Made by a program: the position numbers and the translations under genes. Below, in pieces: positions 1 through 64,000 of a stretch of 64,000 nt of DNA. Position 1 is the first letter of the stretch. Each line of letters starts with the position of its first letter. Under the pieces are notes generated by a model, which saw nothing but the letters and a program-made list of their open reading frames with translations, did not search any database and was not told the DNA's origin. The stretch comes from Amoeboaphelidium protococcarum X5 (Eukaryota; Fungi; Aphelidiomycota). The stretch is from positions 761,517 through 825,516 of the forward strand of contig JALDTO010000192.1 of the NCBI GenBank assembly GCA_023515725.1. Direction: 5' to 3'.

Positions 1-460
1 TACTTAAACCAGTCTTGGCATTGAATTAAAAAATAACCTTCTCACTCATTCTCCTCAGCATTAATTATGATATGAAAACGGTAGATAAAGTGACCAAGAA
101 AGAATAAAGTTAAGCGCGTGCTGAGATTAACCCGCAAGAAAAGACGACGCGTCAAGCTACGAGAGAAGATTCAACCTTAACGCGTTTTAGAATTGTTTCA
201 CGTCATTGTTTGCTCTGTGTGAAACGGTTGATTATGGTCACGTACGTACTATATGTTTTCAATGCAGTGATGGCGAATCTACTGGTTGTTATGCTGACTG
301 ATTGGTTGATTGAGTAGGAAGGCGTTGTCCTGGTAACAATGAGAATGACAATGTTCTCATCGCATTGTCTTGGCCGGATCTTGCCATTTTTACTTATAAT
401 TGCATTAAAAAGTTTTTAACTTTCAGTATCAGTTGACATATCATCACTTATATACAAGTA

Positions 461-1192
461 ATGGAGTCTGTTATTGCTAATAATCACGAGAAAAGAGCGG
501 AGTAAACTCTGGGCGCATTCTCACCGCCGGCAAGTAAATTGAAGTCTGTCGGATCTCTGAGGCGTTCTGATATCTCAAAGAAACTGAAATCTAATCCATT
601 CCTTAAAATTGATTAGAGATTTAGTGATTCAACTGGAGATGCATTAGGGAAGAAGAGCGATACTCCCGTCGTTGAGAAACTGGTTCGCAGAGGCACAGTA
701 AAGAATAACCCATTTATTGTTAAAGATTAAAAGTAATAAGATTGCAGATTGCCACCTCAATCATAAAAATTCAATTCTCCGGCCATTTAGAAATCTGCCG
801 TTGTTAAGAATGCAACAGAAAAGCGTGTTGTGGTGCCTCATAATGGATCTCTGATTGATCGCTCATCGCTGTGTAAGGTGATAGACAATCCGTTCATGAA
901 ACTTGCTCACCACGTCAGGGCGGCGATTCCACCAGTCGTGAAGCATTAATCATCATCTGTTATGAAGAAAGTTTTCCCTCAGTCGCGCCCAACTTCTGCT
1001 AAATAAATGATGGCCGGAAACGGGAAATCCGCGTCAGAGGCTCAGTTGAATAGTGAAGCTGTAACAGTGTAGACCAGTACCAAGTCGGAGAATATCAAAG
1101 CACCATCTGAAATATCACTAATGCGCAAGTTTGTTCTAGAGTAGATGACTGTAAAGGTGAAGCAGAATATTCAAAAACTGCGCGAACCATGA
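461..1192 (+). CDS. Hypothetical 243-aa basic, low-complexity protein with three NPF motifs
   Basis: Table-6 ORF from ATG461 to TGA1190-1192. Contains KSNPFLKID, KNNPFIVKD and IDNPFMKL. No recognised family. Confidence 0.55.
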
Positions 1193-1467
1193 ATAAATTA
1201 TGATACCAGATTGTTAAAATAAATCTTGTAGTTGTTTTCACTCTCACCACTATTTCTTCTTTGATCGCGCTCATTAGCCCCTTATGAGAAATCGAACCAA
1301 ACGAGCGAGCGAACCTTAGAAACTTTGATCGAGCGTGCTTTGATTTTCGATTGAATTCTTTGCAGGTTTTTTTCGGGCGTCGTGAAAATATATTGTGACG
1401 TTGTTCTAATCAGCAACAATCATATCAGCAATTATTTGATTTACACAATATATCCTCGATATAAAAA

Positions 1468-3746
<2,279 letters not shown>

Positions 3747-3905
3747 GACATTTGAAAGTTTGCAATAGAAAATTTTATTAGTTAACAACAATTACGATGC
3801 ATTACTTTACATTTGCTCGTTTACTTGATTTCCATTTGCGACCACGTTTTTGTACTGACTACGCAATGAGAAGGATATATACTAATGACACTTCACAACA
3901 GTAAA

Positions 3906-5441
3906 TCACCAGGTTGCGCCCATGACTTGAGTGTGAACAGATTTATCATATGGCCCTTTGCGCCAACCATCATTGAGATTCTAAATCATCTAATCTATTA
4001 CTTGAGATGTTATATTACGACAATTGTAAATCTGCAACCAAATAAGGTGGTGGTACGTACGACGAAGTTCTCCAAGAGCAAATACACTTTCCGCGGTAAT
4101 CAAATTTAATCCTTTCAGTGAGAGTGACTTTAATCTCTGGCAATTCTCAGTAAGAGCTATCAGTGGGGCGTCTGTAATCTATGAGCAATATGATAAATCT
4201 AATAGTTCTAATCTTGGACAATTCTGAGCGACTGCCAATATGGACGCGTCAGTCAATAAGGCCGCACTCTTATGCTTACTCTATCTAGTTAAATCAATCC
4301 AGCGTAATTCAGACTAAGATTACACTACAGCTATTATACCTTGATCACTAATACCATTACAACAATTCAAATCCAAATATTGCAAACTAGTAATTGCTGA
4401 TTAAGATATCCACTTTAACCCATCATCTGTAATTTTTGTACCTGCCAGCCTTAATCTCTCTATATGAGAACAATAGGTGGCTATCGTTCTCAATACAGAA
4501 TCTCCAACTTATTTGCAACCTTTAAGATTAATACATCGCAAATATTTCATCTGCATCAACAATGGACACAAGGAGTGTTCAGTTATATCTGCAAGATGCG
4601 ACAGATCAAGTTTAGTTATATTGCTGGTGCAATTTCTAAGTGACAACTACAGTAAGCCTTAATCAGTGATCAAACTAGCTCCTCCCAGACTGATCGATAT
4701 CAACTATGAGCTATTCTAAAATGGTCCACTGATTAAATCCAAAAGTAAATCATCCACTACAACTTCTTCTTCCCCTGCCTGTATCAACGGTCCAAAATCC
4801 AAATGTCGAATCCATGTAAATAACGCTGGATACGGCTAAGCATCTTATGACACCTTTGATTTCGACTGCTACTTTTATAAATTTTTAATTTAACGGACGC
4901 GCTTATATCTAGACTAAATCTATTGCTAAGACTATTATTGCAAAGATGTAAATGTCAATGCTCGCTTCTTACTTGATCCTCCTCCATGCTCAAGATCTAA
5001 TCTAGCAAGAGCTAACAGAAATAAATCCAATTGAGTCTGCAAATCGTCTTTTCCATTTCTATTAAAAGTCAACAACTTCCACATCTTGGATAACCATCCA
5101 CCATTATTAGAGATACCACCGCCGCGTTCATCAAAAGATTGCGATACTGCAGCGGTATGAGATGATTATCTTCCATCAATGTGGGAATCCTGGGACCATA
5201 GAGATGATAGACTATTGCGTCGATTCCTACGACTCTGATTAAATCTATACTAACCACCAGCTCCATCATCCTTATCTCCACTTCTATTACACAACCAGAA
5301 GGGCAGATTAAATGGATCGCGATACAGAATCGATCCAGCTACTGTGCGCCACTTCTTATTGATCTGCATAGCGATCAACAACGTTTCAGACTGACAGTTG
5401 GACAAGACAGCGTGCACAATCTCTGCGGGAATACTATTCAC
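3906..5441 (-). CDS. F-box/LRR (FBXL/Grr1-like) SCF substrate receptor, 511 aa
   Basis: N-terminal F-box-like IPAEIVHAVLS..MQINKKWR. Cys-containing LRRs such as [32 protein letters not shown]. Continuous table-6 frame to TGA 3906-3908. Confidence 0.85.
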
Positions 5442-6095
5442 ATTTAATGATAATTCTTATTTCGATTAACTTTGATCAAATTTACGGCTACTATCATGCC
5501 CATCATAATCTTCCTAGTAAATTGAACCGCTACGACTCTCAGTACATTGCGCGTGTTACGTATCACCACTAAGGCTTCTCTCCCTGTTGTGGCTATAAGA
5601 CAAATGTAACACCATTTCTATTTCAATATATCACAGGTATAAGGTATATGAAAATTGCTTAATATTACAAACTTATTAGCAGCAATAAAAAAATTTGCAG
5701 TGATGATAGTAAATAAACAGCAACTCGAGAATTCTGATGATTGTAGCAGTTGAAGTGAGTGAGTGAATCAATGCTTTTGTGATTCTAATCGACAGTTTGT
5801 GTGCTCCTGTCAACATGATTAGGGACAATCGCTGATCGCATGTTGAGGTTTTAACCAGCAACATGGTTCAATTTACAGTAAGAGGTGATAAAAGTAAAAA
5901 TTTATAAAGGTGATGTTAGAATTAAATTAAATTAAAATCACAGCATCAAACACAGGCATGTGAACTTTGTAAAGGGTGGGTGGGTTCATAACGATCAGAA
6001 AAACTTTTATCCAGAGAATTTTCAAATTTTCACAAAATCTTACCACACAGAGAAGCACCGTTGCTTGATATCCACCAATATTAATTGCGAATAAT

Positions 6096-7020
6096 ATGCC
6101 AATAATGAGCAACGGTTCAGTCACATCTCCACAAAAGTAGACTTACATTATTGGTATCGCCGGTGGAAGTGCTAGCGGTAAAACTTCTGTATCAGAGTAA
6201 GTTTTAATCACTGGTTTACCAGTGTTGATATCACAGCATGCTTCTTATGAGAGTGTAGACTGATCATTAGTAATCTGGACGTTTCTTCCGTCGCTTTGAT
6301 ATCTATGGATAGCTTCTACAAAATACTCACAAAGGAGTAGATCGCTGCAGCTAATAAAGCAGAATATGACTTTGATCATCCCAGTAAGAGACAATGTCGA
6401 CTATTGTTTATTAAACTATCACATTGAGGCTCAGTGTTTCTATGTAGACGCGTTCGATTTTGATTTGCTCTTTTAAATTCTGCATCAGCTCAAGTCTGGT
6501 TAGGAAGTTGATATTCCAATTTATGACTTCAAGACTCATTCAAGGTATCTATTGTTGTATCTGGTCTTTGACATTTTTCTCCTTTTTATAAGTGTAGATT
6601 GGACGAATGTATAAAGATTAGTGGCGCGTCAGTGGTTGTCTTTGAGGGAATATTTGCGCTGTATGATCAGGAGATTATGAAGCTGATGGACCTCAAGCTA
6701 TTTGTTGATGCTGACGACGATATTCGCTTAGCCAGGCGTTGTAAGTTTTCAGTGTATGAATACTTCACTCTATATCTTCACTAATCATTCTCTTTACGTG
6801 ATATAATGTAGTGAGACGCGATATTGCGGATAGAGGTAGATCGCTTGACTCGGTGCTCACTTAGTATTAAAGATTTGTGAAGCCGTCATTTGATGAATTC
6901 GTGAGACCAACTATGAAGTATGCCGATGTCATTGTGCCTAGAGGTGCAGACAACACGGTGGCCATTAACCTGTTATCTGAGCACATTTCTCTATAGCTCT
7001 AGGAGAAGCACATTGAGTGA
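6096..7020 (+). CDS. URK1: Uridine-cytidine kinase (kinase domain only); introns 6197-6258, 6384-6447, 6545-6597, 6741-6811
   Basis: [14 protein letters not shown]-loop, [52 protein letters not shown]. Four GT..TGTAG introns restore the frame. Confidence 0.92.
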
Positions 7021-7099
7021 ATGAATAAGTTGAGCGTATACTAGCCGCAGTAATAAAAAGTCGGCAGATAAATAAAAGTAAATTATGTGTTGTTATAGC

Positions 7100-8930
7100 C
7101 GATTTACATCATTATTGAGGATGTTTTGAGTAGTTGCAGATTTTCTTCATCACGGCCAGTAATAGATGAATTATCAAGCTCATTCATTGTGATTATATCC
7201 TATTTGGACATTTGCGCAGAATCTTGAGCTATGCGAGCAGCGCCAGCTTCACATTCAGCAGCCCAGTCTAGACGGAGCACAAATATTCCAATTGAGATGC
7301 CAAGACACAATATAGCAGTAGCTATACCGATCCAAAGCCCGAGAACGCCAAATCCACTAGCAGAAGGTTCATTTCCAACTTTTACTATTAAAGAAGAAGA
7401 TGACTACTAAGATGTGGTGACATTCATGAGACTTGAAGCGAAATCTTGCAATTATTAACTGAATCCATATCCAAATGCCATCACATAGCCGAGAGGAACG
7501 CATATCAAGTAATAACATCCAAGAGTGAACACAGCACCCATTTCTTATCTACCGCAGGCACGAAGAATACTCTAAGATAATGTCTAGACGCCATCGAAAA
7601 CTTGATAAAAAGCACAAACTGGTAATAATTACTAGATGAAATGAGCCATTAACTGCTTGGAGGCTAGCGCAGTCTCTGCAGATAATTACTCATCTTGAGA
7701 GGCTTCGGCTTATAAGAACGCATTTGCTATTCTATCACCATTTATTATCAGAATTGTTGAATTTACAAGCATAGAGAGTATCGTAATAGCAAGAGACAAC
7801 CTGACGACAATCTTTGATCTAATGGCATCATTCGCACCCAAGTAATTCCCAATAGTGACGCCAGAAGCTATACTCAATCCATAAGGAATCATGTACATAG
7901 AATAGACTGTATTTTGCACAATAGAGTGGGCACTCAAACTGATTGGTCCAATAGATCCAGCAAGAAGAGCACAAATTTCAAAAGCCCACCATTCGGCACA
8001 AATCATTAAACTGTTTGGTAATGCGAGACGATAATACAAAGCCCAACCTTTAAAGGTATTTCTGGAAAATATAATCGGTGGGATTCTACCATTTGCAATA
8101 TACCTCTAGTATACTAGAATCGATACAACAAGCGATCCATAAGCTAGATTAAGAGATATTGCGGCACCGACGTAGCCCATTTTCAGTTGTCCCACCATCA
8201 CGTAATGACATATCCAATTGACAAGACAGCCTATGAGCATTGATATAAATGCTGCCGTAGTGTCGCCATGGCACTAAATGTATCGCTTATAAACTTCAAA
8301 AGTCATAAATAGCGGTATAGCCGGACTTGACCATCGACAATAAGTCTACGCTACTATCGCCACTTCATACGGCTAACGCATAATATTAATAAGAATCGGT
8401 GCGCAAAGACATAATGTGAGACAGATGGGAATACAAGTGATCCAGATAATCACCAAAGCTTTTGACAGTGTGGTGCCAAGATACAGCCGCGATCTAGAAC
8501 TTCCGCCATGCAAATGCTATTAAGACACAACACTACCACCATCACCTCTCCTCTACATACCGACACTCTATGCAACCAGAGTATCCAATCCACCGCACAT
8601 ACCGTAACCAACGCTGTAACCGATGGCATTATACAGCGAAAATGCCAGCGATATTCCCGCCAGAGCAGTGACATCCCCAGACTATCCAACGTAGTGCATA
8701 GACACCAGCGACATTGTAGCAAAGAACCAGTAAGTCAATACTAAAGGGACAGAGAGCCTGAGCAGTTTAATCAATTCAACATAGTACAGCGACTTTTAGA
8801 CAGTGTGAAACAGTTCTATGATTCTAGTTTTACTAAGCGAAAAGACGAATTACTTTTAGCCAGATGAAGATTAATATTCTTGACTATCAGACAGGTCCTG
8901 AGATTCGCCAATTCGGCGATATATAGTCAT
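7100..8930 (-). CDS. MATE-family transporter (3' end unresolved)
   Basis: ATG8930; LALPNSLMICAEWWAFE, IPYGLSIASGVTIGNYLGAN, C-terminal LDWAAECEAGAARI. First in-frame TGA is at 6765-6767, so the lower coordinate is approximate. Confidence 0.85.
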
Positions 8931-10077
8931 TTAAATTTAATTAGGTAATTATTTATTTAACGTAGGCACAATATAAAAGAAACGCAAACAACAAGAAAGA
9001 GTTTAACATCGTCGGCGCGGTGAGAACTTTGCCCTTCCCTGGATACAACACTGATTTCGTTTTGATTGAAACCAGAATGATAAGATTATGAAATTACTGT
9101 AAATAGGGCGATCTCAGTCCTTTAGACTTTATTTCTACTTACAGGCGAATATGTAGCAAGCGTTATAGGCAAAATTTTTGAAGGAAGTTTTGAGACAAGA
9201 GTGCCATTAAAGATGCAAGGTAAGTATTTGAATTCGTCAATTGATGAGTCATGGTTGATACAGAATACAGAGACAGAAGCTGAAATCTTATTACTTGTTA
9301 GAAAAAGTGAGAAAGACACGTTGAAAAATGCATCGATAGTTAGAATATCAAGTGCCAGGGTGACTGGAATATGCCACGATGTTGGCCTTTTACAGTATTA
9401 TTTGCTGTCTGGGTGCTGCACGGTATTCTCAATCAAAGTGAGAGTAAAAGAAGCGTTCTGACCGTGAAATATTGAAGTGATTAGCGTGAGTTGTGAGTGA
9501 GTATAACTAATAACATGGCGTCTGCATGTTCCGCATTTGTCATCCCCTGAAACAGTTACAATACACTGGTACTGCTGTAAGTATAAACTGCCTGTACTTT
9601 CGGTAGCAAGTTTTGACGCGTTGATCTTTCAAACAGCTCCAAGAAGTGTTGCCTGAAAGATCGATTTTTAAGTTGAAGGTATGCTCAGAAAAGGGTTCTT
9701 ATAATTTTGCTCCTAACTAGAAAAATAATTAGATATCAAGTATCTAGTGCAGCCAGAATGGTCCCTGGTAACGAAGTAGTTCATTTGTAGACGCGATACA
9801 AAGAAGAATCGTAAGTTTTAAGGCAGAAAGTTGTCGAAGGCAGCGTTACAAGAAATTACAAAGCTGTTTAACAGTGTTGAGCCGCGAGCCTCCAAGTACA
9901 CACAAACGGTGGTTGTAGATTAGGTGGATGAGATTGTAAGACCTCGCTTGCTGGGGATTATTTCCTGGAAGGTATATAATCAGACTGATATGACATTAAT
10001 TTAGCGTGGCTTTTGAGTTGATCGAATGAATAACATTTAACTTATCTTAAATTTTTAACGATTACCTGCACCTTTAA

Positions 10078-10800
10078 TCACAAATTTCTCAATTATTCCA
10101 AGTACATCACTACTTCCTGCAACTCCACTGAGAGGTTCTTAAAATAGAGAAAATTTAGATGCTATATAGTCAACTCCAGCATCACAGGATACACTACAAC
10201 TTGAGACAGAAAAGGATCACTATGAACGAAGGCTTTAGTGTCGAAATCTGATAACAGCAGAGACAGAGACTACAAAGTAAAATCAATCTCCTTCTTGAAG
10301 CAATAAAAACTATATTATGCCAGTCGAAAACGCGTCGAAAAATCTAATTTTATTACCAAGTCTGGATCGTCTTGAAAAACCACGGCCATTATGTCTTCAT
10401 GATCACCACTGCGATCCAAAAGCAAATTGATAATCATATTTGCATACTGTATTGAATCTTGAGCTACCAATTGGCGCAGCAAACGGCCGAATAGCGATAA
10501 AGTATCATCAGAGAGAGGGTGATTAAAAGATACGATGCCAGCCAATACGTTTGATAGTAATTGATTTCTAATGGCCTGACTCAAGTCTGAAAGAGTGTCA
10601 GAGTGCGAAGATAGTTTCGAGTTTACACCAAGGCACCAACATAGAGCGTCGCACTGAGCGCGTACCAAGTCCTCATTTTGACTATTGGAGTTATTTTCTC
10701 CTTATGAACTTTGAGATAACTATCTCATTAAAGTTTAGACCGCCTTACTTCTTGTCTCGAATCCGTCTAAATCTTTAAGTAAAATCGAAAGATTATCCAT
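10078..10800 (-). CDS. Hypothetical Leu-rich alpha-helical protein, 240 aa
   Basis: Table-6 ORF from ATG10800 to TGA10078, containing track ORF 10315-10668. No recognised motif. Confidence 0.55.
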
Positions 10801-11007
10801 TGTGTAACGTCGAGGTGACTATTGATATACTTACAAAGACTATAAAGATACGGTACGCAGTGTAAGTGACCAACCGTTCTTTGTTTCAGAGCGCGGCTAA
10901 AGTTGAAACATTCGATCGCCTTATCACCGACCACTTATCCCCTTTACCTTCCCTTTTATAGGTAATGTAGTAGATCGTCAACAGCAGTTTTATATACTGT
11001 CGTTAAT

Positions 11008-11763
11008 ATGGTAGTCACTAATTCTGTTTTTGCATTTGGGAGTTTGGATAGTTTGAAGAACTCTTAAAGTTTAAGTGGTCAATAGAGGAAATCACCTCGA
11101 ACATCATATTCAAAGAGTAACTATTTAAAACATGAAATTGTTGCACCTCGTCGTGTCTTTTTAATTTTATACTCTGTGCTGAATATTCTTGCAATATCTA
11201 GTCTTTATGGTACGGAGATTTTTGATAATCTACTGAATACTATCAATTTGTCTTATACCGAGTGGTCTATTTTAATAGCTCGATTGGTTGGATGGTTGGT
11301 TCTGCACAGACTGTTAACATCTAATCCGGGAGTTATTATTGCCAAAGTTAAAAACGACGGCGCAGTAAAGCGATTTAATCCGATCAATCTCAGTCTTAGC
11401 TGTAAGTATTGTTAGATTGAAGATCAACTCCCGATTGGCAGTCGACATTGTCGGACGTGTAATCATTGTGTTAAAGGCTTCGATCATCACTGCTGGTACT
11501 TGAGCAAAGATATTTCACGCGAAAATTACGCAAATTTCTTTAGTTTTATGCTGATTGAATGGCTTCTTATTGTATGGTATCTCACATACATTTAAGCGTG
11601 CCCGCTGTCTCGTCACTTGTCTATCATGGTGCTTCGGTCGTGTTTATAGGCAATCTTGTGTATCACTCTATGCCCCCTGTCCTGTCTATTCACATTTCAT
11701 TGTTATCTCATTGCCAGCGGAATGAAAACGTACTAAATGTTCCAATAGCATAAAAGAGATTGA
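11008..11763 (+). CDS. DHHC palmitoyltransferase, 251 aa
   Basis: CKYC[TAG=Q]IEDQLPIGSRHCRTCNHCVKGFDHHCWYL..ISRENYANFF, flanked by hydrophobic helices. TGA 11761-11763. Confidence 0.9.
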
Positions 11764-11848
11764 TTCAATGTTAAAAACTAAAAAGGCATGTAAAGAGTAT
11801 AGAAAGAGAAGATATACACTGTAGTGTACAATGTATACATTTAATGCA

Positions 11849-13489
11849 TCAACCAAATACTGATGGTGGGATAAATGTCCAGGCAGTTCCTGTGGTAGCC
11901 ATTGCACAGCTTACAATTAGAATCGTGATATTGAGAATTCTCTCAGCCAGTGATAGCGTGCCTCTGTATAGCTTCAAGTAGCAGAAAAGAGGGAATATCA
12001 CACTGACCAGGAAACTGAACAAGGCGCCCAGCAGAGATATTATCCTCTCAAAACCAGGGAATATAATGGCAATGAATAACACAAGACTCGATACTACTGT
12101 CCTCAGCAAGATTCTGAATATATCATACGGAAGTCGGATAGTAGGTCCACTACCACCACATAGATTGCACGTCACTGTAGAATACCGTTTACTACCTATG
12201 AGAAACGATTCTTCTTACTTTAGCATTTTGAGCGTAAAGAATTCAAACGTGGTAAACACTGGAGACATGGTGAGTGCAAATTTGGTCATTGGATTCACGG
12301 CAATTATCCAAATACAAATGACATTCAACACTTGATTATAACCGGGAACTTGGGCGATATTCTTTGTGATTTCATCCAATGTCCCTTGGCCAAACATCAA
12401 ATACCCAAATGTGGCCATTGACGCGTAAAGAATGCAAGTCACAACGTATGTGATGTTCAACATGGTGCCAAATCTCTCTGGCTACTTCATATCACGATAA
12501 ATCTATGGAAAAATGGCGTGTCCAGCGAATCCACTCATACATAGACCGAATACTAGAGGTATTTTGTATGCATTGATAGGCCATGCAGTAGTTGGTGCAG
12601 GATTAACAATACTGCCCGGAGTTTCGGTATGTGTCACACCATCGTACAAAATCACAGAAAGCAGATTAATGATGGTAAAGATACCAACCAGGCTTACGTA
12701 AGAGAGCACACGTAGATCTTTAAGCCAAGTAAACGGACAGACACATGCAAACGCGATAACTTTAAGAAGCAATAAATCAACAGACGGAAATAGTGCATGC
12801 AAAGAGTCGGCAATCAGGATAATAAGCGCTACTGCGGCGGCAATTAGCTCCATAGTAAACAGAATCATTATAAAAATCTATCCACTCCTGCCGAATGCAG
12901 CCTCCCCAATATCAGAGTAAGTATTTAATCGCTTCGGCTGTGTAGACGTGCTATTAATTAATGTCGCCGCTGGTGATTCCTCCGTAAAACTGTCAATCTT
13001 ATTCATCAGTGGTTCAGCGGCCGGAGTATTAAATTGAGTGGAAGCATGAGATCCATAAGATGCTACAGAGCTACGTAAATTATAAGGCTACTACTTCGCC
13101 TACTCTTAATATAACACTGGAGATTCCATACTTTATATAGTATCAACCAGGTCCTAATCTTGATAATCCATACATTTTGCGATTATACGAGCAGTGTAAT
13201 TGGTAAGGATCATGAAGCCAATCAGAAGCGAGACACCCAAATACCATCCAGCCAGTTTAAAAGCAAAAGGAAGGGACAGAATACCGACACCTACCAGGAT
13301 ATTGATAGAATTGAAAGTGGTCTAAGCAAATGAAGATTGTCCACCAACATCATCATTCTAACGCGTGTCATCAAGTAGAGGAACATTTTCATTAATAGCA
13401 TCCATCAGATTCGGCTAATTCTACTCTTTCAAAATCTAAAGAGAAGCTATAGAGGTGACGGATGCTCGAGGAAAATAAAGTTGACTCAT
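11849..13489 (-). CDS. AVT1: Vacuolar amino acid transporter (Aa_trans/AVT1-like), 546 aa
   Basis: QSSFAQTTFNSINILVGVGILSLPFAFKLAGW, TYSDIGEAAFG, GFAGHAIFP, NPMTKFALT. One table-6 frame joins three track ORFs. Confidence 0.88.
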
Positions 13490-13746
13490 CTTTCTTTCCT
13501 TATTTTTAAAATAAAACACGGCTAGATAAGTGTATAATAATCGATGATTAAGCTAAAAGAGTGGCGTATAAATATAATTTCTGTTTTCGAGAATGAAATT
13601 TCACACCGTTGCTGATGAAAAAGGAAATTCTCTGTGGCCGAGTCACACAAGGATCCCCGATCGATTCAGATCAGATCTTTCAGTTGCGATTTATCGCACA
13701 ATAGAGTATTGTATTTCACTACTACATGATTTAACTCACATCTATT

Positions 13747-15396
13747 TCATTCAGAGAGATAATCGTCGGATGTCTAGGTATGATCAGCTTCGATGGGCCA
13801 TTCATCATCAAATGTACACATTTTCTGATTAAATTGCGCCTAGATGTACATTTACCATGCATAAAGTCTTTTGTCTGAAGGACAGTGAGAGTTTCGACTG
13901 ATCGCGTCTTTTAAGATTTGAAATCTCAGACGGGCATCAGGATTTTACGCGGTGTCTCTTTATGGACATTACAGCCAACTTTGGTTAGATGACGATAGAC
14001 TTGCAGATAGTGCTTAGTCAGAGTCATTTTCATCCCTGAGCAAAGCTTATTACAACTAAGGCGGCATCCAAACTCTTTACCCTTTAAACATATGTAAACA
14101 GTTATAAGAGCAAAGCTCAAACTTTACTGAAAAGCTTCTGCCTGTCTATTAGTTGCAATGCGTCTCCACCAGTTCCAACTTGTAGTCAAACATCATCTAT
14201 AGACAAAGTTGACACACGCAATTATCATGGTCCTCATTGCGAATATTATCGGCTGGATGAGACTTATTACCGTCTAACTCGGAGAGCGCGCGAAGACAAA
14301 GCTCATACAGCGGAGGGATAGTTTACGGGTGATTTAGCAGTCCAGTCGTCTTATCAGACTGATTATCATCCATCACTAGACAATTTGAATTCAGGCTTAA
14401 AATATTCGATGGTAATAAAGTTATTGGATTACGTCTGATGTCCAGCTTAGTGAGCGATCCTAAAAGCCCAATTTCTTAAGGCAATTAAGTTATTTTATTT
14501 TACACCAGGCCAAATTTAGTTAGTTCATAAAGCTGACCAATGTCGCCAGAGATATTCACAAGATGATTATCGTTCAAGTTGAGCCATCGCAGAGAGCGCA
14601 AACGATAAATGGATTGAGGCAACTCTGCGATTTAATTCATGGCAAAGTTAATGCGCCACACCTTTTTCAAGTTACCTATGTTTGCAGGGATACTTTAAAG
14701 GCAATTCGCGTGCATATCAAGTATTTACAACTTTACCATTTATTAGAACAGATCCGCCGGCAGAGATTAGATGTTGTTTTTGAAGCAAATAAGCTCACAC
14801 AGCTCTGAGCACTACTTCAATGATAACGGCAGAGCTATCAGGCCATTTTTACTCACGTTTAGAATCTATAGCGATGTCAATTAGCCTACAGAGTCTGGTA
14901 GACGCGTTAATTAATTTTACGACACAACAAGAGTTTCCAATGAGCGCATATTACCGATAGATTCGGGCAGTGAGGATAACAAGTTACGCTGCAAGTCTAA
15001 TGCAGTTAAATTATCGAGCTCACCAATCTCCTAAGGCAATTCCTCAATTTGATTTCCAGCCAAAGCTAATAGTCTTAATTAATGCAAATATTATATCTCT
15101 GAAGGGACACGCCGCAATTGATTGTTAGTCAGTGAGAGTTTAGTCAAATGTGGCAACTGAAACACAACAAACGGAATCGTCACGAATCTGTTAGACGACA
15201 ATGATAACTCGCGCAACACTAAGCACTATATTAACTCTTAAGGGAGGGACTCAAGTCCATTGTTGCTTAGAAATAATTTGTTGATAATTGACAAGTCTTC
15301 AAGTTAATCAATCTCCAATGCACCTCGAAGTTGACCGCTTAAAGTAACAATCACATCCTTCTGCTCAGAGCTTTACTTGAACAACGCGTTTCCCAT
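13747..15396 (-). CDS. Leucine-rich-repeat protein, 549 aa, with an MG N-terminus and a BC-box-like/Cys-rich C-terminal region
   Basis: MGNALF start; repeats such as LTKLSLTNNQLRRVPSEIQYLHQLRLLALAGNQIEELPQEIGEL; PSLYELCLRAL; ELCSYNCL. Absent from the ORF track because of in-frame TAA/TAG. Confidence 0.82.
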
Positions 15397-15644
15397 CTAT
15401 TATATTAAATATAATTTTAAATATATCCAGTTATTGAAATATTGAACCTTGGAAAGACTAGAAAGTACATCCAACACGGCCTAATACAAGTCACATTCCG
15501 AAACATATTACCTGCACACCTGATTCGCTGGCAATCACACCAATCTTGTCAATTAATGTACGGAGGTATGAATGTTAACACATTCCATTTATAAACTACT
15601 TATTTACTTCAGCTATTTGATGCCGCTAATAATTAAATATCATT

Positions 15645-16679
15645 ATGCCTAGGAATCCAAGCGTAGAGCAAGACATTAAGTGGCAAGACTTGGATAAGTC
15701 AAAATATCTCTTGTATAGTTCAGCGTTTTTGGCATCTGCGCGCGTGGCTGTCTATCCTTCAACAGTAGTGAAGACTCGTCTTTAGATGTAACTATAGTAA
15801 AACAATATCAACCCAGCTCTGCCATAATAATCCACCATCACCCGTCTGCCATCATCCTCCTAAAACACCTCGCTGAGTGTCGTCCAAATAATTCTCCAGC
15901 AGTAAGGTGTCACCGGACTATTCAAAGGAATGAGCATAATGCTTGCAGGTCTTCTTCCATCGCAGGCTCTCTATTATACTACATATGAATGGGTACGTGA
16001 GCGAGTTGAAACAAGCGTTTCATCGTACGTGAGCAGAGAGACACGCGCTAATGCCGTCGCGTCAACTTTTGCATATCCATCATCAGTGCAGGAGCAGAGT
16101 GGTCTACTACGATTCTCTTTATAATCGCGACTATCCTAAGATATTGTAAGCAATTTGGCAGCTGGATCTCTGTCTTCACTGTCTTCTCAAGTTGTAGTTG
16201 TACCCGCTGATGTTGTAACGTAGCGCTTCATTCATTAAGGCAGTCTCCGGACATCCATCTCATCCATAATACGAGATATTTATCGACTAAATGGTCTGTC
16301 TGGGTTCTACAAAGGATCGCTTCTATCCAGTTTTACATATTCATCTGGCTCGGCATTTTATTGGATTAGCTACGCAATGAGTAAGAGACTACTCCGAGAA
16401 TCTACATCTCTTGACTCTAATGCTACTAACGCAGTGTCGGGCGCGATAGCTGGATGTTCAAGCACAGTCCTCACACACCCCTTTGATCTGATCAAGACAA
16501 GAATGCAGATATCTGACTGTCGTCAGACATTTTCATAAGCGTGCAAATAATTTGTTCATACTGAAGGTCTGAAGCATTTACTAACGAAAGGATTGATGGC
16601 ACGATTGGACAGCAGTGTTCCGGTGTCTGTAATCATGATTCTGAGTTATGAAAAGGCCAAAGAGATGAGCCTAAAATGA
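15645..16679 (+). CDS. SLC25A44: Mitochondrial carrier, SLC25A44-like, 344 aa
   Basis: IKWQDLDKSKY N-terminus. Three carrier signatures: YPSTVVKTRLQ, VPADVVTQRF, HPFDLIKTRMQ. Confidence 0.85.
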
Positions 16680-16964
16680 ACATTTATATACTGTACTAAT
16701 AACCAACCTTATAAGCTCTTTTATTTTTTAATTTCAATTAAGTTTTGTCAGATTAATGATCAAACATCCACATGGAGCTGCTGCGCCTCATGCCGCCAAA
16801 CTCCCACGCTAAGGTTAGAAGCGAAACGGACTCAGATAAGATCAAGCATGGACTCCGTGAGAATCTTCTCATGATAAGAAATACAGTTATTTATATCATC
16901 CATTTTACTTGTCATTTCTTAACAAGTTTAAATGTGTAAAGTCTCTATAAGTGAGAAATCTAGA

Positions 16965-18149
16965 TCAATCACTCCATTGATCTCCAGGATCAAGAATTTA
17001 CCACTCTGGCAACAACTGATTGGACTCTTGAGTGTTGACTGCTGTCCACTCAGCAATTCGTCCATCATTACCTGCACTATACATTATCTACATATGCACC
17101 ATTAATCATGACAAGACAGTGTATCTAAAATTTACGATAATACGAACCTTTTAGTTTGTCGGATGCGTCAGTGCAACGTTTACACGTCCGAAATGACATC
17201 CATCTAGTACTTGTTAAACTTGCATGTCGTTCAAATTGATAACCAAAATACTACCATCATCATTCGGAAACAGTAGCTCCTAGGCATTGATGATGGACAT
17301 CCGTCGCAAGGTGAAGTACTTATTCAAAAGTCGCTAACCATTCAATTAATTCGGTGGGGTGTCACCCTAATCTTCCTTAAAGTTCCACTTGCAAAGCGAA
17401 GAGTCCATGGCAGTGCTCAACAAATACTTCCCATCTGAAGAAAACCATAGTCCATTTATACCAGCGCTATGAGCCACAAGTCTTTACTATTAATCATTTT
17501 GCTATTGCATTGAACCGAATTACATTAAACATTAATCTTTCGCACCTCCACCACGTCGAATGTCCCAAACTTTGATTGTTTTATCCATCGACGCGCTAAC
17601 AAGTATATATTCTTCGGTTGGATGCCATGATACTGCGGATATAGCATCCTAATGTCCATGCAGAGTCTATGCAAAAGCACCAGAATTGAGGTCGCAAATT
17701 CTCAATCTGGTATCTGACGTGGCGCACGCTATTAAGTTCTTTGCACTCAGATCGTGCGCGTACACCACGCTTCCCATTTTGAACTAGTACGACTCTTGCA
17801 TGAGCTATGTATCAAATACTTTGACACTTTTGTCCATAGAGGATGTAGTAAATAGACCGGTATCGTGATGGTACCAGCACACTGAAGATATGGCATGCTT
17901 ATGTGACTGAGGTTTCAATAGACGGCCCTTGAGGCAGGGCTGATGCTGATCTTCGTTAGGATCGATCTCATACAGACTTATAGTTGCATCGCTTCCAACG
18001 CTTAACAGATTACGACCATCGCATCTATCTATTGCCATGTCTGTGATATTCTATGCCTGAACATCTTGACTGAAGAGCCGTTTTAATCTCCAGACCATAC
18101 TTTGACTGCGCGTTTAAGTTGAAAGATTTGGCGCAGTCGCCATTTCCAT
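16965..18149 (-). CDS. ERCC8: WD40 DNA repair protein CSA/ERCC8/Rad28; intron 17088-17147; start uncertain
   Basis: AIDRCDGRNLLSVGSD, WYHHDTGLFTTSSMD, RICDLNSGAFAQTLHGH..WHPTEEYILVSASMDKTIKVWDIRR. Ends DQWSD*. Confidence 0.85.
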
Positions 18150-18207
18150 CTCTTAATAACAGTTAGACGATCATACAAACAACTTTGTGCTGAAAAGTTA
18201 TCACAGA

Positions 18208-19297
18208 ATGAATGACTTTGTTCATAGTAAGTTCTTAATTTATTTCCGTAAATATTTACAAAGTTTTTAGTGTAGAAAATGCGCATTTAATTTATGCTCT
18301 TACCGGTATTGGTTTCTTAGTTGCGGTAAAGTTACTGTTGAATCTCCTCGTGGCCGTTTACGACGTCTTTGTCGCGTCCGGTGTGAATGTTAAGGCCAAG
18401 TATGGAGGAGTTGATCATTACGCATGTAGGTATCTTTTAATTATAATTTACTTCGAGTATTTAAAGTTTTATGTGAATGGTGTAGTAATTACTGGCTCTA
18501 CTGATGGTATTGGCAAGGAGTATGCTCTGCAGTTGGCCAGAAAGGGACTGAACATCATTCTGGTGTCTCGTACGCAGAGCAAGTTGGACGCCGTCGCCGA
18601 AGAGATTAAGCGCGCGAGTCCATCCGCTAAAGTTGTCACTGAAGCAATTGACTTTTCCAAGATCACTGAGAAGAACTGGAAATCATTGGATCAGCTGTCT
18701 GCAACGTATAAAATCACTGTTCTGGTCAATAATGTGGCTATGAACCATGGTATCCCGACGCCGTTCGCTGAAGAGGAGCAGAGTGTGATTGATAATATCC
18801 TGCGTGTCAACTGCGATGCCACTCTGCGCATCACTAAAACTGTCTTAAATGGGATGATTTAGCGTAGCCAGGCGAAATAGGTTAAGAATGCACTGATTCT
18901 GAATATTGGCTCATTCGCAGGCCTGATTCCTACTGCGTATCTGCAAACTTATAGTGCATCTAAATCGTTCCTGAAGACGTTTTCTGTCGCTCTTGCCCAG
19001 GAAGTTAAGCAATATGGAATTCATGTCGAGCATCATAATACTTACTTTGTGGTGTCTAATATGAGTAAGATATCGCGTCCAAGTATGATGATTCCCACCG
19101 CCAAGTCGTACGTCTCAAGCGCTTTGTCAAGAGTCGGCTCTTCTTATGACGTGACTCCATACTTTGCACATAATGTCATGGCCAAATTGTTCAATATGGT
19201 ACCATAGTGGATTCTTGTCAGTAAGACTTACTCCATGCAGGTGTCCATCAGGAAGAGAGCACTGCGAAAGGCCGAGAGACTGAACAAGAAGGAATGA
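18208..19297 (+). CDS. IFA38: Very-long-chain 3-oxoacyl-CoA reductase (KAR/HSD17B12); introns 18227-18275 and 18426-18485
   Basis: ITGSTDGIGKEYALQLARKGLNIILVSRTQSKL, LVNNVA, YSASK, YFVVSNMSKI, C-terminal IRKRALRK. Confidence 0.88.
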
Positions 19298-19467
19298 GAT
19301 AGGAAATTGTGAAATCCTACATGAATAGTCAGTTCTGTGGTAGGAAAAAATTACTTTCTCGATCGATCAATCAATACTATATTGTCAATCAGACATTCAT
19401 CAAACTGTTAACTTTACTAAATTTACATTTACGGAGGCATGAAGATAATGCATACAGAGTTCTAATA

Positions 19468-21876
19468 TCAGCTGTCATCTTCTTCCATAATGACACCTTC
19501 TATATTGTCAATAAACCAGGGATGTCTGACAATTTGCTCGATAGTTAATCGGTTCCTAGGATTTCTACATAACATTCCATCCAGAAGATCTACGCAAACT
19601 CTAGACAATCTGATTTCATCTTTGCTCTATTTCAAAGAGAGGGAAGGTGATTTACTTCGATAATGTATTTCATCCAGGTGCATTTACTACAAAGATAGAT
19701 TGGCCATCTCACTCTTGTTAGACAGATAAGCACCAGCAGCAAGATTAGTAGATTTGAAAAACGGAGAGTGTCCCAGACTAGGACTCATGCTTCGTTATGA
19801 ACTAGTATTGGACAGATTACGAATGCCATCATGCTTTGGATTTAGAGGAGATGGAACATATCTTCTCTGATGCAACTACCTAGGATCTATTAAGCACTGC
19901 TAATTTATAAACACAGGCTTGCCACAACCTAGCGCAAGTTACCGTACACTCATATGCTCATCAATGGCATTCTTGGGATCATTGAATGGATTCTCACCAA
20001 ATAGCATAGTGTACATCAACACACCCAATGCCCAAATTTCAGCCTCTGGTCCTCGGTATTTCTAACCTTTTATAATCTCGGGCGCACAGTACTGAGGTGT
20101 ACCATGAAATGTGTTAAACCATCTGCTGACATCCTGTGGTATAAAGGCGGCAGCACCAAAATCGATCAACTTCACGTTGTATACTGCATCGATTACAAGA
20201 TTTTCATCTTTAATGTCACGATGAACTATCCGCAGATCATGATGCAGGTAGTAGATCGCATCCGCCACTTATTTAAACACCTTTTTAGCGAGATCTTCAT
20301 TAAAACGCTAATGAACATCAATACATTCAAACAAATCCATTGATGCTCTTCTCTCAGACTTTCTACTGGCAGAGCTATCATCAGACATGTAACCACTATG
20401 CTGCTTCTCCTTATACTTCTTGATGTAAGACTTGCTATTGGCCTTGGTCACCTTTCTACCAGCTACCCACTCGGAGCCATGCATTTCAGTTACAAGGTAA
20501 TAGAATGCTGCATCTTCAAACCAGTCCACTAACTTGATAATATTCGGATGATCAATTCTCCTCAATACGAAAAGCTCAAAAGGAACAGAAGTCTACAGTA
20601 GAGGGTCATAAACATAAGATCTTATCGGAATCTTGTCCTTTATGATAAATTTCACAGCCACTTCTTTGACAGATGAGTGCATATCTTCAGGAACACATTG
20701 AAGATTGGGCAGAGCTGATACTACAAATCCAAATCCGCCTTCACCTAGAATGTCACCCACCGTATATCTATTAGTGAAAGATTTCAGAAACTTGTATTAA
20801 CTCAAAATCTTCTCAGCCATAGTTTCTGGTGAACCACATGAACCAACGGATGACTAGGTGTCTGCAGTAGTTTATGCCTTTAGAGCAGACAGAGGACTTA
20901 GATGCTAGTTGCTCTACTACTGCATCGAGCCTTATTATCCATGACCACTAGAGACATTACCATGAATTTGGTTGTTGTAATTGGTTGATTTCTGAATGAA
21001 AAGCGGGCTATCTCCTCTCTAAAATATATCTTTACCAGAAGAAACGGGTGGCCTGTCTTTAGCCACAGCCTTTGGACTTAACGATGGAGAGGAACCTTTA
21101 TTCTGCAACCTCATCACTGGAGATGCTTAAGCAGACACCACTGGAGACTTGTCAAGCTTTGCCTTTTCATACTCCAGATCAGATTGAACATTCGCAGTAG
21201 ATTCAAGCATAGCTGGCTAGGAGACCTCCTTGAGTAGAGCCGGTTTCTTTGGCTTGACCGCTGCCAGTTTGATGTCGTCCGGACCTGCATCCAAATCCAT
21301 ACTATCTGCACTGATTTAAGGTTTCAGCTATAGATGTACCTTACTATTACCATGATTATTGTTGTAACCATTCTTACTCAGAGCAACAGAGAATGGCCTG
21401 ATGCGAGGACTGATAATCTCCACACGATCATCAACATCGGCTTGATGGAAAGGGAGCTTCTATATTCTACCTGCAGTCTACTGTTACTGCCACCCCTCCT
21501 AACCAGTAACTTAAAGATGAGCACTAGCCTTATGACGAACACTAGAGTAATCAAATTGCGAATCTTGACCGTGTGAAACACCGTCGTGATGACTGGCCGT
21601 TTTACTTTGACTGAAATCCAACGGGGCGGAACCTCGATAGAACGGAAACACCTTCTAGAGAAAGCTCTTCTTGTGCTTTGGCTTACCATGGATATCGTCC
21701 TGAATGAGCATGTTGTTGCTGTTACCACTCTCCTAGCCAAAACTCTCTCTAGATATCATATTCTTTGGTTTATGCAAATGGGAAATCTAATTATGACGGA
21801 TATCTTGAGTGACAGCGCTGACAATATCACTCTGAACTTGTTATTGTTATTATTCAACTTCCATTTAATGATCCAT
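19468..21876 (-). CDS. Ser/Thr kinase, PAS-kinase (PASK/Psk)-like, 802 aa
   Basis: LGEGGFGFV, VAVKFIIKDKI, MDLFECI, HRDIKDENLVID, DFGAA, GTPQYCAPE, YRGPEAEIWALGV. Long Q/S-rich N-terminus. Confidence 0.88.
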
Positions 21877-22251
21877 ATTACGCACAGTATATCACAGCCA
21901 AATTCAGATACTTTAATGACACCTTTTATACTATATTTCAAAGCCGACTTATCACTGAGTAAACTAATAAAATTGAAAGATAAGCCCACTTGCAACGTAA
22001 TTGTTTGTTTTACACCAGCAAAGCACTGGCTCCAGATGCGAAACGATTATTGTTTGTCTTCGCGACCCAAGCAACAATGAGAGGCGATTGTGAAAAGTAG
22101 CGAGCAGTTGAAACAATTGGGTTTTACATTGACGAAGCGACAGTTAACAGAGATTAGGCGTATCTTAGTACTGAGATTTCAATATGCGCCAAGTTATAAA
22201 GAAGGAATATTATTATGTAGATCGCTTTATAAATATACATACCAAATATTA

Positions 22252-23364
22252 TCATTTCTTGCGACGAGGTCGGAGAGATCTGGTCTGAGTGTCGGTTGTT
22301 AAGGTTTTCCTATTCTGGCTTGATGATCCTGAGGAAGCAGACGGCAGCGGTTGTAGTACCTCTTCCGTATGATTGACAGCTGATTACTGCGCCTTGACAA
22401 GCAACTCTTCATCGCGCTTCTTCATGCGTGCACCCACGCCCACATTGTAGTCTTCATTATCAGTCATCAATTCATAACGACACTTGGGACAATAGTTGCT
22501 TCTCTCTAACCAATGAGCGATGCAATCTTGGTGATAAATATGATGACATGGCATCTCGCGAATACACATCGTATCTTCACTGGGCTGATTAGCGGTGGCA
22601 TATTGATTTTATTACTTATCAGAGATACGATCTGATGGGAATTCTTCCAAGCAAATCGCGCATTTGGGATCAGTCTCCAATACTGATTAACATACCTTGT
22701 CGACCACTTTCAGCCCATCTACAGCCTCTTTTGAAGCAGGAGGTTGACCTTACTGACCAAAATCATTAATAGCATTCTAAAATAAATGGCGCAAAAAAAT
22801 CTCTGTAAATCCGCCGTGATGCATTAGACCGTTCATGACATCAGCAAAAGTGAACGGATTATCCGCATTTCCTTAATTCATGATATCACCGCCTTGCATC
22901 AGGACGGTGCGGCGATTAGCAAATTGTATTCCATAATCTTGTCTAGTACCTTAATTAATCTACTACAATTGAAGCTGTTATGTATGACGCCGAGTCTACC
23001 GCTGAGTATTAGTTGACGGAATATCAACCTGGACAGTTTCATTCGGGCGCATAACTAGCTCAAATGTCATCTAATGCATTTGATCATCACCTTAACGATT
23101 ATCAGCATTCAATGGATTCTCCAACATCCTACGGGCCATCGCTCTTGTCACAGGTCCATCTCTTGTAATCGGGCCTGATGTTGCCTACTGTTACTACTAA
23201 GATAACTGTTGCTACTAAAATGCAGGGTGCGTATCAAAGACAAATGTAAATTCAGCTTGATACTATTACTCAGGCAGCTCTTGATTGTTCTCCGCTTGTT
23301 CATCATTGTCATTTGCAGAATCATTCATCTGCCGATATTATTAACGTCTTCGACTAGGAGGCAT
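22252..23364 (-). CDS. RING-H2 E3 ubiquitin ligase (RNF181/RNF126-like), 370 aa
   Basis: PPASKEAV..CAICLEEF..EMPCHHIYHQDCIAHWLERSNYCPKCRYELMTD. ATG23364, TGA22252. Confidence 0.87.
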
Positions 23365-23570
23365 CACTACTAATAATAATTGATTTGTTGTTGATTAACT
23401 AACGTCGGTTTGAATGATGATCAAGACAATGAGGAGAACAACATGCGCATGCCTGTCAAGTGATTGAAACACGAATTTTCTGTAGGAATCGCTACGGTAC
23501 TAACAAATGATTTTGGTGGCTATAGTGTGAGCATAAATATAATTGCAATATTAATTTAATTATTAAACTA

Positions 23571-24893
23571 TCAAATCTCTTTCACAAAATTAGATGGAAA
23601 ATTTCCAGATAATCCAGAGCTGAGGTTGGTGCCCTTCCACCATGCGGCAGCTGATGGATCAAGTGGAGCACCACCGTCCACAGAGACGCGAATCACGTCA
23701 CCTACGACAAAGTTGAGATCGCCGTCTTGTTCCGCGTCGAAATTGAAAACGGCCTTGAACATTTTGAAATTCTTTTTCAAAACGGGCGGCACAGGGAGTT
23801 GAGGCTTTGGTTTCAACACTGGAGGAATATTTTACTGCGATAGTCGCGCATGATCTAGAGGGGGAGCAGATGGATGAGGATTCACTGAAGGAGAATGAGG
23901 ACGACTAGATGAAGCAGAAGCGGTATTATGAGATGGGAGATATGTGAATGCATGTTGATTCATGTGGCTTCTGCCATGACTCTGAGTAGACAATGGTGAC
24001 TGAGGGGTGGATTGATTGATCACGGAGCTATTCATGGACTGAGTCAACTTGTCAACATTATAGTTATTAGATTGAGGTGCCGCCTGATAACCTGATATTA
24101 TCCCATCCAGATCCAGTCCTTGATCTAACTACTCCATTAATTCTGCACATTCGCGATAAAAGTTGAGCATAGCTTTCAATGTCTGAGCAGTCTCCACTCG
24201 ACGCATCGCCGACGTGTCAGCATCATTAGACAGAGGCACCAGAAGCTCACGGATAGCATTAGCACTAGAATCAAACTTTCCTTGAGCCAATTACACCTCA
24301 GTTTCATATTTTTTTATTTTTGCATCGCCATTAGCTGATTTCACTTCCTGCTTGAGTTTGAATTTTTTCGCATCAAGATCTAATCGGCGTTGTTTCAACT
24401 TTTCATAATGATCATCCGCGCCTTAGATGTTCTCCTTCAGCATTAGCTGCTTTGGTTGGATGAAGCATTCGTACGCTTTATCATTGAGTTCAGCTTATTT
24501 ACGTGCCATCAGACAGAGTACCTTATTTACACTTCCAAAGTACTGCTTTGTAAATTCATCATGTGGATACGATGATGACAAATTGTCCATAGCCTCTGCC
24601 AAAACATAGAGTGTTTGGCTTTTAGATAGATCATCAGCATGTTTCACGCGTACTTTTCCAGCTGACTGAGCGGATGACCCGCTAACCTGACTACTCTCAT
24701 ACTAATGATGATACGTGCCACCATTGAAATGCGTTGCTGCCTTTTGAATACAATCTTTCAGCAGGGTAGATGTTGACTCTGCCTTCAATAGCAGTCCATT
24801 GATATCAGAAGGAATATCAGTTTTCTGATCCTTTGAATTGTTTGACAATGTTTCGCGCGTTGCCTGTTTGAATCTATTCCAAGACTGAGCCAT
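23571..24893 (-). CDS. BAR-SH3 protein (endophilin-like), 440 aa
   Basis: N-terminal amphipathic WNRFKQATRETL, helical BAR region with RRLDLDAKK, Pro-rich linker, SH3 (AVFNFDAEQDGDLNF..WWKG..GNFPSNFV). Confidence 0.85.
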
Positions 24894-25292
24894 ATTCAAA
24901 AGTGTTAATCAAAGTACGTATTATCTACAAGCTTTTGAGACGTCAGTAAAATAAAATTTATGGGCATTTCATTTATCTAATGAACGCTTTTGGATAGATC
25001 TTGTGTAACCAATTTTCCTTCTCCAATCAGAGCACGCGCTATAACGCTGAAGATTCGATCACCTTTGATTGACTGCCCTTAAAGCGCACGGTCAATCAAC
25101 GATCTAACATTGTCATCACTGCATTTAATATACATTACATACTTGTTTTTATAATTGCCTTTGTAAACTTGGCGATATCTTTGTATTAAAATGGTTTCCA
25201 TTTAACATTTTTGAGACTACAGTAGATCGACTTGAACCTCAATAAATCTCTCTTCTCCCTTTTCCCGATTCGCATAAAATACTTTTGAAACG

Positions 25293-27356
25293 ATGTCTAA
25301 ATTACAAGAATATCAGAATTCGTTAGAGTAGTTCAAGAAGAATAGCTAGACGTCTTTTAATTAGGTGGAGTCTCTTTTACAGTCTGTGAATTAACTGCAG
25401 TCTCGTCTTCAAGAGTTGGAGCAGACCGTGGCTCCGTTGCACCAGGTCACTGAGAAGCTTAATCTGGCCCATGAAAGCACTGACCGTCAGATTGACGTAC
25501 TGTAGAATGTAATGGACAACATCAATGCTGCAGATAAAGAGTAGGCTATTTTAAATGGTGCCCTCACTGTTCAGAATGTGGATGAATACTTTCAATCTAT
25601 CAAGAGACTGGCTCAAGCTTGCGTGTTTCTATCTAAAAGCAAGATTAAGGATGCCGATAGGATTATTTAGAATTAGAAGTAGCTTATACTGTCTGCCAAT
25701 GAAAGATTGGGATTCCTGTACAAGACATCACTTCAATCTTAAAATGGCTCACCTGAGCAGCTCTCTGCTTTGAAATAGTAAACTTCCATCCTAAAGCAGT
25801 TGGAAAGTGATCCAGCGATTGCGCCATTGGGCATTCAATCCAACTTTGCTAATTACGCCAAAGTCATTGCTGAAGTTTAATCTGTCTAAATGCACTCTCG
25901 CCTGTAATCCAGCTATGCACAACTGTAGCAATTCATGAAGAATGTGGAAGCCAATAGATCATTACTTGTAAAGTATTCCAAGGGAAGTTGTCCATTTCTG
26001 GTGTATTGGAAAGACTTGATCTATTAAGTCACTTACCAGTATCAGCTTATTGGTAGCCTCGTACCAGACGGGAATACACCTAGTACTTCTTAGTAGTAGG
26101 TGTTAAAGTAAAAGTCTAGAAAACACAGCTCATCTAATCTATTTGAGTAAGTTGTGGCCACGTCTTTTGATCAGTTCTTGAAGGCTGCAGACCAGTTTTA
26201 ATCTAAACTGAAAAAGTCCGGCGCTGATTTCTCTGCTTTGTATACTTTACTGGACACCACAGATGCTCTTTGTGGAAGTTATGCCAGGTCGATGAGTGAT
26301 CAAGAATCTTCTGGCATTGCGGGTGATGCTGAAGTATCTTGGAGTGAGGTTGTATCCGCAGCTGGAAAGAGATCTCAAGACATAACTGCAGTAATTTCAT
26401 AGTTCATAAATTCAAGCTTGTAGCTATTGTAGCAGTATTAGGAGCATCTGGAGAAGCATAAGAGCTCGTCTTTGTACTTGAGTGGCAAAGATAAAGATTT
26501 CATGCCAGTTGACGGTACAGTGCATGAGTTGACATCCAATTCTGTCCAAGTGTTACGTCGCTGCTGCTCAGAGTATGGCAATATCTGTGAAATGCTAGCC
26601 TCATTCTAATTCAACACTGTGCCTGAGAATCAATATCTCTTACAGATTGTCAAATTCTACTCTTATTTAGCTACTACCGCCAATACTAATAATGTTGATC
26701 CCAATATCTCTAGAAAATGCCTATCAAAATTTGCGCGTGAAGCCTTGGAGAGTCTATGCTAAACTGTTGAACATTAAGGAAAATACTATCGCCCTGTTAA
26801 TGCAGCTGGTGTTAGCAGTTCTACATCTCTGCCAACCAGTCCATCGGATAAGACTATTTTATGCTAGATTTACCTGATTAATAATCATCATTTTATATTG
26901 AAGAATGTAAAATAGTATATGTTGAACACTGTTGGTGACTAGTATTTGCCGTAGATTTAAAAGATCTTCAACGCGGACTGCGATAATTACTAAATGTGTT
27001 GGAAGCCTTTACTAGCAGAGCTAGTCGCTGCCAATAGTTTGAATGTGTCCAAGTAATCATAGGGATTGTCTAAAAATGATCGTGAGACTGTAAAAGATCA
27101 TTTCAAGAATATTACCGCCATGATTGATGATGGTTGTAAATTGCAGAAGGGATTTTGTATCAGTGACCAGGAGTTGAGGCGTTCTATAATTGCCAGCATC
27201 AAGTCTGTAGTGATGCCGCTGTACACCAAGTTTTGGAACAAGTTTGCGGCTGATCCTAAATTGATTGAGGCGTGGACGAGTAAGCCGGAGAAGTATGTGA
27301 GATTTCCCGTTGCGGAAATTGAGACTTTACTTGACAGTCTCTTTATTGGAAAATGA
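25293..27356 (+). CDS. EXO70: Exocyst subunit Exo70, 687 aa
   Basis: MPVDGTVHELTS, IYLINNHHFI, LSKNDRETVKDHFKN, ISDQELR, KPEKYVRF, LDSLF. Confidence 0.9.
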
Positions 27357-27448
27357 TCTTTTTAATTGCTATATGCCTCTGGCTGAGCAGAGATTAATAA
27401 ATGTAATGCTTAGATACCGTGTCTAATATATGAAATGAATCTATTTAA

Positions 27449-28399
27449 TCAGGATTTCATCATGCTTAGATGCATCTCTTGGAAGACTGGATTGAGGTCG
27501 GCGGCGTTTTCCAACATTTAGACGTGTTCTGGTAGAAAACGCACACCCGTGAACGCCAATTTCTACAAACTAGTGGTGTTCTTCAATGCATCACACAATT
27601 CTCTAATCTGCAGTGTATTTTTCAAATCCAGTTTGATGATACTTGCAGTGACGGGTGGGCGGCGGTGATCTTACTCTGCAGACTTGAGATGAAACGACAG
27701 AGAGATTTACTGCACACGTGAGTTCATGCTGACCATTAGTGCCAAAGCATTAAGAATATTATCCATCGTGGTGTACTCAGAGGTGATTGCAGTCTCATCA
27801 TTTAAAGATGCCATATCAATCGAACGCTTCTTGGATGGATAAATATCTACAGTCAGTATCTCGACCGCCTGATTGAATCTCATTGCGATCAAACACTATG
27901 CGACAGAGAATTCATCCAGTTGCAGCTGCACGCGCTTTGTATCTAATTGAGACAAAGTCAATGCAACTCCATCCTTATCGAATCCAAGGCAATTTACAGG
28001 GAGCAAATTTTGCTGCTTTACCAAGGCTGAAATTTAGGCATTCGCTAGATGCAATTGCTGACTTAATTTGTCAATCGCAACTTCTTGTTCGACTTGTTTC
28101 AGCCTTGCCTATTCCAGCTGATGCAACAAGCTCTACAAGTCCAGATTCTAACTATAACTATCCCCCTCTTGGACTTTGTAACTGCCACTTTTAAACGCCA
28201 TATACACCACTAGTACAACTACAGCACCTAAAACAAGAGTATACGCGTCTATCGCTAACAATGAATCCGTAAACTAATCCAAATAGTTGTGGGTGCCATT
28301 AGTAACCTGTTGTCTGAGCGCGTCAAAGTTTGGCTGAGATGTCAAATGTTCTAAATGGTAATTGATCTAGGATGTGAGAGTATTTCTTAAAGCCTCCAT
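27449..28399 (-). CDS. Hypothetical protein, 316 aa: one TM helix, coiled coil, RNI-like LRR tail
   Basis: Table-6 ORF. TM segment YTLVLGAVVVLVVYMAF; Q/L-rich heptads; ELCDALKNTTSLQKLAF. Confidence 0.6.
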
Positions 28400-28763
28400 C
28401 TTATGACACTATTGTGACTAACACTCTAAATTGATTTTGATTATATTCTAGTGAAGTGAAAAAGAGTTTATGAAGATTGTTGACAGTTTCTTCTATTGCG
28501 GGTGAAATGAAGCAGTTATCTGATTGGGTCATAATTTTGTTGCACACATATAACATATCTTCAACTAGCAATTGTTAACTAGTAAAGATATACGACACTC
28601 AATCAAAGTAGAGAACCACTCATTCCCTTAAGATTAGAATCTCTAGAAATCTTGAAACGCGCGTGAATATTCTCTCTGTGTGATTCCACCGTCCCGCTCT
28701 TCTTTGTTTCTCGCTTAAATATCGCAGATCTCTTTATCGCAGACGAATCGTCTTCTCCTTCCA

Positions 28764-28806
28764 TCTCTCTTTCTTTCTTTCTTTCTCTCTCTCTCTCTCT
28801 TTCTCA
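28764..28806 (+). repeat. (CT)n/(CTTT)n polypyrimidine microsatellite upstream of the ABCD gene
   Basis: tctctctttctttctttctttctctctctctctctctttctc. Confidence 0.8.
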
Positions 28807-28904
28807 TTCAGTTTCGCTGTTCTTTTCATTCTCTTCTAATCGTTTTATCACTTCAGAAGTGTCCTCTTACTTATTGCAGAGTTAAGATAGAGATTAAGAG
28901 AATC

Positions 28905-31208
28905 ATGCCAACTGCTTTGAGTACTCTGTATAGTGCAGCACTTACTAATCATAGGCATATTAGAAGATTGGTGTATCTTGTGGCTCTGGGCTCTGTTGCT
29001 TACAAAATTCGATCTTCTATGAGTGGTGGTGGTTCTAAATCCAAGAGTTCAAGTTTGAAAAAGAGTTATAATGATGGTGGAAGTAATGAAGTTTAGAAAT
29101 TTGACAAATCTGGCAAGAGAAGAGTAGAGATTAATCATGAATTCTTTCAGAGATTAAAGTTCCTGCTTAATATCCTGATACCAAGATTTTACTGCAAAGA
29201 GATGGGCTTGATCATCCTGCATACATTCTTCCTGGTATTCAGAACCATATTGTCGGTGTATGTCGCACAGCTGGATGGTAGATTAGTCAGTGATCTCGTG
29301 CGTGCTAGAGGAAAGCAGTTCTTATGGGGAATTGTAATGTGGATGGGGATTGCTCTACCAGCTACTTATTGCAATAGTATGCTGACGTACCTGCAGAGTA
29401 AGATTGGTATTGCTTTTAGAACTAGATTGACTCTATTCATACATGAAAAGTACATGAATAATGCAATGTTTTACAAGGTTGCCAACTTGGATGATAGAAT
29501 CAAGAATGCAGATCAGTGTATAACACAGGATGTATAAAAGTTTTGCAATTCCCTCTCTGAGCTGTACTCCAATCTGGCTAAACCTATTCTGGATATTATA
29601 ATGTACAATGTACAGTTATCAAGAGCTGTGGGTGGAGATCCTCTGCTTGGTGCAAGTCTGGTGATCAATTTCTCTGCGTGGGTCATTCGGGTGCTCATGC
29701 CTCCATTCGGTAAGATGGTCGCCGAGTAGTAGAGATTAGAGGGAGAGTTTAGATTCACTCATGCCAGATTGATAGAGAATGCTGAGGAGATTGCTCTTAT
29801 GCATCGCCCAAAGCGTCTTAAGCCTCTTGATCTTTCATAGAATACCTCCGGCGTACAAGATCGTGTTGTTGCAGTACCTAAAGCGGATGAAATTGTGATA
29901 CCAACAGTGGAGAAGGATATTCTTAATAATGCTTATACTGCCCTTATTAAGCATGTCAACTCTATTTATAAAGTCAGAATTGGTTATGGTATGCTTGAAG
30001 ATTTTGTGGTGAAATACTTTTGGGGCGCATGTGGATTAATACTCTGTGCAGTTCCTGTATTCTTTGAAAAGGCTATTACTATTGGAACACCAGAGTCTGC
30101 AGTGTCTGCTCCTGCTCCCGCTTCTCCGCAATCCACTTCAACTCAAAAGGGAGATAAAGCTGGTATGCGCACTTAGAGCTTTGTTACTAATCGACGATTG
30201 TTGTTGACTTCTTCTGATGCCTTTGGTAGAATTATGTACTCTTATAAGGAGGTTAGTGAACTGGCTGGGTATACTGCAAGAGTGTATGAATTATTGGAGG
30301 CATTCCAGGATATCAGTCAGGGAAAAATGAAGAAGACTCTTGTCACAGTGTCCAAGTTCAATCTCGGTATGGACACGGCGACTCTGCTGAAATAGAGAGG
30401 CGATGTCAAGATTGACAAGTCTGGTGAAGTGGTATCCTTCCGTAAGGTGCCTATTATATCTCCGAATGGCGATATCCTAGTGCCTTCTATGGACTTTGAA
30501 ATTAAGGATGGTATGCACTTGTTAGTTATTGGACCGAATGGTTGTGGAAAGAGTTCTCTCTTTAGAATTCTCGGCGGATTATGGCCGGTATATGGCGGCA
30601 CTTTGACTAAACCAGATCCTTCACAGATATTCTACATTCCATAGAGGCCTTATTTAGTTACGGGCACATTCCGCGATCAGATCATCTATCCGCATACTTT
30701 TGATGATATGCTATCCAGAGGAATAACTGATGTGGACTTGGACAGGCATTTGGAGGTGCTGGAACTGCTCAATCTTAAGGATAGAGAAGGCGGTTATGAC
30801 GCAGTGAAGGATTGGAAGGAGGTGCTCTCTGGTGGAGATAAGCAGAGAATCGCTATGGCTCGCCTTTATTATCATAATCCCAAGTTTGCCATCCTGGATG
30901 AATGTACGTCCAGTGTCTCGCTAGAGATTGAGAGAGTAATGTACACCAATGCTACTAAACTTGGTATCACATTAATGACAGTGTCGCATCGCCCATCGCT
31001 ATGGCAGTATCATGACTATATCCTGCAGTTTGATGGTGCTGGTGGTATTTCTTTCAGTCATTTAGATGCGAAAGGACGTCTTGGTCTGCAGGAGGAGAAG
31101 ATGCAATTGGAGCATAAGCTGAGTGAAATGCCAAAATTGAAGGTTAGATTGGAGGAATTATAGTCTGTTAAACTGAAAAGTATTCCAGATTAATAATAAC
31201 ATCTGTGA
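28905..31208 (+). CDS. Peroxisomal ABC half-transporter (ABCD/Pxa family), 767 aa
   Basis: [30 protein letters not shown], Walker [41 protein letters not shown]. Confidence 0.93.
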
Positions 31209-31303
31209 TTTTTAGTGTCAGAAAAGTGAATATCTATTTTAATAACATGGTTTCATTGTGAATGTACTGGATATGGTAGATAGCATCACCGCCAACAGTA
31301 TCA

Positions 31304-32227
31304 TCAATCTGTCATGATTTGATTAGATTCAACGTTGGCCGCACTCTAAATCATAGCGGCTTATAATACTTGTTCATTTTATCGCACCTAATGGGCCTGT
31401 TCCATGATACTTTGTGGAATTTGAGGCAGCACCTTGGAGTAATCTCTAATCTTGAATCCATAAATTCTTGGTACATACCTGATGGAGGATTCCAAATCAC
31501 CGCTGGCATTAGAATGTTATGATACATTTTACATATCGCGGATACTAGTGCTACTGACATTGCTGTTAGACGGAGTAACTTGTCCAGATGTGACAACACG
31601 CGTCGGAATGTACTGAGGATATTATTACAGAAATAGGTGAGGAAATGTAGTGGTAAAGTACGCTCCGTCCACGTACAAGTGTCTCTTACTCTTGGGATCA
31701 TAGACATCCTCACACTTGGCACAGTACAACTTCACGCCCAGCTATCCAGGAACATCAGTCAATCCAACGGGTAATAGCGCCTAACCTTAACACCATACAC
31801 GAGGACACCTTCCGAAATGGCCGCTCTTAAACTTTTGTTGCATAGCGTATAAACCCTTGGTGGTAAGAATGTACCTGGCATGAATGAGGCCGTACAGATG
31901 GCGCGCATTCTTGATCAATTCTTGTTATATATCCTCCGCTGACACATTCTAACCCATAGAATTAGCATTACCGCCACCCTACTGATCATTGTTCATTCCC
32001 AAATCATATGAACTAATAGCCTGCTCCTCATCCATTTTATCGCAAATCAAATCATACGCAGGATTAAAGAAGGCCACTTCATAATTGAGACCGGTGAGGT
32101 TGAATTTATCCAAAATATAATGCTGATCCACCTCGCAGAAATACTCTGTGCCCTTGATTTACAAATACTCTCTCACCCATTCAAATGAAGTCTCTTCGCT
32201 GGATTGACTACTTTATGAAGCACTCAT
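31304..32227 (-). CDS. CKB: Casein kinase II regulatory beta subunit, 307 aa
   Basis: [74 protein letters not shown]. Confidence 0.93.
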
Positions 32228-32568
32228 TATATTTTACTACTTTTATCTTTTATATAGTCTCAATATTACACAAAAAAGCTGTAATTAAAAGATGCTGTCG
32301 ATCACTTAATATATTTTGCCGAGTTTTCGCAAATTTCGCGCTTTGATGTTTATCCACAGGAGATCGTCGCCTTAAAAGGACGCGATAGACAGAAAGTCAC
32401 AAACACACACAAAGACGCGTTGAGAAGTACCTCTAGAAAACTTGAAGAGTACGCTGACCACATTTCTCTCTAGCTATAATCATTCTGGTCCTTCATAAGA
32501 TTCGCGATTACTAATTATACATATATTGTCTGTAAGGAATTAAAAAGCTATATAGTAAAGCAGATAAA

Positions 32569-32874
32569 ATGACTATAATATCGTCATAGTATAAGCAATT
32601 GATGCGATACGCGTCTAACTCGACAGCATAGAGCAAGTATGAAGTGAAAGATTTTCTGGAAAAGATTGGGCGCAATATGGTGCAATATGCTGATAAATTC
32701 TAGAGTTGGGATGATGTGATCGCGTCTAAATCGGAACAATTAAAAGATGCTGGTCTTAATACTACAGATAGAAAGTATCTTTTGCACTGGATAGATAACG
32801 TGAAGCACGGCATTGAGCCATACACTCAGGATAAGCCATCTCGATCTCCGCGCGGTCCTAAATGGCGATACTGA
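32569..32874 (+). CDS. FYV4: Mitoribosomal mS41/Fyv4 (IGR domain), 101 aa
   Basis: VKDFLEKIGRNMVQYADKF[TAG=Q]SWDD..SEQLKDAGL..RKYLLHW. Missed by the ORF track. Confidence 0.85.
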
Positions 32875-32984
32875 TTCTCTTACTAAGGTGGTGTTTAATG
32901 GTGTTATAATAGAATTACAGTCATTTAAATACAATTTTAATAGAAATTATATATATTACAAATTCAAATCTCAATTGGGAATCA

Positions 32985-34036
32985 TCATTATTTAAATTCC
33001 ACGTAATTGGCCGGGAAATTTCCAGTCTGACCATCTCCGCCAACCTTCTTGCCCACCCACCAGTCATCTTTTGATGTTGTCTTCTTTACCACCTCAATCT
33101 GATCACCCTTCTTGAACGATAAATCACCCTGTCTCTATGCCACAAAGTCATACATTGCAATCGCTACAGATACACCTGAAGCACTCTATAATTATTACGG
33201 TCGAGGTGGAATACTCGGTCCACTGCCAGATAATGCAGAGTAATTCTATGACTGTTACGAGACAAAATATGATGGCGGACTGTTGGCCATTGGCGAGGTG
33301 GAAGATGATCCAACACCACTTCTACGCTCCAGCGCTGCATATAATTAAGCACCAGCTTCTGGTCGCTCCACTTGACCACTTAGAATTTCCTTTGCAGTTA
33401 CAGCGCGATGATAGAACGCCTTATTAGCATCGTTTCTTTGCACAATCATAGATCCCTCCAATGATACTCCGATAAACATACCCTTAGTCTTTGAGTAGGA
33501 GTACATGGAGGCGAGTTTAGGCTATTTGAAATTAGAGACTGAGGCTGACATTTCAGCATTCCTGCCTATTGGTCCAGCGGCGACGCTGAGATTGGATCCC
33601 ACAGTGAGATTTCCCTTCTGACTGAAAGCATCTACAGCCTCCTGTGTGTTCAACACAATAAGAAAATCAGTCATCTCCCCGCCAATCTGAGCACCAAATC
33701 CGATAGATGCCGTGGCAATAGCTGACGGTGCTGACCAGGAGCCATCGCCCAGTCTCGCTATAACTACACCAGTACCTGCTCTACCAGACCATAGGAAACC
33801 CGCCTTTATAACTTACAAAATGGCCAACCCCTTCGCCTTCTAAATGATATCAGGTGGAATTATACTATCCGGACTCTTTTCTTTCGCCTCCTCAGGCTTT
33901 ATAAACTGGTCCAAAATCTTTGCCGCTACACATACAGAATATGACATTCGCTATCTATCGAAAACTGCGCAGAATTATGTTTACCTTTTTGACACTCTGA
34001 TCCAAGATCTAATGGAATTAATTCTTTTAAATTCAT
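32985..34036 (-). CDS. YSC84: SYLF/YAB + SH3 actin-regulatory protein (Ysc84/Lsb3/SH3YL1); intron 33926-33984
   Basis: SECQKAAKILDQF, KAKGLAIL..KAGFLWSGRAGTGVVIARL.DGSWSAPSAI, YSYSKTKG, C-terminal SH3 ending GNFPANYV. Confidence 0.92.
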
Positions 34037-34674
34037 ATTGTACTTTACTTTTAGCGAATTTATCTTTAAAAGAAGACTCTACAATGGTGAAAGTTGGAAT
34101 AAAACGAAACTGTTTGAAACTTGATCCGAAACCGAATTGGAGAGGAGTTAATTATTAGGGACAGATGATTGCGAAAGAGTTTTTACGCGTCGGATTATTT
34201 AACGCATAAAATTTAATAAGTCAAAAAGAGTACTTATCTATCTATGAAGAGATTTATCGCGAAAATTTGGAGCGAGTATCGCTGAAGAAATGAGCTTTTA
34301 TAATAAGACCTGATCACGTGATTCGATAGTTCGTTGAAAAGAGAGTCGCATCAAATTTGTTTTCCTTTCCATCTTGAAGGGAAGTGACTGAATCGCAAAG
34401 AGCTATAGATCTCATAAGATTTTATTCTTCGTCAACACTTTAGTCTGCACGCGTAACATACTCTAGCGATACACGTACTGTACGCTGTGCAGTAACTGAA
34501 CTCGGTAGGTACTCAATCTCGTAGAGTTTGGATCAAACACGCGCGTCGATTTCATTTTCGGTTGATTTCGGTTAGATTTTTCGCGTCTGATCGTCACTGA
34601 ATTTTGCTTAGAGAAAGCACCACTCACAAAACCAAGCGTTGTATTCCAATCTTGACGAGGAGTAACAATAATAA

Positions 34675-35082
<408 letters not shown>

Positions 35083-35201
35083 TCAATTGAATATTATATT
35101 TTATATATATTTCTGGACTCCTTAGTTCAATTTTTGTCATGTTAGTATTATGATTATTGCCATAAGAGCCCGCTTGTGAACTAGCAGATTTTATAGTAGT
35201 T

Positions 35202-38177
<2,976 letters not shown>

Positions 38178-38347
38178 TTTTAACCTTCAGCGAGAGATGA
38201 ATGATAAAGCCCGATAGTTATTGAAGGTGGAGCCGATCTGTGCTGGAGAGAAAGTATAAATAAACGAGCCGCTGAACGATCGCCTCTCTATTTCATCCAA
38301 TTGGGAATATCAACGTTTATTGTTACGCGAGCTCGTCGCCTTTAGTA

Positions 38348-39330
38348 ATGGACCCATTTGTGTATTGTAGAGATACCTTATTGTAATTTATATATATATA
38401 TGTATTGTTTTTAATTCGAATTTAAAGATTATCAGCATTAATTTATGTAGGAAAAAGGATTATGAGGGTTATCTTTTATCTTTAGCTTATCCAAGTGGAC
38501 ATAGGTATCAGTTTGTGTTGAGGGCGTTGAATGTTGAATTGGTGCAGATCAGAGAAACTGCGAAGAATGATCTTGCCGGTTTAATGCGCTTTAGATGGTA
38601 CTCAGACCAGGTGGAACGGGTGTTTGATACTGCTGAAGCGAGCAAGAACATTAGGTCAGATGGTAGTATTAAAGGCTCGGGACATCCTGTTATTGATGCG
38701 CTAAAAATCATGCTCTACCGTGATAAAGTTCCTGTTGATCGCAACTCTATAATGGCTCTGATTAGCGCACGCTAAAACGATTTTATGCAATAGCGGTACG
38801 ATACATTGGATGAATTTCAGCATCATTGTCGTGCCACATACGGAAATCTGTTATAACTTTATGGTCAAGTGTCTGATCATACATCGTCACCAAATAAAGT
38901 CTCCATCAATTAGATTGCGTCAGTTGTTGGAATGTCTAATCTTTTGCGGAGTGTCGTTCCCAACGCGCAATCTGGGCGCGTTTTGGTCCCTTCGCATTTA
39001 CTGGAAGATTACAGTCTTACTGCAGATAAATTGGTCAACTTGATTTAAAAAGGTCCATAACAACAATCTTCTGATAATGAACGTTAATTTGTTGAATTAA
39101 CAAAGCACATCGCTGGTGAGCTTGAAAAGGAATTGGGAAATCTGAAAGCGGAGTCTTCTCAATCGTCATCATCTACCGACTTGGCGCAATATCTCAACGC
39201 CCTTCCCGCATAGCTATTTGTTTAGAAACTAAAGAGGAACTAATTTAATCTTTTGTCAATTAAGAATCCAAGACTATAAACTCTTCCACTAAGACTGTTT
39301 GTCTCTGTGAAGTTGCGTCGTTGGATATGA
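38348..39330 (+). CDS. NDUFAF6: Complex I assembly factor 6 (squalene/phytoene synthase fold); intron 38383-38450
   Basis: YCRDTLLKKDYEGYLLSL..LRALNVELVQIRE..LMRFRWY..GHPV. Confidence 0.82.
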
Positions 39331-39553
39331 TTGCTTTGCGCCTTGGTTACCGCCTCATACGCTGGTAATTCTCTCAATTTAGACTCTTGATGGTGGCCGC
39401 CATGACAACATCACTAACCACCGGCATTACCAAGTGGATAGATTAAATAGATTTCAATCTGATACCAAACATAGATTAAATAGTTTTCTCTTGATTTAGT
39501 AATCAACAATTACGTCCTCGAAGATCCACTTCATAGTGTTCGTCAAATCAACA

Positions 39554-42541
39554 ATGATGCCGTTTTAGGAGTTGTTTCAAACGCACAGTATTTGCAATCC
39601 TAAAACATTGTGGTTCGCATTTCTTCTGCTATGCTCTCTTGGATATCTAGTCAATATAGCACTGCAGAATAACATCTAGAACAAAGATGTGGGCAGATTT
39701 AAAGTTGCTCAGTAGATAATGGAAGAATTTGAACTACCGGACTTGAGCCTCCGATCCAAGACATCATCTGCCGGGATTGCCTCATTGAAGCCGAGTCAAT
39801 GCGTCGACGTTATCCTGTAGACTAACGACGATTACGCTGCAATGCGCAAGACGCTGATATCGCTGCAGACTCAAGTATACCAAAACTTTAATTTGCGCGT
39901 AATTAATGACTACTTCATGTCTGAAATGGTTGGCGCTGTGTAATCGCATGCCTCTACCTACCGCTAGGCTCATTCTCCCTGTGATTACTGGAGACTGTTG
40001 GAAGCTGGTCAGGACTGTGATTACGTGCTCACCGTCAAATCTGGTCAAGAGTTCGTTGTAAGTTAGTCGCTGATGACGTTGGTTAAACTTGCCATGTCTA
40101 ATAGCTCTGTGGACGTTCTGCTGTTTGACTTTCTCAATTCCTAGTCCCGATCTGTTCATGGATACAAGAATATAGAGTTTTTGGGCACTCTGGATGGATC
40201 GAGCTTTCTGCAGCACGCCTTTGTCAACACTGCCAGACTTAAATCTGTAATTGGTGCTCAAACTTCTGGGGAAGAGTATTGCAATGCATTGACAAATTCC
40301 GCCGCACAGTTGAACTCTGCCTATTATCCCATCAATGCTCTCACTTTATCAGGATCTCTTGTGAAGACGTCTTTTATATCGAACAATCTGGCGCGACTAT
40401 CGCTATCGAATCAGTAGCATCTTCTGGACAATCGAAAACCATTCGTGTCTGTTATCATCCCATACTACAACAATGAGATGTACCTAAAAGAATCGCTAGA
40501 TTGCTTAGAGAAGTAAAGCCTGTCAGATATGGAGGTCATACTGATCGATGATGGTTCAAACTAGAAGTCTCGTGATGCAATGATCAGTATTGTCAGTACT
40601 TACAAGACTAATATCAAAGTTAGAACGTAGAAAAACAGTGGTCTCTCCTATACGAGAAATGTCGGCGTGTTGATGGCGCAGGGTGAGTTTATCATCTTCT
40701 TTGATCCCGACGACTTGATCAACAGCACCACATTGGAGAAGTTGGCTCTGAAATTAACAGAGTATAACGACGTGTCTTTTGTATATCCTGGTAGTGTTCA
40801 CTTTGGAGAGTTCAATTTCAAGGTGATGGATGAGTATGATGGAAATCGTCTACAGAAGGAGAATTATTTGCCATCATTTGCCATGATTAGACGATAGGAT
40901 TACATCAACGCTGGAGGTATGGATGAGACGTTTGAAGGATGGGAGGACTATGACTTTTGGCTGCGTTTGCGTGGTATGGGCAAGGCTGGTAGGATTCTTA
41001 GGGAGGAATTGTTCTATTATAGACGGCATAAGAATGGGATGACGGGGCAGATCGTCAAGAAGAATCCTAATGAGCAGCACTGGCTGGCGGAGTTGAAGAA
41101 ACGAAACCCTCAAGCTTTTGGTTTACCATAGACTGATGGAGCATATTCCCTTGGGAGACTTGACGTAAGATACGCTAAACAGTATAATATCTCATTTGGT
41201 GATCGGCACTTGTCCGCATAAAGCGCTCGCCTTTTAGCTGAATAGTAACAGGCTTAAAGTACTTTTGATTATCATTCTCTGCGATTCAGAGTTTCATCCA
41301 ACAATAAGCACTTCAGATCTTATGGTAACAAGACAGTTGTTCATGTGCTTTATAACATTCCTTATATGGTGGTCGGTGGGTCGGAGAAGGTGGACTTGGA
41401 TATAATAGAGGCTATGCACCAGAGCTTTAAGTCTCAATACTCCCCCGAGGTAAAGTTCCATGTCACTATTGTCACGGAGACTGATTGGAAAGGTCATGAA
41501 TGGTTCGATAAGTTTGCCAGATTCGCAGACGATATCTTTCATCTTGATAGAGTTGCCAATGGCTGGGAAGGGCAGCTGAGACTGGTAGAGTATCTAATCT
41601 ACTCGCGACAGGTAGATATAGTGTTTGTGCGTAATGGATACACTGGCTATAACTTGGCACGAATGATGAAGAACAGGGGAACGCAGGTCAAGTTTGTCGA
41701 TCTTGTTCATCTGTACACCAACGACTATTCTTGGGATTCGCTGTCAGCTCCATTCCATCAGTACTTGGACAAGCGAGTAGTCATTAGTCAGGACTTGAGG
41801 CGACATATGAATGTCAAGTATTAGCTTCCTGAGAAGGATTTCACTATAATCGACAATGGAATTGATCTCACTCTGTACAACAGGAGTAATGTGATCAAAA
41901 TTAAGCAGAAAAGCTTTAGAACATGGTTGGGGATACCTGTCACTGCAAAGGTTGTCGCATTCATAGGGCGAGTCGATTCGGAGAAAGACCCTGAGAAGTG
42001 GATACGAATAGCATCAGTGATTAAGCAGATGAGTAACGCCACCTACTTCCTTGTCGTCGGTTCAGGTAATAAGCTTGAGGCGATGTAAGCTTTGGCCAAA
42101 TAAGTTCAGCTAGAGCATGTCTTCTTCTTGGGATACCAGGACAAGGTGGAGGAGATCATTGTGGAGATCGACCTATTGCTTATGACCTCTATTTTTGAGG
42201 GTATACCGTTTACTGCTGTCCAATGTCTCGCAATGGGAGTTCCTGTCGTGTCATCAAATGTTGGTGCTTTTAGGGAAATTGTTACTGATCACGTAAATGG
42301 TCAACTGCTTGATGTCAATGATAGTGTTGAGAATTATGCGTCTGCTGTTATACGAAATCTGGATTTGGTCATCTCTCAGGACAACGTCACGGCTATAAGA
42401 ACCAAGTTTGACAAGCGAAGAATGTAGGAAAATTATAGGTCTTTAATGTACAATCTGGCACAGACAGTTGATCAAGACAAGAAGTATGCCGAGTTTACAC
42501 AACATGCGGCTGTTCATGCTTTCACGCCTATAGAATATTGA
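39554..42541 (+). CDS. Type II membrane multidomain glycosyltransferase A (degenerate GT2 + GT2 + GT4), 995 aa, intronless
   Basis: TM LWFAFLLLCSLGYLVNIAL. GT2: VSVIIPYYN..VILIDDGS..RNVG..FFDPDD..GWEDYDFWLRL. GT4: IPYMVVGGSE, IDNGID, FIGRVDSEK, SIFEGIP..GVPVVSSNVG. Confidence 0.9.
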
Positions 42542-42627
42542 TACTACTGAACAATAGAAAATAGATTAGGGAAATACTGCTGGCCTTGACGTTTGACGAT
42601 CCACTATTATAAAGTTCACTTTTAAAA

Positions 42628-44398
42628 TCAATACGAATCACTCTCATATCCCTTGATGGTGAATATGGACGGTTGCTTACCATAGAGCGAAGATGACATT
42701 TTCGCTATGCGCTACAAATCAGACGAAGATAGAGCAGGCAGGTGTCGCAGAATTCTCTAAATTCCGTCATAATTTGACATTGTCTTGATCATAGAGTTGG
42801 AGTTGCCAAAGCGGTAGTGATACATGGGCAGCACAGGCTTTTCAAACCGGTATCCTGCAATCAAGAAGCGAATCCAGAATTCCCAATCTTCATAGCCAGT
42901 TCTATCAGTTGTAAATCCTCCCATGGCACGCAATACATCAGCCCTGATCATAAAATTTGGCCCACCAAATGTATTGAGGAAGAATCCAGCAGGCAGTGGG
43001 CCACCAGCAACCAGCCAGTCTTCTCTGCCTGACGTCTACTAATCAGGCTTTGCAGCTGTGAAAAAGAGAGGTCTCACACAAATGGCGTCCACTTTGGTAC
43101 GCTAAAGTATTTGGAACGTCTCCTTTACTTCTTGTGGCATCATCTAATCGTCACCATCCAAGAACATGATGAACTTGCCAGTGGCTGCTTTCATACCGAC
43201 ATTACGAGACGCGCCTAGGTAAACGTTCTTCTCATTGCGAATCACAACTACCTTCCTATTTTACTAGCTCAAGCTGGGCAACTACTAGAGCACTTTTTGA
43301 TGATCTTTATCAGGCGAACAATCATCAATGACCAAAATCTCAATCTCACCCGGATAGTTTTGATTGATCACAGACTACACAGCGTCAACAAGCCATGACC
43401 CATGATTATAAGTCGCAATCACAACTGAGATCTTTTCCAATTGAATAGCTTTCTCGTTGTTCTAGGCTTTAGCATTGTGGTCAATAAGTCCTGCAATCAA
43501 GCCAGATATTTGTTGTAATTCGCTAACTGATAGAGTAACTGCACACACAGGCTAAGCCACTGGCGTTGATTAAAAAGAAACCTCCTTATCGATGGACATA
43601 GAAAGCTGCGCATTGTTAAACGTCTCCTTCTCAAACCACTCTATGATCATATCATACGGACTGGCGGTGAGTTCAGATATTCTTTGCAGGTACAAAGCGT
43701 ACGTCTCAGCAGCTAAAGACACTACCGGTAAGCTTTTGAAATGGGTGCCTTAATGCTTAGCAAGAGCCGTGTAATAGCCAATACCATGTGTGATGGACAC
43801 TAAAATAGCATCACATTGACTCTCCGCGTTGTTTTAAAGCCATGCGAAAGCATCATATGATTGTCGCAGCTAATCTAAACCGAAGATATCTTTCGCAAAC
43901 CCCTTTACATGTTGAATGCGTATCTTGTTAGAGTCTTTTTTGAGCCCATGTACATGTGAAGGGTCTCCGGCATGTACCAGAGTGACAGAATGACCTTGAG
44001 ATTACAGACTCTCAGCCACTTGCTGGTTGATGTGACCAGAGACTGACCAGCGCGGATCTTTGTGGCCAATCTTATCCCAATCTAGATCAGCATTGCCATA
44101 GTCTTTGGTTACCATGCACACTTTCAACTATTTATTAGATACGACGGGTGCGAATGGGCACTATTTCGGTGGACCATTCAGCGACTCTGACAAATTCGAT
44201 CCATCGTGGTTCTACTTGAGTGATGTAAAGCTCTACACTAAGTTCTAATTGCAGATTAGATTTAGGATGATGAATACAATATGGTCAGGTAAGACTTACA
44301 TGTAATAGAATGATGAAAACCGCGCCATAACACAATGTCAAGATGATTTATCTGTTTGATCTACCCATGTACATTTCATATAGATTTTACTTGTTCAT
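42628..44398 (-). CDS. Type II membrane glycosyltransferase B (GT4-like N-lobe + GT2); intron 44233-44299
   Basis: TM IILTLCYGAVFIILL; LKVCMVTKDY..VAESLQSQGHSVTLVH. GT2: ISVVIATYN..ILVIDDCS..GASRNVG..FLDGDD..GYEDWEFWIR. Confidence 0.85.
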
Positions 44399-44490
44399 AG
44401 TCTCAGAGTAGGCTAAAAATATTCTATACGAATTGACGCCGTTGTACAGTAAATGACTGAATGGAACTTTTTTCTCTTCACTTGATATCT

Positions 44491-44660
44491 CCATGCCAAC
44501 CCACTGTATACCTGGGTACTCGCGCTATTTATAGATGGCTTAGCAATGCAATGGTAATTCCATGCTCGATTTTGATGTTTCCATGTCAACATACCGTACT
44601 TAGATACTCACACTATTTATAGATGGCCTAGCAATGCAGTAGTAGGTCCATGTTCGACTT
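44491..44660. repeat. Imperfect ~90-bp tandem duplication in the GT-B/GT-C divergent intergenic region; each copy has TATTTATA (TATAAATA on the minus strand)
   Basis: Copy 1: CCATGCCAAC..TACTC..CTATTTATAGATGGCTTAGCAATGCA..CCATGCTCGA. Copy 2: CCATGTCAAC..TACTC..CTATTTATAGATGGCCTAGCAATGCA..CCATGTTCGA. Confidence 0.85.
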
Positions 44661-44727
44661 AAAAACTTTAATCTTTCCACAGTATTACGGCCACATTAAT
44701 AGCTATAGTAGTAGAAGAAAGCTTATT

Positions 44728-47658
44728 ATGTTCATTTAACGATTTAGAAGATTACGTCGATCCGTACTGGTGGTCGGTTTGATTTTGTACGTTCTGGTGA
44801 TGCTGTTCTCTGGCGATGGCAATGCTCAACTTAGAAAAGCTAGTAAAAGAATATTTGGCGGTAAAGTATACTCATATGGTGGGCGTGATTTTGAGATAGT
44901 TCCCTATGCCCATTCTATTCAAGGCGCAGTTTTGAACAAGGTCGACTCGGATGCGTAAGCATCTTGTGTTCACATTATGGTGCATGGAGATATTACTAAT
45001 CGGCAATTGTTGAATGCAACTTTATACTCCATCACTTAACAATCGTTTGCTGATGTGCAAGTTTTTATACTATCTGAAGATCAACAAGAGCGTAATTTGA
45101 GAAGTGCGCGTGACTGCTCTGGCACGATGACTATGGTTGCTCAGTCTGCATGTCGCTGGACGATGGCTCTAAAGGCTGGTGAGACGTTTAGTCGTAGAGA
45201 TGCGTTGGAAGACTCTATGGCTTCTATAGTTGTTGTTGAGAATAAGTATGGGATTTTTGCACTTGCTGGAGATGAGTAGCAGCCGCGTAATTATCTGTCG
45301 CCGTAAACTGAATGGCAGAATGTTATAAAACTGGTCTATGGAGGAGATTTTGCTCTCTCTAATACTATTAATGACATTGCAGCACTTAAAGCTAGTCTTG
45401 GTAGTGTGGCTCAATTATAATGTGCTGCTTTATATGATGAAATTGCGTAAATGGCTATATTTGATCGAAGGATTAGTATAATCTCTGGCAGAATCTCTCA
45501 GTTGGGCCACCAGTACTAGACAAGGTTGAAGTTGATCGACAACCGTATCGCTGAAGACTTGCTAATTAAGAGGCCGCCTTTGGTGTCAGTTATAATTCCC
45601 TATTATAATAGCGGTATCTACGCACAAGAGTCCTTCGATGCCCTCTCTAACTAGAGTTTTAGCGACTTGGAGATAATAATCGTCGATGATGGATCAAGCA
45701 ACCGCGAGCGCCAACTCTTGGATGCATCGATACAAAGCACGTTAAGTAACTGGAATGTGAGAGTTGTTAGTCAACAAAATCGTGGACTATCCTATGCGCG
45801 AAACATTGGTGCGTTGCATGCTAAGGGAGAGTTTATCATCTTCTTCGACCCGGACGATCTTATCAATGCCACCACGATCGAGAAGCTGGCGTTAAAGTTG
45901 TGCGAACACAAAGACGCGACGTATATCTTCCCTGGCTCAGTGCATTTTGGGGAATTCAATCAAGTAATCTTGAAGGATTTCGACAGAAAGAAGTTACTGG
46001 AAGAGAATTATCTCCCGTCATTCGCGATGGTTAATAGACAGGACTACATTATGGCTGGTGGCATGGACGAAACATTCAATGGCTGGGAAGATTATGACTT
46101 TTGGTTGAGACTGCTTGGTGAGAATAAGCACGGCAAGTTGCTGAATGAAAAGCTGTTCTTCTACAGGCGTCATAAGAATGGTATGACTGGGAAAATTATT
46201 AGCCAAAAGCTGAATTCTGACCAGTTAAAGGAACAGTTGGTCAAGCGTAATGCAAAAGCTTATGGTCTGTAATCTAGCAATGGAGCTGGTCACAAGATTA
46301 AGCGATTAGATCAACGCTATTATGAAAAGTTCAATGTATCTCTCTCTAATAACATACAATTCGGTAGCCATGATGTAATATTTACGTCACCGCCTGTCAA
46401 TAATCATCCATCCTTATCAATGCACAACATGAGACAATCAAAGACTCGGGATGTTATAAATGTGCTGTACATGATCCCCTATATGACCGTAGGTGGAGCG
46501 GAGTAAGTTGATATTGATGTGATCCATGCTCTTGCCACCACAGCCAAATTAGATGGGCATCAAAGATTCAGAGTGACAGTTGTGACTGAAGATGAAAGCA
46601 AAGCACACGTCTGGGAAGATCGATTTTCTCCTTGGTGTCATGAAATTTTCCATTTGGGAAAGATTGCTAATGGCTGGCAAAGTAGTATGCGATTAGTTGA
46701 GTACCTGATCTACTCTCGAGCTATTGATGTTGTATTTGTCCGCAATAACTACCTTGGGTACAATATAGCCAGAAAATTTAAATAAGAGTACAACTCACAA
46801 GTCAAGTTTATTGACCTCATTCATTTATACGCTATACATGCTGCATGGGATGGATACTCTGTCGATTATCATAAATTCCTGGATTCACGCGTTCTTATAA
46901 GTGATGATCTACATTAATATATGCAAGACAAGTTTCGCTTGTCGGCTGATGACTTTACTGTGATTTATAATGGAATTGATCTTGATTAGTATAACAAAGA
47001 TAAGATATCAGTGTTGAGGCAGGTGAACTTGAGAAAGAAGTTGGGTATACCGGCCAAGTCTCCCATTGTGGCATTCGTAGGTAGAGTGGACGAGCAGAAA
47101 GATCCAGAGAAGTGGATGCGCATTGCTGCACAAATACAGAGAGTCAATAATGCAGAAATCCACTTTGTAGTTATTGGAAATGGTGATAAGATGCCCATAA
47201 TGCAAAGTCTAGAGCTGTCTCTGGAAATATAACGTGTGCACTTTGTTGGACACGTTGATCATGTCGAGCACTATTTGGTTGATGTTGATGTTCTGCTGAT
47301 TACGTCAATATATGAAGGTGTTCCATTTACTGCTATTTATGCGGCGTCTCTTGGAATACCAATAGTGGCCTCCAGAGTGGGCGGCATTGCTGAGGTTGTT
47401 TATGACGGTGAAAATGGCAAACTGTTGGATGTGAAAGCGCCAATTGATGCGTACGCAAAAGCTGTGTCTGATACTATTAATATGAAAGTGGATCAGTAGG
47501 TGATTAAAAAAGTAAGATCAAAGTTTGATATATCTATAATGCGCTCACGTTATGTTGAGCTATTTACATCTGTGGCATCTGGAATTGATTAGAACAAATT
47601 GCGTAATGAGCGAGTTTCAAAGGCTTTCATGGAAGCAATTGGCTCATCCGAAGTTTGA
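44728..47658 (+). CDS. Type II membrane multidomain glycosyltransferase C, paralog of A, 976 aa, intronless
   Basis: MFIQRFRRLRR + TM VLVVGLILYVLVMLF. Shares with gene A: GEFIIFFDPDDLIN, FPGSVHFGEFN, GWEDYDFWLRL, YRRHKNGMTG, KDPEKW; GT4 SIYEGVP. Confidence 0.9.
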
Positions 47659-47953
47659 ATGAAAATGAAGTTTATGTCGAAAATAGATGGCTTGTATTTA
47701 AATCTTTGACTCTGAATTTAATGAGATTTGTCTTTTTCTCCGTACCTCCTCTTGATTATGCATTCATATCGCGTCACTTGTAAAATAAACTGATTAAGAC
47801 TCGCATCCTATCAACACAACAAAACACTTGAACATATATATCTACTTTTAAAAAGTATAATGTCATTCTCAAAAACAATCAAAATCAAAATGAAGATTCT
47901 ACCATAAATGTCAATCTACCAGACATAGAATAGGAAGCCGAATATATACAGGA

Positions 47954-47977
47954 AGAGAGAGAGAGAGAGTGAGAGAG
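47954..47977 (+). repeat. (GA)n microsatellite upstream of delta-COP
   Basis: agagagagagagagagtgagagag. Confidence 0.75.
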
Positions 47978-48225
47978 GGCGTACAAATGTTGGTGTTTCT
48001 GATTCTTCAAACAAGTCGCTTTTCGTTCGTTCGTTCGCGCCGCTCTTTTTGAAAACTGTCGATTTCCTCCGTTCTTTCTGGTTATAATATCAGTGAATTG
48101 CTCTCTTAAAGCTACTGTATTGTTGTACTTTAGTTTATCATAAATCTCTTGCTCATATAAATAAATATATTGTTAGCTCCCAATAGTAGTGAGTGCAATT
48201 GTTGTTGTTGTTATTATTGCAAGTT

Positions 48226-50199
48226 ATGGTTGTTCTATCTGCTAGTATTTGTACAAAGAGCGGGAATGGTAAGTTGGAATTGAATTCTGAATGTCTTACT
48301 TGATTTTAATATGATGGATGGATGGATGGATGTGTATGCGTGCATTCATACCATTTTATAGAGTGTGTGTGTAGCCGTGGTTAGTCGACAATTTATTGAA
48401 GTAGGACGAGGTAGAATTGAGGGACTACTGGCTTCTTTTCCCAAGTTGATAAGTAGCGGGTAGCAGCACACATTTGTTGAGACTGATAGTGTTCGCTTCG
48501 TGTACCAACCATTGGATGAACTTTACATGGTAAGCTATTTGATTATTTAGTAGAAGTGATGTCTTAATTTTTGATTTTATGATTTACGGTCTCCTCAGTC
48601 TACATCGCGATGGACTGAGGGCTGTGTTACATATATATATATATATATCTGTAGGTACTCATAACTAACAAGTAGTCTAATATACTGCAGGATATTGACA
48701 CTCTCCACCTTTTTGCTAGGACTGCATCCGACCTGTGTAAGAGTATGAAAGTTGTAGAAGTGGCAGGCTAGGCTTTCGACCTGATCATGGCATTTGATGA
48801 AATTGTATCAGCTGGTGGACTGCGCGAAAACGTTGATCTATCCCAGATTAGGACCAACATCGCCATGGAGAGTCATGAAGAGAAGCTGGCCGAGATTATG
48901 TAGAAGAATAAGGAGCGAGAGGCTGCTGAGGCTGCCAAGAAGAAGGCCAAGGAGTTTGAGATTTAGAAGAGAGCTGAGCGGGCAATGAAGGCTGCTATGG
49001 GTGGTAGTAGTAGTGGTGGCATGGGTTCCGCTTATTCTTCACTATAGTAGTCCAAAGTGTCGCCTGTAAGTGGTATGGGCGGCTCTTAGTATGGCAGATA
49101 GGATACTGGAAATTTTGGCTCTGGTGGGAGTGGTGTCGGACTGGGCACACCTAGTAATGCTTCAGCTTTGGCTGCCAACGCTCCCAAAAAGGGACTATAG
49201 CTGGGATCCAAACAGAAGATGGGCGGCATGTTTGACACTATCCGCCAAGATGAAGGTATCCCCAATGTGCCTGTTTTATCCTAACAACCAGGTGGATTGT
49301 CCGGTAATGGAAATGCATCTATGACTAGCTCTATTGGTGCCATGTCGCCTCAACAGCAATTATAATCTTATCAGTCATAGCAATAGAGTGCCAGCAATGA
49401 GGCTGTTCAGGTCGTTATTGATGAAAAGATTATTGCCACTCTGCACAGAGATGGAGGCCTTGAGAATCTTGAAGTCAAAGGTGAGATGACTTTGAGATGT
49501 CTAGATGCGAACAAGGCCAAGTTGAAGCTGCAGGTGTAAGCTGTGGATGAACCTAATCTTACCTTCAAGACTCATCCGCACGTTGATAAATAGTTGTGGT
49601 CAAGTAGTCATGTTATTACGACCAAAGATGCGAATAAGTCATTCCCCCTCAACTAGAATCTGCCAGTGCTAAAGTGGAGGTATTCGTGTAAAGACGAGAG
49701 TATGGTGCCGCTGTCTGTAAGTGTGTGGCCTTCTGTGAGCGGTAATGGATCGCTGGACTGCAGTCTGGAGTATGAACTTTTATCAGAGAAGCTGGTCATG
49801 AAGAATGTAGTCATCTCTATTCCTGTGCCGTAAGTTTTTCGCACTGTCTTACTGTATGTCATCTAATATATTGTGTGTGTGTGTGTGTCTGTGTGTAGAG
49901 CGTTGCCAAAAATTAATAATTGCGATGGAGATTATCAATTGACGAACGGTCAAAAGACATTGGAGTGGAGAGTGTAGTTAATAGATGCAGACAGCCCATC
50001 AGGAACATTGGAGTTTAGCATTAAAGGCACTGAGGATGTTAATGCCTTGTTCCCGGTCAAAGTTTAGTTTAACTGTGATATGTCGTTCTGTGCAGTTGCT
50101 TTGACAAAAGTTCTTGACGGTGCCAGTGGAGGTGGAGAAGCCCCTGTTGCTCACTCTAAAGTCGTCTCCCTCTCTGCCGAGGATTATACAATTGTGTGA
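48226..50199 (+). CDS. RET2: Coatomer delta subunit; introns 48269-48374, 48530-48654, 49830-49898
   Basis: MVVLSASICTKSG, SRQF..RIEGLLASFPKL..QHTFVETDSVRFVYQP, SNILQDI, MESHEEK, FKTHPHVDK, VLKWR. Confidence 0.94.
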
Positions 50200-50319
50200 G
50201 ACGCTTTCTTTTTGATAAAAATAATAATTTCATATGAATTGAATATCTTTAGTAAACGCGATTTATCTTTTACATGTCCGACCTACTTGCTTCAACCAAA
50301 TCAATTAGATCCGTCTTGA

Positions 50320-52191
50320 TCACTAAGAGGATTGCAAATTCATGGCAGATAAATGTTAATGTAGAGGTGGAATACTCTGAGACTATTAGTACTGATGCGG
50401 TTATTATTGTTAAACTACCGCAACTTTGTGATATAATTGCATTGAGGCCAGGCGGATGACGCGACATAATCTCTACCAACTTTCGATAGTTTTATGGACT
50501 ACATCATCTTCAAGAATCTTGTTATTAACACTATTCAAACTAGTCTGACTGGCAGTTTTATGAAATGGGAACAAGCTCGGTTATATAATGTCTCCAGGTG
50601 CAGCGATGGTTTCTTACTACGTCTGCATCCGTAACTGTTGCTGATGATCTAACACATTCTATAACTATTACTTCTGATTACCCCCAGCTTGCAATAACTG
50701 CTACATCTTGAGCCATTAAACATACGAAATCCATCCATCCTCAATACTCGTCATAGTAATGGAAAAGTCCTGCATGGACCATCCAGCATTGCAGCACGGC
50801 TCTAGAATCTTTTCAAATAGAGTGATCAGAAAATTCTTTAGCTCTTTGCTATTATTTAATGATGATCCAATAGACACCACACTTTTCACCAACTACTTCA
50901 GCACTGACGGATAATTATTGCCGCTAGCACTTATGCTGTTAACATTCCAACTCTATTACTGTGACTGCAACTGATACTATTGTTACAACTATGCTGCAAC
51001 TAAACTTGATAACTACAACGTGGCTTAGCCATCAGCAGGATTACTAGAGGAAGTGAAGTCACTGATGGTCGAGGCAATAAGAGAGTTCATCACTACCAGT
51101 CTGAAATCCTCGCTGATATCTTTGGAGTTATAGTAGTACTTCAATTCTTTGATATCTGACACCAACTTGGGATCCACATCCTCCACATACTAGTCCGCAT
51201 CAAGAATATTGGACGCGAGATCACTATTTAATCCCAGATATTATTGCTATTGTTAGTGTTACTGATGAATGCGCTGATTCTAGTTGCTAGTACCTTAAGA
51301 ATGTTGGAGTTGTTTTTACTATTACTATTATTATTGCTACTCTAACTAATCGTATTACAGCGTCCAATTATCTAAAATCAAACCACCAATGTACTCCAAA
51401 TCTTAGTAATCACACACATTCAACTTGGCAGACTTGTTGATGCAAGAGTCTATACGGGAATCATACATGAACGTGATGATTGAGTACCGTCTCACAAGGT
51501 CAGCAGGAAGCTAATAGTACACGGATAACACTCGATCATACGGCATTTTCAGCTCTTCCACCTTCTTACTTATACGCCTGATGTTATCAACCAAACGCTT
51601 AATACTACCCACACTTACACTGCATTTTATGGCTATTTCGTCCAACTCTTTACGGACAGATTTGTTCAGCAATAAGCGCCCTCTCATAACTTTGCCGGCA
51701 GCACCTTGCGCAGATGACGATTGAATTGAAGACACGAAGCCTTTCAGTTTCCTACCAAACAATTCTCTCATTACACCATCATTAAAATCATAATACATTG
51801 ACACCATGACGTTCATCACTTTCAAGTGTGGATGCTTCAATATATACGCGCCTTATTCATCACTCAGTTCCGCAGTCTACTATGAATTTGATAGAGGTAG
51901 TAAATCATCGTCAGGCAGACGATGTAATTATTGAGACTTGAAAGCTATAGGATGATGGAGATAATGTTCTAGCTGTTTAAATAGGATGTATTGCGAGGTG
52001 ATATATTTAGGATTAGAATATTGATGTAGACCTTTCAGCACAAGATTCTACTGAGCATCTTCCACACTTTAACCTTCAAGCCAGCACTGATACACGTACG
52101 GGATTGGGATCTGGCCATTCACCCACAGAACATTCCATTCTGACTAATACTGATGACCTCCAGGATTTCTACTACTACCGTAGTCGGGCAT
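50320..52191 (-). CDS. FIBP: FIBP (acidic FGF intracellular binding protein) homolog with Gln-rich insertions, 623 aa
   Basis: VYQCWLEGQSVEDA, YYDFNDGVMRELFGRKL, RKELDEIA..SIKRLVDNIRRISKKVEE, KELKNFLITLFEKI. Motifs recalled from the FIBP family. Confidence 0.78.
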
Positions 52192-52477
52192 GCTTTAGTT
52201 TACTCTATTCAAAAAAAATAATACTGACAATAAACCTATCAAATAGAAAGTATTATGCAGGGCAAAAGCGGAAAGTTTGTGCGACAGCGCAGAAAAGTTC
52301 TTTGAACGGTGATAAATAAATATAGACAGGGCAACAGCATGCTAAATCGACAAAAAGTGAATCGACAACACTCTACATTCCCTTGCCATCTCTGATCAAA
52401 GTACTACTAGAGCCCGACAAATCTTGACTACTGAGATCGAAACGAGTTCAGGTAGATCATTTGTGGTATGATCGTCG

Positions 52478-52796
52478 ATGAATGTTGCTGACGCTGTTAA
52501 TCTTAAGGTGACTCTTGATTAGGTGCAGAGTTGAGAGGTGACGTAATGAGGTGGCGCAGCAATTGTTGACGTTATCAAGACTGCAGAGTGCGTCATAGAT
52601 CTTCTCTGGGTGCCGATTATTGCAAGTGAGAAGTGCATTATCAGGTAGTGGTTTAGGGAATAGTGAATCAGTAGTAATAAAGTATAATCTAGTACAGAAA
52701 CAGTACCAGCAGTATCATGAATGATACGGTCGCGTTAGATCTTAAGGTGACTCTTGATTAGGTGCTGGATAGAGATGTGACGCAATGGTGGTGCAT
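52478..52796. repeat. Dispersed direct repeat, two ~80-bp copies 239 bp apart with a 27-bp identical core
   Basis: ATCTTAAGGTGACTCTTGATTAGGTGC at 52500-52526 and 52739-52765, with similar flanks. Confidence 0.85.
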
Positions 52797-53174
52797 TCAT
52801 CCCACTTTTAATCGCGATTGACACCTCATCATCAGCAAGTCACTGCCTTCCCATATAACGAAACAACGACGGGCCCCCGATCTTTCAAAGTCATAGCGTA
52901 ACTCGAGATACACCTACCTATTCGAATGTTCATAAAGATCTGACAAGGTCGCTTATACCAAATTGACATTGAAAAGCCAGTCACACATATACAGACGCAG
53001 TAAAAGTTTGCCAACGCACACTTTCCAAGGTCGATGCTTCTGGATCTTGAATTGGAAATTCCACCAACAGCGGTCTTCTTCTCTTCTAAGCGCGATTTTG
53101 AAAAATTGCCACACCACTTTCCTTCCGCAGAGAGATTGAGTTTTTACAAAAACAACACTCTTAGCTGATTTTAT

Positions 53175-54170
53175 ATGCCTCTCCTTGTGGCAGTTATTGA
53201 TATTAATCCCGCATTCGTCGATGGAGATTAATTCTAGTCATGTATAGAAAGTCTGTGCACGTATTTTAAAGCATATTAGATGATGCATATGGCGAATCGT
53301 GTCGAGTTTATATTCCCTTCTCTATTCGGCACCGGTAACGACTAGAACACATTATAACATTAGTATTAGACTTTGACCACTAATCTAAACGGTTCCGTCA
53401 TTTCATAGCGAGTGTTGCCTCTGGATCTGGTAGAAATACAAAATAGATTTTTACATCAGTATGAACTATCGCTGAACTCTTATGCTTAAACACGAGGAAT
53501 ATCATCAGCTCTCGGTCGTGCACTTTGCTTCATTAACAGGCGGTCACATGCATTGAATGGAGGTATTCCGCATGTTCAAGTTAGGAATTACAATATGCAA
53601 AGTGATTTTGATGTTGGCGGTTACTAGTAGATTTTCGTGTTTTCCACCAGCCCAGATATTAAGTCTGAGTACATTCCGCTTATGAACACTGTGTTCACAT
53701 GTTAGCGAATGGGTATTAAGGTGAACGTCTGTCGCTTTAACACTTTAACTAGTGAATAGAGCATTGCTAGTGGCGCAGAAATGGGTAGCTCGAACAGCAA
53801 AGCTAATCACAAATGCTAGAGTTCTGTTTTCATGTAATAGGTAGCTCACATTACGCACGGCGTGTATATAGATGTGGATTAAAAGTCAACGCTTACCTCG
53901 GCGCTCTTAAGTGCTTTCATTGTCTCTGGTAAAGTTGATTCTGGACTTTATCAAGGCAATACTTTGAATACCAACGTGACTTCTGAAGGTGCTTTGACGA
54001 GTTATGTGGTGGTACCTTGCCCGTCTAAAGTCGATCTTAGGGCCACTTGCTTCTGCCATGGTGATATTGTAGATATGGCATACGTATGCTCAGTATGCCT
54101 AGCTGTGTACTGCGATTTGAGCAATTAATGCAAAACGTGCGGTACTCATTACGGACGAGTTGATCGGTGA
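53175..54170 (+). CDS. TFB4: TFIIH subunit Tfb4/p34, 331 aa
   Basis: LLVAVIDINP, ALGRALCFINR, EYIPLMN, FMQQVAHITHGVY, VDLRATCFCH..AYVCSVCLAVYC..CKTC. Missed by the ORF track. Confidence 0.92.
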
Positions 54171-54388
54171 TTTAGAGATGAATAGATTAATACTAAGGCT
54201 CTGATTATTGAAAGTCTGAAGTTAACCACGTGGTCAATGTGTATGGTTCTTCTCTTTTGATGATGATCCTGGAGGGATTACCGACCTGGCTATTTTAGCC
54301 CTTTGAGACTGACTGTTCATCTATTGATAAAGTTGGATTTATTTAATAAAGTAACCATAGTTTATATTTTAATGCTCAAAAAGCAGTT

Positions 54389-56957
54389 TCACGAACCAGC
54401 TTCATTCTCAAAGCACTTGAGATCCAAGGCGCGAACATTAACCTCCATAGCTTGGCAAGCATCAGTCAAGGTAGGCTGATTCTATCTTCTTTCCCTCGCT
54501 TACTGCTACCTGAAAATGTCGGCAATCTTCTTCATGATCGGACTCTTTATAGACATTAGCTTATTAAATCGGTCAGCATACTCGTTCGTCTTCGTAGTGA
54601 TAAGGTCGCCTTCATCATAAAGCCAATCGGATACTTCAGATAGAGTTTACCTGATCTAATCTCTTTCGTGATCCAAAGTGATTTGCAGCACATGCTCCAC
54701 GTCCAAGTAATCCATAAACGAATACACAAAAGACTCAAGCTTATTCCTTGCATCCTCACGCTCTACTCTTAGCGTCTCTAGTTTCTTGTACTGAGCCAGA
54801 CTATCAATAATCTTCTTCTTCTACTGATCATCAAGAGGAATGTATCCAAGTGCTTTGGTAGTGACATTAAGCTTGACTATCTTCACTTTAGGACCTGCAT
54901 TATCTTTTACAGTTGAATTTATGCTAGATGAAGAAGAATTAGTCAACTTGCTCTTATTACTATTGTCCAAAGTTGAATTGCCATTCAGAGTGTCATTCTT
55001 TCCAGTGTCTGCGTTCTTCATCGGACCTTCACTGTCTTTTACTGCGTCGGATGACTACTCATCTATTTTGTCCGATGTACCATCTTATTGGTCATCCCCA
55101 CCGTCGCTGTCAGACTTGCCACCAAACAGAGACATCACAGTATCGCGAATAGTATCACCCACGCCCTTCTGCTACTTTTTAGCATCATCGCTACTTGATA
55201 GCTGCAACTCTAAATACGCATCTTCAACTGATACCATGTCATTTGCGTTCAAATAAATCACCACCTTGGATTTTGTATCGCCATCTTCCGCAATCTCATC
55301 CTTGTACTTGGTCAAAGCTTCACTGATACCACTGATATGAATGGACGCAATTTCTTTGCATCCAAACTACTAGTCTTTCTCTTCGTCTGCATCATATTAC
55401 AGCAAGAGCTCAAAATCAGAATCTCGTTTAAACACCATCCTCTTTCTACTATCTAACAAGGACCCAGCTTTGTACAGTTTCTACTACACAATCTTTCCTT
55501 ATTCTGCAAAACTAAAGTCCGTACTTACCGACTACTACTGCTGCTAATAACTGATCTTTATAGTATGAGCAGCGATATCCTTTATAGAAAACTCTCGAAC
55601 TTTAAATTATGGACTAATTTAAGCGGCACGCAGAGTTGCTCCCAGCACGGCAGCCTCATCTGCATTGACGTGTTTAGCTATTTTATCAGCTCCAACAAGA
55701 CGTTACAATCCTTGTTAAACGGCAGGTACACGCTAACCGCCACCGACCAGCACGAACGATTAGATATCTTTCAAAGTGAGATTAGATGACTGAATGACTT
55801 GATCAATCGGATTACCAATTCTCTTCAGCAGGTCTTGACAAGAGTTCTCAAACTCGGCCCTTCTAACAGTAGTCTTGAAATCAATGTCATGAAATACACC
55901 TTCCACCGACGCCTGGGCATCCGTGTTTGCACTCAGAATGTGCTTTACACGATTAGCCTCTCTCAACAGCTTGGACATGGCCCTGTGATCTTTCGTGATA
56001 TCGTCTTTCAATTTCGCACCAACACCTTCTTTGAACTTGCGCACTAAAAGCTGCTACAGTCTGGCATCAAACTCATGACCTCCCAAGGTACGATCATATC
56101 CCATGGCCAACACTTGGATGGAAGTGACATTCTTGGTCATACGCGACTTTGGTAAAATCTTCTCCTGGATACTGCGAAATTCAATCAAGGATGCAACAGT
56201 ACTACCAGCTCCGAAATCATAAAATATATGATACTAAGGCTTGTCATCAAACTGTCTGGTGGAAGCATAATTCAGAGCCACGGCAGTCTCATCATTCATA
56301 AGACTGAGAACGCGAATACCAGCTAGTTCTGCTGCATCAATCAAAGCCTATCGCTCATGTTGAGTCCAGAACGGAGGAACAGTGAGCACCGCATCTCTGA
56401 CAATTTCCTCTGCAAATTGCTCCACCTGATCGCGAGTGTACGCAAGCTGCATTGCAATCAATTCTTCTACAGAGAACTCCTATTCCGACTAGCCATCAGA
56501 AGCACCACTCTTATGTTTAAATGCACAAGTATGGCGCAGGGAATCCTCAACCAGTTCATTATCGCAACCCTCCCGAAATTACTGAACCAAAGAGTCGTTA
56601 TACAGGCGACCAACCAGATTCTTCAACTTTCCATATGCTTCCTTTGGTCTTTTAACTCCCTACACACACACATATATATATTAAAATAGTTGTCAATGAT
56701 ATGAATAAAGTACCAATTCGTATCGTTCAACTTACCTAGCTCACACCTTCGCTACCAAAATACCTAATTCCGTCTCTGATTGTCACAACAGCATCAGCCT
56801 TGCGCTTCGAGTCCTTCGTGAGCACCAAGTCCATCGGGATGCCAGGCTTCACCAGGCCAACCTTGATCCACTCTGTTCCAAAGTCAATACCCATAACAGC
56901 AGCCTGACAAGTGCCAATTAATGCAGCGGCAACAGAAGCTAATATAATAAACTTCAT
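54389..56957 (-). CDS. LHS1: ER lumenal Hsp70-family nucleotide exchange factor (Lhs1/Grp170/HYOU1), 830 aa; intron 56660-56735
   Basis: Signal peptide, AVMGIDFGTEWIKVGLVKPGIP..SKRK, ETAVALNYA, YDFGAGST, KLLREANRVKHILSAN, VNADEAAVLGA. Confidence 0.9.
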
Positions 56958-57257
56958 TTTCCCTAAGTGTAAATGATGATACTCCACTGCAAGCGAAAAG
57001 ATAATGAAGAATAATGATTTAACTCCTTCGTGAACAAGATCGAGAAAAAGTTTCTTGAAGATGAAATCGAGCGAGGGAGATCAGAAAAGAGCCAATTGTC
57101 CCGTTTCGCGTTCGCGTTTCATTATTCCACTTGAAAGGCTGGATAGGGAAGAGCAATACAAGAAATGCTAATAATAATGAAAATGATGAATCTTTAGAAA
57201 GGAGTAGAGAGGCAAAATGACGTGTTAGATATCTTGATTCAAGTATCATATATCAAA

Positions 57258-59432
57258 TCATTGTCTAGGACAGTCGTTACTCAGCCAGCGGAAAATCTCC
57301 TTGTGCCATTTCAGTGAGTTCTCATTGTTCAGCACCCAATGATTCTCGTCTGGAAACAGAAGGAATCGAGATTTAACGCCACGTCTTTGCAATGCAGTGA
57401 ACGCTCCAATTCCCTGGTCAAGAGGAACGCGGTAGTCTAGAGCACCGTGGATAAACATCGTCGGAGTCTCCCACTTCTCCACCAATCTAGAAGGGTCCCA
57501 TTTGCTGTACACCTCAGGACTCTCCCATGGAGTGCCCAGAAACTCCCACTCATTAAAGTACAGCTCATCCGTGGTGAACCACATTGATTTGCTATCAAAC
57601 ACACCGTCATGATTAACGAAGCACTTGAACATCTTGTCCTGATTGTTACCATTCAGCCAATTGATCATGAAGCCACCATAAGACGCGCCTAATCCATAAA
57701 TGTTATCGGCATTAAACACTTTGCCGCCATACTTGGACACGGCATACTTGACGCCGGTGACAATATCTTCATTTGGATAAGATCCCCAGTTTCCTCTAAT
57801 GGAGTCGGTAAAGTTCTGACCAAATCCAGTTGAGCCGTGGAAGTTGATCATTAGCACCGCGTAACCTTGAGCGGCAAACACTTGTGGATTCCAACGGTAA
57901 CTCCACTGATTGAGCCAAGCACTCTATGGGCCACCATGGATTAGAACAACGAGTGGCGGTAATTTGCCGTCAGCTTTTGCAGCATTGGCACTAGGATGAA
58001 TAAACCAACCTTGAACTGACTCATTGCGAGCACCGGTGAATGTGATATTCTCAACCACTCCATACTAAATGCCCTTAACCAGGTTGTCATTATCATGAGT
58101 TAATAAATGCATCTAGGACACACCTACATCAGCAATTTCAGTGACTAACGCAACATCAGTGGGGTGAATATAACTAGACACAATGGCGTAAAATTAACCA
58201 CTTAATTCACTCTATGCACCGGCAGGCTTTACATCCGAGACACTATACTCCTAAAACTACTTATTAGAAATTTTAGATAATCTACCAGTAGCCAAGTTCA
58301 ATTTTAACAGCACGGAGCGTCCACGATTCTCCGTGATGATGAACGCCATCTAGCCTTAGTTGGCCAGCTCGTAACTCTTGACAGAGAAATCGTAATGGCC
58401 AGTGAGTGACTCAACATTAGAGCTGCAAGACTCTTTGACGCAGACACGATATAAGACATTTTTGTCCGCCTCATAGCCTGCTCTCTCCATCTCTAAAAAG
58501 TAAACCCAATCGCCAACTAGCTTTGGCCTTGATCTAGCACCCTCTCCATCACCATTTACTTTACGCAATGACTGAGGGGCCTGAGTATCCAGCATGAAGA
58601 TATTCGTATGAGTGGCCCATGCTTAACGCGATTCGCCATTATTAGCAAAAGTGTTGAACACAAGATACTGACCATCATCACTGAAATTATAATCAGCCGC
58701 ATCAGGGAAAGGCTTCACTGGAGTACTCAACGAAGGGTGATGGACCATCATATTCTTAGCAGAATCAAAATCGACCTCCTTATCATTATTATCCAAATCA
58801 AAAGGTACAGTGAATATATGGCTAACCTTTCCATCTTCATACTTGTCCCAATGACGCATGTACAAGTTGTCAAACACCTAGCCAGTGGATTTCTCATCGC
58901 GCTTCTTCGCCTCATCCCTGTCCGCGGTGCCTTTCAGAGTAGGCTCATCTGGGTACACATAGCTGGAGAAGGAGAAGAATTTACCCTTTACGTGATACTT
59001 GAGATGATCAATAGGATACTTGATGTCGGCAATAGCCTTTGCCACAAGTTTGTTATCACCGCTATGCTCTAGAGTGGTAAGCATCAGCTATTGCTTTCCA
59101 TCTTTGGACCTGATAAATGATAGAGCATTCTCTTTCAGCCACACAGGACTAGAATCCTTGACACCAAGTGACGCGTCAGTGCTCACCTACAGAGTGCCAA
59201 ACTGAATATTAACTTTTGACATGCTCTATCCAGATTGACGATCATAATGCGATACAACATACGCAGCCAAATTGCCACTAGGACTCGTCACCAGATCGCC
59301 ATACTTGTACGCGTCAATCAATTTCTCTGGAGTCAGCTGTTGATCTTAGCCAGAAGAAGTGCGCATCAGTGGAATTTATCCTGCACTCAGGCAGCTAGCC
59401 ATAAGGCATAGCGAAAATATTACCGCCTTCAT
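57258..59432 (-). CDS. Secreted S9C dipeptidyl-peptidase V-like serine peptidase, 724 aa
   Basis: Signal peptide MKAVIFSLCLMASCLSA; LYMRHWD; IHGGP[TAG=Q]SAW; triad motifs GASYGG, DYRVP, FPDENHW. Confidence 0.92.
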
Positions 59433-59827
59433 ATTATTGAAAAATCGATTAATTAATCTATCTATTGACAATGATAAGATGATAAGTGGGAAACTAAATA
59501 AAGAAAGGGGCTTTGATGATATAGCGAGCTATATTATGGGCGAATGATCACGCAATCATTAGCCACGAGATCGTGATCTACAGTAACCACTGTAGGCGCT
59601 TCAACATCAACTTCAAATTCCGTCGCAAATAATCAATTTGCGATTAGTGAAAAAAAGATGGAATTTAATTTAGAAAAATGAAGTCTCAAAGATTTGCACA
59701 ATTGTCACAATAATGCGCATCTTATGGCAGACAATCTTTCGTATTTTTAACATGAAAAACGCATTATTACAAGCTCCGTGTTATAAATTCATTATTCGAT
59801 CATGATCTATCATAAACTAACAAGTAG

Positions 59828-61159
59828 TCATTGAGTCTTGGAATCGCACAAGTTTACAACTCCAGGCAGCTCCTTACCTTCTGCCAATTCGACGGAGCTA
59901 CCACCGCCAGTACTAACATGAGACACTTTATCATCAGCATTCCATTTGGACACTGCAGTTGCCGTGTCACCACCACCGACAATGGAAATGGCGCCATTCT
60001 ACGCCGTTGCTTCGATAACAGCATCAAGAACACCTCTAGTTCCCGCGGAGAAGCTATCAAACTCAAATACACCCATTGGGCCATTCCACAGGATGGTCTT
60101 GCTCTTCAACACAACCTCCTTGAACTTCTTTACAGATTCGCTGCCGACATCCAAGCCCATCCACTCGTCCTTGATGCCAGACTTATCATCAGCATATCCA
60201 ACTTCGGCATCTTTCGCAAACTTGGATGCAGTGACATAGTCCACAGGGAACACCAACTCTACATTCTTACTCTTGGCCTTCTCCACCAACTTCTTCACAA
60301 TCTTACCGCCCTCTTCATCAAACAGGGATTTACCAATGGACACACCATCAACAACCTTCTTGAAAGTGAACGCCATACCACCACCAATGATCATCGCATT
60401 AACCTTATCCAATAGATTCTCAATCAGCTGTATCTTATCAGACACTTTGGCACCACCAATGATAGCCAGGAATGGACGCTGCGGATTCTCCAATGCCATA
60501 CCGAAAAAGTCCAACTCCTTCTTCATCAAGAAGCCGGCAGCTCTAGTCTCCAGCTTAATACCCACTACAGAGCTGTGTGCACGATGCGCAGTACCAAAAG
60601 CATCATTCACATACACGTCACCCAACTGCGATAGGGATTGTCTAAACTTTTCAACATCTTCCTTGTTCGCCTTCACCTTATTCCCTGCCTCATCCTTCAC
60701 AGATCCCTCCTCCTCGATGTGGAAGCGCAAGTTCTCCAGTAGAATAACCTCCCCATTGGCGGCATTCTTGCACTGATCCTCAACCTTCTGACCGACACAA
60801 TCTTCCAAGAAGGTAACTTTGCGCTTCAGCAGTCGCTCCACCTCAGCAGCGACTGGCTTCAAGGAGTACTTTGATACCACCTTACCATCAGGTCTACCCA
60901 AGTGGGACATCAACACCACAGCCTTTGCTCCATTCTTCAGACAGTGTTCAATAGACGGAATCGCTGCCACTATACGCTGATTATTGCTAATCTTGCCATC
61001 AGCGAATGGAACGTTAAAGTCAACACTACATGTTCAATACAGTACATGAATAATGTTAATCAATCAACATCAGTTTAGATGACTGTCAACTTACCGCATC
61101 AATACACGCTTTCCCTTGACATCAATGTCCTTCAATCCCAACTTGTTTCCAATCTTCAT
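59828..61159 (-). CDS. PGK1: Phosphoglycerate kinase; intron 61026-61094
   Basis: [70 protein letters not shown]. Confidence 0.97.
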
Positions 61160-61318
61160 ACTATAAACTTTCAAAATTATAATCTTACTGAGTATTTACT
61201 TGTGAAATCACAATTAATCAAACACTTTCGCGTTAAAGAGAAAGCTTCGGCGGCGGCTTACTATGACTGGTAAAACTCGAAAACTAAAGAAAAATGTTCT
61301 CAACAATATTATATTCAA

Positions 61319-62335
61319 TCAGCTATTAAACCAAACACTGGGCTTCTGTGGAGTATTAATAAGAGTCTCGCGTGGCTTCAGTTTCTGAGGAGGTGCAAGT
61401 GATCTTCTCTTGCTAGCACTTGTGGGCTGCCAGTTGGAGCTGTGACGTCTTTTTGCAGGGGACTGATACCTTGATGGCGATTGAGTCCGCTAATTCTAAA
61501 AATCAGTTTTCATACTGGTGACGGTGTAGAATGATGATGATGAATTCTCGGATACCACGGATCTGTTCTCCACTTGAGACTACCTGTCAGCACTGTTGTA
61601 TGGTCTTTGAATCAGCATACTGACACACAGTCTACATAGCCAGTCATCATTCTAAAGCTGACGTTTTGTTACAACTTGTAGAACTTAGTGTTGTAACTTG
61701 ATTTTGACAGACTCTGTTTCAGTGACATTTATCACAAACCCATACGGCAAATCTACAGCTTAGTACGGCTTCGCGCAATGCCCACATATCCAATGATTAC
61801 CGCCAGTTTCATGCTTGTGAACATCAACTTCTGAGGACAATTAGCCACATAGATCACCGACATCGCCATTCAACTCCTAATAATAATCTTCATCTGTTTG
61901 ACAAGCCGCGTCACGGAAAACGCGTGTTTCAGTCTGGCTTTCACTGTTTCTCATTTTCAATCCAGCCGCGAGTGAAAGTGTTTCGCGTGTTAGATGAGCT
62001 TGATCGACATGCTCCTGAGCGTCTTGGTAATTCTCTACCACTGTTTCATTTACGTTGATGGTACATACTCTGTTCTCATATTCATGATCAGACACGGCAT
62101 CATGCCACTCAGTCTCTTAAGATTCCGTGTTTTCCAGTTTAAGGTATGGACTATTTTCTAATTCTTGTATTTTATCTAATGATTTTAATTGATTTTGAGC
62201 AATTAAAATTTTGTCTACTAGACTAGCGTTAGAGCCAACAATCTTCACATTGAACTTTAGACAATATTTCTTGAGCTTATTCCGATCTAGCGTTTAAAGA
62301 TACTCTCTACCTAATTCTGATTCCATTGCCGGCAT
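61319..62335 (-). CDS. Hypothetical 338-aa protein with an N-terminal SAP-like helical motif and two CxxC pairs
   Basis: LQTLDRNKLKKYCLKFNVKIVGSNASLVDKIL; WICGHCAKPY and WLCRLC; basic S/P-rich tail. Confidence 0.6.
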
Positions 62336-62633
62336 ATCAATCAGAAATAGTGACAATAATTAGAATACAAACACACAGTGCAGACTATATGATGGGCGTA
62401 AGTGGAGTGGAACTGCCAGAAGAAGTTACACCACGAGAGATGAAGTCGGTCGGCTCTGGTTGAAACAAAGTCAAAGGCGACGAGAAGGACGCGTTACGGA
62501 GCTGCAACGGTTGCGTGGAGGTTTTATTTACATTTCCGTTTCGCTAGACTTTAGTTAACATTCTCCTACTGTTTAAACCGAACATTTATTAGTGCTTCCA
62601 ATTAAGGCGCAAGTTACCTGCAATAAGAACTGA

Positions 62634-63605
<972 letters not shown>

Positions 63606-64000
63606 GTACTGCAGTTATCTAACTGCGTGTGACTACCACTTTCATGTACTTGTATTTGTGTGAAGAATTTGAAAGCAAAATTACCATTATTTTACTGCAG
63701 CGATCTGAAAGACGAGTGAAATTTACTTTCCCACTTGTCTGCTATATTCCGCTTTGCTTCGCGTTAATACAGCGAGTCGTTTAAGTCGAAACCTCTCACG
63801 CTTTGAAATAGAGAAGAACTAAATCTTATTCGATCAGTGAAAAATTTTCAAAATTGAAACAAATTGATCTTCTACGCCAAACGAGAGAGACCTTATGCTC
63901 GGGAAAAAAAGAATGACGCTCATGTCGCGTGATGTTACGACGGCCAGTTGGCATTCTCCATTGCGAGATCCTGGAATTCTTTCTTCAAAACCTGTCGCTT

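Follow-up and report, generated by a model that had tools for sequence, protein, structure and literature searches.

Genes A and C of the aphelid Amoeboaphelidium protococcarum X5, analysed here within a window of 64,000 nucleotides (the whole stretch of DNA under study), probably represent an old, membrane-anchored eukaryotic branch of a glycosyltransferase family which we call, as a working name, the GT2a-GT2b-GT4 core family after its ancestral layout. Its members in this branch would build glycans in the lumen by means of two activities, and their bacterial connection would be ancient.

Results

With TGA as the sole stop and TAA and TAG read as sense, genes A, B and C (39554-47658) are all intact, and only under this reading are their frames open. 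The arrangement given in the original prediction, three adjacent genes on the +, - and + strands amid ordinary housekeeping genes, holds: phosphofructokinase (PFK) and delta-COP flank the cluster, and the window also contains an SQS_PSY-like gene, FIBP, Ysc84, an ABCD transporter and Hsp70. The ABCD gene, of peroxisomal type, is the sole ABC gene in the window, where neither a Wzm/Wzt exporter nor a chain-terminating methyltransferase was found. Both GC and the TAR-Gln share of the cluster lie within the range of host neighbour genes, and for a family-invariant Gln of the GT2 domain A uses TAA and C uses TAG. The features of the locus are these (positions in the window, strand, feature):

39554..42541, +, gene A, a 995-aa glycosyltransferase with anchor, decayed GT2a, GT2b and GT4; stop TGA, 22 in-frame TAR codons
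39605..39667, +, hydrophobic N-terminal signal-anchor of A, residues 18-38; Kyte-Doolittle (19-residue window) 1.9-2.1
39674..40423, +, decayed first GT2 module of A (pseudo-GT2a); vestigial start motif at residues 84-122, hmmscan iE 6e-4
40430..41131, +, intact GT2 domain of A (GT2b) with DDGS, FFDPDD, WEDYDFWLR and YRRH; PF00535 87.1 bits, family HMM 7e-81
41339..42499, +, GT4 (GT-B) domain of A; PF13439 and PF00534 above cut-offs, family HMMs 1e-61 and 1e-44
42628..44328, -, gene B, 566 aa, an N domain and then GT2; start codon uncertain, 24 in-frame TAR codons
42769..43440, -, intact GT2 domain of B with FLDGDD and YEDWEFWIR; PF00535 96.5 bits, omega 0.025
43444..44109, -, N domain of B, residues 74-295; no Pfam match, omega 0.17
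44329..44727, no strand, intergenic region between the divergent genes B and C; two 64-nt direct repeats
44728..47658, +, gene C, 976 aa, paralogous to A and built like it; stop TGA, 17 in-frame TAR codons
44761..44817, +, signal-anchor of C after the Arg-rich tail MFIQRFRRLRRS; Kyte-Doolittle 2.2
44848..45567, +, decayed first GT2 module of C; vestigial motif iE 2e-3, hhalign match, omega 0.32
45577..46272, +, intact GT2 domain of C (GT2b); PF00535 98 bits read through, family HMM 5e-79
46450..47610, +, GT4 (GT-B) domain of C; PF13439, PF00534 and PF13692 all matched

A collinear second copy (homeolog) of A-B-C is found on another contig (C212) at 91.6% nucleotide identity. Comparison of the two copies gives dN/dS values of 0.075 (A), 0.10 (B) and 0.11 (C), amino-acid identities of 95.5% (A) and 94.1% (C) and, for the catalytic domains of the cluster, an omega of 0.025-0.065. 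A, B and C are real genes under strong purifying selection.

The frames of A and C run uninterrupted over 995 and 976 aa, in keeping with their description as intronless paralogs, and the identity of the two proteins is 61-66% for the GT2 domain and 44-53% for GT4. Each was said to hold an intact GT2 and a GT4, and both domains are there. With stops read through, PF00535 scores above its curated cut-off of 23.3 bits (in C, the stop-free piece alone matches at 2e-21; B, too, was scored in read-through), and DDGS, DPDD, EDYDFWLR and YRRH are whole in both, with FFDPDD and WEDYDFWLR present in C as in A; the metal/donor motif (DxD) and the acceptor loop of GT2b, with its acidic ED, are in place. 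For GT4, both Rossmann lobes exceed their cut-offs: PF13439, the N-lobe, reaches 30-31 bits in A and C, and PF00534, with stops read through, 94 bits in A and 91.5 bits in C. The glycine loop, the GR..K motif and the first Glu of EX7E are retained; the canonical EX7E is absent from both domains, its second Glu being replaced by Q in A and by Y in C. Two other eukaryote-type members have Q at this second position and one bacterial member has M; with the position thus variable in the family, the loss of Glu in A and C may or may not matter for GT4.

The degenerate GT2-like region proposed upstream of GT2b is weakly borne out, by a vestigial start motif only and by an in-register profile match, in which hhalign (profile-profile) aligns the first module of A and C with the first GT2 of their relatives at P=1.2e-3. 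DDGS has become NDYF and DxD has become KSGQ or KAGE; PF00535 has no match in the N-terminal region of A and C, and the first GT2 does not read as an active one. In A the module is still constrained (omega 0.11), and in both proteins it appears to be a constrained pseudo-domain lacking DxD. As for the one transmembrane helix foreseen in each gene, a single N-terminal hydrophobic helix (Kyte-Doolittle 2.1-2.2) is present in A and C and could not be confirmed in B, where no hydrophobic window rises above KD 1.6 and constraint on codons 1-73 is weak (omega 0.47). The short N-terminal tail of A is near neutral in charge and, since it is not clearly positive-inside, the topology of A is less certain than that of C.

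Gene B was thought to join a GT4-like N-lobe to a GT2. Its GT2 is indeed intact and gives 87 bits with the family GT2a HMM versus 61 bits with the GT2b HMM; the N-lobe fared worse, as residues 74-295 match no Pfam family, neither PF00534 nor PF13439 matches B, and hhalign of the N domain against the family GT4 N-lobe profile yields P=0.005 at a probability of 7.5%. B is a separate, strongly constrained GT2 enzyme with an unassigned N domain, divergent to C and without a convincing anchor.

The best of 118,830 matches are GT2-GT2-GT4 proteins of ~1000 aa. In BLAST, A and C have their best full-length matches among bacterial-type proteins, which are collinear with them over ~690 residues at 33-35% identity; by phmmer, one domain spans 688-696 of 696 positions (GT2b, linker and GT4) in A and C. 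In a tree of 62 rows, A and C fall inside the core family clade, which stands against the outgroup at 100/100. Eukaryote-type membrane-anchored proteins form one clade (90/95) that is sister to, and not nested within, a bacterial-type clade (87/96), where both labels follow context and anchors rather than taxonomy (metagenomic sequences make up most of the bacterial-type rows and many of the eukaryote-type ones); support for eukaryote-type monophyly is good but not decisive. A and C are sisters at 100/98, as the proposed local duplication would have it, and arose from one ancestral gene by duplication within the aphelid lineage. They are joined at 100/96 by their closest relative, P0016, which also has a decayed first module and whose contig reads with the standard code. 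A sister link between aphelid and chytrids is suggested weakly (74/86).

Homologs of the same architecture occur in the chytrid fungi Lobulomyces, Clydaea, Quaeritorhiza, Obelidium and Blyttiomyces and in a Lobulomycetales MAG; the homologs P0122 and P0112 reside on contigs where the surrounding genes are clearly eukaryotic and mutually syntenic, and the L177 organism has a CCT-epsilon that comes closest to those of early-diverging fungi. The eukaryotic anchored branch is present in the aphelid, in chytrid fungi and in other fungal-affiliated organisms. The two bacterial-type neighbourhoods that we read (P0011, P0272) place the gene beside Wzm/Wzt ABC-transporter polysaccharide genes, one with Wzt_C, together with methyltransferases, an epimerase and GT4s, which agrees with the bacterial-type architecture originally noted. 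Our searches of the Protein Data Bank and the literature found no characterised family member; the nearest solved structures belong to GT4 enzymes and to bifunctional glycan polymerases, of which K4CP (PDB 2Z86, E 1e-11) and PmHS2 (PDB 8VH7, E 6e-7) are the nearest to GT2b.

Discussion

The GT2+GT4 fusion was inherited ready-made and not assembled in the aphelid. The original prediction saw in it a recent, lineage-specific transfer from a bacterium to the aphelid, after which the gene would have been duplicated locally and redirected to the secretory pathway. Such a transfer could explain why A and C find their best full-length matches among bacterial-type proteins, why both genes are without introns and why their architecture is typical of bacterial polysaccharide loci. 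Yet no bacterial protein exceeds about 35% identity to them, A and C lie in the anchored eukaryote-type clade that includes chytrids and outside the bacterial-type clade, P0016 shares the decayed first module on its standard-code contig, and GC and TAR-Gln usage are those of the host. A recent organism-specific acquisition is not supported by these findings and strikes us as improbable. Rather, given the chytrid and other eukaryotic homologs, the sister clades and the host-like composition, any bacterial origin would be ancient and shared, and we infer that the bacterial connection goes back to an event common to the eukaryotic clade and not to a recent import.

That a giant virus or the algal host, rather than bacteria or vertical descent, was the source seems very improbable. 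While P0004 and P0007 are found on contigs that are dense in genes, poor in introns and rich in ORFans and that also encode a RING finger and a sulfotransferase, a scan of IMG/VR returned generic GT2 matches only and none of full length, named algal homologs were not found, and in the tree the aphelid genes fall together with P0016 and the chytrids. An artefact, whether by contamination, by misassembly or through pseudogenes in decay, might be suggested only by the bacterial look of the domains and has a negligible chance of being right: the genes are set between eukaryotic housekeeping genes on a large contig, use reassigned host codons at conserved Gln positions and recur as a collinear copy on the second contig under strong purifying selection, all of which refutes an artefact of this sort.

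Among chytrid relatives are the 'hypothetical proteins' KAJ3393915.1 (Lobulomyces angularis) and KAJ3224557.1 (Clydaea vesicula) as well as the equally uncharacterised homologs of Quaeritorhiza haematococci, Obelidium mucronatum, Blyttiomyces sp. and the Lobulomycetales MAG. Like A and C, they have an N-terminal hydrophobic segment, a decayed GT2, an intact GT2 (FLDPDD, EDYDFWLR) and a GT4; at 26-36% identity to A and C they are longer, with many insertions, and as far as seen are single genes, whereas the aphelid has the A-B-C cluster. Bacterial GT2-GT2-GT4 proteins (e.g. P0011 of Azospirillum aestuarii) share the collinear GT2b-linker-GT4 and the same catalytic motifs but lack a membrane anchor, possess a first GT2 that looks active, often carry extra fused methyltransferase or carbamoyltransferase domains, and accompany an ABC exporter, with action on the cytoplasmic side, a context not shared by the aphelid genes. 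A, B and C are ordinary CAZy GT2 and GT4 members, and no new enzymatic principle is shown. The family is a clear example of how eukaryotes have kept an entire multidomain enzyme of bacterial type, with a membrane anchor gained and one of three activities lost.

GT2 enzymes are inverting and of GT-A fold; GT4 enzymes are retaining and of GT-B fold. The Arg-rich tail and single helix of C suggest that it is oriented as a type II protein, whose catalytic domains would face the lumen of the ER or Golgi, and we count in favour of luminal action of the family that a UAA-type nucleotide-sugar transporter adjoins the homolog at the P0007 locus. A and C would each perform one inverting (beta) transfer via GT2b and one retaining (alpha) transfer via GT4, and might either polymerise an alternating disaccharide repeat (processivity being assumed by analogy) or extend a glycoconjugate that is secreted or lies at the surface, for example in a cyst or zoospore coat, by one defined beta/alpha unit. 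A surface or cyst-wall glycan as the product, as originally proposed, is pure conjecture.

Polymerisation by one chain has precedents. K4CP, the chondroitin polymerase of E. coli K4, and PmHS2, a Pasteurella heparosan synthase, produce a disaccharide-repeat polymer with two alternating modules on a single chain, and PmHS2 combines inverting with retaining activity; their similarity to A and C is distant and does not go beyond the GT2 core, the second of their modules belongs to a family other than GT4 and, unlike the anchored A and C, they are soluble or peripheral bacterial enzymes. The animal LARGE1 and EXT1/EXT2 are bifunctional type II Golgi polymerases in which an anchor and two alternating GT domains serve to make a repeating glycan, but the likeness is one of analogy only; they belong to unrelated CAZy families (GT8/GT49, GT47/GT64), and a relationship in sequence would not be expected. 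A Golgi single-chain beta/alpha polymerase of bacterial O-antigen-type descent in zoosporic fungal relatives, which would make a surface or cyst-wall polysaccharide and which the aphelid would have duplicated and teamed with B in a cluster, is an unlikely scenario. Conceivable, if still rather doubtful, is non-processive decoration, where GT2b and GT4 each add one sugar to a glycoprotein or glycolipid core (O-glycan, GPI side chain) and no polymer forms. Most GT2 and GT4 enzymes are non-processive, the sequence bears no sign of processivity and EX7E of the GT4 is non-canonical; by analogy, however, the Wzm/Wzt transporters adjoining the bacterial-type members examined would speak against mere decoration, as would the polymerase K4CP being the nearest solved GT2. 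In O9a-type Wzm/Wzt systems, multidomain transferases act as chain polymerases.

To our knowledge, little is established about which glycans other than chitin and glucan are found at the cell surface of aphelids and chytrids. Surface glycans are important when these parasites attach to algae, form cysts on them and penetrate them. Since two of its catalytic modules are intact and it has both an evident analogue in bacteria and orthologs in chytrids, the family provides a tangible candidate for the making of a glycan not yet described, and some of the chytrids with orthologs can be grown and studied.

If A and C are luminal two-activity enzymes of the old eukaryotic branch, B may supply a further step, albeit outside their compartment if B is cytosolic. 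In the region that separates B from C, a repeat search located the two direct repeats at 44509-44572 and 44597-44660, which are 81% identical, have a spacing of 88 and each contain TATTTATAG.

Gene models and a second copy of the region

The window holds 61 frames of at least 200 aa when TGA is the sole stop versus 6 under the standard code, a pattern which agrees with the reading of TAA/TAG as Gln, as reported for Amoeboaphelidium protococcarum (PMC5304391). With TGA as the only stop, three adjacent glycosyltransferase genes lie open:

39554-42541, + strand: gene A, 995 aa
42628-44328, - strand: gene B, 566 aa
44728-47658, + strand: gene C, 976 aa

Direct evidence for the code also comes from within the family, since one Gln of the GT2 domain, invariant across the family, corresponds to TAA at 40514-40516 in A and to TAG at 45652-45654 in C, so that both codons mean Gln here. 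The full-length proteins were read with TAA/TAG as Gln, and database searches used stop-free pieces or natural homologs. As for the start of C, an in-frame Met at 44461 was considered and rejected: the stretch it would add (44461-44727) carries a duplicated TATA-like repeat, and the membrane anchor begins after Met 44728. The repeat in question, two 64-nt direct copies in the divergent B/C spacer (44509-44660; 81% identical, 88 nt apart, both with TATTTATAG), thus favours Met 44728; the copies were detected by a separate repeat search, Tandem Repeats Finder reporting no repeat in this spacer.

The cluster sits in an ordinary nuclear neighbourhood (phosphofructokinase, an SQS_PSY-like gene, delta-COP, FIBP, Ysc84, an ABCD transporter and Hsp70), and the entire 12-kb region is repeated collinearly on another contig of the same genome, C212 (A-B-C copy at ~202400-210700; L012, L013), at 91.6% nucleotide identity and with the frames of A, B and C all intact. 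Synonymous divergence (dS) between the two copies is 0.26-0.29, and our data fit homeologs, from two genome copies that have diverged, rather than alleles. Low dN/dS ratios between them (A 0.075, B 0.10, C 0.11) are tightest in the catalytic domains (omega 0.025-0.065), show weaker yet evident constraint towards the N termini of A (0.11) and C (0.32), and point to weak constraint in codons 1-73 of B (0.47), a protein that may start either at Met 1 or at the Met near residue 72. A, B and C are real genes. Values for GC content and TAA/TAG share of Gln codons stand at 0.37 (A), 0.60 (B) and 0.32 (C), next to 0.36-0.71 in neighbouring genes. Besides these three, each genome copy has only some three or four loci that score above the PF00535 cut-off, so the cluster forms a large part of the organism's classical GT2 genes. 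A Logan contig from SRR845265 (L179:1-2299) matches gene C of C212 at 97.3% versus 92.4% for the window copy, and its probable source is a different strain or else the other genome copy.

Domain architecture

With stops read through, PF00535 matches all three proteins at 87-98 bits and PF00534 scores 91-94 bits in A and C, PF13439 being marginally above cut-off in the latter two; the same Pfam families were recovered from stop-free pieces. Both A and C have a hydrophobic helix near the N terminus, preceded in C by an Arg-rich tail, and then run through a fast-evolving region of ~250 residues, an intact GT2 domain (GT2b; DDGS, FFDPDD, WEDYDFWLR, YRRH) and a linker to the GT4 domain, where the second Glu of the EX7E motif is replaced by Q (A) or Y (C). 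All that remains recognisable in the fast-evolving region is a vestigial GT2 start motif. In a profile-profile comparison it aligns in register with GT2a, the first GT2 module of relatives (P=1.2e-3), with NDYF in place of DDGS and KSGQ in place of DxD, and the corresponding part of a chytrid homolog gave a match at 88% probability. We read this region as a decayed, still constrained pseudo-GT2.

The original prediction of an A-B-C glycosyltransferase cluster is largely borne out, except for the anchor and the GT4-like lobe that it assigned to B. The GT2 domain of B is intact (FLDGDD, YEDWEFWIR). No helix in a Kyte-Doolittle scan of the protein passed the 1.6 threshold. Its N domain matched no Pfam family among the stop-free pieces and neither PF13439 nor PF13579 when read through stops, and an hhalign comparison with the GT-B N-lobe gave a faint hint of similarity. 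The longest stop-free piece of B is 92 aa, and the homeolog has none longer. That its GT2 might be a recent copy of the one in A or C was ruled out by sequence comparison.

Relatives and history of A and C

An exhaustive profile-free search with a 205-aa GT2 piece of C returned 118,830 matches, the best of which are proteins of ~1000 aa or longer with two GT2 domains and one GT4, collinear with A and C at 33-35% identity across ~690 residues. Bacterial members with names come from Azospirillum aestuarii and a Gemmatimonadota MAG, and chytrid members, all labelled 'hypothetical protein', from Lobulomyces, Clydaea, Quaeritorhiza, Obelidium, Blyttiomyces and a Lobulomycetales MAG. Closest to A and C is P0016 (~50% identity in GT2), which has a likewise non-canonical N region and lies on a short contig read in the standard code. 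The contigs of two further homologs, P0122 and P0112, are mutually syntenic and packed with eukaryotic housekeeping genes. Common neighbours surround the family member on the gene-dense contigs L176:7730-18744 (GC 66%) and L177:2471-14322 (GC 48%), namely a ParA/NBP35-like gene, a Cdc6/AAA gene, a CH-domain protein, UCH, an MTS methyltransferase and a WD40 protein. Nearest to the CCT-epsilon of the L177 organism are early-diverging fungi, and because its identity to any named fungus is only 67-70%, L176 and L177 may represent an unsampled fungal-affiliated lineage. Cluster look-ups added few names, one set giving generic JGI labels and another a single Gemmatimonadota MAG. An ESM Atlas feature search with P0016 gave generic GT2 clusters and nothing more specific, IMG/VR and GTDB scans with the family alignment gave chiefly generic EDYDFWLR-type GT2 genes (two of 80 GTDB loci matching onward into GT4), and a literature search on the GT2a-GT2b-GT4 family found nothing.

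Phylogeny was inferred under LG+C20+F+G4 from 62 rows and 668 columns, rooted on shorter Firmicutes-type GT2-GT4 proteins and excluding near-duplicates (P0151-P0153, P0265) and also, to save computing time, a large number of closely related bacterial and outgroup rows. The original proposal was horizontal acquisition, and a recent import from bacteria would have A and C nest among bacterial proteins. Instead, they fall within a membrane-anchored eukaryote-type clade (UFBoot/SH-aLRT 90/95; a single clade in 92% of bootstrap trees) apart from the bacterial-type clade (87/96), most row labels being drawn from anchors, fusions and context. The local duplication that had also been suggested holds up, A and C being sisters (100/98); P0016 joins them (100/96), and this trio is sister to chytrids and other single-GT2 eukaryote-type proteins (74/86). 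A quick tree built beforehand under a simpler model left three groups as a polytomy. Judged by these comparisons, A and C are members of an old, uncharacterised family common to aphelid and chytrids, and their recent arrival from bacteria is not supported.

The tree is compatible with a simple history, in which the three-module enzyme would have entered an early eukaryotic lineage, or been shared with it, once and gained its membrane anchor afterwards. The first GT2 would then have decayed (aphelid, chytrids) or been lost (other members), and the gene would have duplicated in the aphelid before its two genome copies diverged.

Possible function

Both bacterial-type members whose neighbourhoods were read directly adjoin Wzm/Wzt exporter genes, and their loci also hold large methyltransferases, an epimerase and additional GT4 genes, one Wzt carrying Wzt_C. 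Such neighbours together with Wzm/Wzt are characteristic of ABC-transporter-dependent O-antigen or capsule loci, in which multidomain transferases carry out chain polymerisation. The solved structures nearest to GT2b of A and C are the bifunctional polymerases K4CP and PmHS2, and those nearest to the GT4 domain are BshA, Cps3D, WaaG and similar enzymes. Among eukaryote-type members, P0007 lies on a GC-rich (62%) metagenomic contig (L015:792-11109) next to a UAA-type nucleotide-sugar transporter, a 902-aa GT4 protein and a methyltransferase, and a sister contig has a GDP-mannose-dehydratase-like epimerase. These surroundings look like a glycan gene cluster in a eukaryote-like organism, and the transporter would agree with luminal action.

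From the Wzm/Wzt context of relatives, the nearest structures and the P0007 transporter, we infer that A and C may be type II secretory-pathway enzymes, each making one inverting and one retaining transfer. They would either build a polymer with an alternating repeat or attach a defined unit, and B would supply an additional step. To our minds, A, B and C can reasonably be put forward as a candidate glycan pathway not yet described.

The A. aestuarii contig around family member P0011 (L178:1-24746) is, by its gene content, a large ABC-transporter-type polysaccharide locus, with Wzm, a Wzt that includes Wzt_C, a 733-aa multi-methyltransferase, an epimerase and four more multidomain GT2/GT4 genes.
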